From NCBI GenBank assembly GCA_048885865.1, contig JBHLLF010000003.1:107477-171476 (forward strand): a DNA stretch of 64,000 nt, in the 5' to 3' direction. The notes beneath the pieces were generated by a model. That model did no database searches. It saw only the letters and a list, made by a program, of their open reading frames with translations, and was not told where the DNA came from. The position numbers were made by a program, and so were the translations under genes. The DNA comes from Candidatus Hermodarchaeota archaeon (GTDB lineage Archaea > Asgardarchaeota > Thorarchaeia > Thorarchaeales > Thorarchaeaceae). This document shows, one piece after another, positions 1 through 64,000 of the stretch (positions are counted from its first letter, which is position 1; each line of letters begins with the position of its first letter).

Positions 1-7
1 GGAGCTC

Positions 8-664
8 TTGGAAGCTGGACTTAACCGTCTCAAGACGACTGGAGATTGGATTCAAACAAGTGGTACACTTGAGGGCAGTTTGCGTGAACATGCAAAGGGT
101 TTAGGATTCAGAGGCTTCGAGCGCACTTCGATGGAGATTTCCAGGGATGTACTGGAGAGGATAAATGATTCCCCATTAAGCGATGATTTTTCGCTTCTTC
201 CTTTTGAGGAGGAAATGAAGGAAACCCTTGGTAACCTAATTCTCAGAGGCCACGCGGGATCAATAGATTTGGATGTCTTTCCTATGTTCTTTAGCACGGA
301 AGAACTTGCCATTAAGCTAATTGAGGACACAATTGAGAATCGATATGGAGAATTCAGAAGACCCGATGATTCAAGAGTCTTGTTGCAAGCTGATACTCTC
401 ATTGGTGTATGCTTGATAACAATTCGAGGCAACTATGGCTATATACCCGACATTTGCATTGATCCGGACCTACGACGAATGGGTCTGGGAAGGACTTTGC
501 TAATACACACACTAAAGCGGCTGATGGCATCCTATACTGACCTTGATGGGGTTCGCCTAGATGTGACCCTTGAGAATCCAGCAAAGCATCTTTACGACTC
601 TATTGGATTCAAGGAGCTAAGAAGATACGAAGTTCTAAACTGGTTGAAGAAATGGTATAGCTAA
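8..664 (+). CDS. GNAT-family acetyltransferase, probably 5'-truncated by the window edge
   Basis: C-terminal GNAT motif A (ICIDPDLRRMGLGRTLL) and 'NPAKHLYDSIGF'. Confidence 0.8.
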   Translation: MEAGLNRLKTTGDWIQTSGTLEGSLREHAKGLGFRGFERTSMEISRDVLERINDSPLSDDFSLLPFEEEMKETLGNLILRGHAGSIDLDVFPMFFSTEELAIKLIEDTIENRYGEFRRPDDSRVLLQADTLIGVCLITIRGNYGYIPDICIDPDLRRMGLGRTLLIHTLKRLMASYTDLDGVRLDVTLENPAKHLYDSIGFKELRRYEVLNWLKKWYS

Positions 665-737
665 GTGTCAATTGGTCTAGTGACTAGACACCTCGCAAAG
701 AAAGAGGGGGTCCTCCCTAGTGAGAGGACCGATAATT

Positions 738-1550
738 TTACTCGCCTGTGAATTTGCCTCGACGCTTTTCTAGGAGAGCTGAGATTCCCTCAGCTAGGTC
801 CTTGGTCTTAAAGCACTCAGTACAAGCTTCTACTTCATATTTGAAGTTCTGTTCAGTTCCCTCTTCCAGAGCCAAATGAGTAGCCTTCTTAGCAAGCTTC
901 ACCGCTATGGGAGCATTTCCTCCTACCTTTGCACCATACCACATTGCTTGGCTGAGAAGCTCATCCTTGGACACGACTTTGCTCACAAGTCCCATGGCCA
1001 TGGCTTCATCGGCGGTCACCTGTCCACCAGTCAGAATCAGTTCCATGGCTTTTCCAAGACCAACAATTCTGGGTAGCCGCATGCATCCACCCCAAGCAGG
1101 AAATAGTCCCAAGCTCACCTCAGGCGTTCCCAGTTTGGCTTCCTTCTCGGCAATCCTAATGTCGCATGCTAGAGCAATCTCAAGTCCACCACCGAGAGCC
1201 AGTCCATTGATTGCAGCAATAGTCACTTTGTCCATTGTGGCAAGTCGATCAACGATTTGCTGACCTTGAGCTATGAGGTCGCCTACATTACTTGGGTCAC
1301 TCAGCAACGTCTGAGCCATCTTTACGTCAGCACCAGTGCAATAGACCTTATCATGATTTGATGCAATCACGATAGAGCGAATATCTGGATCCTTCTCGGC
1401 CTCATCTAGAGCATCGCTGAAGTCTTGAAGGAATTGATCATTTATCGCATTGAGTGCATCAAGTCGGTTCATCTTGATGACTGCTGTGTTCTTCACAGGG
1501 GAGAGGAAAGATCCCTCTTTGCTATACAGCATTGTTTCGAATTCTGGCAT
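738..1550 (-). CDS. Enoyl-CoA hydratase/isomerase (crotonase family)
   Basis: 'YCTGADV', 'AAINGLALGGGLEIALACDIR', 'PEVSLG..PAWGG'; ATG at 1550 follows a GGTGA RBS. Confidence 0.92.
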   Translation of the reverse strand: MPEFETMLYSKEGSFLSPVKNTAVIKMNRLDALNAINDQFLQDFSDALDEAEKDPDIRSIVIASNHDKVYCTGADVKMAQTLLSDPSNVGDLIAQGQQIVDRLATMDKVTIAAINGLALGGGLEIALACDIRIAEKEAKLGTPEVSLGLFPAWGGCMRLPRIVGLGKAMELILTGGQVTADEAMAMGLVSKVVSKDELLSQAMWYGAKVGGNAPIAVKLAKKATHLALEEGTEQNFKYEVEACTECFKTKDLAEGISALLEKRRGKFTGE

Positions 1551-1645
1551 TTCAATCACCTGTTGAAAATCTGAGCTGTTTGGGATATGCCCTACTTAAA
1601 AATGCGCTCCTAAAATGCCACTTCTGTGACGGGGGAGGATATACT

Positions 1646-1677
1646 AAAAAATAGGGTGGCAGGGCGCTTTGCCCTGC
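1646..1677 (-). terminator. Hairpin (GCAGGGC/GCCCTGC) followed by a T-run on the minus strand, after the 3-hydroxyacyl-CoA dehydrogenase gene
   Basis: Inverted repeat 1659-1677; A-run 1646-1651 on the plus strand. Confidence 0.5.
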
Positions 1678-1686
1678 ATTTCAAAT

Positions 1687-2811
1687 CTACTTTAGGTACT
1701 TCGGCATGCTATAGCATTCACCAAGCTCAGACTCGAGCTTTCCGATGAATTCCCTACACCTGTCTAGGCCATATTGGTCAGCCATCTCAAATGGACCCAT
1801 GGGCCAGCTAGCACCGAGCTTCATTGCCATGTCAATGTCTTCCTTGTTGGCGATTTCGTCGTCAACAAGTATCATAGCTTCTCTAATCGCTGGCATGTTC
1901 AGCCGTTCCACAATCCAAGCAGGGTCAGCTCCCTTTGCCGCTTCAGGTTGGGCGTCGTCGGCAGCATAGTCATAGAATCCCTTCTTGGACTTCATACCTA
2001 TAGCGCCAGATTCAACTAGCTTTGCTAGGGTTTCAGGAGGCTTGAAGCAGTCTCCAATCTCTCGGTAGAGTGTAGACATAGCATTAAAGGCAATGTCCAA
2101 ACCAACAAAGTCACCCAGCGAGAAGGGACCAGCAGGAGCCTTTCCTATGCTGACCATTGCTGTGTCAATCTCTTCCTTCGTAGCCTCACCGCGTTCCAGC
2201 ATCAGGATTGCCTCACGCATCACGGGCATTAGGAGACGATTGACAATGAAGCCAGGGCTATTTTTGGCAAAAACGGTCTGTTTGCCTTGCTTTTGGCCAA
2301 CGGTCTTCGCGACGTTGATTGTTTCTTCGCTTGTCTTTTCACCGAGCACTATTTCTAGCAACTTCATTGCAGGGACTGGAGAGAAATAGTGCATTCCTAT
2401 GAATTTGTCAGGACGACCAGTAGCAGTTGCCAGCTCGTCAATGCTGAGGGATGATGTATTTGTCGCAAGGATGCAATGGGCCGGTGCAACTGCATCTATT
2501 TTGGCGAAGACCTCCTTCTTGACTTCCATGTTCTCAAAAATTGCCTCGATAACAAGGTCAGCATCTTTCACCGCAGCTTCAGTGTCAGTTGTCCCGCTAA
2601 GTCTCGACATTAAGCCCTCAGCTTCAGTGATACTCATCTTGCCCTTGTCAATGCCGGTCATGACATCGGTTCGAAGCCGTTCCATGCCTTTGTCCACAAG
2701 ATCCTGGTTGATATCGACCATGGCGACCTCGTACCCATTCCACGCGGACACATATGCAATTCCAGCACCCATTAGACCCGAGCCAATGACTGCAATTTTC
2801 TTGACTTCCAT
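1687..2811 (-). CDS. 3-hydroxyacyl-CoA dehydrogenase with duplicated C-terminal domain
   Basis: GSGLMGAGIA Rossmann motif, 'VIEAIFE', 'ATNTSSL', 'GMHYFSP', 'PGFIVNR'; second 3HCDH C-domain ending 'WPMGPFEMAD'. Confidence 0.93.
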   Translation of the reverse strand: MEVKKIAVIGSGLMGAGIAYVSAWNGYEVAMVDINQDLVDKGMERLRTDVMTGIDKGKMSITEAEGLMSRLSGTTDTEAAVKDADLVIEAIFENMEVKKEVFAKIDAVAPAHCILATNTSSLSIDELATATGRPDKFIGMHYFSPVPAMKLLEIVLGEKTSEETINVAKTVGQKQGKQTVFAKNSPGFIVNRLLMPVMREAILMLERGEATKEEIDTAMVSIGKAPAGPFSLGDFVGLDIAFNAMSTLYREIGDCFKPPETLAKLVESGAIGMKSKKGFYDYAADDAQPEAAKGADPAWIVERLNMPAIREAMILVDDEIANKEDIDMAMKLGASWPMGPFEMADQYGLDRCREFIGKLESELGECYSMPKYLK

Positions 2812-2822
2812 AACAGACCCTC

Positions 2823-3185
2823 CTACATCGCACCCATCATGGCTGCAAGGATTAGATTGGCCAAGAAGTCACTCTCATGTGCATTGCCTATGACCTCGAG
2901 GCTGCCATCTCTCATTGTGTCCTTGAAGGGCACTTCACCGGTGAAGATGCCAAGGAGAGTTGCAGAATTGGCTTTGTATATCACATCCGGACTTGGATAG
3001 ATACCCTCATGAAGTGTCATTCCTTCTTTGGTGACCACCATGTATTGGTCACCTTCTTCAGTATGTACCTGCAGGATTTTTCCGTCATAGGGGCCAATCC
3101 ATTCTTCTACCATTTTCTTGAGGTCTTCCTTCTCATTGGTCTTGGAAGAGAGGAATTTGAAAAACTCCTGTAACTGTGACATCAT
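2823..3185 (-). CDS. SCP2 (sterol carrier protein 2)-like lipid-binding protein
   Basis: 'PDVIYKANSATLLGIFTGE...DGSLEVIGN' is an SCP2 pattern; sits in the lipid operon; likely start MMSQLQ after a GGAGG RBS. Confidence 0.7.
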   Translation of the reverse strand: MMSQLQEFFKFLSSKTNEKEDLKKMVEEWIGPYDGKILQVHTEEGDQYMVVTKEGMTLHEGIYPSPDVIYKANSATLLGIFTGEVPFKDTMRDGSLEVIGNAHESDFLANLILAAMMGAM

Positions 3186-3186
3186 C

Positions 3187-3714
3187 TCATTCCTCCTTTG
3201 CCATCCAGTCAGTGATTGCCTCCTGCATCGCAGCATCAACACTGACTGTCCAGATATTCCCTTTCTTTTGCTTCACTGTGCGGAGAAACTCATCATAGCG
3301 GTCACCCTCCATGGTGACGACGACTCGTCCTTTTCTATCCTCCAAGAACGCCTGATGGTACATCTTCTTTGACGTCCAATACTCGTGCTCAATGTCGCCT
3401 TCCTTGAGGCGTGGATAGAACGGCCACTCACCGGTAGGATGAGGTCGAAACTTCTTTCCACCGGATTTCCATTTCTTGACCAGGTCTCCTGTGGCCTCCT
3501 TGAACCCGGGTCTGAATGGCCATTGAGGCACATAGCGGAATCCCTTTTCGCCATCCACCTCGCCTTTGGACCATCTACCAGTGTAGACTCGGCCACCCTT
3601 ATTGTCACAGAATTGCTCCATGACAACCTCAATGAAACCTTCAGGAGTCAATCCAGCTTCCTCAGCTAATTCCTTCATATTCTCCAGAGTCTTTCCTTCG
3701 AAATTGACTTCCAT
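3187..3714 (-). CDS. Hypothetical protein, possibly with RHH-like ends and an internal WPF repeat
   Basis: Tightly packed in the operon (1-4 nt gaps); no recognised family. Confidence 0.6.
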   Translation of the reverse strand: MEVNFEGKTLENMKELAEEAGLTPEGFIEVVMEQFCDNKGGRVYTGRWSKGEVDGEKGFRYVPQWPFRPGFKEATGDLVKKWKSGGKKFRPHPTGEWPFYPRLKEGDIEHEYWTSKKMYHQAFLEDRKGRVVVTMEGDRYDEFLRTVKQKKGNIWTVSVDAAMQEAITDWMAKEE

Positions 3715-3718
3715 GATA

Positions 3719-4483
3719 TCACCCCTTCTTCCTGAACGCCAGCCGCGTCCATGGCAATCCCCAACGCTCCTGGTACATTAGACCCTCGAGAGGTGGTCTG
3801 CTTGGTCCAAGTGCACGCGGTGATACTCGCGTCCCAATGCAGAACGCTGTCAAGGGCGTCCATGTTGGTGGAATTCCAAGTCTGTCACGAATAAGCATCG
3901 CATGGCGAGGGTCGGAGCAGACCAGTGCCTCATACCCACAGCCATACCCTAGTTCAGTTGCTGTCAACCACATGTTCTGAATTGCCATACCTGCAACTAC
4001 AGACCCGAATAGCTCGTTGGGATACTGATATCCTGCATCATGCCACATTTCGCTGGCACACACAATTATTACAGCGTCACTCTTCTCAGGATATCTGAAA
4101 AGCTCCCCATCTCTTAGCCTAGCATAGACAGCCGCCCGATAAGGATCGTTGATGAACCAGTTCCTGCCGCTTGTCAGCTCAAAGGGGGCTCCACCAAAGG
4201 CTGTTTGAGCCATCTCTTGTGCTATGTCGGCAAGGAACACTTTCATGTCTTCATCATCTCGTATTACAACGAAACGAATCATGAGCATGTTCTCGGGACT
4301 TGGTGCATGTCTGGCAGCTTCAAGAATCATCTCTAAATGCTCGTCGGGTAGTTTCTCGCCAGTGAATTCACGTATGGAACGTCTATCACGGATGAGCTTC
4401 AAGGATTGCAGTTCCTGAGCAACCTTAGCATCATCCTTTGCTTCACCGGCGGCATCCGACTTGCCTTCAGTATCTGTTGCCAT
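3719..4483 (-). CDS. Nitroreductase-family flavoprotein
   Basis: 'RRSIREF', 'ILEAARHAPS', 'AIQNMWLTATELGYG'. Confidence 0.88.
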   Translation of the reverse strand: MATDTEGKSDAAGEAKDDAKVAQELQSLKLIRDRRSIREFTGEKLPDEHLEMILEAARHAPSPENMLMIRFVVIRDDEDMKVFLADIAQEMAQTAFGGAPFELTSGRNWFINDPYRAAVYARLRDGELFRYPEKSDAVIIVCASEMWHDAGYQYPNELFGSVVAGMAIQNMWLTATELGYGCGYEALVCSDPRHAMLIRDRLGIPPTWTPLTAFCIGTRVSPRALGPSRPPLEGLMYQERWGLPWTRLAFRKKG

Positions 4484-4810
4484 TGATTCACCTCATGTTA
4501 TATGATAAATGCGGACCTCGGTGACAATGGGCTGCATAAATGTATTAGCTTTCTCCAAAGAAATCTGACACGCGTTCAAGATTGAGTTTATTGACGAACG
4601 ATACATCGTGACATGTCGACACTATGTGTAGATATGCAGCCATATCTTGTCAGGAACATATCCTGAATATTAACCCAGTATTGGCATGGATATACAAGAT
4701 GACTTATTCCAGTTTCTTTCCTAGTAAACTGGAGTGCACTCAACTCTCCCGGACCAAAGTGTGCTCTATTACTTCTTGAGCAGGAGCGGACGCGCTCCTT
4801 CTCATAATCA

Positions 4811-5881
4811 TCAACGATCATTGGCGAATCCTTTGAGGTCTAATGCATCTCCAACAATTTGCTGTACTACCGCGACTTTTTCTTTGTTCTCTGGCAAAAC
4901 CGTTCCGACTAATCGGTCCACTAGCTGACCTGTGGTGTAGGTGTCGTGAGCAGTCATCATTATTGGAATGCCTAATTCCTTAGCCCGAGATAGCGTACGA
5001 ATATCAGGCCCCATACCTCCCGTGAGAATCAGTAGATTCGTATCCGTTTCAAGTGCGGCTAGGCAGATGTCAGATCGGTCACCGCTCGTGATGACAGCTT
5101 TGTCTTTCGCCCTTCTGAACCATTTGAGAGCATTCTCAGGAGCCATGCTGCCAACCAAGAAACGATCGATTAGGAGATCCATCTTATCTTCTCCAGACAT
5201 CATCTGACCTTCGAGAGCGCGAAGAATATCTCTTACAGTAGGACTGAACAGCTCCCGCCGTTGGTAAATAACTCCAAGAAAGTTTACACCGCTCTCTTCC
5301 AAAAAGGGCTTAATTTTATTCTCAACTGTCTTCTTGAGCATTGGAGCAACCATATTGAGAACTACACCTATTTCCTTGATGCCTACTTGAGTGAACAAAT
5401 CTCTCTGGAGGAAAACGTCGTCTATTGCTATTATGTCTGGAAAATTGACTAGAATAATGACAGACGCTTCAAACTCCTTAGCAATTTGTGGAGCTGAAAG
5501 ACCAACATGTAGGAGATGCCACGGCGCTTTGGCACTCTCAATCACCATGTAATCCTTTCCAACAGAGCCTTTGCTATAGCAGTCCTTGATTCTCTTGAGA
5601 AGCTCGTCATGGCCAATTTGAAGTAGTTCATCATAGCTCGACTTCGTTCGAATTATTGGACTGATACAGGATACATCGACATCGAGTCCAAGTACCTCCT
5701 TCATAACTGCAGCGTCTTCATCCACATCCACTTCATCGCTGCTAAGCTCAAAGCTCTTGTCACCAACCGGCTTGAAGTAGCCAACCTTATGTCCTTGCTT
5801 CTGAAGCTTGGCTGCTAATGCCAGAGCAACCATGGTCTTTCCAGTCAGTGTTTCGCCACTGATTACAATATTCTTCGCCAT
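4811..5881 (-). CDS. BioD-like (AAA_26) + DRTGG domain protein (phosphotransacetylase N-terminal-like)
   Basis: 'TGKTMVALAL..VGYFKPVG', 'ITSGDRSDI', 'LILTGG'; directly downstream of the acyl-CoA synthetase. Confidence 0.85.
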   Translation of the reverse strand: MAKNIVISGETLTGKTMVALALAAKLQKQGHKVGYFKPVGDKSFELSSDEVDVDEDAAVMKEVLGLDVDVSCISPIIRTKSSYDELLQIGHDELLKRIKDCYSKGSVGKDYMVIESAKAPWHLLHVGLSAPQIAKEFEASVIILVNFPDIIAIDDVFLQRDLFTQVGIKEIGVVLNMVAPMLKKTVENKIKPFLEESGVNFLGVIYQRRELFSPTVRDILRALEGQMMSGEDKMDLLIDRFLVGSMAPENALKWFRRAKDKAVITSGDRSDICLAALETDTNLLILTGGMGPDIRTLSRAKELGIPIMMTAHDTYTTGQLVDRLVGTVLPENKEKVAVVQQIVGDALDLKGFANDR

Positions 5882-5882
5882 C

Positions 5883-8012
5883 TCATTCTCCTCCAATAGT
5901 AATCTTCACATCCACTGCAATGGCACCCTTGCCCTTCTCGTAAGCGAATGCAGGATTGATATCCATTTCCACAATATCCTCGAAATCGGATACAAGCTGT
6001 GATATCCGCAAGATTGTGTCAACTACTGCATCAATATCACTTGGTTCCTCGCCCCTTACTCCGCTAAGCAATGTGCCCATTTTTGTTTCAGAAATCAAAT
6101 CAGCTGCATCACTACGCGTCATGGGTGCAAGTCTGAATGCTACATCCTTCAGATAGTTGACAAAGATCCCTCCGGCTCCGAACATGATCATCGGACCAAA
6201 CTGAATATCGCGCGAGCATCCGATGATCAGCTCCTTTCCCTTCTCTGCAAGTTCCTGAACATCTACACCATAGACGACAGCCCTAGGCACACGGGTCTTG
6301 ACATTATCAAGAATCTTAAGAAAGGCATTTTCGACCTCTTCTTTGGAGTTCATGCCAATCATTAGACCGCCAATGTCGCTCTTGTGAACGATATCTGGAC
6401 TAGCAATTTTCATGACAACAGGGAAACCAATATCTACAGCAATTGCCTTGGCTTCCTCTGCACCTGTAGCCAGTTTCGTTCTCGCAACCCGAATACCATA
6501 TGCTTCAGCTACCTCGTGCGCTTCGCTGCCCAGCATCACTCTTCTTCGGTCATTTCGAACGCTTTTGATTATCTCCTTGACACGCTTCTTATCCACCTTG
6601 AACTTAGCAGGTGCTTCATCCTTTAGGCTATCCCGCAGGAGAGTGTATCGATAGAGTTCAGCGATAGCATTTACAGCACGCTCAGGAAAGGCGAAGACCG
6701 GAACACCTCCCTCATTCAATACAATTCGTGGGTAAATCATCGAGTTCCCGCCCATGAACACAGCTAGGAGAGGCTTGTTTGGATATTTCTTGTGAGATTC
6801 AACAATTACTTGAGCGGTCTCTGTTTCTTTTGTCATCGCTTGCGGCGTAAGCAGAACCAGAACAGAATCAACATTTTCATCCTGAAGTGTAGCCTCAACA
6901 CAAAGGGCATAATCCTCTGGTTGGGCAGTCCCAAGTGCATCCACTGGGTTGTATACTGATGCTGCGGAAGGCAATCCATTCTTCATCTTCTCGATAGTGG
7001 ATGGTGAGAATTGGGCCGTCTGTAAACCATTCATCTCGACGGCATCAGTTGTAAGGATTCCAGGACCGCCAGCATTCGTTACAATTGCTACACGATTCCC
7101 CTTTGGCAAGTAGCAGTCATCAAACACATTTGCCACATCAAATAGCTCTGACATACTATCTGCTCGAATCACACCGCATTGCTTGAAGGCAACAGAATAG
7201 GCTGTATCGCTCCCCGCTAATGAGCCGGTATGGGATGAGGCAGCTCTAGCGCCTGCTGTGCTAACCCCGGATTTGACGACATAGATAGGCTTGTGTGGTG
7301 CAATCTTCCTGCAAGCTTCCATGAACTTCTTGCCGTCTACCACCGATTCTATGTAAAGAAGTAAGAAATTCGTGTCGGGATCTCTTCCGAAGGCTTCTAT
7401 GAAATCTGCTTCATCCAGTTGAGCTTTGTTTCCCAGACTCACGAATTTTGAAAAACCAATCTTCTCCATTAGACTCCAATCAAGAATCCCTGTCATCAGG
7501 GCACCAGATTGAGAGGCAAAAGCTACACTGCCTTTCACTGGAGTGCCTGCGGCAAATGATGCATTGTAGGGTGCGAAGGTGTTCACAATTCCCAAGCAAT
7601 TCGGCCCTTGCACAATCATACCATATTTCTCTGCCATCTCAACTATCTTCTTCTCGGCTTCTTGGCCTTCGTGTCCGATTTCCTTGAAACCCGCGGTGAT
7701 TATGACTAGAGCAGTGACGCCCTTCTCGCCGCACTCCTCAATGACTGGAAGGACAAATCTAGCAGGAATGACTATAACTGCTACATCAACGTCCCCTGCA
7801 ACCTCAGAAACAGAACGATACACCTTGAGATCCAGAATCTCTCCACCCCTAGGATTAATCGGGTATACTCTTCCCTCAAAACCGCTTTCAATCAGGTTTC
7901 GTACTACATCATTGCCCAGTTTTCCCTTGGTTGCTGATGCGCCTATCACTGCTATCGATTTTGGATTGAATAATACATCAATGCCCTTCTGTCTGTCCAC
8001 CTTCAAGCACAA
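5883..8012 (-). CDS. acd: ADP-forming acetate/acyl-CoA ligase (alpha-beta fusion)
   Basis: 'PKSIAVIGAS', 'GPNCLG', 'SQSGAL', 'SHTGSLAG' (phospho-His), ATP-grasp 'HKSDIGG'. Confidence 0.92.
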   Translation of the reverse strand: MCLKVDRQKGIDVLFNPKSIAVIGASATKGKLGNDVVRNLIESGFEGRVYPINPRGGEILDLKVYRSVSEVAGDVDVAVIVIPARFVLPVIEECGEKGVTALVIITAGFKEIGHEGQEAEKKIVEMAEKYGMIVQGPNCLGIVNTFAPYNASFAAGTPVKGSVAFASQSGALMTGILDWSLMEKIGFSKFVSLGNKAQLDEADFIEAFGRDPDTNFLLLYIESVVDGKKFMEACRKIAPHKPIYVVKSGVSTAGARAASSHTGSLAGSDTAYSVAFKQCGVIRADSMSELFDVANVFDDCYLPKGNRVAIVTNAGGPGILTTDAVEMNGLQTAQFSPSTIEKMKNGLPSAASVYNPVDALGTAQPEDYALCVEATLQDENVDSVLVLLTPQAMTKETETAQVIVESHKKYPNKPLLAVFMGGNSMIYPRIVLNEGGVPVFAFPERAVNAIAELYRYTLLRDSLKDEAPAKFKVDKKRVKEIIKSVRNDRRRVMLGSEAHEVAEAYGIRVARTKLATGAEEAKAIAVDIGFPVVMKIASPDIVHKSDIGGLMIGMNSKEEVENAFLKILDNVKTRVPRAVVYGVDVQELAEKGKELIIGCSRDIQFGPMIMFGAGGIFVNYLKDVAFRLAPMTRSDAADLISETKMGTLLSGVRGEEPSDIDAVVDTILRISQLVSDFEDIVEMDINPAFAYEKGKGAIAVDVKITIGGE

Positions 8013-8130
8013 CCAGGACTAAATCAATGCCGGAATCTTCGTACCAAGGATGGATGATATACCTTCTGCCAATGAGGCAAATTAGACCTCCAAGAAAGGA
8101 ACGGCGCATCCAGTTTCATATATGAGACCC

Positions 8131-8139
8131 AGTATTACT
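8131..8139. promoter_or_regulatory. Palindromic AGTA-T-TACT box just downstream of a TATA-like element; candidate operator of the RHH pair
   Basis: AGTATTACT at 8131-8139 after TTCATATATG (8115-8124); contains AGTATTA, recalled as the Sulfolobales aCcr1 motif. Confidence 0.45.
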
Positions 8140-8187
8140 CGCAATCATATTCATGTGTTACGTGGGTTTCACACAGGTGATACCCAG

Positions 8188-8328
8188 ATGAAGCTCGTAA
8201 CTTTGCACATTCCTGAAACATACGTTGAAGGACTAGAGAAATTGGTGGACAGTAATCTCTATCCAAATCGCTCTGAGGCAATCAGGATTGCCATTCGCGA
8301 TCTCCTGAAGAGAGAGCTGTGGAGCTAA
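8188..8328 (+). CDS. Ribbon-helix-helix regulator, CdrS/aCcr1-like, copy 1 (46 aa)
   Basis: MKLVTLHIPETYVEGLEKLVDSNLYPNRSEAIRIAIRDLLKRELWS; 'YPNRSEAIR' signature; GGTGA RBS before ATG 8188. Confidence 0.88.
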   Translation: MKLVTLHIPETYVEGLEKLVDSNLYPNRSEAIRIAIRDLLKRELWS

Positions 8329-8345
8329 AAGGAGTAGATGAGAAA

Positions 8346-8486
8346 ATGAAGCTAATTACGCTTCATGTCCCTGAGCAGTACATAGAAGGTCTTGAGAAGT
8401 TGGTCGACAACAAGCTCTATCCAAACAGGTCTGAGGCCATTCGTATTGCTATACGAGACCTCTTGAAGAGAGAGCTCTGGGGCTAG
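8346..8486 (+). CDS. Ribbon-helix-helix regulator, CdrS/aCcr1-like, copy 2 (46 aa; absent from the ORF track)
   Basis: Manual translation MKLITLHVPEQYIEGLEKLVDNKLYPNRSEAIRIAIRDLLKRELWG*; AGGAG upstream; many synonymous differences from copy 1. Confidence 0.88.
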   Translation: MKLITLHVPEQYIEGLEKLVDNKLYPNRSEAIRIAIRDLLKRELWG

Positions 8487-8721
8487 AAGCACATTTGGAT
8501 TTGGCGCCAGCGAAAAAAAGATACGAGCCCAATTTAGGCATCCGAGATTGATTGAAAAGCGCTTTTTCTTCGGATGCAATGTCGACTTCAAGTCGTGCTT
8601 TATTTACAGACAGATACAAAATTTAATATGGCCTCATATAATATAATCAATGGCAGGCGGGAACCTGCTAGACCTCGCGACTCGGAGTTTGGCTGCAACA
8701 TCGACCAGGAGCATCATGTGA

Positions 8722-9693
8722 ATGGGACTAGACTCAACCGCCATGGCGGGACCTTTGAGTGGCAATAATCGCTTTGTGAAGGGATGCCCCTGTCTCAAAG
8801 AGTTCGGCAGTGAGAAGGTCTGCCTGAACAATGATGATGTTGTCCCAATTGTCACTATCGCAGTCGATCCAATGTTCCTGGGAGAAGCCACAACACCCGC
8901 GGAACTTGCTAATCTCAAGAGCGACAATGAGAGTATGTGCTACCTTCTGATTTTTCTTGATGCTGATGCTGATCATACCCATTGTATTAGCCAGGGCCAG
9001 AAAATTCGGATTAATTCACAAGATGTCAAGGCCTCTGAGATTCTTGCCGCTCTCCAATTTGTAACTACTGCGGAACAGGCAAGTGATGGCATTGCGTGCT
9101 CTTCTTGCCTCTACAAGTATCTTGTCACACTTGGAGAGACGTTTGACGATGTGCTTTCGGAAGCCGAACGTTCAGAGTTAATTTCTGCCTATGTGAAGAA
9201 TATCACGTCTCAGATGGCTACAGAGCTGATTGGGAGCGATAAAACAACAGACCCAGAAATGATCGATGAACTTGTAAGCAGTCGAATCAGCAAGCTCCTC
9301 ACCTTGAGAATAACTTGGGCATCAATTCTGCATGACCTCAATAAAGACAATGGTGACAGAAAACTCATTGACCTAATTCGACGCTATAGACAGCTAGCGA
9401 GATTTGAAACAATATTCCTCTTTCAAGTTTCGACCCTGAGGGAGTCAGAAGACAAAGAGGTATCCCTCGGTCTCTTGAGATTCATGGTGGATGTTGCAGA
9501 GCGTATTGTCAGACTGATTTCATTAATCAGAGATTCGACACACTCTGTGGCAGAGTCCAATAATGTGCCAGAACACATACGTGATCTCTTGGACGAGCAA
9601 ATCGAAGATCGCAATCGAACAGAAGAGTGGTTCACAAATCTTGTGAAATTGCTTAATACGATTGAGATACGCACGGCACAAAAATCCTCATAA
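8722..9693 (+). CDS. Uncharacterised Cys-rich protein, paralog A
   Basis: GCPC..C..CY..CISQG..CxxCLYK pattern shared with the next gene; helical C-terminal half. Confidence 0.75.
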   Translation: MGLDSTAMAGPLSGNNRFVKGCPCLKEFGSEKVCLNNDDVVPIVTIAVDPMFLGEATTPAELANLKSDNESMCYLLIFLDADADHTHCISQGQKIRINSQDVKASEILAALQFVTTAEQASDGIACSSCLYKYLVTLGETFDDVLSEAERSELISAYVKNITSQMATELIGSDKTTDPEMIDELVSSRISKLLTLRITWASILHDLNKDNGDRKLIDLIRRYRQLARFETIFLFQVSTLRESEDKEVSLGLLRFMVDVAERIVRLISLIRDSTHSVAESNNVPEHIRDLLDEQIEDRNRTEEWFTNLVKLLNTIEIRTAQKSS

Positions 9694-9751
9694 ACGTGAG
9701 CGTCACTGAGAAGTGAGGTTAAGTAAAAGACCTGCTAGATAGAAATCGTAA

Positions 9752-10735
9752 ATGGAGCCCGATGGAGTGACTGTAGGACTGAATGATGGGCAGAGCCAGA
9801 GTCAAATAAAGCTGGTCAGAGGCTGTCCATGCTACAAGGTCTTCGGTGATGAGAAGCTTTGTGTCAATGATGACAAGGTCCTCGAAGTTGAGGCCATCGA
9901 GATAGATCCCATGCTCTTTTCGTATCATAAGACCAGAGAGAGCATGAAGGCCGAAGAGGCCATGGATGACAATGTATGCTATACAGCAATCTTCGTCAAC
10001 CATCCGGACAATAGGGTTTTTTGTATCTCTCAAGGGTGGGTTCTTAGAATCCATGGAAGGAATGTTCCGGGCGACGACTTGGAAGATGCATTGCAGTTCC
10101 TTTCGACGAAGGACCTCTCAGCGAGTGCCGAGATATGTTCCGAATGCCTCTACAAATTCCTACTCACCCTTTCGGACAAATTTGCAGACACGATGTCAAA
10201 GAAGGAGAAGACTGACGAAGTAAAGCGCTATGTTGACAAGTTTTCGCTCATGATAGCTGTAAAAGCGAGCCAAACTGACAAGATGATGGAGCCGATAGGA
10301 ACTGAGGATGATATTGAGGAAGGTGTCGATCACTTCGAATTCCTTAGGAAGTACCTTGTGCAGCTCCTTGAACAGCAGCAGTCCTGGACCGAGCTTTTGA
10401 GCGAGTTCTCTGATGAAACAGATATTTGGCTACGAAACATTGTAGAGATGAGAGTCCGCCTAGCTAGACTGGAGTATCAATTCTACAGTCAGACACTACA
10501 GATAAGAGACATAAACGACTTCAATATGCTAATCAAAATGCTCCAGTTCATACTCAAGACATCCAGCGACATTCTGAATCTGAATGATGAAATTCATTCG
10601 GAGATACGATCCAAGAAATTCTGCAAGGAAGCCGAGTCAGACTCCAGATTAGATATTCTGGCATCCTATGGGGACAAGAGTAGAACAGTTGAGCACAACT
10701 TCGGGAATATTCTTCAAATCCTCAGCAAGCTGTGA
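9752..10735 (+). CDS. Uncharacterised Cys-rich protein, paralog B
   Basis: Same Cys pattern, plus DPM and ALQF motifs, as 8722..9693. Confidence 0.78.
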   Translation: MEPDGVTVGLNDGQSQSQIKLVRGCPCYKVFGDEKLCVNDDKVLEVEAIEIDPMLFSYHKTRESMKAEEAMDDNVCYTAIFVNHPDNRVFCISQGWVLRIHGRNVPGDDLEDALQFLSTKDLSASAEICSECLYKFLLTLSDKFADTMSKKEKTDEVKRYVDKFSLMIAVKASQTDKMMEPIGTEDDIEEGVDHFEFLRKYLVQLLEQQQSWTELLSEFSDETDIWLRNIVEMRVRLARLEYQFYSQTLQIRDINDFNMLIKMLQFILKTSSDILNLNDEIHSEIRSKKFCKEAESDSRLDILASYGDKSRTVEHNFGNILQILSKL

Positions 10736-10755
10736 TTCTGCATTTCCATGCAATA

Positions 10756-11706
10756 CTACTTGAGTGCGCCGAAGGTTTCCACAAGCCAGTTTAGGTATAG
10801 CTTCACTCCTTGCTTCAGAGAGACCTCTTGTTTCCAGCCAGCTTTTCGTAGCAATCCAACATCTAGGTCAGTAAGCAGCACATCTCCGGACCAACCACGT
10901 TCAGATCCGGTGTAGTGGATTTCAACCTCGGTTTCAGTGAGCTCTTCAGCAACCAGCTCAGCAATTTCTCTAACCTTTAGTCGTTCTCCTGAACCCACGT
11001 TGACTGGTGTGTACCCCGAACTCAAATTCTCAGCTAATGTGACAGTCGCATTGATAGCATCTGTCACATACATGTAGGATTTCTCTTGAAGGCCAGTTCC
11101 TAGGACTTCGAGTCGATTCGGATTCTCCTTTAGTTTCTCATAGAAATCAAAAATCACGCCATGAGTCAGTCGGGGTCCAATTATGTTTGCCAGTCTTAGA
11201 CTTACGGAATCAAATCCATACAATTCCGAATACGATGAGAGATACATTTCAACGGCACACTTTGCTGCCCCATAATTGCTGATGGGCTTGAGCGGGGTTG
11301 ATTCAGGTGTAGGCAGAATTTCTGAATCACCGTATACAGTCCCTCCAGAGGATGCAAACACAATTTCGGTAACATCATTCATTCTCATAGCCTCCATTAT
11401 CTGGAGACTTCCTTGCACATTTATCCCGAAATCCAATAGCGGTTGAGCTATGCTGAGCCTTACGTCTGGCTGTGCGGCAAAATGATAGACAATGTCAACA
11501 CCATTCATTACTTGGGATATATCATCCTCAGAGGTGATTGAGCCATTCACAAACAGGAACTTGACGTTGTCTTCGTGTTGCCGAAGGTTATTCATGAGCC
11601 CACTTGAAAGGTCATCTAGCACAACCACCTCGTTTTCTATCAATAGACGATCAACGAGATGGCTTCCAAGAAAGCCAGCTCCACCAGTCACCAGTATTCT
11701 TGCCAT
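10756..11706 (-). CDS. NAD-dependent epimerase/dehydratase (UDP-glucose 4-epimerase-like)
   Basis: 'VTGGAGFLGSH', 'ASSGGTVYG', YxxxK 'YGAAK'. Confidence 0.9.
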   Translation of the reverse strand: MARILVTGGAGFLGSHLVDRLLIENEVVVLDDLSSGLMNNLRQHEDNVKFLFVNGSITSEDDISQVMNGVDIVYHFAAQPDVRLSIAQPLLDFGINVQGSLQIMEAMRMNDVTEIVFASSGGTVYGDSEILPTPESTPLKPISNYGAAKCAVEMYLSSYSELYGFDSVSLRLANIIGPRLTHGVIFDFYEKLKENPNRLEVLGTGLQEKSYMYVTDAINATVTLAENLSSGYTPVNVGSGERLKVREIAELVAEELTETEVEIHYTGSERGWSGDVLLTDLDVGLLRKAGWKQEVSLKQGVKLYLNWLVETFGALK

Positions 11707-11748
11707 TGCATTCAGTCCGCAAGTTCTTAACTTTGGCATTAAGTTTTG

Positions 11749-12324
11749 CTAGGTCGTGAAACGTGTATCGGAAAGGATGGTTTCAATCAGCAACAAAGCA
11801 CTGGGAGTTTCTTGATTTTCATTCCATTCTGATACGAATTCGCGGTATAACGATAATTCTCTCAAGATGTCGAATGATATATCCTCAAGTTCGTCAATTC
11901 CAATTTCAGTTCCCGCACCCAAGCCCGGACAAATCTCTTTCACTGCGCTCAAGCCCCACGTAGTTTCGCCCTCTTTCTCTTGAAACACAAAAGGAAATGA
12001 CCTGCAGACTCCAGGTCTAAACTGATGAATCATGCATAGATCGTCTGACAAGAATATACATTCATTATTTTCCATTTTGCGGAGAGCCATATACGCCGCT
12101 CCATGTTCAGTGTTCACAGAAGGTATATCCCTCATACCTACGGGCGGGTTACCACCATTTTCTGGTAGCAAATAGAAGTCCAATGCACGAAGTGTCTCGG
12201 ATGCAGACATACCCAAGAAGAGTGATAGTCGGACTATGTCATTGCCGGTGACAGTCACTAGAAGCTCCTCCTCCCTACAACAGGCTCCGCATTTTGTACA
12301 CTCGAAATGGACCTTAGTTCCCAG
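11749..12324 (-). CDS. YkgJ-family cysteine-cluster (Zn/Fe-chelating) protein; probable CTG start
   Basis: The frame extends upstream of 12258 to give FECTKCGACCR; also CIFL...CMIH..RP.VCRSFPF...CPG. CTG at 12324 lies 6 nt after GAGGTGG, with an in-frame TAG shortly upstream. Confidence 0.85.
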   Translation of the reverse strand: MGTKVHFECTKCGACCREEELLVTVTGNDIVRLSLFLGMSASETLRALDFYLLPENGGNPPVGMRDIPSVNTEHGAAYMALRKMENNECIFLSDDLCMIHQFRPGVCRSFPFVFQEKEGETTWGLSAVKEICPGLGAGTEIGIDELEDISFDILRELSLYREFVSEWNENQETPSALLLIETILSDTRFTT

Positions 12325-12383
12325 ATTTAGCCACCTCTCTCTGCACTAACAATCTCGCCTCTTAAAGGAAGGCAAAGCACAAA

Positions 12384-13550
12384 TCAGCTTAATGAAGGTA
12401 GAAATGCCTCTAGCGAATCCAACCCCTGCTCTATTGTTTCTTGAGACGCGGCATAACAGAACCGCAGATAACCGTCAAACGCTCTTCCAAATACCGAACC
12501 AGAAGCAGTGGAAACGCCTGCTTTCATAAGAAGCAACTCGGCGATTGTATTGCTGCTTAGACCATAGGCACTGAAGTCTGGAAATGCGTAGAAAGCACCT
12601 TCTGGCATTTCGCACTCGACATCTTCTATATCGCGAAGCCGCTCGACCATATAGTTCCGACGAGCTTCGTAAGCTTCCCGCATTTTAGTGATATGACTCT
12701 GGTCACTCTCTAATGCCACAGCGCCCGCATATTGCACAAATGATGTAGGACATGAAGTAGTGTTCTGTTGTATCCGCACCATATTCCCGATTGTTTCAGG
12801 ATTCCCGATTGCATATCCGAGGCGCCAACCAGTCATACTGTAGGCCTTGGAGAATCCACTAATTACAAGTGTATGCTCCATGGCTGGATCCACCTCAAGC
12901 ATGGATGATTGCTTAAAGCCATCATAAACAAGCGACTCGTAAATCTCATCACTGAACACGACAAAATCGTAGTCTGTGGCAAGTTCATAGATGAGCTTCA
13001 GGTGGTCCTTGGAAAGAACTCCCCCAGATGGATTATTGGGGGTATTGATGATGATGGCTGTTACGCTCTTGTTGACACTGCACTTCAGTGCTTCTTCATC
13101 CAGTTTATACCCAGGCAAAGTTGAAACATCCCTTGGTTTCCCACCTGCCATTCGGACTAGCACGCGATACGTGGGCCAAGCAGGAGATAGAAGGAGCACA
13201 TCATCACCTGCATCAAGCGTGCTCAGAAAGCCCTTGAATAGAGCCATCTTTGCTCCAGGAGTCACTATCACATCTTTTCGCCCATCGATTTCAATGCCTC
13301 GAGTTGCATAATGATTCTGGATAGCATCAAGTAGTTGCGGTATCCCCCGAGATGAGGTATATTTTGTGAGGCCTTTGCTTAGAGCAGTATTTGCCGCTTC
13401 CACGATATGGGGAGGGGTGGGGAAATCTGGCTGTCCCACTTCGAAATGGTATACGGTCTTCCCCTTGGCTTCCAATCGGGAAGCCAGCTCAAACATCTTC
13501 AGGGTTCCAGAAGGCGGTATTCGTTCCATATGATGGCTTGTCCAGTCCAT
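12384..13550 (-). CDS. PLP-dependent class I/II aminotransferase (aspartate aminotransferase-like)
   Basis: 'GQPDF', 'NTPNNPSG', 'SDEIYE', 'SKAYSMTGWRLG'. Confidence 0.92.
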   Translation of the reverse strand: MDWTSHHMERIPPSGTLKMFELASRLEAKGKTVYHFEVGQPDFPTPPHIVEAANTALSKGLTKYTSSRGIPQLLDAIQNHYATRGIEIDGRKDVIVTPGAKMALFKGFLSTLDAGDDVLLLSPAWPTYRVLVRMAGGKPRDVSTLPGYKLDEEALKCSVNKSVTAIIINTPNNPSGGVLSKDHLKLIYELATDYDFVVFSDEIYESLVYDGFKQSSMLEVDPAMEHTLVISGFSKAYSMTGWRLGYAIGNPETIGNMVRIQQNTTSCPTSFVQYAGAVALESDQSHITKMREAYEARRNYMVERLRDIEDVECEMPEGAFYAFPDFSAYGLSSNTIAELLLMKAGVSTASGSVFGRAFDGYLRFCYAASQETIEQGLDSLEAFLPSLS

Positions 13551-13646
13551 ACGTCATGCCTCACCTTTATCTTCACGACACTCAGTCGAGAGCGTCCAGA
13601 GAAATGCGCGCTGGCTTCTAGAACTAATATTACTTCCGGCGTGATA

Positions 13647-14474
13647 CTATAGAATCATTCGCTCCGACAGAATGTGCTTCTGATGTTCTGTGCCTCTGAC
13701 TTCGATCCGATCAAGAAGCGCCTCGCCAAGGCCTAGGTCATAAGCATGTTTGAGATAAGGCACCTTCATCGAGTCTAAACCAAATAGACCAGCACAGTAA
13801 GAGTCCACCGCAACTGGATCTACACCGACGACTACGCCACCAACTTTCATGCTTCGTCCAGTACGCCTCTTCCCTATTACAACCTCAGACAGGTCTATGA
13901 CTGTCAAATTCGGACGAAATGCGCTCAGAAGATCAAGCAAGACAGATTCTAGGTGAGAATGTAGTTCCTGCTTTTCCACCTCTGGCAACAGACCAAAGAG
14001 ATTCTTTATCCCGCCCCAAATCAAGCCTTCATCCGGGCGAAATTTGAGGGTCGCGACATTAACGAGAAAAAGGGGATCTTTGAGTGCTTGAGGCATTTTG
14101 TGAGGTGTGGAGAAGTGATGACCTGGCATAGCAATTGGTTCGAGTGTATCAAGTGAAAGATTGAACAGCTTAACACTCTCGGTAGCAAGATCCCTGTATC
14201 CGAGTTTCGAGTAGGCATCCTCAACAGTCCTGTATGGATTATTACTCTCTACGAGTAGCACCTCAGTATTGTTCTCAAAAAGGCCAACGACTGCTCTTAT
14301 CACTTCAAGGGAAGTATTTCCTGGAAATTCCGGATCAAGAATTGAGGGCTTTATAACAACGCGTGTTTCAGTCCCTGTAATGGGTAGGGGTTGCGTTAGC
14401 TTTGACAGAGCAGTTGCAAGAGCTTGGCGCGGATTCTTCTTTACAGCTATTGCGACTTCTGCTGAAGTGCCCAT
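13647..14474 (-). CDS. DUF362-domain protein
   Basis: 'VVIKP', 'GIKNLFGL', 'DPVAVD', 'YLKHAYDLGLG'. Confidence 0.75.
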   Translation of the reverse strand: MGTSAEVAIAVKKNPRQALATALSKLTQPLPITGTETRVVIKPSILDPEFPGNTSLEVIRAVVGLFENNTEVLLVESNNPYRTVEDAYSKLGYRDLATESVKLFNLSLDTLEPIAMPGHHFSTPHKMPQALKDPLFLVNVATLKFRPDEGLIWGGIKNLFGLLPEVEKQELHSHLESVLLDLLSAFRPNLTVIDLSEVVIGKRRTGRSMKVGGVVVGVDPVAVDSYCAGLFGLDSMKVPYLKHAYDLGLGEALLDRIEVRGTEHQKHILSERMIL

Positions 14475-14530
14475 AGGTTTGACGTGGAGTCCAAGGCTTT
14501 AAGTGAGTCTATCCGTAGGACTGATTGAAA

Positions 14531-15292
14531 ATGAGCCTCAGACCAGACCAGCTTGAAAGGTACTCTAGAAACCTCAAGTTACATGATTTCAGCGAGAAGG
14601 ACCAGCTAGCGCTGGGAAACACCGTAGTATCTATGGCTGGTGCCGGGGGAATTGGCAGCCCAGTGCTAAGACTCTTGGCTTCAATGGGATTTGGTGTGGT
14701 ACGCATAATTGATGCAGACGCAGTCGAGCTATCCAATATCCAGCGACAGAATCTCTACAACACTGATGACATTGGGAACAAGAAGGCTGAGTGTGCTGCA
14801 GCGAATCTTGCTCTCCTTAATCCCGAAGCGGAATTCATTCCCATAGTGGAGCAAATTGATCATAGAAATGCCGAGGATATCCTACAAGGATCAAATCTCA
14901 TTTTGGATGGATTGGACTCCTTTGAAGCGCGTCGTGCTGTTAACGAAGTCAGTGTGAAAAGGGGAATACCATATGTTTTTGCAGGAGCGGTTGAGTATTT
15001 TGCCAATCTATCCACCTTTATACCAGGTATTACCGGTTGCCTAAACTGCGTAATGGGGGAAGCGAAAGACCATCCAGATAGAACCGCAGCTGCAATTGGT
15101 GTATCGCCTGAGCTGCTCTCAGTGGTGGCCGGAATAGAAGTGAGAGAAGCAGTGCTTCTGGCTCTCCAACGTGAACCAAATCTGGCAAGAAAGCTCATGA
15201 CAATAGACATTAGCTCCTTGAGCTTTGATATCTTCGAGATCACTAGATCTGAAACATGCAGTGTCTGTGGTCAATCAAGTGCCAAAGAATAG
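14531..15292 (+). CDS. ThiF/MoeB/HesA (E1-like) adenylyltransferase
   Basis: 'RYSRNL', 'GAGGIGS', 'DADAVELSNIQRQ', two CxxC (CLNC, CSVC). Confidence 0.9.
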   Translation: MSLRPDQLERYSRNLKLHDFSEKDQLALGNTVVSMAGAGGIGSPVLRLLASMGFGVVRIIDADAVELSNIQRQNLYNTDDIGNKKAECAAANLALLNPEAEFIPIVEQIDHRNAEDILQGSNLILDGLDSFEARRAVNEVSVKRGIPYVFAGAVEYFANLSTFIPGITGCLNCVMGEAKDHPDRTAAAIGVSPELLSVVAGIEVREAVLLALQREPNLARKLMTIDISSLSFDIFEITRSETCSVCGQSSAKE

Positions 15293-16213
15293 ACGCCTGG
15301 CTCTCCTTCTGCGCTCTTCCTCAGTTTCATCGGTTTCTGGAGGCGGGGGCGGCGGCGGAGGCTTCACCGTCGGAGGATCTTCCGACTCTTCAGGGGCCTC
15401 TTCATCTTCAGCATCTGTCGAGGCAGATTCATCATCTTCATACTCGTCTTGAAGTGGCGGCTCGTCATATGGACTCCATAATTCACGCCTAGGTGCGGCC
15501 ACTGACTGGGATTCTTCAGCGCTTGGAGGCGACTCTAAAATCTCTAAGACATCATCATAGGTTTCGACTTCTAGGTCTTCATCCTCCGGAGGCATTAGCT
15601 CGTCATCGTCTGCTTCAGCCAACACCGCCCTCATGACGTCTTCCGGCGTGGAGGGCACTGCCTTTTTGCCATCTTCCTTGTCGATTATAGGAGCTGGTTC
15701 ATCCAACGGAAAGTCAGCAAGGAAGTCTCGTTTTACTCCCTCAAATGCGAGCTCATCTTCTGACATGGATTCCTCTGCACCTACAAATGTTTCAACCTCA
15801 TCTATGGAAACTGGTTCGGAGGGTGGCATCTCAGGTTCATCTCTGATCACTTCTAAAGTATCAGGTTCACCTGTTGGCTCCATGGTAACCAGTTCCTCAT
15901 CGATTTCTGATATATCTTCAACCTCTGGCTCGACGTCTGGGATTGGTTCCTCGAAATGCGCTGGTTCTTCGATTTCTCGTGGCTCATCTACCTCAGGATC
16001 ATCTGAACCATACTTCATTCCCAGCTCCTTGCCTAGGCAGGACTCACATCGTTTTGCCGCAGCTACCAATCCCTCAGCTAAGAAATCATCAATAGTCTTG
16101 GCTTCCTTTGGATGCTTTCGCGCCCACCGCAGAAATGAATCTACCATTCGAAGTGCATCACGGACGCCCATCCAGTAATTGTCATCTCTTTCCTCTGAGG
16201 ACACATGTGCCAC
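15275..16213 (-). CDS. Hypothetical highly acidic, mostly low-complexity protein with a CxxC-containing N-domain and a C-terminal P8 tract
   Basis: Ordered-looking N-terminal ~70 aa (CESC), long E/D/P-rich region, end 'KPPPPPPPPETDETEEERRRRARRLFFGT'. Confidence 0.7.
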   Translation of the reverse strand: MAHVSSEERDDNYWMGVRDALRMVDSFLRWARKHPKEAKTIDDFLAEGLVAAAKRCESCLGKELGMKYGSDDPEVDEPREIEEPAHFEEPIPDVEPEVEDISEIDEELVTMEPTGEPDTLEVIRDEPEMPPSEPVSIDEVETFVGAEESMSEDELAFEGVKRDFLADFPLDEPAPIIDKEDGKKAVPSTPEDVMRAVLAEADDDELMPPEDEDLEVETYDDVLEILESPPSAEESQSVAAPRRELWSPYDEPPLQDEYEDDESASTDAEDEEAPEESEDPPTVKPPPPPPPPETDETEEERRRRARRLFFGT

Positions 16214-16278
16214 CTACTTGCTTCAGTTATTAAAACGGAATAAAGGCTTTGTATCATACAGCAGTTACATTTCACACC

Positions 16279-16737
16279 TTATTCTTGTGTTGAGAGGGCA
16301 AGAATCTCTTCCATCAGTTCATCAAGTAGGTTTTGGATCTCTGTTCTTTTGAATTCATCAATATCTGAGCCTACACAGATGACTCTTGTGGGAATGCCTT
16401 CACCTAGATTCTCACGAATTTCGTTCCTATACATCGTTTCGATTTCAGGATCAGCATCTTTCAAGACGATGATAACACCAGTTGCCCCTTTGTAAGTAAG
16501 CGATAACAGGATATCAAGTGCAGAATGCTTTGGAGACATGAAGAGTGTGGATACATCCGAATCCTCCCACTCCATCTTTACAGCTCCTATGCGAATGCCA
16601 TCGACAGACATCACTTGTTCGTTGAACACGCCCAAGACCTGCTCCAACAGTCCATCCTCAGGACCAACTACTGTTACTTTGAAGAGATAGCGCGACTTCT
16701 CTTTCTTTTTCTTCGTTGATTTCTTCTTAGGTGACAT
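16279..16737 (-). CDS. Degenerate Ras/Rab-superfamily-like protein lacking the P-loop GKS/T
   Basis: 'YLFKVTVVG' and 'YKGATGVIIV' echo Rab beta1 and 'YYRGAxGxxxV'; G1, G3 and G4 motifs absent. Confidence 0.55.
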   Translation of the reverse strand: MSPKKKSTKKKKEKSRYLFKVTVVGPEDGLLEQVLGVFNEQVMSVDGIRIGAVKMEWEDSDVSTLFMSPKHSALDILLSLTYKGATGVIIVLKDADPEIETMYRNEIRENLGEGIPTRVICVGSDIDEFKRTEIQNLLDELMEEILALSTQE

Positions 16738-16895
16738 TCCGGCACCCCTCGTTATTGTTGAGTATATGGCGTGACTCAACAAACACTGATTTCTGACAGC
16801 CCCTTGATTGATATGTGTTGTGTGAACTTAGAATCTCTAAGAGGCGTATAGATTCTTAAGCCCCGTATAGGGGATTGCATATTGAGGCGATATCG

Positions 16896-17243
16896 ATGGC
16901 ATCAGTTGCAGAGGTCTTCGAGGCCTTGAAACCTGTTCAGGACCCAGAACATCCCATTAGTATAACAGATCCCAGAATGGCCATTGTCAAAGAGGAATAC
17001 ATATCCATAACAGAAGAGGGAATTCAAGTCAAATTCAAGCCAACTGTTCCCCATTGTCCGATGGGAGGGCTAATTGGAATCTTGATACGCCATCACCTTG
17101 AAGAAATATATCCGGAAAGTGCTGTTTCTGTTAAGGTGCTACCAGGTTCGCACTCAAGAGAGCAGGAAGTCAATTCGATGATATCGGATGACGCAAAGTA
17201 TACTGCAATCGTCCAGCAATTGAAGGAACGCGGAATGCTCTAG
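16896..17243 (+). CDS. DUF59 / MIP18-CIA2 (FAM96)-like Fe-S assembly protein
   Basis: 'VQDPEHP', 'FKPTVPHCPMGGLIG', 'PGSHSREQEVNSMISD'. Confidence 0.8.
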   Translation: MASVAEVFEALKPVQDPEHPISITDPRMAIVKEEYISITEEGIQVKFKPTVPHCPMGGLIGILIRHHLEEIYPESAVSVKVLPGSHSREQEVNSMISDDAKYTAIVQQLKERGML

Positions 17244-17264
17244 AATATCGAGCATCCTTTTAGT

Positions 17265-17639
17265 GTGGGATGGATTTTGCGAGTGTCAGAAAGACTCATC
17301 ATTCTTGGATTGGTCCTAGCGCTCATAGGATTTCTTGTCATTGCGATCACAAGTTCATCCACCGAAGTTGGTTTTGTCTTTGTTTTCCCATTCTTCTTCA
17401 TTGGTGATGTGTCTGAACCATTCATGGCCCCAATTTTAGTATCTATGCTCCTGATGTTCATGATATTGTTCTTCTGGCTTCTAAGAGCTAGCAGTTACAA
17501 AGAGATTGAGAAATATGTGAAGATAGCGTCTCTATGCGAATACTGTAGCAATCCCATTCCCAGTGGCTCCGCCTTCTGTCCCTCATGCGGACGGCCTCTT
17601 AGAGAAGAGACAGCAGATAGCGATGAGCGGATGTATTAA
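17265..17639 (+). CDS. Small membrane protein with a C-terminal zinc ribbon
   Basis: Hydrophobic segments ('GFVFVFPFFFIG') followed by CEYC...FCPSCG. Confidence 0.7.
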   Translation: MGWILRVSERLIILGLVLALIGFLVIAITSSSTEVGFVFVFPFFFIGDVSEPFMAPILVSMLLMFMILFFWLLRASSYKEIEKYVKIASLCEYCSNPIPSGSAFCPSCGRPLREETADSDERMY

Positions 17640-17654
17640 TGGAGGCCTTCTAGG

Positions 17655-18125
17655 ATGAGTCGAAATCTGATTAGAGTTGTCACCAGAGATGATGTGCCAG
17701 ATATCATCGCAATAGAAAGAACAAGCTTCCCGAAACCTTGGGATGATGATATCTTCCGCATCTTGGGAGCTTGGCGAGGCCGAGTTCGGACCCAAAAAGG
17801 AAAGACTGTCTTCATGTATGTGATTGAGGAAGATGGTGAATTGGCCGGATACATCGTCTGGGAAGAGGACGTCCAGTTAGAAGAAAGCCACCTTCTCAAT
17901 ATAGCAATTCGCCGAGAAAGCAGACGTAGGGGACTAGGAAGAGAACTCCTAGACTACGCCTTTAGCATGATGCGTGAACGCAAAATGGCATCATGTCGAT
18001 TGGAAGTGAGAGCGAGCAACACACCTGCTCAAGCTCTGTACGCCAACGCAGGCATGTCTGTGCTATGCCGTGATGACCAATACTACGATGATGAAGACGC
18101 GCTTATCTATACAATTGGATTCTAG
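17655..18125 (+). CDS. RimI/Ard1-like N-acetyltransferase
   Basis: 'IERTSFPKPW', 'HLLNIAI...RRRGLG', 'LEVRASNTPAQALY', 'YYDDEDA'. Confidence 0.88.
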   Translation: MSRNLIRVVTRDDVPDIIAIERTSFPKPWDDDIFRILGAWRGRVRTQKGKTVFMYVIEEDGELAGYIVWEEDVQLEESHLLNIAIRRESRRRGLGRELLDYAFSMMRERKMASCRLEVRASNTPAQALYANAGMSVLCRDDQYYDDEDALIYTIGF

Positions 18126-18126
18126 C

Positions 18127-21100
18127 TTAGCTCTTTCTCGCCTTTGTGATTACCGGACCAAGATAGTCGTGATATAAACGAAGATATGATTCATCACGGG
18201 ATACCAGAGCTAGAGGTGTGCCAGCCGTTTCGGATCCGCCAACCAAAACTTCCGATTTGTCAATAAGAGCCAAGGTTGTCGGTGCCTCTGTATGCCAAAT
18301 CCTCCAGCCTTCGAGGGAGCTCAATGCTGAATCCATCTCTTCGGTGTCAGGGACAACAAGAATCTTTCGACGAGGTCCTTTCGCTTTGGCTAGCTTCTTC
18401 AGGTCCAAACATTCAAGGTCCATTACGGAAAGCACAACTGACTTTTCAGCTCGGGAAACCATGTCAAGCATGTGTGCGCAAATCTCATCGTTACCAGTAA
18501 CATACCATGTGTTCTCGGTTGTGAGGGAAAGCAACTCCTCCCGCGCAATCTTGACAGCTTCAATTGTTTCGATAGATTGATTGGTCAGGTCAGATATGGC
18601 ACCTATAGTTTCATCAAGGCCTCCCTTGAGCGAGGTGATGTCTTTCTTCTGCTCGGCGCTCCATTGCCTCAGAATCTTGTCTACGTGCTCACTCAGGCCA
18701 TTGAATGCATCATTTCGAGTTTGGCGAAGATCTGAAAGGCCTTCATTTGCCTCATTCATTGCCTTTGCAGAGGAACCTGCAATCTCCGCATTCTTCACTG
18801 TTGTCTCATTTTGGGTACGCTCTGTGAGCCGTGCAGATTCACTGCCCACGTATGTCTTTAATTCAATACCCATGGATTCCAGCTTGCGAGATGCATATTG
18901 ATTGGAAAACACTGAACTCTGCTTCGCTTCCTCGAGGGCTTTGTCCAGGCCTTTGGCTGCTTGCGTCACCATTCCATCAATAAGTGTCTTGGAGGTACTT
19001 GTGATAGACTTGGATGATTCAGAGAAGTCTGTGAGCGCCGTGTCAATGGTGGCTTTGGTTTCGTTCCCTATCTTGGCTGTCTGCTCAATGGCGTTTGATG
19101 AGGATGAAGCGATAACATCATTCAATGTATTGGGCAGGTCAGATAGCGCCTCAGCCGCCTTTGTAAGAACATCCAAGCCATCATCACCAAACTGCACAGC
19201 GCTACCTTTGATGTCAGATTCTGTCTTCTTGAATAGGGCACGGCTCTTGGTTTCGACTTCCTTCAGATTCTTCTCCCCACGTTCTAGGACCTTTGCAGCA
19301 GTTGCATCTGCGGCTTTCTCCAACTTGCCTCCAAGTGTGGAAATCTCACCTTCAAGCTTGTTGGCAAGCTGCTCAAGGGAGGATGTTAGATTGGATGAGG
19401 AGGTTTCGATTGTTTCTGAGGCTCCAGTGAAGGCGAGAGCGACCTCATTTCTTCGATCCTCAATTGCTGCCAATGCTTCTTCCCTAATTGCCCTAGCTGA
19501 TTCCAGCCGAGAGGTTTCTTTCTCAGCGAGAGAGTTTTGGAATGCTTCAACATTGGAATTCGAAGCTTTTACAAGCTGAGATGCGAGATTATCCATCTTC
19601 TTACTGGTGTCTGCCAACAGAAGGTCTCCCGACTCTCTTTGTCTTGTTGTGTAGGCGTCTACTAGTTCAAGGAGTTTCCCTGTACTCTTTGCTATGCCGT
19701 CCTGAGTTGTTTCCTTGATGTTTGAAATACGCTCAGTGATGTTGTCTCGAGCACCAGTGACAGTTGCGCTGAACTCCCTCGAAACCTGATGTAGATTCTC
19801 CCCAAATTGATAGATTGTGCCAGTTTCTATTTCATTAAGCGCATCCTCTGTGCTCCTGACTGCATCCTCAATTCGGTTAAGCGTATCCGCCATAGACTCC
19901 GAGATTTCGGTTCGTTTGTTTGTAGATAACTCATCGAGGGCTTTCTTGATCGAGTCAGCGGCTCCTGCGAGCTCATCAATCCTCCCGCCCAACTGTGATG
20001 AGAAATCTTCTTGGAGTAGCATTGAGTCTTCTTGTAACGATGCCATTTCAGTTTTCAAAGCACCCTTGAACTCAGTATGTGCAGAAGAAATGAGGTCCCT
20101 CGCCTCAGATGTCTGGCTGGAGAGGAATCCATTGAATGTTGCCTCCAATCCTTTGATGAGGTTGGTGAATTGCTGTGCCAAATCTTCCAGGTGAACATGA
20201 AGCTCTTCCCGTATTCCCAATGCGTGCTGGTCAATACGCTCCACCTGGCCTGCCAGGGCTTTATCTATCTCTCTCTGCACTTTGTTGGCCTGACTTGTAA
20301 GAGTGCCTACACTTTGACCAAGCCGTTCATCAAGTTTCTCATTTAGATTCTCGTAGAGTGCTTTGGCATCTCGTATGTGAGAACGTGTGGTCGATACATA
20401 TCCCGCACCAAGCTCAGAAAGATGTGTTCCAATTTCGGCTTCAAAGTCATGAGTTGCCTTCTTTACTGAGGTTAGAGCGGATGCATTCTTTGTTGATGAT
20501 GTAGATATCACAGTGCTGAATGCGGATTTGAGTCTACTGTCAATGGAATCAACAAGAGTGTCCATTTCAGACACTTCTGTTTCCAGAATCTTGCTGATAT
20601 CGGTGATAATCCTTGTTAATTTGGCGTCTACATTCTTCGTTGTGCTTGCAGACCACTTATCGACGTTGGATCTAATTTCTAGGTTTGCAGAATCGAGGTT
20701 TTTCTCTTGTGAGTTCAGCTGCTTCTTCAGGAGATCCAATGTCGAAGTTCGGCAACTGTTTAGATGTGATTCAAACTGCGTGATGCCCTCTATAGACATC
20801 TCCTTCAGGGTTTGGTACTCATTCGCAAAATGAGCTTGTGTCTTCTCGAGATTCCCTCGCACGGCAGCCTTCACATTTTCTAAGTAATCATTCTCAGTGG
20901 CGCTAACTCTATCGAGTTGAAGTCGCAAAGACTGCATGGCAACATCGCCAAAGGTGGCTACTTCTTCCTTCCAAACCCCAATAGTCTCCTTTGCTGCTTC
21001 ACAAATTTCAAGAGCTGCTGCTATCCGAGTTCTAGCTGCTTCCGATTCTTCGGCGATGTCTGATCGACCCTTGGTAGTGATTCCTCGTAGCGTTTCCTCC

Positions 21101-22032
21101 GCCACAGAGAATGCTGCAGTAAGCTCTGAGTCCATGCCAGAGATCGTGTCGTCTAGTGCTTTTGTGGCTTCACCAATAGAAGTAATTGCATCATCTGATG
21201 ACGCGGTGGATTTTGCTAGAATCTCATCAGCTAATGCACTGACAGTCACATCCAGAGCAGCTCTTGAAATGCTCAATGCTTTGGAAACTGAATCACTCAA
21301 TGTCTGGGTTAGTGTAAGCACCTCTTTCTCGAGAGCCTTCATTGCGGTGGTGGTGGACTTACCTTCTGAGGTGAGCCATTTTTCGAAGCTCTTGGAGATG
21401 TCATTTGCGGTGATTCCGAGCTCCTTCTGGCTCTTGTCAAGCTCAAGCTGAAGGGCTGAGAGCCGAGTGCCTAATCCTTCGTCGAGAGAAAGGCCGAATG
21501 TTTTCATTGTTTCCTCAATACTCTTTGTGAACGCTGAGAGTGCTTCAGTAGCAATTGACGTGATTATGTCCACCTGTGACTGAACAGCTGCAACCATATC
21601 AGTTTCATATGTTTGAAATGCAACTTTGCCGTCATTCATGGTGTTTTTGTGCAGGTCAGAAACCGCGTTGACAGATTCGTCAATTCCTCTGAGATGGCCG
21701 TCAAACATCTTCTGGATATCTTCCAAGTTGATCTGTAAATCATCTCGCACTGAAGACAATGACCCCTCTAGTGAGAAGATAGTTGGTGATAGGCGGAAAA
21801 TTGGCACCACGCCTTCAATTCGCGTCACCAGTCCTTTCTTTTCCAATCGGGCCAATGCGCTCTCAACCTTTTTGAGAGGCTCTCCCGAAGCTACAGAAAC
21901 CCCGCCAGCTGTCATGTTGCCACCGGCAAACACAGGGAGGATTGCCTTAGCTTCAATATTCGTTATTCCCAAACTTCTCTTTAATACTGGAATGCTTTCT
22001 GCTACTACATTTCCACTCAAGATGAATCCCAC
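18127..22032 (-). CDS. 1301-aa protein: N-terminal TrmB-type wHTH, about 1100 aa helical rod, C-terminal TrmB effector/PLD-like domain
   Basis: N-term 'LGITNIEAKA...ALARLEKKGLV..IEG.VPIF'; C-term 'TWYVTGNDEI..HMLDMVSRAEKSVVL'; Pro-poor amphipathic middle. Confidence 0.7.
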   Translation of the reverse strand: MGFILSGNVVAESIPVLKRSLGITNIEAKAILPVFAGGNMTAGGVSVASGEPLKKVESALARLEKKGLVTRIEGVVPIFRLSPTIFSLEGSLSSVRDDLQINLEDIQKMFDGHLRGIDESVNAVSDLHKNTMNDGKVAFQTYETDMVAAVQSQVDIITSIATEALSAFTKSIEETMKTFGLSLDEGLGTRLSALQLELDKSQKELGITANDISKSFEKWLTSEGKSTTTAMKALEKEVLTLTQTLSDSVSKALSISRAALDVTVSALADEILAKSTASSDDAITSIGEATKALDDTISGMDSELTAAFSVAEETLRGITTKGRSDIAEESEAARTRIAAALEICEAAKETIGVWKEEVATFGDVAMQSLRLQLDRVSATENDYLENVKAAVRGNLEKTQAHFANEYQTLKEMSIEGITQFESHLNSCRTSTLDLLKKQLNSQEKNLDSANLEIRSNVDKWSASTTKNVDAKLTRIITDISKILETEVSEMDTLVDSIDSRLKSAFSTVISTSSTKNASALTSVKKATHDFEAEIGTHLSELGAGYVSTTRSHIRDAKALYENLNEKLDERLGQSVGTLTSQANKVQREIDKALAGQVERIDQHALGIREELHVHLEDLAQQFTNLIKGLEATFNGFLSSQTSEARDLISSAHTEFKGALKTEMASLQEDSMLLQEDFSSQLGGRIDELAGAADSIKKALDELSTNKRTEISESMADTLNRIEDAVRSTEDALNEIETGTIYQFGENLHQVSREFSATVTGARDNITERISNIKETTQDGIAKSTGKLLELVDAYTTRQRESGDLLLADTSKKMDNLASQLVKASNSNVEAFQNSLAEKETSRLESARAIREEALAAIEDRRNEVALAFTGASETIETSSSNLTSSLEQLANKLEGEISTLGGKLEKAADATAAKVLERGEKNLKEVETKSRALFKKTESDIKGSAVQFGDDGLDVLTKAAEALSDLPNTLNDVIASSSSNAIEQTAKIGNETKATIDTALTDFSESSKSITSTSKTLIDGMVTQAAKGLDKALEEAKQSSVFSNQYASRKLESMGIELKTYVGSESARLTERTQNETTVKNAEIAGSSAKAMNEANEGLSDLRQTRNDAFNGLSEHVDKILRQWSAEQKKDITSLKGGLDETIGAISDLTNQSIETIEAVKIAREELLSLTTENTWYVTGNDEICAHMLDMVSRAEKSVVLSVMDLECLDLKKLAKAKGPRRKILVVPDTEEMDSALSSLEGWRIWHTEAPTTLALIDKSEVLVGGSETAGTPLALVSRDESYLRLYHDYLGPVITKARKS

Positions 22033-22065
22033 CGCTAGTGATTCAAGAAGTAGTCCCGATTTGGA

Positions 22066-22893
22066 CTACTCTGACTTCTTACGTCGTTTGGATTTGGAAA
22101 CTCCTTCAAACAGAGAAATCAAATCCTGTACCTCAAATGGAGAATTGCCTCCATTCGAAATGATCTCAGCCTCAATGTGCCCAGAACCGTCAGCCATGTC
22201 AATATGCAGATCTTCATATTTTTGGAGGGTATTTTCCTCTAGCAGAGACCCCTCTTTCAGGGGCTTCACACCATCAAGTTCGATAGTTAGAAGCCACCAG
22301 TTGGTTGCCAAATCTGATACAGATGCATTGATGCCATAATGCTTTGATAATAGCTCCACATACATCCTGAAGACCTGGAAGGTATTAACCTCATGATGAC
22401 GAGGATTCACTATGACAATGCCCCTTGCAAAATCAAAATGGAATATCAAATCATCTCCTGCAACAAGCATGATATTATCCTCTTGGACATCGGAGGTGGT
22501 TTTCCAGATTTTCTTGAATCGAGAAGCAAAATGCTTGATTGAACTGACTCTCAGAGTCGAAAGAAAGTCTTTCGTCTGAAGACGCCTATCTACCATGCCT
22601 CTTCCTTTCCTCTCAAGAATGAAACGCTTTAGCTGTTCAAGGTATTGACTGTAGCAGAAGCTCGGCAGGTCCTCAGGTTCGACACCTATCTCTATCAGCA
22701 TGTTGAGAAAATTGCGGTTATCGCAGGCCGGTCTTACGGTGCAACCTAGGCGGTCCTCCTGACATTCGCGACATCGCTCCTCATAAAGCTCTATGAACTC
22801 CTTGGCCAATTGACTATCTGCAGGGAGGTCTAAAAGCTCCATTCGCATCGCAAGTTCATTAGCATGCTTCTTTAGTTTCATTAATCGATTCAA
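22066..22893 (-). CDS. Hypothetical protein with an N-terminal Cys cluster
   Basis: CRECQEDRLGCTVRPAC...FCYSQY; co-oriented with its neighbours. Confidence 0.7.
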   Translation of the reverse strand: MNRLMKLKKHANELAMRMELLDLPADSQLAKEFIELYEERCRECQEDRLGCTVRPACDNRNFLNMLIEIGVEPEDLPSFCYSQYLEQLKRFILERKGRGMVDRRLQTKDFLSTLRVSSIKHFASRFKKIWKTTSDVQEDNIMLVAGDDLIFHFDFARGIVIVNPRHHEVNTFQVFRMYVELLSKHYGINASVSDLATNWWLLTIELDGVKPLKEGSLLEENTLQKYEDLHIDMADGSGHIEAEIISNGGNSPFEVQDLISLFEGVSKSKRRKKSE

Positions 22894-23069
22894 CTCTGAT
22901 TATGGTTCAGACTTTGGAGTGACCTGAGGTAATCTGCATGATCTCGATCAGTTCATATGCAGCACATAAGGCTCCAGATGCGAATGCGCATTTCAGTTTG
23001 ATAAGTTTATGGCAGGTGACATGCTTCTCAATCGACCTCTGATTTGTATTTCCGATAATTGAGAGAAGC

Positions 23070-23990
23070 TTAGCTTGTCTTCGCCATCTCTTTAAGCTTG
23101 GTAGCCCAATTGCGAATCTCCGTGTTCAGATTTGCTATGTCATTCTCATTGAGAGTAGCAGTAGGTGGATATGACTTGAGTTCTCTTGCCTTCTTGCCAA
23201 ACTGGAAGAGAACGGGAGTATGTCCAGAGATCATTGTGGTCAGCTTATCACGAGTTTCTTCCAAAACACGAGCCATCTCGCGAGCCTCTGTTTGAGGAGT
23301 CACTTCTTTCAGAAGCCCCTTCATGATCTCGTCAATGGTAGACATACTGACCTTCTTTGGGGTAGGCTCCTTTTCCTCCTTTTCTTCCTTTTCCTCCTCA
23401 GCTTTCTCCTTGACCGTCTTTTTAGTTGGCCTCTTCGCTGATTTCTCAGCAGGTTCGCCTGATTCAGATGCAGGAAGACTAGTCAGTGTTTCCAGCGCTT
23501 CTTCAATTCTGTCAATAGCTTGGTTATACTTGCGCTCTATGTCATCAAGCTGGCGGACAATTATACCAACTATCTCTTTCGTTTCCGTGAGGGATCCTGA
23601 TACTTCCTGAACTGTGTCCTCAAGGCCGGAAAGGCCAGCAACATATTGTTGCAACTCATCAATCTTCTTAGTGATAACTTCACCCTCAAGAGAACCAGCC
23701 ATCTCTTCAATCTTCTTTACAACGTCGTCAGCTGTGCTCGAATTGCTCACTTCATTACTAAGATCCGATAATCCAACGAGGATATCATCCATCTTCTTGA
23801 AGAGAACTTCCATCTCCTTCGAGTCACGAACTTCAACTAAGTCGGAAGACATTGTATCAATTTTCTTGTCTATACCCTTCACTGAAGATAATTCCGCTAA
23901 TTCGTTCTTGACAGAAGCGAGCTCATCTGTGACCTTGTCGATTTTCTTTTCAATGGATTCAAGAGCTGCTTCGGACTTGTCGTCAGGCAT
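23070..23990 (-). CDS. Coiled-coil protein with a charged linker and small C-terminal domain
   Basis: Heptad-like 'KKID/KKMD/KKIE' repeats; EK-rich linker. Confidence 0.72.
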   Translation of the reverse strand: MPDDKSEAALESIEKKIDKVTDELASVKNELAELSSVKGIDKKIDTMSSDLVEVRDSKEMEVLFKKMDDILVGLSDLSNEVSNSSTADDVVKKIEEMAGSLEGEVITKKIDELQQYVAGLSGLEDTVQEVSGSLTETKEIVGIIVRQLDDIERKYNQAIDRIEEALETLTSLPASESGEPAEKSAKRPTKKTVKEKAEEEKEEKEEKEPTPKKVSMSTIDEIMKGLLKEVTPQTEAREMARVLEETRDKLTTMISGHTPVLFQFGKKARELKSYPPTATLNENDIANLNTEIRNWATKLKEMAKTS

Positions 23991-24084
23991 GAAAATACCC
24001 CAACCTATGTAGCCGCTGTGTGGAGGATAGCCGCTGCATATTTAGATTTTCGTACTGCATTTGAGACTGTGTAATAACAGTCGA

Positions 24085-24909
24085 CTATAGTTTACTTGCC
24101 CGGACGACGGGAATGCCGAGGTCCTTCAGAATCGGAAATAGCACAGCTTTGTTCTCAGCATTAGTTCCTTTCCAGTCAATAATCGCTTGTGTTATTTCTT
24201 GAGCGCTCCGCTTCAACATCTGAGAGACAACACCCTGTGTAATCTGGTTCAATGCGTACTTTGGAGCCATATGTCCTATTGTGACATCTTTCTCAAGCAC
24301 AAGTTTGTTGAATTTGCTGGCATAATGTGTCCCGCCGAAGCCAATTGAGGCGCCACCAGTCATAGGTTCTTTGACGCAGTCCATCACTGCTGCGGCAACT
24401 GCCTGGGCTCCTTCCTCATGACTCCAATACTTCTCATCACTGCCAAGCTCCACAAAAAGAAGAGGAGTATTCATTGATGTGGGACCATGATGTGTGACCT
24501 CCAATGTTACATCAAACTCAGCTAGATTCCGTTCGATCTTCTGCTGGTTGAGACTCTTGAGTGCAATAGAAACAAGGGATGGAGCAGAGACTGATAGCTG
24601 TCTAGGTCTTCCCCCAAAGTCCGCTTGCGGACCAAAATTCCCTGTACTATGAACGAGAAGAGCAGGTTTCCCTGATGCCGCTCGATGTCGAGAACAATAG
24701 ATGAACACCTCAGCTTGAAAATGGTCCTCTAGGTAGCCTGAATGAATCATGTCTTGATTTATTGTGATGAGTAGCGCATCATCCAGCCTGTAGACCGGAT
24801 TACCCTCAAACAGTTCACCCGTCCTTTCGAATTCATACTCATCGCGAAGGGCTTTGGCAATCGTCTGGCTTGCTATATCTTCAGTGGAACACACCAAGAC
24901 TCTCATCAA
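24085..24909 (-). CDS. dtdA: Archaeal D-aminoacyl-tRNA deacylase
   Basis: 'SRHRAASG.PAL.VHSTGN', 'LEVTHHGPT', 'FVELGS', 'GFGGTHY'. Confidence 0.9.
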   Translation of the reverse strand: MMRVLVCSTEDIASQTIAKALRDEYEFERTGELFEGNPVYRLDDALLITINQDMIHSGYLEDHFQAEVFIYCSRHRAASGKPALLVHSTGNFGPQADFGGRPRQLSVSAPSLVSIALKSLNQQKIERNLAEFDVTLEVTHHGPTSMNTPLLFVELGSDEKYWSHEEGAQAVAAAVMDCVKEPMTGGASIGFGGTHYASKFNKLVLEKDVTIGHMAPKYALNQITQGVVSQMLKRSAQEITQAIIDWKGTNAENKAVLFPILKDLGIPVVRASKL

Positions 24910-24921
24910 ATCACCAGAAGC

Positions 24922-26157
24922 CTATGCAATATTGGTCTTTTCGAGAAGGGGCTCAAGAGAGATCTCCATCTGAAGCTTTACCTTTTCATCAAAGGACTCT
25001 AGAATCTCGGATTCAATCCTCACCTTGAAGTCCTTTGCACGATCAATCTCACGAGTAATATCATCCCTGATTCTTAGCATGTCACTTCGATGATACTCCA
25101 AGTTCCTTTCAGCTTCATTCAATTCCTCTTGCAGTTTTGCACTCTTCGCATATATGTCAGAATCAGCAAAAGCATGACGCTTCTCTTCAAGTTCCTTTGC
25201 TTTCTCCTGAAGCTCACCCAGAGATCCGCTGCTGATGGCTTGGACCTCTTCAATAGCCCTTCTTGCCAGCCGGTCCTTCATAGGTAGCTTGCCATTCTCA
25301 ATTGCCTGTCTCAAACCGGCTAATCCCTCCAACAATCCAGGATAGCCGATTGGCTCTTCCACGATGGCATCATAGGGATTCTCGAAGTATTCGTTCAGCG
25401 CCTTCTGCCCTGTCGCACCAACTCGTACTCCTGTATCATGTTGAAAGAACTTCTTCACCTGCTTCTTGAGGGGATTCAGTTTCATTCTCAAGAGACTCGC
25501 AATATGGTCTGCTTCGGAGTCGATGTTCAGCAAATCCGCTACATTTGAAGTTTCAGTGAATTCCTCATACTTTTTCTTTGCTGATTCATATTCAGTCAGT
25601 GCTGTTTCAATCTTTGCTCGAGTCGTACGAATTTGCTCTTCATATACCTCTTTACTAAAGCCAAGATCTTGAAGAGTCTGGATTCTACCACCTATGCGCT
25701 CTAAATCCTTCAGCCAGCTGAACTCGTAAAGGAGCTTCTGTATCTTGTTCATCTCAGACATGAGTTCTTTCATGCTGACATCCAGCTGCTTGATAGTACT
25801 CTTGTGCTTCTTGTCCATCCGTCTAATCCAACGAGCGCCAGCACCCCAGAGTTCTTGGATGAAGCTTCGAATCCCTTCTTGAAGCGACTCAGTGCTTTCG
25901 TACGTTATTTCCTTACCAACGTAGAAATCATTTGTAATGTCTTCAACCTTCATTGCGAATCTCGTAGCAATTCCTATGGAATCAGGGTCATCATCTTCAC
26001 CTGGTTCCTTAAGATTCCGCGACATCACCTGAATGTCTTTGAGAGCTCTCTCGACAATCCTGTAGCTCTTTTCAGCCTTCTTTGTAAAATCCTTGGACAT
26101 CTTGCTTAGACGATTGCGATACCACTTCTGAAGCTGCTCGATTGTTAGAGTCGTCAT
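24922..26157 (-). CDS. Coiled-coil-rich hypothetical protein
   Basis: 411-aa charged helical ORF with GGTGG RBS; 12 nt from dtdA. Confidence 0.72.
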   Translation of the reverse strand: MTTLTIEQLQKWYRNRLSKMSKDFTKKAEKSYRIVERALKDIQVMSRNLKEPGEDDDPDSIGIATRFAMKVEDITNDFYVGKEITYESTESLQEGIRSFIQELWGAGARWIRRMDKKHKSTIKQLDVSMKELMSEMNKIQKLLYEFSWLKDLERIGGRIQTLQDLGFSKEVYEEQIRTTRAKIETALTEYESAKKKYEEFTETSNVADLLNIDSEADHIASLLRMKLNPLKKQVKKFFQHDTGVRVGATGQKALNEYFENPYDAIVEEPIGYPGLLEGLAGLRQAIENGKLPMKDRLARRAIEEVQAISSGSLGELQEKAKELEEKRHAFADSDIYAKSAKLQEELNEAERNLEYHRSDMLRIRDDITREIDRAKDFKVRIESEILESFDEKVKLQMEISLEPLLEKTNIA

Positions 26158-26299
26158 TGAAAGCCCACCTGAGATTCGAAAGGGTTTTCCGAGTGCACTT
26201 TATCAACTTTGTGACCCGAGCGTAGCTGCACAACTTGTGTATGGTAGAGCTTTTAACTCTAGGAAACTCGGAGAAACTAGCATAGGAACGTGGTCGGTC

Positions 26300-27103
26300 A
26301 TGTCCGAGATCTTTGAAACCGGTAACCGACGTCCAAGGCTCGACATCAATTATGCTGTTGAATGTGCGTCATGAGGCGTAGGTCGCATCGGTTTCTACAT
26401 CAGACGCCTCGGACTGATAGATCCCACCGGAAAGGAACGACTACTGCTCAAGAATCCTGCTGACTATAAAGGCGGAATCTGGGCGTCTTATGTCGCAGAT
26501 GGGACTGTAGCTGTCGTCGAGTCGACAGAAGCTGACACCATCGCTGTCGTGGAGCGAAAGCAGAAGAAAGGTAGCCTAAGTCTAGTGATGAGCCATACAC
26601 CTCAAGAATTCGAGGAACCTGTGGTCAACTTCACACTTGATTTATGGAGCTACAATAAACCTGTCTTGCTACTTCGGCATACGACAACAAACGTCAGTTC
26701 CAGCATGGTCCAAGACCTCAAGGTCTACAGCATCTTCGACTTCGATATAGGAGGTCCAATGAGCTACAAAGACGACATGGGCACCTATGACGAAAAGAAC
26801 GGAATCGTCATTGCCTATGATGAAAGCCAGGTTTCTGTAGCCATTTCCTCACAGCCGAGTCCCGATGGCTGGGAGATATCATCTCCACTGAAGCTCAAGG
26901 TAGAATCAGATAAGCGCGACCTAAGGAACAATCCCGAAGCGGGACCGAAGGACATTGCCACCGGTCTGCAGTGCAACCTAGGCGATTTAAAGCCGGGTGA
27001 TAGCAGTTCGGTGGATCTTGTCCTCGCCTCCGCGCACGGTCTTGACGAGGTTCGAAGCCTCATCGATATGTCATGGGGCTTCTTCAACAAGAAAATCCGA
27101 TGA
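26300..27103 (+). CDS. Candidate novel selenoprotein (267 aa, Sec25 in CxxU)
   Basis: ATG 26300 gives MSEIFETGNRRPRLDINYAVECAS[TGA 26372-74]GVGRIGFYIRRLG..., running without another stop into ORF 26549..27103; SECIS-like hairpin at the 3' end. Confidence 0.82.
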
Positions 27104-27145
27104 TATCTACACCTAAAGCAATGCGGTGTCGATGGAGGCCGGGTT
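27094..27145 (+). promoter_or_regulatory. Eukaryote-type SECIS element overlapping the stop codon
   Basis: Helix I AATCCG/CGGGTT; core A-UGAU/GGAG (tandem G.A); helix II ATC.ACACC/GGTGT.GAT; apical AAA plus GC-aat-GC mini-stem; spacing ATGA-N11-AA-N18-GA. Confidence 0.8.
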
Positions 27146-27166
27146 GCAGCCCGCGGCAAGCAGTGG

Positions 27167-27215
27167 AAAAAAAGAGAATGAGAGGGGATTACTCTCGAAA
27201 GTGATCCCGCCTCTC
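27167..27215 (-). terminator. Hairpin plus T-run terminating the minus-strand wHTH gene
   Basis: GAGAGGGGATTAC...GTGATCCCGCCTCTC stem next to AAAAAAA on the plus strand. Confidence 0.5.
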
Positions 27216-27606
27216 ACTTGTAATACTGTTCTTCGAGGAAGTTAGCCAACATTACAGCAGTTGCTGTAAGCTTTGCCAGCTGTCCTCTGTTTTCCATATC
27301 ACCGCCAGATAGCAAACCCAAGTCCATTAAGGATCGCAGATTCCATTTCACAGTGCTATAGGCAACTGAAGTCCTGCGAGATACCTGGTCTGCTAATGCC
27401 GTCACTGTCAGATCATTATGCCTTAACAGCTGGGCACTCACTCTCAGAACGTATTTCTGAGTCTCACTCATTCTCATATCTGCTAGAGACAAGAATGACG
27501 CAGCGAGGCTCTCAAAAGAAGGCTTGGCGAAAGGTTCGTGACTCTCTTGGAATACCTGGTTGGCACTAGAGAATACATTCACCTCTTTGGCGAATTTGGC
27601 ACTCAC
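27214..27606 (-). CDS. Winged-helix DNA-binding protein
   Basis: 'TVTALADQVSRRTSVAYSTVKWNLRSLMDLGLL'. Confidence 0.7.
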   Translation of the reverse strand: MSAKFAKEVNVFSSANQVFQESHEPFAKPSFESLAASFLSLADMRMSETQKYVLRVSAQLLRHNDLTVTALADQVSRRTSVAYSTVKWNLRSLMDLGLLSGGDMENRGQLAKLTATAVMLANFLEEQYYK

Positions 27607-27756
27607 CTCTAGCCTGTACGACCCGACATCGATGGGCGGCGGTTGCTGTTTCTACACCCATTTCGCTTTTCACCTCTTTTTGGGGGTCAAAATCAGCCTC
27701 AAGTCAATTGCACTTAAGCATTTGCAGTAACGCGATTTTGAGTAATGAAGTGAAGT

Positions 27757-28257
27757 TCACGACATTTCATCAGGTATCTCGAGTCCAAGTGAACCCAATT
27801 TGGCAAATCCTTGACTATACAGACTCATATGATGACGAATGTCCTCCTCAATCTCAGCAAGAGAGGTCAAATAGGGGACAACCTCCTCCAGTCCACTTGT
27901 TTTGTATTCATCCATCATGGTGTGAATAACATCGCTCATACGAAGCATTGCCCCTTGAATCACATCACTCAGGTCAATCATTGATTGAACAATCTCACGA
28001 GCATCAGGATCGGGCATATAGGGCATGAAGTCTTCTAATGCCACAGCCGTTTCTTTCGCCTTATCAACTCGGCCAGGAATAATCTCGTCATACATCGAAT
28101 TCATCCAACCAAGACGTTCTTCCGATGTAAGTCCCCTCAGGTTCTCAAGCGAAAAATACCCTGTCCAAGGACCGAATTCAGAACTCTCGTAATAGATCCA
28201 ATTATCGAAAGCACCTAGAACTCTATGCCAACCTTCTGCCGTTTCAGACATGTTCAT
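27757..28257 (-). CDS. Hypothetical acidic helical protein
   Basis: 166-aa ORF with protein-like composition; no family recognised. Confidence 0.6.
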   Translation of the reverse strand: MNMSETAEGWHRVLGAFDNWIYYESSEFGPWTGYFSLENLRGLTSEERLGWMNSMYDEIIPGRVDKAKETAVALEDFMPYMPDPDAREIVQSMIDLSDVIQGAMLRMSDVIHTMMDEYKTSGLEEVVPYLTSLAEIEEDIRHHMSLYSQGFAKLGSLGLEIPDEMS

Positions 28258-28314
28258 CCCGAAAGTCTGTCATCAATGGAGGTTATAAACTAGCGCGAGC
28301 TACCAGGATATATC

Positions 28315-28986
28315 ATGAGGGAGATGCTTCTCGGAGATATATTGAGGATTCTGAAGGAGTCCAAGGAAGACAATTGCATCAAAGACGCCGAGAACACTCT
28401 TGACGACGTTCTAAAGGCAATTAGAGCTCGAAGATTGGACTCCGGTGCTTGGGAAATCGAGAGATCACTTCGTATTGATTTGGCACTTCGGGCGGTTTCC
28501 ATTGGAGCGGAAGTTGAGGATGTAGTCGACCTATTAACATGGAAGGACTTTGAGGGATTCGTCGCAAGCATATTGGTGGAGAACAACTTTCGGTGTGTTG
28601 AGAGTTTCAGGAAACGTGGCACAGCTGAAACTCTGGGAATGGAAATTGATGTGATTGGCGTTCGGGGTAATAGCATAGTTTCTATTGATGCAAAGATGTG
28701 GGGCATCAGGACTGGAAAGTCATCAGCATTGAAAACCGCAGCAGAAAAACAGAAGGAGAGAACGAAAAGACTCTGTGGGGTGATTTCACGTTTGGCGAAA
28801 GGACTGAATGGGCTGACCACAGGACAATACATATTGAAACCAGTTTTGGTGACTTGGATGGTGGAAGAGGTCGTCTTCCATGATGGCGTTCCTATTGTCC
28901 CAGTGTTCTTGCTGAATTCGTTTTTGCAGGACATATCCATCTATGAGGACATGATAGCGACGTCATCCTGTGTTTATGAGGGGTAG
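28315..28986 (+). CDS. PD-(D/E)XK nuclease, Mrr/NERD-like domain
   Basis: 'LTWKDFEGFVASIL', 'EIDVIG', 'IDAKMW'. Confidence 0.75.
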   Translation: MREMLLGDILRILKESKEDNCIKDAENTLDDVLKAIRARRLDSGAWEIERSLRIDLALRAVSIGAEVEDVVDLLTWKDFEGFVASILVENNFRCVESFRKRGTAETLGMEIDVIGVRGNSIVSIDAKMWGIRTGKSSALKTAAEKQKERTKRLCGVISRLAKGLNGLTTGQYILKPVLVTWMVEEVVFHDGVPIVPVFLLNSFLQDISIYEDMIATSSCVYEG

Positions 28987-29203
28987 GAGAATTATACATT
29001 CCAGCAATGATGTCTATTCGATGAAGACACGCGATCTTTGGTCAAGGGTGCAACAGTAAACGCAGCATTTAGTCTGTCAAGAGCACTCGCATCATAGGGG
29101 TCTGACCAATTGATTCCTAAACGATTGAGGTATATTTCTGTGGGGATGGTTCATCTTTAAATTGAAAAACGCGTCAAGCCAGACGACCTCCCCGGAAGGA
29201 TTG

Positions 29204-30100
29204 ATGATTTTGGCTCAATTCGGGATTGTATATCACGAGAACGTGAATAATTGGGCTACTGCAAGCCTAATGGAAGCCATCAAAGCTAAGGGACATATTC
29301 CTAAGCCATTCCGACTCCCAGATGTGGCTGCAGAACTGCCTCATAAGTTCACACATCTGGAGAATGAAGATATGTCCAACTTGGACGGTGTGATGGTTAG
29401 AACTGTTGGCTTTGGTAACGGTGACCAAATCACTTTCAGAATCAGCCTGTTAGAACACTTTGAGGATGCAGGAATCTATGTAATGAATCCAGCTTACTCA
29501 TTCAGAAGAGCCAAGGACAAGTATGCCACATTAACTGCACTTCACAAGGCTGGCATCAAAGTGCCAAGAACCTTCATTGGAGAGAATTTGGAAGCCGCAA
29601 TTGATTTTGCTGATGAGGTCGGTGATGTAGTAATCAAGCCACTAATTGGAGCAAGAGGCTTGGGTTCAATCCGAGCTCAGAACAGGGAACTGAACTATCG
29701 AGCGATGAAGTTCATACATCAGCTAGGGCAGGTCCTATATGTTCAGGAAATGATACCCAAACCGAATCGCGATATACGAGCTTTTGTAATAGGTAGCCAA
29801 TTGGTTGGAGCAATGTACAGATATCTTCCTGAGGACAAAGGCGATGAATGGAGGACCAATGTTCACGGGGGTGGGCACGCAGAGATGGCGAAGCTAGATG
29901 CAGAATACAAAGAGTGTGCGATAAGGACTGCAGAAACTTTGAAGCTCGACTACACTGGCGTAGATATACTGGAGTCTCCTGATGGCCCATGCGTCATTGA
30001 AGCAAACGCAGCGCCATCATGGAGTGCATTGTCTCGAGTAACTGGAAAAGACATTGCAGGCCTTATAGTTGACAGGTTGATTAAGCAGACTCGTGTATAG
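29204..30100 (+). CDS. RimK-family ATP-grasp ligase (alpha-L-glutamate ligase-like)
   Basis: 'DKYAT', 'VVIKPLIGARG.G', 'YVQE', 'WRTNVHGGG', 'GVDILE...IEANAAP'. Confidence 0.88.
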   Translation: MILAQFGIVYHENVNNWATASLMEAIKAKGHIPKPFRLPDVAAELPHKFTHLENEDMSNLDGVMVRTVGFGNGDQITFRISLLEHFEDAGIYVMNPAYSFRRAKDKYATLTALHKAGIKVPRTFIGENLEAAIDFADEVGDVVIKPLIGARGLGSIRAQNRELNYRAMKFIHQLGQVLYVQEMIPKPNRDIRAFVIGSQLVGAMYRYLPEDKGDEWRTNVHGGGHAEMAKLDAEYKECAIRTAETLKLDYTGVDILESPDGPCVIEANAAPSWSALSRVTGKDIAGLIVDRLIKQTRV

Positions 30101-30114
30101 ATTGTAGGAATTAC

Positions 30115-30867
30115 TCAATCCTCTGCGCTGATTGAGCTAAGAGCCGCTTCAACTTCCTCCAATGATAGAGGCTTGAAGATTCGTTCCTCAGTATCGATCT
30201 TTCCAATCTCTACTCTTCGAGGTCGCTCTGCAGGTTCAAGACTTGCAATTTCGCCACTTTTTAGAAGTCCTCTGAGGGCTAGGTCAGTTGCTTCGGGAAG
30301 AGAGAGTTCTTCCTTGTCTTTGAGGCTCTCTTTGAAGAAATCACGAACATCATCTGCCTCTCTGCCAATAGCTGCAGCCTTCCAACCCCAGAAGGAACCA
30401 GAGGGATCTGTAGTGTATAGCTGAGGACCATCATGGTCAACACCGCCGACTAGGAGCGACACTCCGAATGGGCGGACTCCTCCGTACTGTGTATGCAATT
30501 GCTTAGTGTCACAAATGTTGACTACAAGTGATTGAATAGAGATAGGTTCATCATAGCTCAGACGGTTAACCTGGGCTTGCACTCGCGCCTGGTCGATTAG
30601 CTTTCTAGCATCAGCATGCAAACCAGCGATTGCAGTCCCGACGTGGTCATCAATGAGCAGGATTTTCTTAAGGGTATCAAGATCGACCAAAGTGTGGGGA
30701 GAGCGTTTCTCTCCAGCCAAGACTACGCCATCAGTAGCCTTGACTCCAACAGCAAGAGGCCCATGACGAACAGCCTCAGTTGCATACTCGACTTGATATA
30801 ATCGGCCTTCAGGGCTAAATACCGTAATCGCGCGGTCATAGCCCATACTCTGTGTGGGACCAAACAT
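30115..30867 (-). CDS. psmA: 20S proteasome alpha subunit
   Basis: 'GYDRAITVFSPEGRLYQVEYA', 'GVRPFGVSLL', 'TDPSG'. Confidence 0.96.
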   Translation of the reverse strand: MFGPTQSMGYDRAITVFSPEGRLYQVEYATEAVRHGPLAVGVKATDGVVLAGEKRSPHTLVDLDTLKKILLIDDHVGTAIAGLHADARKLIDQARVQAQVNRLSYDEPISIQSLVVNICDTKQLHTQYGGVRPFGVSLLVGGVDHDGPQLYTTDPSGSFWGWKAAAIGREADDVRDFFKESLKDKEELSLPEATDLALRGLLKSGEIASLEPAERPRRVEIGKIDTEERIFKPLSLEEVEAALSSISAED

Positions 30868-30984
30868 GCTATGATAAACACTCCACTATTGTAAGACCCA
30901 AAACCGAAGGGGTCAAACTAATCTCACTTGAGAGGCGTTTAAAAACTCTCCTGTGTGTTTGTTCTTGAAAACCTTGGTTGAGAA

Positions 30985-31677
30985 CTATCGCCACTCGAGT
31001 CGCACGTCGATACTATCAGACATGTCGCGCGTTGCTGGCTCGAGCTCGGAAATATCTGGAACTTGCAGATAGGCTTTTTCTGATTGCCTAACCCCTGAGG
31101 ATGCCACATAGTTCTGGACAACATATTCGCCGCTGAATCCCAAATCGTCAAGCTCGTGAACGATCGCTTTGATGTCAGCAGGTGAGAGTAAACTTCCTGT
31201 GAAGGTTGTACGAGGCCAGAATTCCACATCAGAAGATATCAAGAGCTTCATCGAGTCCACAACCTTCGACCAAGGATCTGCTGTAGTTCTACTGATGCGC
31301 GTATAGATGGCAGGAGGAGCTTTTATGTCAAACCAGACGGAGTCCAGGAAGGGAAGGCATTTCTCGAGGATGGATGGGACTGAGCCCTGCGTATTCAGAT
31401 TCACATGCAGTCCTGTGGATTTCAAAGCTTTGAGCACTTCGGGCAAGTCTTGATGGATTGTGGGTTCGCCCCCCGTTACACAAAACCCATCCACAAGGTT
31501 TCCAGTGGTTTTCTGGACTATCTCTTCAACGGACATCTCAATTCCGGAGTCATGAGGTATTATTTCGGCGTTCTGACAGTAGGGACAATCGAAATTGCAG
31601 CCACCAGTGAATATGACTGTCACAGGAATTCCTGGGACATCTACCAAGCTGATGTCAATTATAGATGCAATTCGCAT
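30985..31677 (-). CDS. Radical SAM anaerobic ribonucleotide reductase activating-type protein
   Basis: 'FTGGCNFDCPYCQN' (CxxxCxxC), 'VTGGEPT'. Confidence 0.85.
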   Translation of the reverse strand: MRIASIIDISLVDVPGIPVTVIFTGGCNFDCPYCQNAEIIPHDSGIEMSVEEIVQKTTGNLVDGFCVTGGEPTIHQDLPEVLKALKSTGLHVNLNTQGSVPSILEKCLPFLDSVWFDIKAPPAIYTRISRTTADPWSKVVDSMKLLISSDVEFWPRTTFTGSLLSPADIKAIVHELDDLGFSGEYVVQNYVASSGVRQSEKAYLQVPDISELEPATRDMSDSIDVRLEWR

Positions 31678-31875
31678 AAGTAATGTCCAGCCTCAACAGT
31701 GGAGTACGTATGATGGATATAACTTCCCCTGTAGACCTGTGAATATTCACGAGAGAATACATGCTCTTTTCTAGTGAGACTATTCGAATAAGAATACAAT
31801 AGCTCGAAATCTCGAAGGACGTTACTATAACCTTTAAGAGGAACTAATAGGTCATCATAAGCGGGGACGTGTGCA

Positions 31876-32145
31876 ATGGCGAGTCGGAGTATCAACAGAA
31901 ACGCAATAATTCAGAGTACTCTCTTTCACATTCAACTGAAACAGTGTCAGTATATCGATGACTTTCCTGAGGCTGTGGCAGATGTCTTTGAGAATAATGT
32001 CCATCGAGGCAGACTAAAGAAGTATCAGGATCTGAAGAGAAAGCTGTACCGCATTAAGACAAGTTTCTTTGATGTAAATAGGAACATTGGGAAGAAGGAA
32101 TTCTTCGAATCTCTCTATGACCGAATTAAGCGTCGAATTAGTTGA
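31876..32145 (+). CDS. Small hypothetical protein
   Basis: 89-aa ORF filling the intergenic space; no motif recognised. Confidence 0.35.
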   Translation: MASRSINRNAIIQSTLFHIQLKQCQYIDDFPEAVADVFENNVHRGRLKKYQDLKRKLYRIKTSFFDVNRNIGKKEFFESLYDRIKRRIS

Positions 32146-32162
32146 AATCGGATATTGCTGAA

Positions 32163-33953
32163 CTAGATTTCTAGTTCATGCAAGGAGATAATGAATTTTG
32201 CACCATGACTCGGCTTTCCCTGCACACGATCTTGTACTTCGATTGCCCCGCCATATTTGCGAACCATCTGAGCCACAAGAGTCAGACCAACACCGCCAGA
32301 ATGTTTTCGCTTGTCGAAGATTGTCTTCTTTCGGGCACTGCTTATGCCAGGACCGTCATCAGAGATTGATAGTTTGTACATCCCGTTTTCCCTACTTCCA
32401 CCAACCCAGATTCGGGGCTTCTCTTTCGGATTATGTCTCGCGGCATTCTCAAGAAGGTTCCATATTAACTCTCCAAGCAATGTATCTGCTTTGACAAATA
32501 TAGGAGCCTCGATATCTTCAAGGAAAACCGTTGCACCATGGACTCGTGCCAGTGTGTTAATCTTCTCATCCAATATGCTTGTAAGCTCAATCTTCGTTGT
32601 GGGAAGTCTTCTATACTCACCTGCGCGCTTCACTTTTGTGATGAGCCTGTTACAGCGTTCTACAGCATCTAGGATGTCGTTTTGAGCGTCAACAAGATAT
32701 GACCTTGGTAGGTCAACATCCAGGAGGCCTGATGCTGTGATGATCACCTGAAGCTGGTTCGCAACATCGTGAGTAAGCAAATCCAGATAGAATTGAATTG
32801 TATCCTCTGCCTCCCTTTGTGCAGTTATCTCTGTGATTACAGCAAAGGTTCCATCGAAGATATCATCGTCTCCAAATAATGGCGTAGCTGAGATGATGGT
32901 CGGAACCGTTTCTCCATCTTTGCTTACCCATTCAAGTTCATAGCGAGCTCCTTTCCCAGATCGCCGCTCAGCAATCATGGTTTCTACCCAACCCGGATCT
33001 CGATCTTTGACGAATTGAACCCACTCCTGACCCAGTAGTTCCTTCTGCGTTCTGCCCAGCATTTCGCAGAATGCTTCGTTGGCATAGACCAGTCTGCCCT
33101 TTTCATCATCAATAGCCAATCCGTCATTCATCGTTTCAACAAGAACTCGATAACGCTCCTCGGTTTCCGCGAGAGCTTCCTGTTCCCTACGTCTATCAGT
33201 GATATCGAGGATGTGTACGAGGGTTTTTGTGGACCCATCGGAAGCCCTAGCCAACGAGACTCTGATGTCAACCATCAGGGGCAATCGATTCTTGGAGAGG
33301 ATTTGAACTGGATAGGTTTCTGGAACCTCCTTGCCATCTCTTCGTTCAGTGTATCTATCACTCATAAGAGTGGCTACTTCTTTTGTCAGAAATCCCCTAA
33401 AATCATGCCCAATAAGATCCTCTTTCGATCCGCCAAAAAGTGCGGCCAGCTGTTCATTGACATATTCAACCTTGAAATCATCGCCGACTAATGCAATGCC
33501 TTCATGTGTGTTATCAATCATTGATCTAAGGATTTCTTCATTGAAAGGGAAACTTGGAGAGAGAGAACCTGTTATGCTGACATCGCTTGCATAGACTCGT
33601 AGTCTCCGAGCTATTCCCTTGCCAATTGTCTGAAGTCGAAGCTCAGCATCAATTGTGGTTCCATCTAGTCTTTGAAGTGACATTGTCTGCACAATGAGCC
33701 GATTGCTCTTCTTTAACTCCTTAATTGCATCTTTGAAGCGGTCCTTGTAAGCAGACGGAATCAATGACTTGATTGAAAAACCCTTGAGATTTTTCCTGTC
33801 ATCGACCCGAAGAAGACGCTGAGCATATTCATTCATGTAAACAAGTTTTAGGTCCATCTTCGATTCCAACACTGCAAACGGAAATTCTTCTGCGATTTCT
33901 CTGAACTCTCGTAAGCCAGGAGAGCCAGATGGTTTTCTCGCACCTTTGCTCAT
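32163..33953 (-). CDS. Cytoplasmic multi-PAS sensor histidine kinase
   Basis: Three PAS repeats; H-box 'LTHDVANQL', N-box 'NLLENAARH', 'DDGPGI', 'GVGL'. Confidence 0.9.
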   Translation of the reverse strand: MSKGARKPSGSPGLREFREIAEEFPFAVLESKMDLKLVYMNEYAQRLLRVDDRKNLKGFSIKSLIPSAYKDRFKDAIKELKKSNRLIVQTMSLQRLDGTTIDAELRLQTIGKGIARRLRVYASDVSITGSLSPSFPFNEEILRSMIDNTHEGIALVGDDFKVEYVNEQLAALFGGSKEDLIGHDFRGFLTKEVATLMSDRYTERRDGKEVPETYPVQILSKNRLPLMVDIRVSLARASDGSTKTLVHILDITDRRREQEALAETEERYRVLVETMNDGLAIDDEKGRLVYANEAFCEMLGRTQKELLGQEWVQFVKDRDPGWVETMIAERRSGKGARYELEWVSKDGETVPTIISATPLFGDDDIFDGTFAVITEITAQREAEDTIQFYLDLLTHDVANQLQVIITASGLLDVDLPRSYLVDAQNDILDAVERCNRLITKVKRAGEYRRLPTTKIELTSILDEKINTLARVHGATVFLEDIEAPIFVKADTLLGELIWNLLENAARHNPKEKPRIWVGGSRENGMYKLSISDDGPGISSARKKTIFDKRKHSGGVGLTLVAQMVRKYGGAIEVQDRVQGKPSHGAKFIISLHELEI

Positions 33954-34088
33954 TGGAACCTAGTCTCCAGTCATATGGACGCGTTTATCCCTATTTGGGA
34001 AGTAAATTAAATGACATTGTATTATAAGAGATATTCAGCTGTAGCGATGAATCATTTGGGGCAAGAATGTGTTGATTTTTGACGCCTA

Positions 34089-35423
34089 TCAGGGGCGTCT
34101 TTGCTTGCCGTACCCAATGATATCATCGAATTTTAGAATAAGTCGATTCAGCCATGGGAAATAACGGACAACCCATAGCACAGCACGATGAAGTAGTCCA
34201 TCTCGCTTATTATAGGGACAGGATCTTATGCAATTGGAGCAATCACTCCCATTCTCAATCCAGAAGCCATAGCAGGTTTCTGGGTTCACAAACCACTTCT
34301 TGACACCCGGATTGTTAGATTTGGTGGCGCCAGACCAACCCCGATCTTTACCAACAGGAATTGACTTTGAAGGGCAATGATGGGCGCATTTCTCGCATAC
34401 GTCGCAGAAACGAATTACAGCGTCACAGAAACCATAATCTGGAGAATCGCTTAGTAAGGGCATATCTGTGAGAACCTTAGCAATTCTGACCCTCGGGCCA
34501 AACTCCTTTGTGATTAGCAGACCATGCCGTCCATACTGGCCCAGTCCTGCGTCAATAGCAAGAGGGACGCTGAGAGCTATGTCATTCCCGCAGGGAATTG
34601 CACCATATCCAAGTCTCCTAATGAAGGCCGTTAGCTCAATCTCAGCAAAGGCCATCATCGAATAGCCAACTGCAGTACTTGTAGCACTGGCAAATGCAGG
34701 TGACTTCGAGATGCCTTCATAGTCCATTTCAATGGCCATCACAATTGCATGACTGAAACGTTCAGGAACATGATAAGGCTCTCCACGCCGATTAACACTG
34801 TACAACCATCTTCTGTCCAAAGCAGCGATGCCAACAAGAGAAGCTCCGTAAATTCTTGCAGCTCTCTTGATTTCATCAGTGAGTTTCTTCGCGCCCCATT
34901 CAGCACGCTTTTCTAAATTGGAATCAGTTTGAGCATCTCCCAGAAGAGGGCCTACTACAGCAGCTCTATTGTCATACAATCTCCAACCAGCTTCTGCTCT
35001 TTCATATTCAAATCGGTCATACCCTGGTATGTTTCGAGAAACCATGGCTTCCCCACCGTAAAAGGCATGCTTACCATAGTGTTCGAAATCAGGATCATTG
35101 AAGACTCGAGCGAATATCATATCGCTCTCAGGAAACTGCTCAAGATCGTCAGCTGTCTGATATGGCCGAGTGTAATCCTTCCTGTGAGATGCTTCTTTCT
35201 GAGCCTTCAATTTTCCAGTCATTACGATTCTAGTGCTAGAAATGGCTCCAAAGGGGCAGGCTCTAACACAACCTAGGCAGTCTGTGCAATCTCTAACAAT
35301 TCTGGGATAGGCAGCGCCCTCTTCGAAAATAAGAGATGGATCCTCACTATGAAAACGATTACAAGCCGCTATGCATTCCCTATTGCACTCATTTGATTTG
35401 CATAGCTGTTGGTCGATGTACAT
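34089..35423 (-). CDS. Reductive dehalogenase (RdhA)-family cobalamin/Fe-S protein with an extra N-terminal Fe-S domain; no TAT leader
   Basis: 'GASLVGIA', 'PLAIDAGLGQYGRHGLLIT.EFGPRVR..KVLTD', 'FCDVCEKCAHHCP', 'CSNCIRSCPYN'. Confidence 0.85.
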   Translation of the reverse strand: MYIDQQLCKSNECNRECIAACNRFHSEDPSLIFEEGAAYPRIVRDCTDCLGCVRACPFGAISSTRIVMTGKLKAQKEASHRKDYTRPYQTADDLEQFPESDMIFARVFNDPDFEHYGKHAFYGGEAMVSRNIPGYDRFEYERAEAGWRLYDNRAAVVGPLLGDAQTDSNLEKRAEWGAKKLTDEIKRAARIYGASLVGIAALDRRWLYSVNRRGEPYHVPERFSHAIVMAIEMDYEGISKSPAFASATSTAVGYSMMAFAEIELTAFIRRLGYGAIPCGNDIALSVPLAIDAGLGQYGRHGLLITKEFGPRVRIAKVLTDMPLLSDSPDYGFCDAVIRFCDVCEKCAHHCPSKSIPVGKDRGWSGATKSNNPGVKKWFVNPETCYGFWIENGSDCSNCIRSCPYNKRDGLLHRAVLWVVRYFPWLNRLILKFDDIIGYGKQRRP

Positions 35424-35561
35424 CGCTTCACATTCCCAGACTCACCGGGTATCATTACAGCATCATTAAACACTTACTATGAGTACTACTTCTCAACCAA
35501 AGATTCATGGGTAGGTTGGATTACAGAGAGGAGTAATGCAGTGAAATTGGAGACCTGTAAT

Positions 35562-36467
35562 GTGTACAGCTATAGTGTTGAACAGAAAACATTGGAAATA
35601 GGATCTGTAAAGATAGGCGGGAATCCGGGCCTAATCCCAACAGTGATGGTAGGCTCTATTTTCTACTCCAAAGATAGACTCGTTAAGAACGCTGAGAGTG
35701 GAGAGATCGACAAGGTAGGCACCGAAACGATGTTGAGCCAACTTGCCGACATATCGGAGAGAACTGGACTTCCAAGTGTCCTTGATGTGGTCGCATCCTC
35801 TCCTCAAGCAATGGGATATTATCTCCGATATCTAGCAGATGCGACTAACATGCCTCTGTTAATCGATGGTTCAGGCTCAGCTGAAGTCAATATCGCCGGT
35901 CTCGAAACTGCAAAGGACGCAGGCTTACTTGATAGAGTTGCTCTCAACTCTCTCACGCCGGATGATGATGAGGCAATCTATTCTAAAATGGAAGAGGTCG
36001 GTCTCGGAAATGCTATCATCCTGACATTCTCCAACGTAGCAATGACTTCTGCCACGAAAAGAGCAGAGCTCGCTGTTGAGCTATATGGCAAGGCGAATGG
36101 GGCAGGAATTGACAACATAATGTTTGACACAGGAGTAGTTGATCTTCCAACCCTTGGACTCGCTTGTAGAGCACTCATGATGATAAAGGACAAGTTTGGT
36201 CTTCCAGTTGGATGCGGAGCGCACAATGCTGTGGCAATGTGGAATGGTCTTGTGCCGAAATTTGGAAAAGACGCAAAAACTCCTGCGTTTGTTGGATCAA
36301 ATCTCATGCCTGTAGCTTTAGGGGCTGATTTCGTTCTTTATGGACCAATCAAGCATGCCCCAGTAGTATTCCCATCAGTTGCCATGATTGATGTGGCTTT
36401 ATCTGGGAGTTTGATAGAAGAACGTATCAGACCAGAACGTCCGCACCCGAGATACCTGGTAGGATAG
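35562..36467 (+). CDS. MtrH/MtgA-family pterin-binding methyltransferase
   Basis: 'EQK...IGSVKIGGNPG..PTVMVGSIFY', 'GCGAHNA', 'GADFVLYGPI'; GTG start at 35562 inferred from the family N-terminus. Confidence 0.88.
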   Translation: MYSYSVEQKTLEIGSVKIGGNPGLIPTVMVGSIFYSKDRLVKNAESGEIDKVGTETMLSQLADISERTGLPSVLDVVASSPQAMGYYLRYLADATNMPLLIDGSGSAEVNIAGLETAKDAGLLDRVALNSLTPDDDEAIYSKMEEVGLGNAIILTFSNVAMTSATKRAELAVELYGKANGAGIDNIMFDTGVVDLPTLGLACRALMMIKDKFGLPVGCGAHNAVAMWNGLVPKFGKDAKTPAFVGSNLMPVALGADFVLYGPIKHAPVVFPSVAMIDVALSGSLIEERIRPERPHPRYLVG

Positions 36468-36475
36468 GAATTCTT

Positions 36476-38080
36476 GTGCCAAAGAAACGTGTCGTCTTCG
36501 AGCCTTCGGGGCTTCGAATCGCAGTTGAGGAATCAAACACTGTCTTGGATGCGGCACGAAAACTTGGTCTGCACATCCCATCCGAGTGTGCTGGAAGAGG
36601 CACCTGTGGCAAGTGTTTCGTTACAATGGAGCCAGCCGCAGAACCATCACAAGAAGACATGAAACACATTTCAGAAGTAGACATCGCGCGGGGGGTTCGG
36701 CTAGCCTGTGAACATAGGATAAAGGCCGACACCAGAGTCGTTATTCCACATGCGTCAAAAGCCAAGATACTCATAGATGGGATTACGAGCTCTATGGATT
36801 GGGATATTGACGATGGTCTTGCTGGTCAGATGGGCATAGCTATTGACTTGGGAACCACAACAATTGTTGCATACTTGATGAGTATGGAGAATGGAATTCA
36901 ATTTGGACAAACGGCATCGCTCAATCCACAGGTCATCTATGGTGAGGACGTTATGTCCCGCATATCTTATGCTAGTCTTGAAGAAGGTGGTGCGAAGATC
37001 CTCAGGGACATTGTCCTGCGTAGGCTTGATGAACTCATTATTGAGTTGACATCATCAACTGATATTGACATTGAAACTGTCACTAGACTGTCTATTGTTG
37101 GCAATCCTGCAATGCATCACCTATTGCTAGGATTGGACACCACCTCCCTGGGAAGGTCCCCCTTTGAGCCAGTAGTACGTGATGCTCTTAATACCAACGG
37201 AGACGTATTGGGAATCAAGTCTAATTCCAAGGTCAGTGTATATATTGCTCCGAATATTGCAGGATTTGTAGGGGGAGATACTGCTGGGTTCATTCTGTCA
37301 CAACGATTGGATGCCACTGATGAAATTGTACTGGGGATTGACATTGGAACAAATGGCGAGATCGTTCTCTCTGTTCGAGGACAATTATTCTGCTGCTCTA
37401 CTGCAGCGGGATCTGCCTTTGAAGGTGCTACGATTAAACATGGTATGAGAGGGCAAGAGGGAGCAATAGAGCACCTGTCAATAGCGAATCCAGAGGAGAA
37501 ACCTAAGATTTACGTCATCGGAGATGTATTGCCTAAGGGCTTATGTGGTTCAGCTATTGTAGATGCCACAGCCCAGCTACTAAAGTCCGGCATTGTTGAG
37601 CCTGGAGGCCTGATGCTAGATTCAACCAGAGTGATTCATACAGATGAGGGGAAAGCCTACATCATCGTCGATTCAGGGGAGAGCAACTCAGAAAGGCGTG
37701 TAGTTTTCACACAGACAGACGTTAGACAGGTGCAACTGGCAAAGGGGGCGATTCTTGCTGGAGCAAGCATCTTGATGGAGTCTGCGGGGATAGCGATATC
37801 GGACATCGATAAGCTGTTGCTAGCGGGTGCATTTGGGAACTACATCGATCCATTGAATGCACTTAGTATCGGACTTCTGCCTCCAATTGACATGGACAAG
37901 GTGATTCCAGTCGGCAATGCAGCTGGAGAAGGTGCTAAGAGAATGTTATTATCTACTAGAGAGAGGACGCTGATTGAAGAGATTGTCAAGAAGATAAACT
38001 ACCTTGAGCTAGCTAGATATGAAAACTTCGACAAGATTTTCGCCCGGGCGACTACACTTCAGGCAAGGATGCCTCTATAA
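36476..38080 (+). CDS. ATP-dependent corrinoid reductive activator (RACo/RamA-like ASKHA with a 2Fe-2S domain)
   Basis: 'CAGRGTCGKC...RLAC', 'DLGTTT', 'NPQ..YGEDVMSRI', 'DIGTNGE', 'QLAKGAI', 'AGAFG'. Confidence 0.9.
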   Translation: MPKKRVVFEPSGLRIAVEESNTVLDAARKLGLHIPSECAGRGTCGKCFVTMEPAAEPSQEDMKHISEVDIARGVRLACEHRIKADTRVVIPHASKAKILIDGITSSMDWDIDDGLAGQMGIAIDLGTTTIVAYLMSMENGIQFGQTASLNPQVIYGEDVMSRISYASLEEGGAKILRDIVLRRLDELIIELTSSTDIDIETVTRLSIVGNPAMHHLLLGLDTTSLGRSPFEPVVRDALNTNGDVLGIKSNSKVSVYIAPNIAGFVGGDTAGFILSQRLDATDEIVLGIDIGTNGEIVLSVRGQLFCCSTAAGSAFEGATIKHGMRGQEGAIEHLSIANPEEKPKIYVIGDVLPKGLCGSAIVDATAQLLKSGIVEPGGLMLDSTRVIHTDEGKAYIIVDSGESNSERRVVFTQTDVRQVQLAKGAILAGASILMESAGIAISDIDKLLLAGAFGNYIDPLNALSIGLLPPIDMDKVIPVGNAAGEGAKRMLLSTRERTLIEEIVKKINYLELARYENFDKIFARATTLQARMPL

Positions 38081-38208
38081 TGCCGTTGGCATAATGAAAC
38101 ATATATGGCAGGCTGTATGAGAACTTCATTGAGCGTGTAATGAATAACTCAAGCACCTAGAAGAATGCAGAGGTCGGCGGGCGATCGAATAGGAATGGTG
38201 CAAGGTCT

Positions 38209-38832
38209 ATGAATGAACTCACAGAAGCCTTGGCTGAGCTAGAAGAGAATACTGTCCAAGAAATGGTTGAGAAACAGATTGCTGAGGGTAGAAACCCACT
38301 CAAAATCCTCGAAGACCTAAAGCAGGGAATGGATATAGTGGGTAAACGATTCTCAGAAAACGAGTACTTTTTGGTTGAGCTTGTAGTGTCTGCAGAGATC
38401 TTCAACAAAGCATTGGAGGTTCTTGAGCCAAAACTCTTGGAAACCCAATCAGGAGAGGAGAAGGGCAAGGTCGTGATTGGAACAGTCAAGGGAGACATCC
38501 ACTATATAGGCAAGAACCTTGTTGTTGCATTTCTCAAGTCTAACGGATTTGAGGTCTATGACTTGGGTGAGGATGTAGCGCCAGAGAAGTTCATTGACAA
38601 GCTAAAGGAAACAGGAGCCACAATCTTAGCTTTGAGCGGACTTATCACAACCACGCATGATGTAATGCGAGAAACTGTCGATGCTTTGAAGGCAGCTGGC
38701 ATTCGTGACAAGGTCAGTGTCATGATAGGAGGATGTGATGTCAATCAGGAAGTCGTAGATCACACCGGTGCAGATGCATTTGGAAGGGACGCAGTCAGTG
38801 CAGTGGAAGTGGCTAAGAAGCTCCTGATTTAG
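38209..38832 (+). CDS. Corrinoid (B12-binding) protein of a methyltransferase system
   Basis: 'GTVKGDIHYIGKNLV' (DxHxxG), 'LSGL', 'IGG'. Confidence 0.92.
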   Translation: MNELTEALAELEENTVQEMVEKQIAEGRNPLKILEDLKQGMDIVGKRFSENEYFLVELVVSAEIFNKALEVLEPKLLETQSGEEKGKVVIGTVKGDIHYIGKNLVVAFLKSNGFEVYDLGEDVAPEKFIDKLKETGATILALSGLITTTHDVMRETVDALKAAGIRDKVSVMIGGCDVNQEVVDHTGADAFGRDAVSAVEVAKKLLI

Positions 38833-38883
38833 CTTTCATCCATTGAAGGCGAAACGGCCAAATGCCAGTTCTACCTGATTGTA

Positions 38884-39768
38884 GTGATTCGATTGTCTGG
38901 AGAAGAACTTGCAGGACCGTTGGATATCAACTACATCAGAACTTGCGATTGTCCACCAAATCATATCAATTGCCTGACTGCAAAGGAGTGGATGCAGCAT
39001 CAGATTGCTGTCTGGGAATTTTTCTACGAGAAACGCGACATCAGGGATAAGAAAATCCACCCTGCAGTCTTCCCCATCGCACTTCCAAAGAAATGCATTG
39101 AACTCTTTACGCACCAAGGAGAACTGGTCATTGATCCATTTGTGGGGAGTGGTACCACACTTGTGGCCGCAAAGGACACCAATAGAAATGCAGTTGGTTT
39201 TGATTTGAAGCAGGAATATGTTGATCTTTCTAACGAACGGGTGAAGCCTCAGGAGAAGAACAATGGTACGCAGCTAGCAATTTGTGTTGAAGCGCATAAT
39301 GTAAAGGACTATCTGAATGATGAAACAGTATCTCTGTGCATCACGTCTCCTCCTTATGCGAACTTGCTGAATAGAAAGAGACGAAACAAGAGCGTGCGGG
39401 GAAACCTGAGAAAAGACGAACATTATCTCGAGGTACAGCAATACTCTGATGATCCTAGAGACCTCGGAACTATGGATGTGAGGAAATACGCAGAAACAAT
39501 TGGGACCATCTTCGAAGGAATTCTCCCCAAAATGCGCCGTAGAGGACATTGTGTAATCAATATCACTGATTATTGGTGGAAGAGTCAGAGAGTACCTGCG
39601 CATGTCTATGTCATCGACGCGCTACAAGATGTAGGATTTGAACTCAGGAATACGATAATCTGGGATCGAAGGAACATTGTGAACAAGGCGGGGATTTTCG
39701 GATGGCCAAGCAACTATATCACTCTCTCGACAACATTTGAGTACCTACTGCATTTCTGGAAACCGTAG
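38884..39768 (+). CDS. DNA amino-methyltransferase, likely N4-cytosine (SPPY)
   Basis: 'HPAVFP', 'DPFVGSGTT', 'ITSPPY'. Confidence 0.85.
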   Translation: MIRLSGEELAGPLDINYIRTCDCPPNHINCLTAKEWMQHQIAVWEFFYEKRDIRDKKIHPAVFPIALPKKCIELFTHQGELVIDPFVGSGTTLVAAKDTNRNAVGFDLKQEYVDLSNERVKPQEKNNGTQLAICVEAHNVKDYLNDETVSLCITSPPYANLLNRKRRNKSVRGNLRKDEHYLEVQQYSDDPRDLGTMDVRKYAETIGTIFEGILPKMRRRGHCVINITDYWWKSQRVPAHVYVIDALQDVGFELRNTIIWDRRNIVNKAGIFGWPSNYITLSTTFEYLLHFWKP

Positions 39769-39777
39769 CATCACTCT

Positions 39778-40857
39778 TCATATTCCGAGTGCTGAGAAGA
39801 CCAAATCCTGAACTTTCTGAGTGTTTTCTTTGACCACAGCCCAGATTTCATCATCATCCTCAAAGGGTGGCGTTTGTGTGGGAGGATTAAAGACAGCTCC
39901 GGTGAGGACAGACATCACTACTCCTGCTCCATATCGAAAGACTTCACGATTGTACCCACCGCCTGATATGACACTTAGACGACCGCTTGCCCATCTATGG
40001 GCGGCAGCATGGATTTCTTCCGTTACATAGCGAATTGTGTTCATTGTCAGATTCAAATGAGTCATAGGATCATCATAGTGTGCATCAAATCCAGGAAGGA
40101 AGAGAATGAAATCAGGTTGGTAGAAATTGAAGAGAGGTGGCACGATTCTATCGAACGCATATCGATATACTTCGTCTCCTGAGTCCATAGGAAAATGCAT
40201 GTTGATGTTGTAGCCAAGGCCCTCGCCCTCTCCTATATCCTCGATGAAACCATCATGTGGGTATATCCACTCAGGATCTTCATGGAACGAAATCTGCATG
40301 ACTCCAGAATCATCATAGAAATAAGCCTGAGTTCCGTTTCCATGGTGAACATCGAAGTCTGCTATCAGAATGCGTTCATATCCCAGGTCTTTAAGACGGT
40401 ACACGGAGGCTGCAACATCATTGAATATGCAGAATCCGCCACCAGTTTCGTAGCGAGCATGATGAAATCCTCCCGTTGGAGAATAGGTGTGACAAACCTT
40501 CTTCGAATGGATAGCCTCAACTCCAGTCACAGTTGCACCACTCGTAATCCTGGCATTATTGTATATTCCCTTAAACCCCGGAGTGTCGATGTCAATCTCA
40601 CCTTTTCCAGTTTCTGATATCTTTCTGACCTTTTCCAAATACTCCTGAGAGTGGATTCGACTTAGAAGCGACCTTGCCAAAGGCTTCGGTTTAATTATCT
40701 TCACGTTGGGATGTTCAAGGAATCGAGTTTCTTGAAGGAAATCCCTGACCATTTGAAAACGGCCAACACGAATGGGGTGTTTTGAGCCAAAGTCAAAAGT
40801 TTCGAGTTCTGGACTCCATAGGAACCCTGCTTTACATTTGTGAATGGAAGGACTCAT
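39778..40857 (-). CDS. Histone deacetylase / AcuC-family Zn deacetylase
   Basis: 'GGFHHA', 'GFCIFND', 'DFDVHHGNGTQ', 'GFDAH..DP', 'GGGY'. Confidence 0.92.
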   Translation of the reverse strand: MSPSIHKCKAGFLWSPELETFDFGSKHPIRVGRFQMVRDFLQETRFLEHPNVKIIKPKPLARSLLSRIHSQEYLEKVRKISETGKGEIDIDTPGFKGIYNNARITSGATVTGVEAIHSKKVCHTYSPTGGFHHARYETGGGFCIFNDVAASVYRLKDLGYERILIADFDVHHGNGTQAYFYDDSGVMQISFHEDPEWIYPHDGFIEDIGEGEGLGYNINMHFPMDSGDEVYRYAFDRIVPPLFNFYQPDFILFLPGFDAHYDDPMTHLNLTMNTIRYVTEEIHAAAHRWASGRLSVISGGGYNREVFRYGAGVVMSVLTGAVFNPPTQTPPFEDDDEIWAVVKENTQKVQDLVFSALGI

Positions 40858-42363
40858 TATGGAGTTGTTTTCTGCGCATCCTTATATGCTTACATGAGCA
40901 GAACTCCACAAGGTGCTTGTTGGACTGTGCGATTCCAGGAAACTTCAGTTGTTTCTCTTCCCGCCAATGTTTACAGTCTCTACGTGAGGCAGCAGAGGGA
41001 CGCGAGGGCGCAGGTCTTCTCACTCGACTATGGAGAAAGGCTACGGATTTTTGACACCATGGGATCTCAAAAGTCATCGAGGGGCTACAGTAGCAAAGTT
41101 CGATGCATAGCAGTAGGAGATGTTGAAAGCAGTGGAGAAGATGCTCTTATTGGAGGAGCAGGCAAAAGACTCCTAGTTGTGAATCAAAAAGGCAGAGTAC
41201 TATGGAAGAACGACCTTGAGAGTACAGTCATTGCATGTGATGCACGAGATGTTGACGGAGATGATGCCGCGGAAGTTGTCGCCGCCCTACAGAATAAGAG
41301 AGTCATTCTGTGGAACCATGAACAGACTGCCCTATTCAGTCGTACCGTGGACGAGGCAGTATCCGATGTCTGGTTGGAAGATATAACGAACGATTCAGAA
41401 CTCGAAGTAGTCATTGCACAGCGGAAAGGTACCGTGTTGATTCTATCTGCAGCTGGTTACGAGCTGAAGCGGCTAAACCTTGGCAACGTAATCACGGTAT
41501 TTGGGGTACTGACTTTCGGAAAGAGGAAACTGTTTGTCACAGGAGATCATTCACCTCAGTTACAGGTCTGGGACATTGAGGGGAATCCGGTTACATCATT
41601 AATGCTTCCAGCTCCGCCCAAGGCTTTGGCTACGGGAATACCTGATGATGTTTCTGATGTCGCATATTTGGTTGCAAGTACGCGCGACAGGAAGCTCCTC
41701 TTCTGGGAGGCCCAAGACACTGTCAAAGTGAAGAAGTCAGAGAAAACGACTCTTCAAGAGATAGGATCAACGAAGATGACTTTATATCGTCGAGCAATCA
41801 AGTGCGGCAATTGTGGAGCATCCACGTCCCCGGAGGCTCTTGAATGTACATCATGCGGAGCTAAGCTTGAGATGTTGGATGAGTATAAAATCGAGGAATA
41901 TATGCAGGACAGCATAGAATCGATCACATCGAAACATAGTAGAATTCAGCTGAAGGAATTGGATAGGATTCTCAGAAAGACCCTTCCGAGACCGGCTGCA
42001 TATAACTTGAGAAGAAGTATTCAGACGATGATTGAGAAAGGGATACTTGATGGGCATTTCAACAAAGACGTTTTTGTACGGACAATAGAAAAGGAAGATA
42101 GAAGGCCACTAAAGGCTTCAAGGGCTCAGGCGCAAGCTGCGGTCAAGATGACAAAGGACCTTCTTGACAAGAATGAGAGCTTCGATATTGCAGATGTGGA
42201 AAAGGAAACTGGAGTGCCCCAGAATATTCTTCGAAGAACACTGATCATACTCCTTGGAGAAGGATTGATTGAAGGCATCATAGAAGGTAATGCATTCGTT
42301 CTGGCCAAGGAGCAGGACATTAGGAAATTCTTGAATATACTACAGAAAGAATTAGAGGCGTAA
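40840..42363 (+). CDS. Beta-propeller (FG-GAP/WD-like) + double zinc ribbon + PCI/winged-helix-like repeats; true start possibly 40894
   Basis: 'DVDGDDAAEVV' and 'DITNDSELEVV' repeats; CGNCG...CTSCG; 'MIEKGILDGHF' and 'LLGEGLIEGII'. Confidence 0.7.
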   Translation: MNGRTHYGVVFCASLYAYMSRTPQGACWTVRFQETSVVSLPANVYSLYVRQQRDARAQVFSLDYGERLRIFDTMGSQKSSRGYSSKVRCIAVGDVESSGEDALIGGAGKRLLVVNQKGRVLWKNDLESTVIACDARDVDGDDAAEVVAALQNKRVILWNHEQTALFSRTVDEAVSDVWLEDITNDSELEVVIAQRKGTVLILSAAGYELKRLNLGNVITVFGVLTFGKRKLFVTGDHSPQLQVWDIEGNPVTSLMLPAPPKALATGIPDDVSDVAYLVASTRDRKLLFWEAQDTVKVKKSEKTTLQEIGSTKMTLYRRAIKCGNCGASTSPEALECTSCGAKLEMLDEYKIEEYMQDSIESITSKHSRIQLKELDRILRKTLPRPAAYNLRRSIQTMIEKGILDGHFNKDVFVRTIEKEDRRPLKASRAQAQAAVKMTKDLLDKNESFDIADVEKETGVPQNILRRTLIILLGEGLIEGIIEGNAFVLAKEQDIRKFLNILQKELEA

Positions 42364-42409
42364 ATCAGAAAATGGAATCAAATAACTACAGACGAGAGGA
42401 GGCAGTGCA

Positions 42410-45259
42410 ATGGATATCAGCAAACGAATAGTGGTGACCTTTGTAGTCGTGTCACTGGTGCCAATTCTGATTATAGCGGCACTCTCTGCAAATAGTGTTT
42501 TTACAACATCAAACGAGAATGCTGCTGATGCCGCAGAAGCGCTTAGGACTGAGGAACTTGCCAATCTTCTGAGGATTTCGGAAGACACTGCGTCCTTCAT
42601 TTCGGAGAGAATGCAGCAATACTTCGATGGCGTCTACATGATGGAGAAGTATGCTGAAGACCTATTCAATGAGAGAATTAATGCGACACCCCAATACTCG
42701 TACTTCTGGGATCCATCCTTGGAATGGTTTCACAGTGGAAGGGATATACCCGGGAGAAATCCAGCCACATATGACGAGGCGTATGATTCGAATGACATCT
42801 CTTTCGATGTCAGCTGCTGGTACATGCCAACTGATGATTACCAAACTCCAAATGATCCTTGGGACTGGAGTCCTACCACTCGAAATCTCATAGAGATCTC
42901 TAGCAACATGGACAATGTCTATCGCTCGCTGCATCAGGCCAGTGAGGACTATATATGGCTATACATGGGCTTCTCTCCGGATATTAGCGATACACGCCTT
43001 TTCAGGAACTATCCCTACGACAATCTCTTCTACTTCGAGGACTGGTACGGTCCGGGTCTGGATTATGATCCAACTATAGAAGAGTGGTACCTTAACGCAG
43101 CTGCCGTACTAGATGACAGCATCGCGTTTACAAGTCCCTATGGAGACCCCTCCACTGGTCTAGTCATTTCAATGGGACGCCCCATTCACTTTGACAATGG
43201 AACGCTAATCGGGGTCGTATCGGCTGACGTGACCCTTGACACGATCATGGCGAATGTGCTTGGCATAGAAGTCTTAGAGAGCGGCTATGCCTATCTTTTG
43301 GAATCAGATGGAGGACTCATAGCACATCCGGACTTGGTTGCAGAGGGGCAGACCCTAAATGAAGCTGAGTTCTCTGGAGCTAGCTCGACGGAGATTGCAG
43401 CATTCACATCGCTTCTGCCTACAATTCTATCTGAAGAGAGTGGACAGGATACATTCCAGAAACGAGGTGAGGAATGGTATATCACCTACTCGAAGGTCAA
43501 TGTGACAGGCTTTGTGCTTGCCATCGTTGTTCCCTCAGCAGAAGTGATAGGACCTGCTACGAATATTCTGAATCTCGTCCTTGGCCAGACCTTTTTGCTT
43601 ACCATAATCCTAGGCGCAATGCTGGCTGGCGTGGCTGTAGGAGTTGCTTTCATTTCTTACAGGAGAGGAAACGCTGTAGTGGAGCCCATAAAGGAGATGA
43701 CACGTCTAGTGACGAAGATGGCAAGCCAGGACTTTACTCGCGGTGTTTCAACTGCAGGAGCAATGTATGAAGAGGTTGGTACCACCGTTGATGCACTGCT
43801 GAACTTCCAAGAAGCAATCAGATTCGGAAATCAAGCCTTCATTCGGGGTGACCTGAACCGAGCCCTGGCGAACTATCAAAATTTGCTCGAAATTAGTCGC
43901 AGCCTCAATATTGAGATTGGCGAGCAAACAATGTATCTGAACATTGGAAATGTGTTCCGTCAGCGTGGAGATACAGGTAACGCGATGGATTACTATGAAC
44001 AGGCATTAGCACTGGCAAAGATGCTCCTTGAAAGAGCCCGGCAAGAGGATGCAGAAGAAACTGATGCCTTGGTTAGAGTCGCTTCAGTCTATCACAACAT
44101 GGCACTCGTCGAGATGGACAAGAACAATCCCAAAAAGGCGATGGAGCTGCTAGAGGATGCTGTAGCGATTGACCTTACTCTAGGCAACCAGAGAGGCCTT
44201 GCAAAACGCTTCGATGCGCAAGGACTTGTCTTGGTAAGGGAAGGCAGATACAGCCAGGCCCTTTCAAAGTTTGAAGAAGCACTTAGAACTGCTGCTGCTG
44301 AAGGCTATGAAAGAAGCATGGCATACATTCACTATCACATGGGCGAGCTCTTCCAGGTTCAAGGAAAACTGAAGAAGGCCGAAGATGAATACAATGACGC
44401 AATTCGTCTTGGAGAAATAACTGAGGAGTTCTGGCTGGTCGTCTATGCTATGCAGAATCTGGCTGATGTCTTGGATCAGCGGGATAAGCCGAGTCACGAG
44501 ATCAGGCGCAAGGCTGAGAGATTGAAACGTTCAATCATGTTCAAGAAGAGCGTTATTCTCGTTATCGACTACTCGGGGAGCATGCAAGCTCAGAACAGGA
44601 TCAGAGCTGCAGTTCAGGGTGCGAAGGAGATTGTAGAAACTCAAGTCAATCCACAGGATGAGGTGAGTATCATAGTCTTCAACTCATCATTTAGAGAGAT
44701 TCTCCGACTTACTAGGAAGGGAGAATATGAACGCCCCAGAGATAGCCCGATCATTCGTGCCCTAGACTCTCTCAGGCACCCTAATTATGCAACAGCATTC
44801 TACGATGCTCTAGGTAGGGCTCTTGAGGAACTTGATAGGATTGAGTCAAGCGAGCACAGATGGGTAATAGCCCTGACAGATGGCCAAGACAATAGCTCTG
44901 AGAAGTACTCACTTGATGCATTGGAAGGGATCTTCACTGAGGAAGATAGACATCGAAGAAAGAGACCTCTGACCATTGAGGGATTCATCAGGGATAACCA
45001 TCTCGATGTCAACTTAATTATAATTGGCGTAGGTGATGAGCTGAAGGCACCAATTGAAGCCAAGGTGAGGTCACCGATCACAGGGCGAAGAATGACCTTT
45101 GAAGAATTACTTGATTCAGTGTGTGACCACATCCCTCAGGGACAATATCTCTCGGTAGTTGACAGCATAGATGTGAGAAGTGACATTGAGAAAGCCTTCC
45201 AGGAGGTTGGAGTGATGATGGCTCAACTGGAAGTAGGAGGAAGTACAGTAGATTTCTAG
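42410..45259 (+). CDS. Membrane receptor: TM-dCache-TM-HAMP-TPR-vWA
   Basis: Two TMs; Cache motifs 'EWY..FTSPYGD..GVVSADV', 'SGYAYLL..G.LIAHP'; HAMP 'EPIKEM'; TPRs 'YLNIGNVFRQRGD..AMDYYEQAL'; MIDAS 'DYSGS', 'TAFYDA', 'LTDGQDN'. Confidence 0.85.
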   Translation: MDISKRIVVTFVVVSLVPILIIAALSANSVFTTSNENAADAAEALRTEELANLLRISEDTASFISERMQQYFDGVYMMEKYAEDLFNERINATPQYSYFWDPSLEWFHSGRDIPGRNPATYDEAYDSNDISFDVSCWYMPTDDYQTPNDPWDWSPTTRNLIEISSNMDNVYRSLHQASEDYIWLYMGFSPDISDTRLFRNYPYDNLFYFEDWYGPGLDYDPTIEEWYLNAAAVLDDSIAFTSPYGDPSTGLVISMGRPIHFDNGTLIGVVSADVTLDTIMANVLGIEVLESGYAYLLESDGGLIAHPDLVAEGQTLNEAEFSGASSTEIAAFTSLLPTILSEESGQDTFQKRGEEWYITYSKVNVTGFVLAIVVPSAEVIGPATNILNLVLGQTFLLTIILGAMLAGVAVGVAFISYRRGNAVVEPIKEMTRLVTKMASQDFTRGVSTAGAMYEEVGTTVDALLNFQEAIRFGNQAFIRGDLNRALANYQNLLEISRSLNIEIGEQTMYLNIGNVFRQRGDTGNAMDYYEQALALAKMLLERARQEDAEETDALVRVASVYHNMALVEMDKNNPKKAMELLEDAVAIDLTLGNQRGLAKRFDAQGLVLVREGRYSQALSKFEEALRTAAAEGYERSMAYIHYHMGELFQVQGKLKKAEDEYNDAIRLGEITEEFWLVVYAMQNLADVLDQRDKPSHEIRRKAERLKRSIMFKKSVILVIDYSGSMQAQNRIRAAVQGAKEIVETQVNPQDEVSIIVFNSSFREILRLTRKGEYERPRDSPIIRALDSLRHPNYATAFYDALGRALEELDRIESSEHRWVIALTDGQDNSSEKYSLDALEGIFTEEDRHRRKRPLTIEGFIRDNHLDVNLIIIGVGDELKAPIEAKVRSPITGRRMTFEELLDSVCDHIPQGQYLSVVDSIDVRSDIEKAFQEVGVMMAQLEVGGSTVDF

Positions 45260-45266
45260 GAGGTGA

Positions 45267-46715
45267 ATGAAGTTGTCAAAGATGGCAAGAACCAAGAAGA
45301 AAGGCAGTTTCCGCAGGAATGTCATACTAACATTCGTCACAATTTCGATCATTTCTCTAGGAGTCACTGGAGGAATCTCATACTTCTTTGTAAATTTGAT
45401 TGGAGACTTCACCACTACCGAGAGCACAAATGCTCTCGAATCACAGATTCAGACCAACATGGATCTTACCGGTGAGAAGACAGCACTCGTCATTAATCAG
45501 AAACTATCAAATGCGGAGTCTATGATTGCGGCACTAGCCGAGGAAGCAGAGAAGCTTCTAAGTGATGAATCAACATACATACCTCGAAGAACATACTACG
45601 ACTACTATTTCGAATATGGATCTCCAGGAGAGTATCCAGCTGATACAGCCTATGATCCCAATTATGAACTTAATGTGTCATGGACATTTAGCAGCTGGTA
45701 TGTCCCGCCCTCAACAGTTGCTGATTATCAGCTGTATGAGGACGAGAGGCTCGCAAGGATTTCAAACATCGACCAAATGTTTCAATCAGTCCATGAACAG
45801 CTTGACTTCAGGTGGCTGTACGTTGTTTTCAAAGATACTAACATGTTCATCAACTATCCAGGAAGCTTGCTACCCATCGAGAATCGACTAATTGATCCAT
45901 GGTATCCAACAACAGACTTCTTCTACACAGAGGTTGAGGACGGTGATGGTGATATGGTCTTTGTAGAACCATATTTCGACCCGCTTGAAGGAGTTCTCCT
46001 TGTGACCATTGGTCGAGCGATTTACTTCGAGAATGGCACTCTCATTGGTATTGTTGCTGGAGATATTACAATAGCAGATATCAATCAGGAAGTTCTTGAT
46101 GTTACTGTTCTAACATCAGGTTATGCCGCTCTTGTAGAGAGCAGTCTTGGACTGGTAGTTGCACATCCAGAGGTTCCAGACGAAGCGTACGAAACAGGAT
46201 TGCCTGCTCTTACATTCGTTGAACGTAATACTGATGGAAGTCCAGCATTATCATCCCAAGATGTAGACCAGATACGTTCAGGCGCAACCGGATTCCTAAG
46301 ATACACTCGGGATGGTGAAGACTTCATCCTAGTTTACACTCCAGTTGGCAAGGCAAATTGGATTTGCATCATAGTCGTACCGGTTGATGAAGTATTGAAT
46401 GCAATTCCTGAATTAGAGGCACGTATCGAGGCTGCAAACACTCAAGCAACATTATTCATCCTAGCGATAACAGTAGCAGGAATCATGATAGCCGCAGCTG
46501 TTGCTGTTGTGATATCAAACCAAATCACGGGACCTCTCCAATACATGATGGACCTCGCAACAAAGAATGTCGCAGCTATGATTAAACAAGAACCGCTCGA
46601 TACCCTTGACCTGCAGGTGGACAAGACATATACTTCAAAGGATGACGAAATAGGAGAGCTAGCACGAGCATTCCAGGGAATGCTGGATTCAATTAAGGAT
46701 GATGAGTCACAGTAG
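45267..46715 (+). CDS. Membrane receptor: TM-dCache-TM-HAMP with no output domain
   Basis: Paralogous Cache region ('FVEPYFD', 'GIVAGDI', 'SGYAALV..VVAHP'); ends right after HAMP 'DEIGELARAFQGML'. Confidence 0.85.
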   Translation: MKLSKMARTKKKGSFRRNVILTFVTISIISLGVTGGISYFFVNLIGDFTTTESTNALESQIQTNMDLTGEKTALVINQKLSNAESMIAALAEEAEKLLSDESTYIPRRTYYDYYFEYGSPGEYPADTAYDPNYELNVSWTFSSWYVPPSTVADYQLYEDERLARISNIDQMFQSVHEQLDFRWLYVVFKDTNMFINYPGSLLPIENRLIDPWYPTTDFFYTEVEDGDGDMVFVEPYFDPLEGVLLVTIGRAIYFENGTLIGIVAGDITIADINQEVLDVTVLTSGYAALVESSLGLVVAHPEVPDEAYETGLPALTFVERNTDGSPALSSQDVDQIRSGATGFLRYTRDGEDFILVYTPVGKANWICIIVVPVDEVLNAIPELEARIEAANTQATLFILAITVAGIMIAAAVAVVISNQITGPLQYMMDLATKNVAAMIKQEPLDTLDLQVDKTYTSKDDEIGELARAFQGMLDSIKDDESQ

Positions 46716-46733
46716 CTATATGAGGTGTGAATT

Positions 46734-48560
46734 CTGACCTTAGACGATTGGTCGATAGAGAAGTCGAGGCTAATCTATGGACTCAGTAGCAACGATCTTC
46801 ATTTCCTGGACATCAATGAGCAAGGTGATTTGGTTATCAAACTTGATGACAGCACAATCTCAATCCGTGAGATTGTGAAGCGAATCGAAGCTGCAAATGG
46901 AACTCGAACAGGCTATACATCTTCCTTTACCCTGCGAATCCCCCAGCTCATCTCGTACCAAGTCAGGAAGCTGGTTGCCACGTTTCACAAAGTGATCGAA
47001 GCTATGGATTACAAAGGTGAATTTAGTGCTGTATATCCAGTGAAGGTGAATCAGCGACGTGACTATGTAGTTCAAGTCCTCCACACCAATCCTGATTACG
47101 GCCTTGAGGCAGGGACGAAGGCAGAGCTGTTCCTCATCAAATCCGTGTTAGAGATGGAGAAGCATCGACTCATAATCTGCAATGGTGCTAAAGATCCTGA
47201 ATATCTCAACACAATTCAGGATTGCATTGAGGAGGGCTACAACATTGCGGTATCAATTGAGTCACTTCACGAGGCCCAGCTCATTGTAGATAGATTCCGT
47301 CCTGGGAAAGTCAACATGGTTCTGAGAATAAAACCGTATGTGACAGCCAGGGGCCATTGGTCACACTCTGCAGGACGCGATTCCAAGTTTGGTTTGAGTA
47401 TACATGACCTATTCGATGTGGTAGGCCTGCTGAAGGCAAAAGGATTCGAGGACTCTGTTTCCACTATTCTGGGACATGTTGGCTCTCAAATCACAGCGAT
47501 TGAGGATTTCGTAGGATTTGCAGAGTTTATGACGAGGACATTTCTGGAGTTGCGGCAAAATGGCCTCGCAGGCCTCACACTGATTGACTTTGGTGGTGGA
47601 CTCCCCATTGACTATACTAGTACGTACGCACCAAACTTGATGGAGCAATACGCTGAATCGTTAGTTAAAGGCATCCAAAATGAGCTACTCAAATGGCCGA
47701 AGGGATTAGCTCCAAACATAATGGTTGAGTCTGGACGAGGACTAACAGCCCTCGGATCTGTGGTGCTAATCAAAGCCTTGGAGGTAAGGTCTGTATTCCC
47801 AAGCCTTGAGGACATTGGCGAGAGCGGCATGAGTCAATACAAGGCAGTGCTGGAAGAGATAGCAGATGCTGCTTCTATCAGCGAGCTTGCGGAAGTCTGG
47901 AACACCTTTCAGATTGGCAAGAGCACCTTGGCAGATTCCCTTGTTGCACTGAGGGAGAGAGAGGCACTAATCGGTCAGGTGAGAGCTGAGATTCGCAGGA
48001 GAATCGTAAGACTAGGAGTAACGAGCTTGAGGTCTGACGCACTGAGTGAGAGCTTGTGGCATCCAGACCATATTGTTATAGGAAACTTCAGTGTGTTCAA
48101 CAGCGCCTGCGATTACGTTCTGGTGAAACAGCACTTCCCGATTGTTCCAATTCGCGATCTTCATCTTCACCCCGAAACGACTGTGCGGCTTTGTGACTTA
48201 ACTTGTGATTCGGATGGTGAGATTTCTCAGTTTCATAGAAAAGGCACTGGGGAGATTTGGTTCACTCGGGACTCCCGCCCGGTGACCATGCCTATAGGTC
48301 AGATGGGAGAGGGAATTCCTGTTGGATCAATCGAGAATATACCAGGCTCATATTTCGCTATCGCACTCACAGGTGCATATCAAGATGTGATTGAGATGAA
48401 CCACAATCTACTTGGTGACCTTCCTGATGTTGAAATCATCCTTAACAAAGAAGGAAAGTGGCAGGTTAGGTGGATGACCGGAGCTGAAAGCATGGAGGAC
48501 ATTCTAGAGGAGATGGGATTCGTTGGGTTCGACATAGACGAAGACCCATACATTTCCTGA
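46734..48560 (+). CDS. speA: Biosynthetic arginine decarboxylase-like PLP enzyme; probable CTG start
   Basis: 'VYPVKVNQ', 'GLEAGTKAEL', 'SKFGL', 'HVGSQI', 'DLTCDSDG', 'GAYQD'; upstream in-frame 'DWSIEKSRLIYG' N-terminal motif. Confidence 0.85.
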   Translation: MTLDDWSIEKSRLIYGLSSNDLHFLDINEQGDLVIKLDDSTISIREIVKRIEAANGTRTGYTSSFTLRIPQLISYQVRKLVATFHKVIEAMDYKGEFSAVYPVKVNQRRDYVVQVLHTNPDYGLEAGTKAELFLIKSVLEMEKHRLIICNGAKDPEYLNTIQDCIEEGYNIAVSIESLHEAQLIVDRFRPGKVNMVLRIKPYVTARGHWSHSAGRDSKFGLSIHDLFDVVGLLKAKGFEDSVSTILGHVGSQITAIEDFVGFAEFMTRTFLELRQNGLAGLTLIDFGGGLPIDYTSTYAPNLMEQYAESLVKGIQNELLKWPKGLAPNIMVESGRGLTALGSVVLIKALEVRSVFPSLEDIGESGMSQYKAVLEEIADAASISELAEVWNTFQIGKSTLADSLVALREREALIGQVRAEIRRRIVRLGVTSLRSDALSESLWHPDHIVIGNFSVFNSACDYVLVKQHFPIVPIRDLHLHPETTVRLCDLTCDSDGEISQFHRKGTGEIWFTRDSRPVTMPIGQMGEGIPVGSIENIPGSYFAIALTGAYQDVIEMNHNLLGDLPDVEIILNKEGKWQVRWMTGAESMEDILEEMGFVGFDIDEDPYIS

Positions 48561-48607
48561 TCTCTAAATGATTCTATGCTAGTTCTCAACGCTTAAGACT
48601 AGAGAGA

Positions 48608-49432
48608 GTGGCTGAAACAGGACTAGAAATGACAGAGTCATATCATTCCAAGCTGGAAATTGTGAGAGAGTCACTTAGAGGAAAGAAAGTGCTTGTAGCT
48701 TTTAGTGGTGGCGTTGACAGCTCAACTCTAGCCTTGATAGCACGAGATATAGCTGATGAAGTGGTTCTTCTTACGATGGATACTGTCACCTTTGCTGAAT
48801 CAGAACTTGAAGTAGCCAAGCGTGTCGCATCAGAGATTGGGCTGCAGCATGACATTGAATGGCATGACTGGTTGGCAGAGGGCGAGCTTGTAGAAAACCC
48901 GCGAGATCGATGCTATCAATGCAAGAAGAAACTTGCACAGCGATGGATCCAAGAAGCAAAGAAACGGGGACTCGATATGGTCATCGAGGGTACTACAGCA
49001 AGTGATGTTGAGAGCTATCGACCGGGAGAGAAAGCCCTTAGAGAGACCAGCGTTCGCTCACCATTACTTGAGGCTGGTATGACAAAGGATGAGGTCCGTG
49101 AAATCGCGCGAGAGAATGGCCTCTCGGTTTCTGACAGTCCTTCCATGGCATGTTTAGCCACGAGATTCCCATATGGGACCCGGATAACGAGTGAGAAGCT
49201 CGAGATGGTCGCCGGGATCGAAAACTTCGCTAGGCTCCATTTTGGTGTAAAGAGTGTTCGTGCGCGCTATCATGGAGATCTAGTGCGAGTGGAAGTTGGA
49301 CGAAATGAACGCTCAAAGCTATTTGATGAAAGAAAGCTTGACGAGTTCCAAAAGTATGCTGCTGACCTGGGCTTTACTTTCGTTACTATCGATGTATTTG
49401 GATACAGGACTGGAGCTATGGATGAAAGCTGA
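48608..49432 (+). CDS. larE: LarE-family ATP-dependent sulfur transferase (PP-loop)
   Basis: 'AFSGGVDS', 'RCYQCK', 'YRPG', 'ACLATRFPYG', 'GYRTGAMD'. Confidence 0.88.
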   Translation: MAETGLEMTESYHSKLEIVRESLRGKKVLVAFSGGVDSSTLALIARDIADEVVLLTMDTVTFAESELEVAKRVASEIGLQHDIEWHDWLAEGELVENPRDRCYQCKKKLAQRWIQEAKKRGLDMVIEGTTASDVESYRPGEKALRETSVRSPLLEAGMTKDEVREIARENGLSVSDSPSMACLATRFPYGTRITSEKLEMVAGIENFARLHFGVKSVRARYHGDLVRVEVGRNERSKLFDERKLDEFQKYAADLGFTFVTIDVFGYRTGAMDES

Positions 49433-49721
49433 TGCCTGTCTCGCCCTCGATAAGATAGGCGGATTGGAATTGGTCAAGTAATTTCTAGTTCGATATCCTC
49501 CCCAGTCCACTGCTTGACTAAAATATAGAGATGCTTTATCTGATCTGGCTTGAGACGTGGCATCTTCTCGGATATCCACTTTCTCATCATGAATGAGTTC
49601 AGATACTGCTCTCGCAACTTCTTCGTAGCATTAGACAAAGGAAACCCTCCTGGAAACATTCCTTTTCTAGAATCATATCTAATAGCCATGGTAGTCACAT
49701 AAACTTTTGCGAAGAATTTTA

Positions 49722-50909
49722 CTAGATGCAGATTAGCTCCTTTTGAGGGCGCGAGAGGAACTCGCACCCCTTTCTTGTGATGAGTATGTCCTCTTCCAGG
49801 CTGATTTGACCATAATGTTCGGTCGTGACATATAATTCAAGGGTAAATATGTTCCCGACTTCAACTACCCCCATGGGCGTATCACCATATCGTTCCCATC
49901 GTGGCCCAAGTAGGGTGCCACCATCATGAGCTTGCCTTCCAAGCTGGTGGCCTAATGCATGTTGATATTCCTCATACCCATGTTCTTTTACAAACTCCCG
50001 TGCTATTGTGTCGACTTCGTATCCCACAGCACCCGGCCGTATCCAGTCAGCTGCAGCTTGAATTGCGTCTCTGACGGTTTCAAAGGCATGCTGCACTTCC
50101 TGAGGCACATCCTCCGGTTTTCCGAAAAAGAACATCCGTTGTATGTCAGAGCAATAATTCATATACTTCACACCGAAATCAAAGTGGAGCAGATGCCCCT
50201 CTTTCGTAACATGAGAAGTGGGGCCTAAATGGCCAAATTGCTTGTAGGGACCAGCATCGACCGCAGGATTATGGTCCCTTCCCCACGCAAAACCTACTCC
50301 ATATTGGTTCATCGCTTCATGGAACTTGTTCTGGATTTCTATCTCAGTCATTCCAACTTTCAGGAATGTCCGTGCTTCTTCAAAGATGGATTCTGTAATC
50401 CGAATTGCTTCTCTTATTCTCTCAACCTCGGTCTGGGTCTTGCGTCCGCGCAGCTTTGACACGACATTCTCCGCACTCACTAGACGATTCTTGAAGTCTG
50501 AGACAGCGAGATAATCCTGGAGAAGAAGGTACATTCCGTGGGAAAGTCCATCTGCGGCAACATCATTTCTGCTGTAATTGATTGCTATTCTTGATGGTCC
50601 AAGCCGGTTTAATTCCTTGATGAAGGGCTCCTTGATGCCCTCAGTGTAGGGAATAACTCCGCCAAAGAGGCCGGTGGCTTTTGTGGCATCCGCATCGAAG
50701 TTACCGACAATAGCAATGGGCTTCTTGTTCAATGGGAATAGCAAGGCAGACTGCCAAACGAAACTGCCAGGATATATCAACTCAAGAACGGGGTCCGCCA
50801 TTTGGGAAGTTTCTCGAACCCACACAAGCCATAGATCAGTATCATCTTCACTTAGGATTTGACTTACTTGGTTCACCTTTTCCTTCTGTAATTCATTATT
50901 CATGATCAT
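49722..50909 (-). CDS. M24 Xaa-Pro aminopeptidase family
   Basis: 'DFGV..YCSDIQR', 'HALGHQLG..HD', 'FTLE', 'LEED'. Confidence 0.9.
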   Translation of the reverse strand: MIMNNELQKEKVNQVSQILSEDDTDLWLVWVRETSQMADPVLELIYPGSFVWQSALLFPLNKKPIAIVGNFDADATKATGLFGGVIPYTEGIKEPFIKELNRLGPSRIAINYSRNDVAADGLSHGMYLLLQDYLAVSDFKNRLVSAENVVSKLRGRKTQTEVERIREAIRITESIFEEARTFLKVGMTEIEIQNKFHEAMNQYGVGFAWGRDHNPAVDAGPYKQFGHLGPTSHVTKEGHLLHFDFGVKYMNYCSDIQRMFFFGKPEDVPQEVQHAFETVRDAIQAAADWIRPGAVGYEVDTIAREFVKEHGYEEYQHALGHQLGRQAHDGGTLLGPRWERYGDTPMGVVEVGNIFTLELYVTTEHYGQISLEEDILITRKGCEFLSRPQKELICI

Positions 50910-50927
50910 ATCCTCTCAGTAGATGTG

Positions 50928-52037
50928 TCAATCATTTGGAGTGATGACCGCCTTGACTGATTCGTGGCGCTCCTGCGTTTCTAATGCCTCTTGCGTCTTG
51001 TCTAGTGAGAACTTGTGTGTCACAACATCCTCGAACGGAAACTCGTCATAATTGTCAGCAATAGTACGAACTGCTTGATACACATGTGTCGTTTCTGAAC
51101 CCCAGACCGTACGTATATCGAGATGCTTTCGATTCATAAGATGGGGATTAATTTCTACAGTTCCACTGTCTGTGTATTGGCCGCAAATCGTATAGGTTCC
51201 ACCCTCCCTCACAAGCTCAATCCCCTCAGGAACGGCCAATGCACTCCCTGTTGCTTCATATACAATGTCAGGACCGTGTCCATCAGTGATATCCCTCAGG
51301 AAGTCATACCGTTCCTTCAAAGAGGTCTCCCTGATGTTCAACGTGTGAGTAGCTCCGAACTTCTCAGCTAGGTTGAGTCGGTGAGATTCCATATCGATTG
51401 AGGTGATTGTTGCAGCTCCATTGATTTTTGCCAGTGATAAGAGCATAAGCCCAACAGGTCCTGCGCCTTGAATCACAACATTTGAACCCCACTTCAAGGG
51501 ACTACGAGTCACTGTATGAACAGCAGTTGGCATCGCACACCCCACAGCACCGGCACCATCAAAGCTCACATGATCAGGTATTTGAATAACGTGCGTTCCC
51601 GGTGAAAGATACACGTACTCACTGTAGGCTCCAATTAGGTGTGGCCATTTGGTAGAGTCCATTGTAATGCCATACACCTCCCGATTGGGGCATTTCGTGG
51701 GAGCCTTGGCAATTAGGCAAAACCAACAGGAGTAACAGGTCTTCGTCACATCATGAATTGTGACCCTGTCTCCAACTTTTATCTCATGACCATCTACATT
51801 CTTGATCTTCTTTGGTCCTATGGCTTCAACTGTTCCCACCATTTCGTGTCCAGGAATCAAGGGGTATGGCACACCAGCCAGTTTGCCATGCCATAAATGA
51901 ACATCAGTTCCGCAAACTCCTGCATTTGCCACCCTTAGCAAAGCAGCACCGGGTTTCAACTCAGGAATCTCAAACTCCTGAATTTCAACCGGAGCATCTG
52001 GTTTGGGGATCACAGCTGCACGACTAGTCTTAGGCAT
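50928..52037 (-). CDS. Zinc-dependent alcohol dehydrogenase (MDR family)
   Basis: 'GVCGTD', 'GHE', 'CYSCWFC...C', 'GAGPVG'. Confidence 0.92.
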   Translation of the reverse strand: MPKTSRAAVIPKPDAPVEIQEFEIPELKPGAALLRVANAGVCGTDVHLWHGKLAGVPYPLIPGHEMVGTVEAIGPKKIKNVDGHEIKVGDRVTIHDVTKTCYSCWFCLIAKAPTKCPNREVYGITMDSTKWPHLIGAYSEYVYLSPGTHVIQIPDHVSFDGAGAVGCAMPTAVHTVTRSPLKWGSNVVIQGAGPVGLMLLSLAKINGAATITSIDMESHRLNLAEKFGATHTLNIRETSLKERYDFLRDITDGHGPDIVYEATGSALAVPEGIELVREGGTYTICGQYTDSGTVEINPHLMNRKHLDIRTVWGSETTHVYQAVRTIADNYDEFPFEDVVTHKFSLDKTQEALETQERHESVKAVITPND

Positions 52038-52165
52038 CTTGACTCACACCTCACTGTCAACAAATCTTATGCATTTGACTGGAAAACCCCGATTTAACAC
52101 TGAGGCTTTGACAATTATGCGGTTAATGAGAAACGCTAAAGAGTGGCGCTTTTGCTTTCGAACTC

Positions 52166-52582
52166 ATGGGAGAACCCTTCAAGCTCTACCTTCACGAGAT
52201 TCAGCCAAGTCAACTCTACATTAGCAAGGCGAAGCTGGATGCAGTCATCAATGGAAGGAACCTGGGAGACCTGTCCATGTATGCGCCAATACCGATCAAG
52301 GAGATAGGTGGGGAGCTCGTGTCAACAGATGGGCACACCCGAGGAGTTGCCTGGTTGCTGGAAGGATATGAAGAGGTCGAGGTTGAATGGGAAACCTTTG
52401 AGCTTGACTGGGAAGCCTATGAGGTTTGCATACAATGGTGCAAAGAGGAGGGCATTACCTCAATTGGAGACCTGAAGAATCGAGTCATTGATCATAGTGA
52501 CTACGAAGTTCTTTGGTACGATAGATGCAAGATAATGCAGGAAGAACTAGAGGAGAAGAGGAAGGCGCATAGTAAGGAATAG
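52166..52582 (+). CDS. Hypothetical protein with a ParB/Srx-like motif
   Basis: 'IQPSQL', 'PIPI', 'TDGHTR'. Confidence 0.6.
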   Translation: MGEPFKLYLHEIQPSQLYISKAKLDAVINGRNLGDLSMYAPIPIKEIGGELVSTDGHTRGVAWLLEGYEEVEVEWETFELDWEAYEVCIQWCKEEGITSIGDLKNRVIDHSDYEVLWYDRCKIMQEELEEKRKAHSKE

Positions 52583-52652
52583 GTCTAATCAAATGATGGT
52601 CTCAACGATGAAGTTATAAGCAATTAACAATAGTTTATCCAGTGATGGTTAG

Positions 52653-52907
52653 GTGAAATCCTCCATGTCAAGTAACGAACCTGTTGAAACACTTGATTGC
52701 ATAGGACTGTATTGTCCACAGCCGCTTTTCCAGACAAGAGAAGCAATAGACAGTATCGCAGCCGGCGAGGTCCTTGAACTGCTCGCCGATGATCCTGCGG
52801 CAGAGGAAGATATCAAACGATTCTGTAAGAGAACTGGACATGAACTCCTCAGTTTTGAGAGACTGGAGGACGGTACGCAAAGATTCCTGATCAGAAGAAA
52901 GGAGTGA
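52653..52907 (+). CDS. tusA: TusA-family sulfur carrier
   Basis: 'LDCIGLYCPQP', 'ADDPAAEEDI..FC'. Confidence 0.88.
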   Translation: MKSSMSSNEPVETLDCIGLYCPQPLFQTREAIDSIAAGEVLELLADDPAAEEDIKRFCKRTGHELLSFERLEDGTQRFLIRRKE

Positions 52908-52914
52908 ATAAATC

Positions 52915-53268
52915 GTGAGCAGTATACTTTACGTGCAGACCAGCGACGACCCGGAGAGACAGTATTCACCTCTTGTCCTCGCTCAGAGCGCAAAAGCGAT
53001 GGACATCGAAGCGGCGGTATATTATCTCGGTCAAGGCCTAAGGATACTCCAGCCGGGGGCTGCTGAGAAGATACAGGTTGGCGGCTTTCCAAGCGTCGCT
53101 GAAATGCTCAAGAAGACTATGGATATGGGGATAAAGGTCTATGTGTGTGAGGCCTCAAAGCAGATGCTCGGATGGGAAAAGGTAGAGCTAGTAGAGGGGT
53201 GCAAAATAGTCGGTGCGGCAACACTCAACGACTTAGTCCTAGAGCACGATGCCACAATGTGGTTCTAG
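52915..53268 (+). CDS. DsrE/DsrF-family protein
   Basis: 'GIKVYVCEAS', 'VGAATL'; lies between tusA and iscS. Confidence 0.8.
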   Translation: MSSILYVQTSDDPERQYSPLVLAQSAKAMDIEAAVYYLGQGLRILQPGAAEKIQVGGFPSVAEMLKKTMDMGIKVYVCEASKQMLGWEKVELVEGCKIVGAATLNDLVLEHDATMWF

Positions 53269-53278
53269 GTGAAAGCGA

Positions 53279-54457
53279 GTGGGCGACGTAAAAGAGGTGT
53301 ATCTGGACTACCAAAGCTCAAAGCCTGTAGATCCGCGTGTCATTGAGGGCATGCTACCTTATTTCCATGAGCGTTTTGGTAATGCTTCAGCTCTTCACCA
53401 TGTGGGGGACGTAGCCACGGAGGCTCTTGAGGAGAGCAGACGGGTTATTGCAGATTACATCAATGCCGACTATGATGAGATCATCTTCACATCTGGTGCG
53501 ACAGAGTCAAACAACATGGCCCTAATAGGCTATGCCATGAAGAACAAGGGAAAAGGAAATCACATAATCATTTCAGAGGTTGAACATATCTCGATTAGAA
53601 ATATAGGGAAATACCTGGAGCGCCAAGGCTTTGAGGTTTCACAGGTGCCTGTAGATATGTATGGACGGGTGCCATTGAAGAAGCTAGAACGTAGAATAAG
53701 AGATGACACAATACTCATCTCAATCCAATATGCCAGCAATGAGATTGGTACGATTCAGCCAATCCGGGAAATTGGAAAACTGGCCGAGGAGAAGGGAATT
53801 GCATTTCACACAGACGCAGTGGCAGCTCAAGGATTATTACCAATTGATGTCAAGAGAGATGATATTCATCTCATGTCTCTGTCTTCGAACGACTTCTATG
53901 GCCCCAGAGGTGTAGGGGTACTGTTCATGAAGAAGAGATACAGAGTCAATCCCATCTTGATTGGAGGGGGACAGGAAAGAGGCTTGAGGTCAGGGACAGA
54001 GGATGTTGCAGGAATCATCGGGATGAAACATGCCATCGAAATAATGAAAACAGAAATGCCAAACGAAGTCAGGCGGCTTCAGGGATATCGTGACCGTTTG
54101 ATTGGTACAATACTGAGTGAGATTCCTGATAGCTATCTGAATGGTCACCCAACAGACAGACTCGCAAGTAATGCCCACTTCAGATTTGATGGAGTGGAAG
54201 GCGAGTCGTTACTCTTGTCGTTCAAGGACAAAGGAATCGCTGTATCTACGGGCTCTGCCTGTACCTCAAAGACTCTTGCCCCATCAACAACTCTTATTGC
54301 AACTGGGCTTATTCATGAAGAAGCACATGGATCACTACAGCTTACACCTGGAAGATTCAACACTGATGATGATATTGACAGGGTCCTCGAAGTAACTCCA
54401 GAGATACTGAATCGAATTCGAGGAATGTCTCCAATCTATAAACCAAAGGCGATGTGA
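53279..54457 (+). CDS. iscS: Cysteine desulfurase (IscS/NifS type)
   Basis: 'YLDY', 'FTSGATESNN', 'HTDAV', 'GGGQERGLRSGT', 'STGSACTS'; the usual SxHK PLP lysine reads SSND. Confidence 0.88.
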   Translation: MGDVKEVYLDYQSSKPVDPRVIEGMLPYFHERFGNASALHHVGDVATEALEESRRVIADYINADYDEIIFTSGATESNNMALIGYAMKNKGKGNHIIISEVEHISIRNIGKYLERQGFEVSQVPVDMYGRVPLKKLERRIRDDTILISIQYASNEIGTIQPIREIGKLAEEKGIAFHTDAVAAQGLLPIDVKRDDIHLMSLSSNDFYGPRGVGVLFMKKRYRVNPILIGGGQERGLRSGTEDVAGIIGMKHAIEIMKTEMPNEVRRLQGYRDRLIGTILSEIPDSYLNGHPTDRLASNAHFRFDGVEGESLLLSFKDKGIAVSTGSACTSKTLAPSTTLIATGLIHEEAHGSLQLTPGRFNTDDDIDRVLEVTPEILNRIRGMSPIYKPKAM

Positions 54458-54463
54458 TGAAGA

Positions 54464-55246
54464 ATGAAGTCTACTCAATACAGTGAAAAGGTACTCGAGC
54501 ACTTTCGCAATCCACGAAATGTGGGCGTATTAGAAGGAGATGACGTAGCGAGCGGTCGTGTAGGAAATCCCACCTGTGGAGACCTGATGGAAGTTTTCAT
54601 CAAGGTTGAGGATGGAAAAATAGTCGACGCAAAGTTCAGGACTTTTGGATGTGGATCGGCGATTGCCACAAGTAGCATGACCACAGAGATGGTAATAGGG
54701 ATGACACTCGATGAAGCCATGCAAGTTACCAGAGAAGACGTCGCTGAAGAACTGGATGGTCTGCCGCCTATCAAAATGCACTGCTCAAATCTTGCTGCGG
54801 ATGCACTTCATGAAGCTATCAAAGCTTACCGTGCAAGGGAGAATCCCGATGAGGTAGCAGCAAAGGAACCTAAGTATGAGCAGCCGGCTTGCGCGATCGT
54901 AGGACAGGATGAATTCCTTGACAAGGGCGTTTATCTTGATGTGAGTGATCTCGAGGACTTCGCCAATCAAAGGGTGCTAGTCCTCCATAGCGGTGACGAA
55001 TCAGTTGAGGCAGCTCTTGAACTCACAGCACAAACAGATCGTGTAGTCCTATTGACTCAAGAGAAAGAAGTTGTCACCACTGACGCACTACGCGAAGAAC
55101 TTGAAAACTCCAGTGTGAAAGTAATCACTGAGTCGCGGCTGTTGGAGATTCGAGGCGAGTTTGAAGTAGAGAAAGTACTAGTACATAATCTCGATGAGGA
55201 TGAGAAGTACGAACTATTCGTAGATGCGGTTGTATTAATCGACTAG
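54464..55246 (+). CDS. iscU: IscU/NifU-N scaffold fused to a degenerate thioredoxin-reductase NAD(P)-binding domain
   Basis: 'HFRNPRNVG', 'GNPTCGD', 'FGCGSAIA', 'LPPIKMHCS', plus a ~125-aa Rossmann-like tail. Confidence 0.88.
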   Translation: MKSTQYSEKVLEHFRNPRNVGVLEGDDVASGRVGNPTCGDLMEVFIKVEDGKIVDAKFRTFGCGSAIATSSMTTEMVIGMTLDEAMQVTREDVAEELDGLPPIKMHCSNLAADALHEAIKAYRARENPDEVAAKEPKYEQPACAIVGQDEFLDKGVYLDVSDLEDFANQRVLVLHSGDESVEAALELTAQTDRVVLLTQEKEVVTTDALREELENSSVKVITESRLLEIRGEFEVEKVLVHNLDEDEKYELFVDAVVLID

Positions 55247-55295
55247 TTTCATTCAATCCGGCAGATACAATTGTCTGCTCTGCTTCATTAGCAAT

Positions 55296-55754
55296 ATGCG
55301 AACAGTGAGAAAAGCCGCAAGTTCTGATAAGGAGCTCCTTGTCAATCTATTCATTTCAGAGGTAGAAGACAACAGAAACCTCGCTGAAGCCTTTGCTACC
55401 GACCTACTAAGAGTTCAGACCATTCTCAGTCTTTATGATGGCAATATTGTAGGCACAGTAAGCTGGGATGTCAGGGGTGGCCTTGATGATGGTGTAGTTG
55501 AGCTAATTGGGCTTGGAGTAAACCCTGATTATAGAAGAAAGGGTGTCGCAAGAGAACTTGTCCAAACACTAATCCATGATGTATCGAAGCACTACTCAGA
55601 ACATGATCACAAGCTGCGAGTCATCTACCTCTTCATGGAGAAGGGCAATGAGGCAGGAAGAGCTTTCTACAAGTCTATTGGGTTCAAGGAGGTTGCAGAT
55701 GTTCCAGATCTCTATCCACATGATGATGCTGTAATCTGGACTCTGCATCTATGA
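55296..55754 (+). CDS. GNAT acetyltransferase
   Basis: 'LGVNPDYRRKGVAREL', 'NEAGRAFYKSIGF'. Confidence 0.85.
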   Translation: MRTVRKAASSDKELLVNLFISEVEDNRNLAEAFATDLLRVQTILSLYDGNIVGTVSWDVRGGLDDGVVELIGLGVNPDYRRKGVARELVQTLIHDVSKHYSEHDHKLRVIYLFMEKGNEAGRAFYKSIGFKEVADVPDLYPHDDAVIWTLHL

Positions 55755-57817
55755 GGGAAAGAAGTTTGGCGTATATAGAGAGAGGTTTCCCTAGTGAGGC
55801 AATCGATGAGATTGCGTGGAGTGAGAGCAACTCGAGGAAGCCTATTTATCATATGCACAAATGGTTCGCGAGAAGAGTGGGCAGCACCTTCAGAAGCATA
55901 ATCCTAGGCCTTTTCCTTGACGAGAATCCAATGACAAGATTCTATGAAAAAGTCGTCTTGAAGAACGCTAGCGGAAAATCACCGATCATATTAGACCCAT
56001 TCATGGGAGGCGGAACCACCATTGTAGAAGGGCATCGCCTTGGATGTAGGACAATTGGTGTAGACATCAATCCAATGGCATGGTTCATCACGAAGAAGGA
56101 GTTGGAGGCTGTTGATGTCACTCAATTGGAGGCTGAATTCTATCGGATTAGAGATGCTGTTGCGTCAAAGATTCTTTCCCTCTACATGACAACTTGTCCT
56201 GAGGGACATGAAGCAGACACAATGTATACGTTCTGGGTAAGGAGTGTAAAATGCCAGTCCTGTGACTTCGAAGTTCCTCTCTTCAAATCCTTCATCATTG
56301 CGAAACCCAAAAACAAGAGCGTAGTCTATTTCTGCCCATCCTGCAATAAGATCACAGCAGATGGACCTCTATGCCACTGTGGAATGAACCTGAATGACCC
56401 ATATGCAACAAACAAGAGCTACCGATGTCCAAATTGCAATCAAAAAGGGGATTTGACAGAAGCATGGTTGTCGGAAGATAGCCCTCCCAGAGAGAGGCCA
56501 TATGCCCTTGAGTTCCACTGTGGTAAATGTGGGAGAGGATACAAGACACCAGAAGAGTTGGACCTCAATAGGATAGCTGATGCTGAGAAAGAGTTCAGTC
56601 AACGAAAAGAGAGGCTACTGGGTACACTGATTCCGGACGATGAGGTTCCATGGAACAACATGGCTACAATGCGTCCGCGCTGCAACGTGTATAGAAGATT
56701 TGGTGATTTCTTCAATTCGCGTCAGTTGCTTGCCCTTTCTATGATTCTCGAACAGATTCTGGAAATTCGCGAGAGAACCGTTAGAGAATTCCTACTTCTT
56801 ACATTTTCAGACACACTCAATGCTAACAACATGTTTTGTATCTACAATGTTCATGCCTCAAAGCTTGAGCCCCTATTCGGCGGACACTACTTTTCTCCAC
56901 CCACTACTCCAGTTGAGAACAATGTGTGGGGTGCAAAAGTAGGTCGTGGGAGCTTCAGAAGATATGTCATCAAAGGAATACGTGCTTTAAGATATCAGCA
57001 AAATCCCTATGAGATACGTTTTGCTGATGGGCACTCTGAAGAGAATGAACCTACAAGAAATAGGGAGAAAGTCATTGTAGGGGATAAGATAGGAGCTAAA
57101 TTTGTAGAAAGCTTCCGGGAGCTGCAGCCGCGAAGGAGTGCTTTGCTGAAATGTCAGTCATCAGAAGACTTGGGCTTCATTCCTGACAAAGCTATTGATG
57201 CTGTCGTCACTGATCCACCCTATTTCGACAATATCATGTATTCCGAGCTTTCTAACTTCTTCTATGTATGGCTGCGTAGGCAATTATATGATGTATATCC
57301 GTTGATATTCGGTCAAGAATCCAGCAGCAGTACAGGCGAGATCCTTGTGTACAATAAGACTGGCAAGGACGCCGACTTTTTCATCGAATCTATGATGCGG
57401 GTGTATAGTGAACTCCATAGAGTGATGAAAGATGATGCCAAACTCGTGTTCGTCTTCCAGCATAAAAGACTCAAGGCGTGGTCTGCCATTTTGCAGATTC
57501 TTGTGAATACCGGATTCTTTGTGGAGGCGGTGTATCCGACACATGGCGAAACACCCAGTGGCGTAAGGGCACATGGTATTAACCACAACGCGCTTCTTGT
57601 ATGCAGAAAGGTCGTTGACTCAAAAGCCAAAGCAAAACGAGCCCCCAGTGATGTTGCGGTCGATAGTATTGGGGGAGGAATCTGCTCATCTCGCATGCTT
57701 CAACTTGGAAAAGCATTAGCAGCCTACTCGCAATACCCAAGCGTGAATGAGGGGAGAATAACTGTTGAATGCATCAAGGACTTTGAATCGTTTGTAAACG
57801 ATAATGTGATGCAATGA
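55751..57817 (+). CDS. DUF1156-type adenine DNA methyltransferase with Zn ribbons
   Basis: 'PIYHMHKWFARR', 'DPFMGGGT', several CxxC, 'TDPPYFDN'. Confidence 0.85.
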   Translation: MRERSLAYIERGFPSEAIDEIAWSESNSRKPIYHMHKWFARRVGSTFRSIILGLFLDENPMTRFYEKVVLKNASGKSPIILDPFMGGGTTIVEGHRLGCRTIGVDINPMAWFITKKELEAVDVTQLEAEFYRIRDAVASKILSLYMTTCPEGHEADTMYTFWVRSVKCQSCDFEVPLFKSFIIAKPKNKSVVYFCPSCNKITADGPLCHCGMNLNDPYATNKSYRCPNCNQKGDLTEAWLSEDSPPRERPYALEFHCGKCGRGYKTPEELDLNRIADAEKEFSQRKERLLGTLIPDDEVPWNNMATMRPRCNVYRRFGDFFNSRQLLALSMILEQILEIRERTVREFLLLTFSDTLNANNMFCIYNVHASKLEPLFGGHYFSPPTTPVENNVWGAKVGRGSFRRYVIKGIRALRYQQNPYEIRFADGHSEENEPTRNREKVIVGDKIGAKFVESFRELQPRRSALLKCQSSEDLGFIPDKAIDAVVTDPPYFDNIMYSELSNFFYVWLRRQLYDVYPLIFGQESSSSTGEILVYNKTGKDADFFIESMMRVYSELHRVMKDDAKLVFVFQHKRLKAWSAILQILVNTGFFVEAVYPTHGETPSGVRAHGINHNALLVCRKVVDSKAKAKRAPSDVAVDSIGGGICSSRMLQLGKALAAYSQYPSVNEGRITVECIKDFESFVNDNVMQ

Positions 57818-57822
57818 CATAT

Positions 57823-59073
57823 TCATGCTATTTGATAGAGTTTGAAACCAAGTGGCGAGGCATCCTTTGAATCCGATTCCATACTCTCAATTACCCTTCG
57901 TATTCGTTCAGCACCTATCTCCGATACAGTGGTGAAACCTGCATCATACGCTCGAGATGATTCTGGCACAGTTTCTGGCAATTGCACCATGATGAATCTC
58001 CTGTTCCCTCCATCTGCTTCATTTTGCTCCAAGACAGCTTGAGCGGTCGTACAGGATCCAGCAAAGAAATCCAATACGGTATCGTTTCTAAACGGCTCTG
58101 TGCTAATATGTAATATCTGCTTCATAAGCCTAAGTGGCTTTGGGGTTTCGAAGATACCTACATCGCCAAATATCTGACGGATTGTTCTTCTTGCCTCTTG
58201 GTTATCACCAACCTCGCTTCGACGCCATATCGTACAAGGAGTTAGACCTTGCTTAACTTCAGACAAGAATCGTTTGAGCCGAGGAACATTGCTTCCGTTA
58301 GAGCCAAACCATATGCGATTATCAGCCACTAGACTGTTGAAAGAGTCATGGCTCATGCCCCAACATCGTCCCGGAGGAGGGCTCACATCTCGTCCGGACG
58401 GCGTTATAATCACATAGTCGTAGTCTTTGTTATAGGTCTTGACAGTCAGGTCGCTTGATGTCCAAGGCCCTCTAGGATCGTCATCATGATTCTTGTAGCG
58501 CGAATCGGTCTCGTCGGTTCTTGGGAGTAGGCGAGGTCTCCACAGTTCCTTGTTCCGCGCATAGACGAGAATGTAGTCGTGATTATCCGAGAACCATCGA
58601 GCATCATTTTGGGGAGAGGACTTCTTTTCCCAGATTATTGAAGCCACGAAGTTGCTCTCACCAAATACCTCATTCATAACCATTCGTAGATTATGAACCT
58701 CATTGTCATCAATTGATACAAAGATTGCTCCATCTTCGCATAGGAGTTCTCTTGACAATAGAAGGCGCGGAAATATCATAGAAAGCCAATCAGCGTGTGT
58801 TTGATCAAGTCTGTCACTATAGACGAAGCTGCCACCTTTGTTATAGGGCGGGTCAATATAGATTACTTTGACCGAACCACTATGACTTTCGTTTAAGAGC
58901 TTGAGAGCCTCTAGATTGTCACCTTCAATGAAAATATTCTCAGTGGTATCAGGGCAAACGGATCGGCCTTTTAGAATCTTCAATGAATGAGTTGAATGTC
59001 CAGCTGCAGCATTTCTGGCAGCCTCTTTCCCAGGCCACATGAAGCTGCATTCGTGGGATTCATTCTTCAACAT
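57823..59073 (-). CDS. Type III Mod-like N6-adenine DNA methyltransferase; no res gene adjacent
   Basis: 'IEGDNLEAL', 'IYIDPPYN', 'SIDDNE', 'FETPKP', 'LDFFAGSCTT'. Confidence 0.88.
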   Translation of the reverse strand: MLKNESHECSFMWPGKEAARNAAAGHSTHSLKILKGRSVCPDTTENIFIEGDNLEALKLLNESHSGSVKVIYIDPPYNKGGSFVYSDRLDQTHADWLSMIFPRLLLSRELLCEDGAIFVSIDDNEVHNLRMVMNEVFGESNFVASIIWEKKSSPQNDARWFSDNHDYILVYARNKELWRPRLLPRTDETDSRYKNHDDDPRGPWTSSDLTVKTYNKDYDYVIITPSGRDVSPPPGRCWGMSHDSFNSLVADNRIWFGSNGSNVPRLKRFLSEVKQGLTPCTIWRRSEVGDNQEARRTIRQIFGDVGIFETPKPLRLMKQILHISTEPFRNDTVLDFFAGSCTTAQAVLEQNEADGGNRRFIMVQLPETVPESSRAYDAGFTTVSEIGAERIRRVIESMESDSKDASPLGFKLYQIA

Positions 59074-59137
59074 ATTTCCTCCAAGCAATCATACATGAGG
59101 CAAGAGAGGCTCCTTTGGACCTCATATTTCAGTATTT

Positions 59138-60220
59138 TCAACCTCTCTCAATTTGATCACGTATGACATCATGTGAGTTTTCTGGAATCTCCCACCTCTC
59201 GAATTCATCATTATACAATTCCAGAGGGTGAGGGGAACTGGTTCGGCGAGGATTATGCATTGTCTGAAAGAAATAGGAACTCAGGTGTGGCCTCAACAAA
59301 TCAAAACCCATCAGAAATCCAGTGAAATCTGATGCGTTTAAACGGAATTGAATGCAAAAGCGGTTCCTCGACTCCATCATAATCAGCAAAGGAAATGGAA
59401 GCTCATACAAGCTCGATAGAACTCGTTCAACAGGCTCCTCTATCTCAAGAAATAGACTATGTGAGAATTGATTACTCGTCGGGATGAGAGTTGACTTGTA
59501 GCCCTTTATCACACCAGTTGTTTCCAGCCTTTGGAGTCTTTTCACGGCTCGAGTTTCTGACATTGATAGGGTTTCAGCCAGTTGTCGCTGCGTGGACTCT
59601 CCGTTATTGATTAGATGTTTCAAGAGAGCGAGATCCATTGAATCAAACTTGATAACCTGAGGGCTCTCATCCATCTCGATTATGAATTTGGATTTGTGCT
59701 TCAGATTTCTCTTGATTATCTTGTACCAGGACTTCCAGTCCCAATCCCAGCGAATATCTGCCGTCAGATGTTCGTAATTCGCAAGCTTATGTTCGTAGTC
59801 CACAATGTCAAATATTTGATAGTCTAGCACCAGTCCCTCTTTGGCAAATGTACTCATTAATGATGGGATGTTATCAGCCAGTTCTAGAGGGTAAACACCC
59901 TGGACCATAAAGCCATCGTATGCCCCATAGGACTCAGTCATCCAGTAAAATGATGGCAATGTGTCGATGATGTCTGGGAGATGCATAGCCCCTAGTTTAG
60001 TGACCTTCATACAAATGACTGACTCACCGAGACCGATCTTCCTCTCATGTATCAATGCTCTCGGTGGATATAGAAGCCCTTTCTTCCTAAGCCGGGAGAG
60101 ACGATATCGGATAGTTCGAGAAGGAATGCCCAATACTTCACCCAGCTGCTCCGCTGATACTTTTGCGCCAACTCTGTCAAGCGCTCCGATGATGGCCAGG
60201 TCTTTCTTGTCTAAAGCCAT
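59138..60220 (-). CDS. Lrp/AsnC-type regulator with two HTH modules
   Basis: 'LDKKDLAII..IPSRTIRYRLSRL' and 'DSMDLALLKHL...LAETLSMSETRAVKRLQRLETTGVIKGY'. Confidence 0.8.
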   Translation of the reverse strand: MALDKKDLAIIGALDRVGAKVSAEQLGEVLGIPSRTIRYRLSRLRKKGLLYPPRALIHERKIGLGESVICMKVTKLGAMHLPDIIDTLPSFYWMTESYGAYDGFMVQGVYPLELADNIPSLMSTFAKEGLVLDYQIFDIVDYEHKLANYEHLTADIRWDWDWKSWYKIIKRNLKHKSKFIIEMDESPQVIKFDSMDLALLKHLINNGESTQRQLAETLSMSETRAVKRLQRLETTGVIKGYKSTLIPTSNQFSHSLFLEIEEPVERVLSSLYELPFPLLIMMESRNRFCIQFRLNASDFTGFLMGFDLLRPHLSSYFFQTMHNPRRTSSPHPLELYNDEFERWEIPENSHDVIRDQIERG

Positions 60221-60423
60221 CTCGTGTGTCAGAAAATCACTTCCGAGGGACCATCAACGGAGGTTCTCATTTAACGATGTGTTTCTGAGCACCAAAAGAT
60301 TACGTCATTGGCAACGCTTATAAAAAATAAAATGACTCTACTGAGGTCGAGCAAGTGTTTGTGGCAACACGATGGCCTTAATATGGCCGATAGTTGCCAT
60401 AATACACCTGACGGTGATAACAG

Positions 60424-60708
60424 ATGCGCCTGCCTTTCAACCTAACAAGAAGCTCAATTGTGATATTAGACACATTGGCTTCTGACGGTCCGATGTACCC
60501 ACAGGAGATTGCAACTAGGGTGGGACTCGCTCCCAGAACCGTGACTTTGGCACTCCGAAATCTATTGAAACAAGATCTTTGCCACAAGGTTGCGAATTTC
60601 CAGGACATGCGTAAACCGCTTTATCACGCAGATGTAGCCAGGGTTCAGAAGCTTAGAAAGGAAATTGAAATTTGGAAATCAATTGCTACATTGCATCTCC
60701 GAGTCTAA
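60424..60708 (+). CDS. Small winged-helix (MarR/ArsR-like) regulator
   Basis: 'GPMYPQEIATRVGLAPRTVTLALRNL', 'DMRKPLY'. Confidence 0.75.
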   Translation: MRLPFNLTRSSIVILDTLASDGPMYPQEIATRVGLAPRTVTLALRNLLKQDLCHKVANFQDMRKPLYHADVARVQKLRKEIEIWKSIATLHLRV

Positions 60709-60831
60709 GCGCTTGTTTGATTATATTCGCACTCCTCAATAGGTCCTCTTGCTCCTGTGGGAACCGAGAGGACCTCACATCTACAATGCTAGATGATAGA
60801 ATGACTTATCGCGAACTCTGAATCAAAGCGA

Positions 60832-61857
60832 TTGATGAATATTCACGAGGCAATCGCAGCGCTCCCAAAGGCAGAACTCCATATACACCTGCTTGGCACC
60901 ATAAGACCTTCGACATTGCTTGAGTTCATAGATGAAGCCGGAATTGAAACCCCTTACAGGTCAGAGGCAGATCTGGCACAGCTTTTTCAATATCAAGACT
61001 TTGGTCACTTTATCTCAGTTTATGGAGAAGTAGTCAACTACATAACCAAGGAAAAGCAGTTCGAGCGACTAGCGTATGAGATGCTTGAGGACCTTGCAGC
61101 CCACAACGTCCGTTATGCGGAAATCAGCTTCTCAGCTCCAGACCACATGAGAAGAGAGCTTGAATTCAACGCAATGATCGACGCAATAAACAGAGGCATA
61201 CGTCGCGCGAATCGGAAGGAGGGGATTGAAGCAGATTTGAGAATCGACCTCGTTAGGAATTACGGACCTGAATCAGGTTTGGAAGTCCTGGACTTGATTC
61301 GAGGTAGACTTGACAGTATTGCTTCTGTGGACATTGGTGGCAGTGAACACAAGTTTCCTGCAAAGCCATTTGCTCCTGTGTACGAAGAGGCTCGAAAGAT
61401 GGGATTGCATCTTGTTGCACATGCGGGAGAGGCAGAAGGACCCGAGTCAATATGGGATGTGATTAAGTATCTGGGTATAGAACGGATTGGCCACGGTACG
61501 TCAGCATCTAATGACACCAAATTGATGGACCATATCAAGGAACATGGAATAGCTATTGAAGCATGCCCAGTAAGCAATGTGAGAACAGGGGTAGTTTCTT
61601 CAATAGAAGAACATCCAATCAGAGAATTCTATGATAGAGGTCTCCTCGTTACCGTGAATAGCGATGACCCCGCATTCTTTGACACTGACATTTCATTCGA
61701 ATATAAGCAACTTCATGACAAGCTTGGATTCTCTCTGTCGGACCTCTACTTAATTACACAGAATGGAATCAGGTCCGCCTTTCTATCAGATTCCAAGAAG
61801 AAAGCCTTGCTCAATGAAATTGAAAGAGCATACAACAAGAATCTGCAATTGTCATGA
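60832..61857 (+). CDS. add: Adenosine/adenine deaminase
   Basis: 'PKAELHIHL.G', 'HAGE', 'RIGHG', 'CPVSN', 'NSDDP'. Confidence 0.92.
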   Translation: MMNIHEAIAALPKAELHIHLLGTIRPSTLLEFIDEAGIETPYRSEADLAQLFQYQDFGHFISVYGEVVNYITKEKQFERLAYEMLEDLAAHNVRYAEISFSAPDHMRRELEFNAMIDAINRGIRRANRKEGIEADLRIDLVRNYGPESGLEVLDLIRGRLDSIASVDIGGSEHKFPAKPFAPVYEEARKMGLHLVAHAGEAEGPESIWDVIKYLGIERIGHGTSASNDTKLMDHIKEHGIAIEACPVSNVRTGVVSSIEEHPIREFYDRGLLVTVNSDDPAFFDTDISFEYKQLHDKLGFSLSDLYLITQNGIRSAFLSDSKKKALLNEIERAYNKNLQLS

Positions 61858-61858
61858 A

Positions 61859-62197
61859 TCATTCAGTGAAGCATTGCCTTAGGACCGCATGCATGATGGC
61901 TCCTCTTATGTGGTCGACGTCTGGAATTCCTACTATTACTTCCCCACAGATTTGTATAGTTGGGAGACCCAATGGTCCAGTCAAATCAAGCTTCTCCGGC
62001 TTGACAGAGTCGGCATTGATCAAAGATATCGCTTCGTAGGGAAGACTGAAGTCAGAAACGACCTCCTTCAATATCTCCCAGGCAGCGTCGCAGAAGAAGC
62101 AGCCATCACCAGTATAAAGAGTGATACAGCCTGTTTTTCCGCAAGGTGTCTTGCACTCTGCAAAGTCGTATAGGGGTTGATGGGTCCAGACAGTCAT
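61859..62197 (-). CDS. Glutaredoxin/thioredoxin-like protein
   Basis: 'LYTGDGCFFCD' CxxC, 'LPTIQI', 'VGIP'. Confidence 0.7.
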   Translation of the reverse strand: MTVWTHQPLYDFAECKTPCGKTGCITLYTGDGCFFCDAAWEILKEVVSDFSLPYEAISLINADSVKPEKLDLTGPLGLPTIQICGEVIVGIPDVDHIRGAIMHAVLRQCFTE

Positions 62198-62400
62198 TGC
62201 AAGAAATCCAGTTGGAAGTGAGTATATAGGGGATTGTAGAAAAACTCTCCACCAATAATCTTGCGAGATTGAGCGTCTAGCTTAGCCCTGTGCAAGGTCT
62301 CCCAAATTCACATCAATTCTACTCGGGTTCTTTTCCATTGGAGATTCAGAGGGGTCTTGGAGGTTACGCGGCAACTTAACAAACGGTCATTCCGGCAGGT

Positions 62401-63594
62401 TCAACATGTCTTGTCAAGAGCATTCTTGAGGTCAAGCAGCAAATCGTGTGAGTCCTCAATCCCAACAGACAATCGGATCGTAGATTCTGAAATCCCCATT
62501 TCAGCAAGAACATCTGAATCTAGGCCATAGTGAGTGGACAGAGCAGGAATACTGGCTAGGCTCTCCACACCGCCAAGTGACACAGCGTTGAGGAATATGT
62601 CCAGCGAATCAACGAAGGTCTTAGCAGCCTCCAGGTCACAATCCAATTCAATTGAGAGCATACCTCCAAATCTTCGCATCTGTTTCTTAGCAACAGAATG
62701 ATTTGGATGTCCAGGTAGGCCTGGGTAATGTACACGCCTAACTCTGGAGTCTTTGGACATCTCTTCTGCCAAGAAAGACGCATTGTAATTATGCTGCTCA
62801 ACACGAACTGCTAGGGTCTTGATTCCTCTATCGAGTAGGAATGCAGCAAACGGATCCATGGTCCCCCCTAGAAGCTTCGCAGCACTGCGAATCTTGGTCA
62901 TGATTTCTTTGGAGCCTGAAAGGGTTCCAGCGATGATGTCACTATGGCCGCCAAGGTATTTGGTGGCACTATGCATGACAATGTCGATACCAAGTTCATG
63001 AGGTCTCTGATTGATAGGAGTCCCGAATGTGCTGTCAATCATACTGATTGCCCCCGTAGCACGTGCTGCATCTGCCACTTTCTCAATGTCAACTATCTTG
63101 AGAGTTGGATTTGTGGGGGTTTCAAAGAAACATAGCTTATACTTGCCCCCTGATGCCATCACATGTTCATGGAAATCATCTGTTTCAGCATAGTCGACCT
63201 GAATACCGTATTGAGGAAGCACGTCATCGAAGAAGTGGACGGTACCGCCATAGATTGATTCGCTAGCGAGGATTCGTTCACCACCCTTCACAAGACCAAT
63301 TATGGCAGTAGAGATTGCAGCCATTCCTGATGAAAGCGCTAGCGTGTCTTCAGTTCCTTCAAGTGAGCTAATCTTTGCTTCCACATTTCGTGTTGTAGGA
63401 TTGCTCCAACGCGTGTACACATCTTTTCCGGATTTGCCAGTGACAGAATCAACCATATCGGTTTGATCCTCGAATACAAATGTTGATGTTTGAACAATCG
63501 GCACAACCGCAGGTCCAGACCTTTGGGCTTCCGTGCCTTGAACGCATAATGTGGAAGCCTTTCGCTTCTTGTTATTCATTATTGATACTCCCAT
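62401..63594 (-). CDS. Cys/Met metabolism PLP enzyme (cystathionine gamma-lyase/synthase or methionine gamma-lyase)
   Basis: 'YTRWSNPT', 'SSGMAAI', 'ETPTNP', 'HSATKYLGGHSD', 'SLGGVESL', 'RLSVGIE'. Confidence 0.92.
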   Translation of the reverse strand: MGVSIMNNKKRKASTLCVQGTEAQRSGPAVVPIVQTSTFVFEDQTDMVDSVTGKSGKDVYTRWSNPTTRNVEAKISSLEGTEDTLALSSGMAAISTAIIGLVKGGERILASESIYGGTVHFFDDVLPQYGIQVDYAETDDFHEHVMASGGKYKLCFFETPTNPTLKIVDIEKVADAARATGAISMIDSTFGTPINQRPHELGIDIVMHSATKYLGGHSDIIAGTLSGSKEIMTKIRSAAKLLGGTMDPFAAFLLDRGIKTLAVRVEQHNYNASFLAEEMSKDSRVRRVHYPGLPGHPNHSVAKKQMRRFGGMLSIELDCDLEAAKTFVDSLDIFLNAVSLGGVESLASIPALSTHYGLDSDVLAEMGISESTIRLSVGIEDSHDLLLDLKNALDKTC

Positions 63595-63719
63595 CTTAGC
63601 CTACTGGCTAAAGCCATTTTCATGGAAGAGTACTCTGACTTATAGATGAGTGGAAATGGACATGAAAAGGGAACTCTAAAGTATCGGGACACTACTTTGG
63701 AGTAGCTGAAGGGCTCAGA

Positions 63720-64000
63720 ATGGGAAAGGCAACTCCATGCACTTGGAAAGACGAGTCAATCTGTGAAGAATGCAGCCTTTCAGAGGACCTGAATTGTAGA
63801 TATGACGACAAGCTAGTGTCTTGTTTTCGCAGTCGTCATATTCCCTTTCGCCTCTTGGGCTTTGCTGTCACAGGTGTTGCATCTCTCGCTGTTAATTCGA
63901 TTTGGCCATTTCTAGTCTTTGCGCTTGTAACTGTTCTAAACTTCACTTTGATTGAAACGTGGTACTTGTGTAGACACTGTCCCTTCTATTCGAAGGATGG
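63720..64000 (+). CDS. Cys-rich membrane protein, 3'-truncated by the window edge (absent from the ORF track)
   Basis: Manual translation MGKATPCTWKDESICEECSLSEDLNCRY..., two hydrophobic segments, then LCRHCPFY; frame open to the end of the window. Confidence 0.65.
   Translation, partial: MGKATPCTWKDESICEECSLSEDLNCRYDDKLVSCFRSRHIPFRLLGFAVTGVASLAVNSIWPFLVFALVTVLNFTLIETWYLCRHCPFYSKD

Follow-up and report, generated by a model that had tools for sequence, protein, structure and literature searches.

A putative Thorarchaeia selenoprotein family outside the listed Asgard families, with a eukaryote-like SECIS whose core includes the stop codon

Results

The gene under study lies at positions 26300..27103 on the plus strand of the window, the whole 64,000-nucleotide stretch of DNA analysed. 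Translation from the ATG at 26300, with one in-frame TGA (26372-26374) read through, gives 267 residues and ends at the TGA stop 27101-27103. The two TGA codons are in frame and separated by 729 nt, in agreement with the initial annotation, which had placed a UGA read as Sec about 730 nt upstream of the terminal one. The product is a predicted selenoprotein of an unlisted Asgard family, a stand-alone beta-supersandwich with a C-terminal helix, and its Sec codon belongs to a CxxU motif, C22-A-S-U25 (26363..26374, plus strand). Ahead of the ATG, a Shine-Dalgarno-like GTGGT/GTGAT (26290..26294, plus strand) is kept in most Thorarchaeia orthologs and presumably acts as such. Upstream and divergent to the selenoprotein gene is a gene for a 411-aa coiled-coil protein with a weak BAR match (24922-26157), and convergent with it is a 130-aa winged-helix gene (27214-27606, minus strand); both flank it in nearly all Thorarchaeia loci. 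A Roadblock-GTPase gene is found upstream in the Cys-encoding loci and in those of the Loki-type family f9, and family f16 loci carry a GcvH-like gene and then SepSecS downstream, the distance from the selenoprotein gene to SepSecS being about 600 bp. The neighbour genes do not settle the function of the protein. An additional feature of f16 is a NifB-like radical SAM gene upstream (L118:3670-6375 in G098; also G113, G106, G079 and G089).

The Sec-column TGA is present in 44/44 full-length family orthologs with 39-100% identity, counts of this kind coming from related genomes and thus not representing independent events. The 24 codons 5' of the Sec TGA are free of stops and differ mostly at third positions (12987 vs 6670 and 3578), and the CxxC of Cys homologs aligns with the CxxU of the Sec forms. 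The gene thereby shows what is expected computationally of a selenoprotein, namely a conserved Sec-TGA opposite Cys in homologs and coding conservation on both flanks. The W that homolog P0040 shows at this column was rejected as a gene-caller artefact, TGA having been translated as W.

A eukaryote-type SECIS had been proposed at the 3' end of the gene, with a core of ATGAT (27100-27104) against GGAG (27134-27137), apical adenines at 27115-27117 and the spacing RTGA-N11-AA-N18-GA, all of which are exact in the sequence. Helix II (27105..27133, plus strand) pairs 27105-27113 with 27125-27133, with one U-C mismatch, and is topped by the unpaired AAA and a GC mini-stem (27118-27119 with 27123-27124); the 3' strand of the core (27134..27138, plus strand) comprises G, GA (27135-27136) and the GG of a canonical stem. 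In the alignment of 43 orthologous 3' ends, pairing in helix II plus mini-stem amounts to 91.6% of the cells, and double changes number 111; 0/500 shuffles reached this level of pairing, and slid controls gave 26-48%. The structure is thus conserved among TGA-containing orthologs, helix II covarying strongly. The apical AA is invariant in 43/43 orthologs, as are the TGA and the A of the 3' GA across orthologs. The assignment to the eukaryotic rather than the methanococcal type likewise stands, since the conserved core is RUGA/GA and the GAA bulge of the GAA/A type was not found. A generic SECIS descriptor matched 104/107 Sec-form loci (45/46 in Thorarchaeia, 55/56 in f9, 4/4 in f16 and 0/1 other) vs 1/8 Cys-form loci, one of these eight having just 38 nt of flank.

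A covariance model of the SECIS, built without the window's genus, gave the site 46.5 bits, with an E-value of 6e-11 in the window, where the next best match reached 12.4 bits; among the matches listed for the 3.6 Mb genome, the site was the only one. This gene-specific model did not detect the SelD and VhuU SECIS elements and barely detected the Loki-type ones, and therefore does not represent Asgard SECIS elements at large. Rfam gave no match within the window at the gathering threshold. The minimum-energy fold of the bare sequence is a different structure; the support for the SECIS fold thus comes from covariation and not from energy. The element has RUGA before the stem, GA after it and unpaired adenines at the stem top; its upper stem of 9 bp with one mismatch falls inside the 7-15 bp and at most 2 mismatches of Asgard eSECIS-like elements, and the gene whose 3' end it occupies contains an in-frame Sec UGA, the genome also encoding Sec machinery. 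By these sequence features, the element belongs to the known class of Asgard eukaryote-like SECIS.

The lower part of the element requires a different drawing. Helix I as initially annotated (AATCCG/CGGGTT) is 49% paired vs 50% in shuffles, and the outer pairing suggested as possible (GGGCT/AGCCC) is 53% paired vs 50%, so that neither is upheld. From the alignment, we favour a standard kink-turn over a helix I plus outer helix, in the layout defined in PMC1874613. The 5' strand of the canonical stem, CC (27097..27098, plus strand), would pair with GG at 27137-27138 and be followed by a 3-nt bulge, G-A-U, and then G, A and U (27099..27104, plus strand), the stop TGA 27101-27103 providing the last bulge base and both sheared-pair bases. 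C27098-G27137 is C-G in 43/43 aligned orthologs and in 45/45 copies of the gene, and the pair below it covaries (C-G/G-C/A-U); the invariant C-G directly under the core and the covarying second pair indicate a 3-nt bulge whose final base is the stop-codon U. The sequence thus holds the 3-nt bulge, tandem G.A/A.G and canonical bulge-closing pair of a standard kink-turn. Elsewhere this closing pair is C-G in 19/21 SelD and G-C in 30/30 VhuU elements, and 55/56 Loki-type ones have U-A or U-G.

Downstream of the core, CGGG (27140-27143) more likely pairs with CCCG (27150-27153) as a side hairpin, CGGG-UUGCAG-CCCG (27140..27153, plus strand), which would make a three-way junction in most orthologs. 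The hairpin is 86.9% paired with double changes in 4/5 pairs, and a similar one occurs in SelD, VhuU and Loki-type orthologs; an energy-only shuffle test of it was modest in the GC-rich SelD and VhuU. The whole 23-pair model is 86.8% paired (0/500 shuffles, 19 pairs with double changes), a value that leans in its favour since the structure was drawn from the same alignment. In most genera a lower stem is formed from the last codons; the window's own copy is without it. A role of the side hairpin in terminating the convergent gene was rejected: on the minus strand the T-run comes ahead of the hairpin, and SelD and VhuU have the hairpin as well. Only two short L7Ae-family proteins, none SBP2-sized, were found in the source genome, which makes SBP2 an unlikely binder; the kink-turn is probably bound by L7Ae or L30e.

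The predicted protein model has a pLDDT of 92.8, with the Sec loop as its least confident part (pLDDT 69), and places Sec in a turn between strands 13-22 and 29-40. It matches the glucodextranase/glucoamylase N-domains of PDB 1lf6 and 1ulv over the whole length, linker helix included (Z 23.2 and 22.7, rmsd 2.5 A, about 227 aligned residues), and Foldseek agrees, on GH94/GH116 domains. Sequence searches of Pfam, NCBIfam and PDB found nothing significant except a weak TIGR01577 match in 3/37 members. The beta-supersandwich of GH15 N-domains and GH94 phosphorylases is therefore shared as a fold, but at 14-16% identity, with no catalytic barrel in the chain and with the CxxU/CxxC turn present here. 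The protein is no GH15 glucoamylase, as the ORF ends at residue 267, straight after the linker helix, in 43/44 orthologs.

The cysteine pattern bears on what the Sec site may do. The motif is CxxU in Thorarchaeia forms; in most f9 forms the U is accompanied by a C-terminal Cys, and three Cys occur in the Cys forms. A true selenoprotein whose Sec/Cys site binds metal instead of redox cycling would agree with the third Cys that accompanies CxxC in the Cys homologs (as CxxCxxC or as the conserved C-terminal Cys), but most Loki-type Sec forms retain the C-terminal Cys without the first one, and Thorarchaeia forms retain CxxU without the tail. Only a pair is thus conserved, and a resolving-Cys redox cycle fits better; we regard metal binding as unlikely. 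The CxxU turn is, somewhat more probably than not, a redox-active selenol/thiol pair on a glycosidase-type, ligand-binding beta-sandwich.

The source genome encodes tRNA-Sec, SepSecS, EFSec and a SelD with an internal TGA, and a PSTK-like match below the family cut-off adjoins SepSecS. No internal TGA was found in its MvhD/VhuD domains. A genome-wide descriptor scan gave no other convincing new selenoprotein in this genome; the scan is incomplete, because it missed SelD. In a profile search of a sample of 301 genomes of the phylum, full-length members were found in families f1, f9 and f16 (TGA) and f24 (Cys). All four are SepSecS-positive, and no full-length member was found in the SepSecS-negative families searched; the gene is absent from some SepSecS-positive families too.

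Discussion

In its folded state, the SECIS would offer the Sec-insertion machinery (EFSec carrying Sec-tRNA) three features, namely the kink-turn, the side hairpin and the A-rich apical loop. L7Ae or L30e is the probable ligand of the kink-turn, and the action of the element would recode codon 25 (UGA). By the time the final UGA enters the decoding site, the ribosome would already have unwound the core that holds this UGA; no SECIS would then be left for the final UGA, and termination would be the default.

That the core UGA is the terminating codon, as annotated, is plain from the position of TGA 27101-27103 in the AUGA core. The overlap is not unusual. It is already published for Loki VhuU.1 (PMC4989117) and general in Thorarchaeia, where the stop coincides with the core in 43/44 full-length orthologs, 21/21 SelD and 30/30 VhuU genes, SelD and VhuU of the source genome included; among long ORFs in this genome, TGA is the stop of 37%. 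Mariotti 2016 (PMC4989117) reports that the AUGA of Loki VhuU.1 doubles as the stop and proposes a minimal-distance rule, and Huang 2024 (PMC11227280) describes the stop as frequently overlapping AUGA. Nor is it required. The Loki-type f9 loci separate stop and core, with the core 12-33 nt downstream in 55/56 and TAA as the stop in 46/56. In family f16 and at locus L043, the core is within the coding sequence and a TAA stop lies in the apical A-run. At L043 (1399-1478 in G019), a changed frame close to the 3' end takes the ORF through a GUGA core to the apical UAA, a difference that is either a natural variant or an assembly error. From the comparison of orthologs, the overlap is a compact Thorarchaeia-wide layout and no gene-specific switch.

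The initial annotation had further proposed that termination is coupled to Sec insertion, so that a terminating ribosome would keep the SECIS open and throttle Sec insertion by trailing ribosomes. Transient unfolding of the SECIS is physically unavoidable, and fixation of the overlap in three unrelated Thorarchaeia genes, against a TGA share of 37% among the long ORFs of the source genome, speaks for such coupling, but the requirement for the core sequence already accounts for TGA fixation. Moreover, the SECIS is detached in nearly all Loki-type loci of the same orthologous gene and its core is inside the coding sequence in f16 and L043, and a Methanococcus SECIS was moved right to the coding region with no apparent impairment (PMC9622424). 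With the SECIS after UAA or within the coding sequence in orthologs, termination-coupled regulation is unsupported, and we consider it improbable; a self-guaranteeing stop is the simpler explanation.

An alternative in which the internal TGA represents a genuine stop or a lesion, with the protein starting downstream as annotated and the hairpin serving as a terminator or stability element, is hardly credible: the close database entries are indeed N-truncated hypothetical proteins (at most 241 aa, named Candidatus Thorarchaeota) and the convergent gene ends about 60 nt off, but among the roughly 100 loci inspected the Sec-column TGA never gives way to TAA or TAG, conservation extends to the upstream codons, the predicted fold includes the first strands, homologs carry Cys at the Sec column, and the hairpin follows the TGA form and not the neighbour genes. 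We therefore read the SECIS of the window, from its sequence, as very probably (at about 0.88) the cis-acting element of a genuine selenoprotein mRNA, recoding the UGA at codon 25.

Among known elements, the lokiSECIS of VhuU.1 (PMC4989117) shares the AUGA...GA core, a stem of about 9 bp, an A-rich loop and AUGA as the stop. The present element differs in occurring in Thorarchaeia, in a gene outside the five reported families, and in its apical mini-stem; its canonical stem and side hairpin do not appear in the passages of that account consulted. It also shares with the Asgard eSECIS-like type II model (PMC11227280) the GA/GA core, the 7-15 bp upper stem, the mini-stem and unpaired adenines, but the model there has a simple internal loop and a lower stem in place of a 3-nt-bulge kink-turn and side hairpin. 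Eukaryotic SECIS form 2, which is bound by SBP2, has in common the AUGA/GA core, the apical AA at 11-12 nt and action at a distance from the 3' end; the present stem is shorter, the element overlaps the coding sequence, and no SBP2-sized L7Ae-domain protein was found here. The internal GAA/A bulge and GC clamps of the methanococcal eaSECIS are not seen in the element. A Loki SECIS did not work in M. maripaludis (PMC11881835).

In a search of mostly open literature, the family was missing from the lists consulted, namely the seven Asgard selenoprotein families of Huang 2024 (PMC11227280), the five of Mariotti 2016 (PMC4989117), those of two other Asgard papers and the 119 of a 2026 review. By sequence and fold it has no match to SelD, FrhA/VhuU, HdrA, FrhD/VhuD, Prx-like, AhpF-N, DsbA-like, FdhA, FwdB or HesB. 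What is new is thus an unlisted Asgard selenoprotein family and a refined kink-turn with side hairpin, the SECIS class and the stop/core overlap being known. The Asgard selenoproteome has been described via homology to known families, and lineage-specific families have therefore been invisible. We think it rather likely that this is a selenoprotein family common to Thorarchaeia and Loki-type lineages, built on a glycosidase N-domain sandwich and served by a three-way-junction SECIS with an L7Ae-type kink-turn. The gene occurs in the majority of genomes in several Asgard families, and the fold of its product would be new among archaeal selenoproteins. The refined kink-turn turns SECIS recognition in archaea without SBP2 into a concrete binding question, and L7Ae/L30e would, if this is true, be the missing archaeal forerunner of SBP2. 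Three natural SECIS placements in one orthologous gene, together with SECIS-less Cys forms, make a test set for the minimal-distance rule.

Several minor observations concern related loci. Most Loki-type f9 orthologs (for example L082, L086-L092, L098, L099, L101 and L103) are without an in-frame ATG, and f9 loci show GGAGG followed about 8 nt on by a conserved ATA, about 14 codons before the Sec TGA, a pattern that suggests an AUA start codon. In the f9 copies L115 and L116, the N-terminus is aberrant and the Sec codon out of frame while the SECIS is retained, possibly through frameshifts or assembly errors. Nine Thorarchaeia genomes (L158-L166) encode a longer SelD-family protein of about 750 aa, without TGA in the matched region. 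Outside the window, on the minus strand (G000:C19:7621-7680), a second copy of the last 18 vhuU codons with its own SECIS sits 3.7 kb downstream of the intact vhuU and is preceded by AT-richer DNA, possibly reflecting an insertion-site duplication or an assembly join.

Follow-up and report, generated by a model that had tools for sequence, protein, structure and literature searches.

Two adjacent genes in a stretch of Thorarchaeota (Asgard) DNA of 64,000 nucleotides (the window), here called LONG and SHORT, appear to specify a single transmembrane receptor of two subunits that has no enzymatic part. In both subunits a dCache_1 sensor would face outward and a HAMP domain would lie in the cytoplasm, and only LONG would continue, its second HAMP helix leading directly to a TPR solenoid that bears a vWA domain with a working MIDAS. 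We hold with moderate confidence that the pair forms a kinase-less hetero-oligomeric receptor in which HAMP shifts a TPR-vWA arm that has binding partners in the cytosol. Because the pair and a neighboring propeller gene are kept in several Asgard lineages, and the pair is fused in protists, this seems to be a type of receptor not described before, with partner binding in the place of an enzyme. In addition to what an initial annotation of this DNA had proposed, the analysis brings in a conserved third component (a propeller/Zn-ribbon protein), a link to speA, a change in the ligand pocket, and homologs outside Asgard. The features of the locus are collected in Table 1.

Table 1. Features of the receptor locus, numbered from the first nucleotide of the window.
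Feature	Position	Strand	Description and evidence
Hist_deacetyl-family gene (HDAC / acetylpolyamine amidohydrolase-like)	39778..40857	-	PF00850 259 bits
P3, beta-propeller + Zn ribbon + two winged-helix domains	40894..42363	+	489 aa, without TM segment
LONG receptor gene	42410..45259	+	949 aa: TM1, dCache_1, TM2, predicted HAMP, TPR, vWA
LONG TM1, residues 7-25, preceded by MDISKR	42428..42484	+	Hydropathy 3.05; positive-inside count
LONG extracytoplasmic stalk helix + dCache_1, residues ~30-375	42497..43534	+	Pfam, PDB relatives, pocket alignment
LONG TM2, residues ~393-416, then RRGN	43586..43657	+	Hydropathy, model
LONG HAMP-like helix-loop-helix, residues ~417-478	43658..43843	+	Family-level HAMP matches, model helices
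LONG TPR region, residues ~479-709	43844..44536	+	Pfam TPR_12, TPR_1, TPR_2, TPR_MalT; PDB relatives; model
LONG vWA, residues 713-939, MIDAS D720-Y-S722-G-S724, T795, D824	44546..45226	+	Pfam VWA_2/VWA; conserved columns; model
Spacer between LONG stop and SHORT ATG	45260..45266	+	7 nt GAGGTGA, Shine-Dalgarno-like, directly 5' of ATG
SHORT receptor gene	45267..46715	+	482 aa: TM1 (19-37), dCache_1, TM2 (398-416), predicted HAMP (~417-477)
speA-type biosynthetic arginine decarboxylase	46731..48560	+	Sub-threshold NCBIfam matches: PRK05354 (334 bits, curated cut-off 369) and TIGR01273 (321 bits, curated cut-off 624)

Domain architecture and predicted topology

The initial annotation described two adjacent, paralogous TM-dCache-TM-HAMP genes with a 7 nt gap, and both the reading frames, which lie on the + strand where it had placed them, and BLASTP agree with this. 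The two proteins share 29% identity over 449 aa (E 1e-41), in an alignment that runs from TM1 through dCache and TM2 into the first part of HAMP. The dCache_1 domain (PF02743), between TM1 and TM2, scores 65.4 bits in LONG and 60.5 bits in SHORT, above the cut-off of 45. SHORT has a basic N-terminus (8 K/R) and ends in an acidic DDESQ. High numbers of K + R before TM1 and after TM2 are found in 57 of 68 family members, with means of 2.4 and 2.7, respectively, compared with 0.8 and 1.0 on the flanks that face dCache, and this enrichment predicts that dCache lies outside and HAMP-TPR-vWA inside. By these counts the vWA is placed across the membrane from Cache, rather than on the same side, the arrangement that the initial annotation had set against its own proposal.

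The HAMP domain (PF00672) is matched by SHORT at 23.1 bits, slightly below the cut-off of 25, and LONG itself has no Pfam HAMP match at E<=0.1. At the level of the family, 11 of 25 diverse members aligned at this region match the model (best E 1.1e-13), and two relatives exceed the cut-off (P0131 with 26.0 bits, P0140 with 27.8 bits). The family consensus reads RIVxPIxELT..GDL..E..L..F..L.RFGN. The model of LONG has a helix at 376-438, a loop, and a further helix at 454-478, with a pLDDT of only 54-69 over the HAMP stretch. AS2 of LONG ends in an invariant RFGN, continuous in the model with the first TPR helix, and its N474 is invariant in the 25-member alignment and conserved to at least 90% in a 68-member one.

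LONG does run on into several TPRs and a vWA with an intact MIDAS, as had been proposed; Pfam matches and conserved columns concur. TPR_12 scores 68 bits among many TPR models, the structure model has twelve helices at 482-690 and a capping helix, and the TPRs of LGN/Pins are sequence relatives in the PDB (E 1e-12 to 1e-13). The vWA is matched by VWA_2 (43.6 bits) and VWA (30.2 bits), with strands and helices alternating over 713-939 in the model. In 68 diverse relatives, no change is seen at the MIDAS residues D720, S722, T795, and D824 (LTDGQD); S724 is kept in at least 90%. Pfam and NCBIfam searches of LONG and SHORT at E<=0.1 gave no match to a histidine kinase, MCP, GGDEF/EAL, cyclase, PP2C, Ser/Thr kinase, or phosphatase domain, and matches to HK and MCP models are confined to the TM2-HAMP stretch. 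Pfam thus finds no enzymatic domain, in line with the earlier view of a TPR and vWA output in place of a kinase, MCP, or cyclase.

Conservation of the pair within and outside Asgard

SHORT stands intact beside LONG in ~45 Asgard loci, at identities down to 24-30%, from Thor, Heimdall, Lokiarchaeum ossiferum, Promethearchaeum, and Sigynarchaeum lineages. A comparison of synteny across Asgard, one of the checks that the initial annotation had suggested, located the pair in every full-length Asgard locus examined. Furthermore, the two types occur 1:1, adjacent, and without orphans in three complete genomes. Two genomes of the same family, G017 (94% complete) and G019 (97%), are well assembled and yet lack the pair, which is therefore dispensable. 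A tree of the sensor halves has one clade of long-type and one of short-type sensors, whose sub-clades run in parallel (3 changes compared with 17 in shuffles), which indicates an old, co-inherited pair. At two loci (L063 and L068) each sensor is most closely related to its neighbor of the other type, a pattern that fits local re-duplication or gene conversion, not strict co-divergence.

Homologs extend to other parts of life. Eight representative fusion proteins of 1534-1652 aa have the order short-then-long: the N-terminal half aligns to SHORT residues 2-480, nearly end to end, and the C-terminal half to LONG 7-878. MIDAS and RFGN are retained, and a clean four-TM pattern is seen in five of the eight. 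A search of protist proteomes, also suggested at the outset, found a short-long fusion of 1636 aa in Mallomonas annulata (EukProt EP01041) and an unfused homolog of 1015 aa in Platysulcus tardus (EP00753). Giant-virus MAGs carry the unfused pair (GVMAG loci L101, L112, and L113), and one viral homolog, CAH6420882.1, is entitled 'VWA Cache recognition domain protein [uncultured virus]'. The protist and viral homologs are like the window pair over their full length, with the same domain order, MIDAS, and RFGN; they differ in having the short-then-long gene order or a single four-TM chain, as well as Cys-rich outer parts and, in many of them, altered pocket residues. Their occurrence means that the architecture is not an Asgard-only one. 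The initial annotation had called it undescribed, for which it counts that no paper describing the TPR-vWA Cache-HAMP receptor architecture was found.

These distributions allow a wider scenario, which we regard as unlikely, in which an ancient Asgard receptor reached the eukaryotic lineage with its two genes together, by vertical descent or via giant viruses, and was there fused to a four-TM chain, with enzyme-free signaling by recruitment of a propeller protein. On the same reading, the combination of dCache with vWA in alpha2delta and CACHD1 may stem from this pair. If true, eukaryote-like transmembrane signaling would consist of ligand-controlled recruitment of a cytosolic propeller protein via a MIDAS/TPR arm. 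The propeller partner was not seen in the three viral loci.

The initial annotation recorded that SHORT stops right after its HAMP, and its stop, ~66 residues past TM2, is at the median tail length of 57 orthologs. The lack of an output domain would suit a functionless, truncated duplicate of LONG in decay, the remnant that the initial annotation had seen as a threat to its proposal; we give this practically no chance. SHORT is intact in ~45 loci at 24-99% identity, has a dN/dS of 0.045-0.05, which indicates purifying selection (as is found alike for LONG and P3), and in other lineages is joined to the long type in one reading frame. Its AS2, 'DDEIGELARAFQGML', is its best-conserved stretch, almost unchanged from Thor to Loki and thus kept across phyla. 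A decaying duplicate is ruled out by the intact loci, the dN/dS, and the in-frame fusions. It is harder to set aside two separate homodimers, in which LONG would have two TPR-vWA arms and SHORT would be an output-less sink, decoy, or lateral modulator in a mixed cluster without mixed HAMP bundles. Classical HAMP receptors are homodimers, the paralogs have been renewed locally in L063 and L068, and the E-versus-D and W-versus-F changes between the two pockets may point to distinct ligands. This arrangement is nevertheless unlikely, as natural fusions join one short-type and one long-type module per chain, adjacency is strictly 1:1 with no orphan copies in complete genomes, and an output-less SHORT homodimer would transmit nothing, yet AS2 is so well conserved. 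The 1:1 adjacency and the natural short-long fusions lend real though indirect support to a heterodimer.

The TPR-vWA arm and its candidate partner

In the proposed receptor, a ligand would bind at one or both Cache pockets, and the signal would pass via TM2 to a HAMP bundle made of the long and the short chain. This bundle would move the single TPR-vWA arm, and the movement would alter which cytosolic protein is held, so that the receptor would signal by protein recruitment. We infer the heterodimer, the identity of the partner, the ligand, and the output alike. The prime candidate for the protein held is P3, the propeller/Zn-ribbon protein of the same operon.

P3 starts with the Met at codon 19 of a frame that opens at 40840, and the database protein P0285 also has 489 aa. 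Its AF2 model (pLDDT 82) has strands over 13-274, a Zn ribbon at ~301-328, and winged-helix folds at 330-396 and 410-470; Pfam matches are Beta-prop_CGLA (33 bits) and Zn_Ribbon_1 (21 bits), and dN/dS is 0.06-0.10. A propeller partner adjoins the pair in three different gene orders, with a common propeller and Zn-ribbon core. For example, Thor loci have it upstream of the pair, and in Loki, Promethearchaeum, and Sigyn loci it follows SHORT. No propeller gene was found in the retrieved DNA of five loci (L053, L060, L061, L063, and L068). With its two winged-helix domains the Thorarchaeota P3 could relay the signal to DNA; the Loki-type partners are without the winged-helix tail, so a DNA-binding output cannot be general. 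Other neighbors are a PP-loop protein, an M24 peptidase, and an ADH, together with speA and the Hist_deacetyl-family gene, which is divergent from P3 and kept at this place in Thor loci only.

Several known systems share parts of this architecture. The best sequence and fold matches of the sensor are bacterial and archaeal dCache_1-HAMP receptors; PDB relatives of the LONG sensor are Mlp24, Mlp37, PctA, and CACHD1. Receptors of the dCache_1-HAMP kind (the chemoreceptors PctA/B/C, Mlp24, and Mlp37, and Cache histidine kinases such as mmHK1S) have the same TM1, stalk helix, dCache_1, and TM2 and the same predicted HAMP and topology. The window system differs from them in being an obligate-looking paralog pair without an MCP, kinase, cyclase, phosphodiesterase, or phosphatase, where HAMP leads to TPR-vWA or, in SHORT, to nothing. 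A list of the outputs of Cache proteins contains neither TPR nor vWA (PMC4822843). CACHD1 (8s7c) and alpha2delta-1 (9vlg and 8x90) are among the sequence and fold matches, and like LONG combine dCache_1 and a MIDAS-type vWA in one polypeptide; weak VWA_N matches follow from the shared N-terminal part of Cache. Their vWA is inserted within the first dCache_1 and is extracellular (PMC8915833), whereas that of LONG is C-terminal and predicted to be cytoplasmic, beyond TM2, HAMP, and TPR; of these, HAMP and TPR are absent from alpha2delta. Integrin alpha/beta heads combine an FG-GAP propeller with a vWA-like beta-I domain, and here the genes for a MIDAS vWA and a beta-propeller are neighbors, although both domains would be cytoplasmic. 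The propeller protein gives weak FG-GAP, ITFG2, and BBS2-type signals, and its Foldseek matches are generic, all the top ones having E 1e-13 to 1e-14.

TPR and vWA are typical scaffold domains, and the pair might be a membrane-anchored scaffold rather than a receptor, loosely Bat-like, in which the TPR-vWA arm keeps the propeller protein or some other cytosolic complex permanently at the membrane and Cache provides adhesion or stability. The absence of an enzyme and a weak NCBIfam match to the TPR of BatC agree with this, and Bat proteins (BatA/BatB vWA, BatB/BatC TPR) and MoxR-vWA systems are, like LONG, membrane-associated combinations of vWA and TPR without an enzymatic domain. Those systems, however, have no Cache sensor or HAMP and come with genes for a MoxR AAA+ and DUF58, which are absent around the window pair, and the similarity of LONG to them consists of generic TPR/vWA matches far below cut-offs. 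TM-dCache-TM-HAMP is a module dedicated to signal input and transmission, pocket residues (W, Y, Y, and D) are conserved in both paralogs, and the junction from HAMP to TPR is almost invariant, so that a scaffold seems distinctly unlikely. We think it very improbable that the vWA works with a MoxR- or chelatase-like AAA+ ATPase encoded elsewhere, for ATP-driven remodeling or metal insertion in place of simple recruitment. There are weak NCBIfam/Pfam matches to cobaltochelatase, ChlD, and CoxE-type vWA, and one giant-virus-type relative is annotated at source as 'Mg-chelatase subunit ChlD', but the chelatase-type matches are far under the family cut-offs and no AAA+ gene is conserved beside the pair in ~45 loci.

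The ligand pocket and speA

The AA_motif of dCache_1AA domains, YxxxxRxWY followed by Y[x27-34]D, lies in the membrane-distal module (Gumerov et al. 2022, PMC8915833). Neither sensor in the window conforms to it: LONG has YDPTIEEWY ... PYGD ... GVVSAD, with Glu at the position of the motif Arg, and SHORT has W-YPTTDFFY, with Asp for the Arg and Phe for the Trp, while the later Y and D are retained. This sets both apart from typical dCache_1-HAMP receptors and from their Loki-type orthologs: Lokiarchaeum ossiferum and Promethearchaeum have the complete motif in either paralog. Both sensors of the Thor clade have Glu or Asp in place of the carboxylate-binding Arg, and the same clade has speA directly downstream. 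The loss of Arg, the gain of an acidic residue, and the presence of speA after the pair make an amine (for example, agmatine or a polyamine) a more likely ligand in this clade than an amino acid. dCache_1AM amine domains, which are defined by an AM_motif, have been reported in one archaeal phylum only, Halobacteriota (Cerna-Vargas et al. 2023, PMC10589655). Residues equivalent to D173 and Y144 are kept here.

The speA frame is open from 46731, 16 nt past the SHORT stop, and its first canonical start is a TTG at 46830. It is the only arginine decarboxylase detected in the genome, as the sole match to PF02784, and PvlArgDC was not found in the genome. The gene is adjacent to the pair in every Thor locus long enough to show it, and is divergent in two (L053 and L055). 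The correlation between speA and the acidic pocket comes from a single clade, i.e. from one evolutionary event.

Domain organization and topology of the pair

The two open reading frames that the initial annotation described as adjacent Cache-HAMP receptor genes (here LONG and SHORT) lie exactly where it placed them, in a Thorarchaeota-type Asgard genome of 3.58 Mb that is 87% complete. They are co-oriented, with a spacer of 7 nt (GAGGTGA) between the LONG stop codon and the SHORT ATG. The genes are paralogs, whose products align from the N-terminus through the first HAMP helix with 29% identity over 449 residues (E 1e-41). Both products exceed the Pfam cut-off of 45 for dCache_1 (65.4 bits for LONG, 60.5 bits for SHORT), and LONG also matches a run of TPR models and VWA_2/VWA. 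The HAMP of SHORT scores 23.1 bits, slightly below the Pfam cut-off of 25, and no Pfam HAMP match was found in the LONG sequence of the window itself. PF00672 is matched by 11 of 25 diverse aligned LONG relatives (best E 1.1e-13; two above the cut-off) and the consensus of this alignment, RIVxPIxELT...GDL...E..L...F..L.RFGN, is, judged by its residues, that of a textbook HAMP. Searches of Pfam and NCBIfam found no kinase, MCP, cyclase, phosphodiesterase or phosphatase domain in either protein.

Coordinates of the pair and its neighbouring genes
Feature	Positions	Strand	Description
RACo-type corrinoid reductive activator (Fer2 + Raco_middle + RACo_C_ter), B12-binding protein, N6/N4 DNA methylase	36476-39768		upstream
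Hist_deacetyl-family gene	39778-40857	-	259 bits; divergent from the propeller gene, about 36 nt between starts
Propeller gene	40894-42363		upstream of LONG; 489 aa, no TM segment
LONG	42410-45259	+	949 aa ORF
SHORT	45267-46715	+	482 aa ORF
speA	46731-48560		directly downstream of SHORT

Within the vWA domain, the metal-site (MIDAS) residues D720, S722, T795 and D824 are invariant and S724 is at least 90% conserved among 68 relatives with 20-79% identity to the window LONG. N474 of the RFGN motif, at the junction of HAMP and TPR, is likewise invariant in the 25-sequence alignment and at least 90% conserved in the 68-sequence one. The C-terminus of LONG (45184-45259) is a conserved acidic/aromatic tail, AQLEVGGSTVDF here and ...EVEGFxxDY in relatives, and the end of SHORT is an acidic stretch (DDESQ, EDE). 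One or other of these tails may serve as a TPR- or MIDAS-binding peptide.

The AlphaFold2 model of LONG has a mean pLDDT of 86.9. TM1 is continuous with a long Cache stalk helix (residues 2-86), and two Cache modules extend to residue 375. TM2 and the first HAMP helix form one helix (376-438), followed by a loop and the second HAMP helix (454-478), which passes nearly unbroken into twelve TPR helices (482-690) and a vWA fold (713-939). Mean K+R values are 2.4 before TM1 and 2.7 after TM2, compared with 0.8 and 1.0 on the Cache side, an enrichment seen in 57 of 68 family members; SHORT has eight K/R ahead of TM1. This distribution therefore predicts that Cache lies outside and HAMP-TPR-vWA inside, and so speaks against a vWA domain on the same side of the membrane as Cache, an outcome that the initial annotation had named as counting against its reading.

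Conservation and probable joint action of LONG and SHORT

Conservation of the pair was assessed in 41 related genomes together with GTDB species representatives. SHORT (about 460-600 aa) directly follows every full-length LONG whose contig reaches far enough, with one broken case (L008). The pair is found in Thorarchaeota, a complete Heimdallarchaeota genome (two loci), Lokiarchaeum ossiferum, Promethearchaeum sp., Sigynarchaeum and others, at identities down to 24-30%, and three complete genomes contain one, two and one pairs with zero orphan copies at E 1e-8. Within the family of the window it is near-universal (19 of 24 other genomes), and two good genomes of that family, G017 and G019, are without it. 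Elsewhere in the phylum the distribution is patchy, with the pair in one of 16 other sampled genomes in addition to the Loki, Heimdall and Sigyn loci listed above.

The possibility that SHORT is a truncated remnant or pseudogene, also raised in the initial annotation, is rejected, since the gene is intact beside LONG across loci and its dN/dS against close relatives (0.045-0.05) is in the purifying range, as compared with 0.02-0.04 for LONG and 0.06-0.10 for the propeller gene. Furthermore, the second HAMP helix of SHORT (DDEIGxLxRAFxGML) is near-identical between Thor and Loki sequences, whereas the whole proteins are only about 28% identical. Across 57 orthologs, the median length of the SHORT tail after TM2 is 66 residues, enough for a HAMP and nothing more.

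The broken locus L008 (G004:C1:195231-201077) belongs to a single-contig relative. In its LONG, an in-frame TAA takes the place of the conserved Tyr of FRNYP, and homology of the adjacent SHORT stops after the first 131 residues, beyond which the sequence is unrelated; about 180 kb away, the opposite strand carries a separate SHORT-like gene. Either joint damage to both partners or assembly errors would account for this locus.

Evidence that the two proteins act together comes from natural fusions, identified among representatives at 50% identity. In proteins of 1534-1652 aa, the N-terminal half resembles SHORT nearly end to end (for example, SHORT 2-480 against P0213 16-530) and the C-terminal half resembles LONG (LONG 7-878 against P0283 687-1567), with MIDAS and RFGN retained. 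Five of them (P0213, P0248, P0250, P0261 and P0265) have a clean four-TM pattern in a hydropathy scan. By these alignments they are SHORT-then-LONG fusions, consistent with a predicted in-out-in-out-in topology, and by the Rosetta-stone argument they favour a side-by-side action of the two modules. In a tree of the sensor halves, LONG-type and SHORT-type sequences are almost cleanly split (three label changes, compared with 17 in shuffles) and the same sub-clades recur on both sides. The duplication therefore predates the sampled lineages, and both genes have been co-inherited. At two loci, L063 and L068, the LONG and SHORT sensors are sisters (SH-aLRT 91 and 100), unlike at all other loci, a placement that fits local, independent re-duplication or gene conversion. 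Of these two, L068, which carries the label Methanobacteriota, is the only non-Asgard archaeal record with a full pair.

The initial annotation had proposed an asymmetric heterodimeric receptor that signals by protein recruitment. This interpretation is supported in part. The evidence points to a kinase-less receptor with a protein-binding output, no enzymatic domain having been detected; the heterodimeric part is retained in a weaker form, in that the fusions, the tree and the 1:1 pairing suggest that the receptor is probably hetero-oligomeric. These lines of evidence fall short of proof for a mixed LONG-SHORT HAMP bundle, which is putative. The natural fusions make the heterodimer hypothesis directly testable.

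Neighbouring genes, candidate partner and possible ligand

The propeller protein is modelled with a beta-propeller (residues 13-274), a Zn ribbon and two canonical winged-helix folds (330-396 and 410-470). Propeller and Zn-ribbon homologs without the winged helices are encoded directly downstream of SHORT in Lokiarchaeum, Promethearchaeum, Sigynarchaeum and at two further loci, and one homolog in Heimdall is convergent to the pair. Because this gene adjoins the pair across three arrangements, its product is the best candidate for a binding partner of the TPR-vWA arm. Searches of PDB sequences with the propeller protein gave nothing significant. The Foldseek matches were to propellers of a generic kind, namely BBS2, Brat NHL, Tup1, WDR5 and G-beta, with E values of 1e-13 to 1e-14 throughout, and the winged-helix part went unmatched; hints of BBS2, ITFG2 or integrin-like relationships are therefore leads only. 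At the second pair of Heimdallarchaeota bin272 (L060:8675-10309), the SHORT tail after TM2 is 147 residues long and has a Cys-rich, Zn-ribbon-like end (CDKC...CEDC...CPYC), and there is no propeller/Zn-ribbon gene within the DNA fetched around that locus. This SHORT may be a partial fusion with the Zn ribbon of the partner. The position of the Hist_deacetyl-family gene is conserved in Thor loci. The block of RACo, B12-binding protein and methylase genes is syntenic in many Thor loci and absent from Loki and Heimdall loci.

Lokiarchaeum and Promethearchaeum have, in each of the two paralogs, the full amino-acid motif published for Cache sensors, YxxxxRxWY...Y[x27-34]D (PMC8915833). Across the Thor clade and the loci closest to it (L048, L053 and one Heimdall locus), the motif Arg is replaced in both paralogs by Glu, Asp or, at one locus, Gln. 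The W, Y, Y and D of Thor-type pockets are mostly retained, with Phe at the Trp position in the window SHORT. A speA-type arginine decarboxylase gene adjoins the pair in this acidic-pocket clade, tightly spaced downstream in Thor; in L053 and L055 its orientation is divergent. The pocket has thus lost its carboxylate clamp next to an enzyme that strips the carboxylate from arginine, a combination that hints at an amine as ligand and at a link to the supply of agmatine or polyamines; for the Thor clade this is a tentative hypothesis, drawn from one clade. Archaea require agmatine for the agmatidine of tRNA-Ile, and the window speA is the sole PF02784 match in its genome (87% complete), in which no pyruvoyl arginine decarboxylase was found. 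The Hist_deacetyl family includes acetylpolyamine amidohydrolases, and a gene of this family beside the propeller gene would fit the speA neighbourhood. Such surroundings would make agmatine or polyamine supply a ligand class and output that can be assayed.

From 46731, which lies 16 nt past the SHORT stop codon, the speA frame is open and encodes a conserved N-terminal stretch (LTLDDWSIEKSRLIYGL...) that is included in its relatives of 611-617 aa. Between 46731 and 46830 it contains no ATG, GTG or TTG until the TTG at 46830, and the start may be ATT or CTG, outside the canonical set, or the gene may be translationally coupled.

Relation to known systems and occurrence outside archaea

To our knowledge, every well-studied Cache-HAMP receptor has at its end either an enzyme or a signalling domain for chemotaxis. 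The pair has the same input half, with Mlp24, Mlp37, PctA-C and archaeal Cache kinases as its closest matches, but differs in ending only in protein-docking domains, in having a second, output-less subunit and in its soluble propeller companion. A census of Cache outputs lists kinases, MCPs, c-di-GMP enzymes, phosphatases, cyclases, transcription factors and alpha2delta, with TPR and vWA absent (PMC4822843). LONG shares Cache and vWA with alpha2delta/CACHD1, in which vWA is extracellular and inserted in the Cache domain (PMC8915833); in LONG it is instead C-terminal and predicted to be cytoplasmic. Bat/MoxR systems combine TPR and vWA as LONG does, but lack a sensor and come with an AAA+ ATPase, of which there is none at the window pair. 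A full-text literature search gave no description of a Cache-HAMP-TPR-vWA pair family, and within the literature searched the pair is a previously undescribed form of Cache-HAMP receptor.

The docking-only output, the output-less subunit and the propeller companion suggest that signalling proceeds through regulated binding of proteins, a mode usually tied to eukaryotic receptors. The host group comprises the archaea closest to eukaryotes, and its cultured member Lokiarchaeum ossiferum carries the pair, which opens it to experiment. Bacterial matches in the genome scan were to vWA only. LONG-type genes are present on three giant-virus MAG contigs, one with a SHORT-type gene just upstream; a contig of 650 kb holds one representative, CAH6420882.1 ('VWA Cache recognition domain protein [uncultured virus]'). 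Among stramenopile entries of EukProt, Mallomonas annulata has a fused form and Platysulcus tardus an unfused LONG form; these entries are transcriptome-based, with contamination possible. Full-length relatives in giant viruses and protists provide a concrete handle on the movement of receptor architectures between groups. In both sensor halves the tree places eukaryote and giant-virus sequences beside one Heimdall lineage (SH-aLRT 80-89), which suggests nesting within Asgard. Such nesting is not claimed, as an AU test that left out L063 and L068 did not reject monophyly of Asgard LONG-type sequences (p 0.19) and so allows an outside position.

The ectodomains of fused, protist-type proteins (P0232, P0248 and others) have many conserved Cys, for example in CxxPxCPxDYG and YDPRCRSWY, which the Asgard proteins are without; from their sequences this is as expected of disulfide-bonded eukaryotic ectodomains. 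In several fused proteins the Asp of the pocket is replaced by Asn, Val, Leu or Gly.
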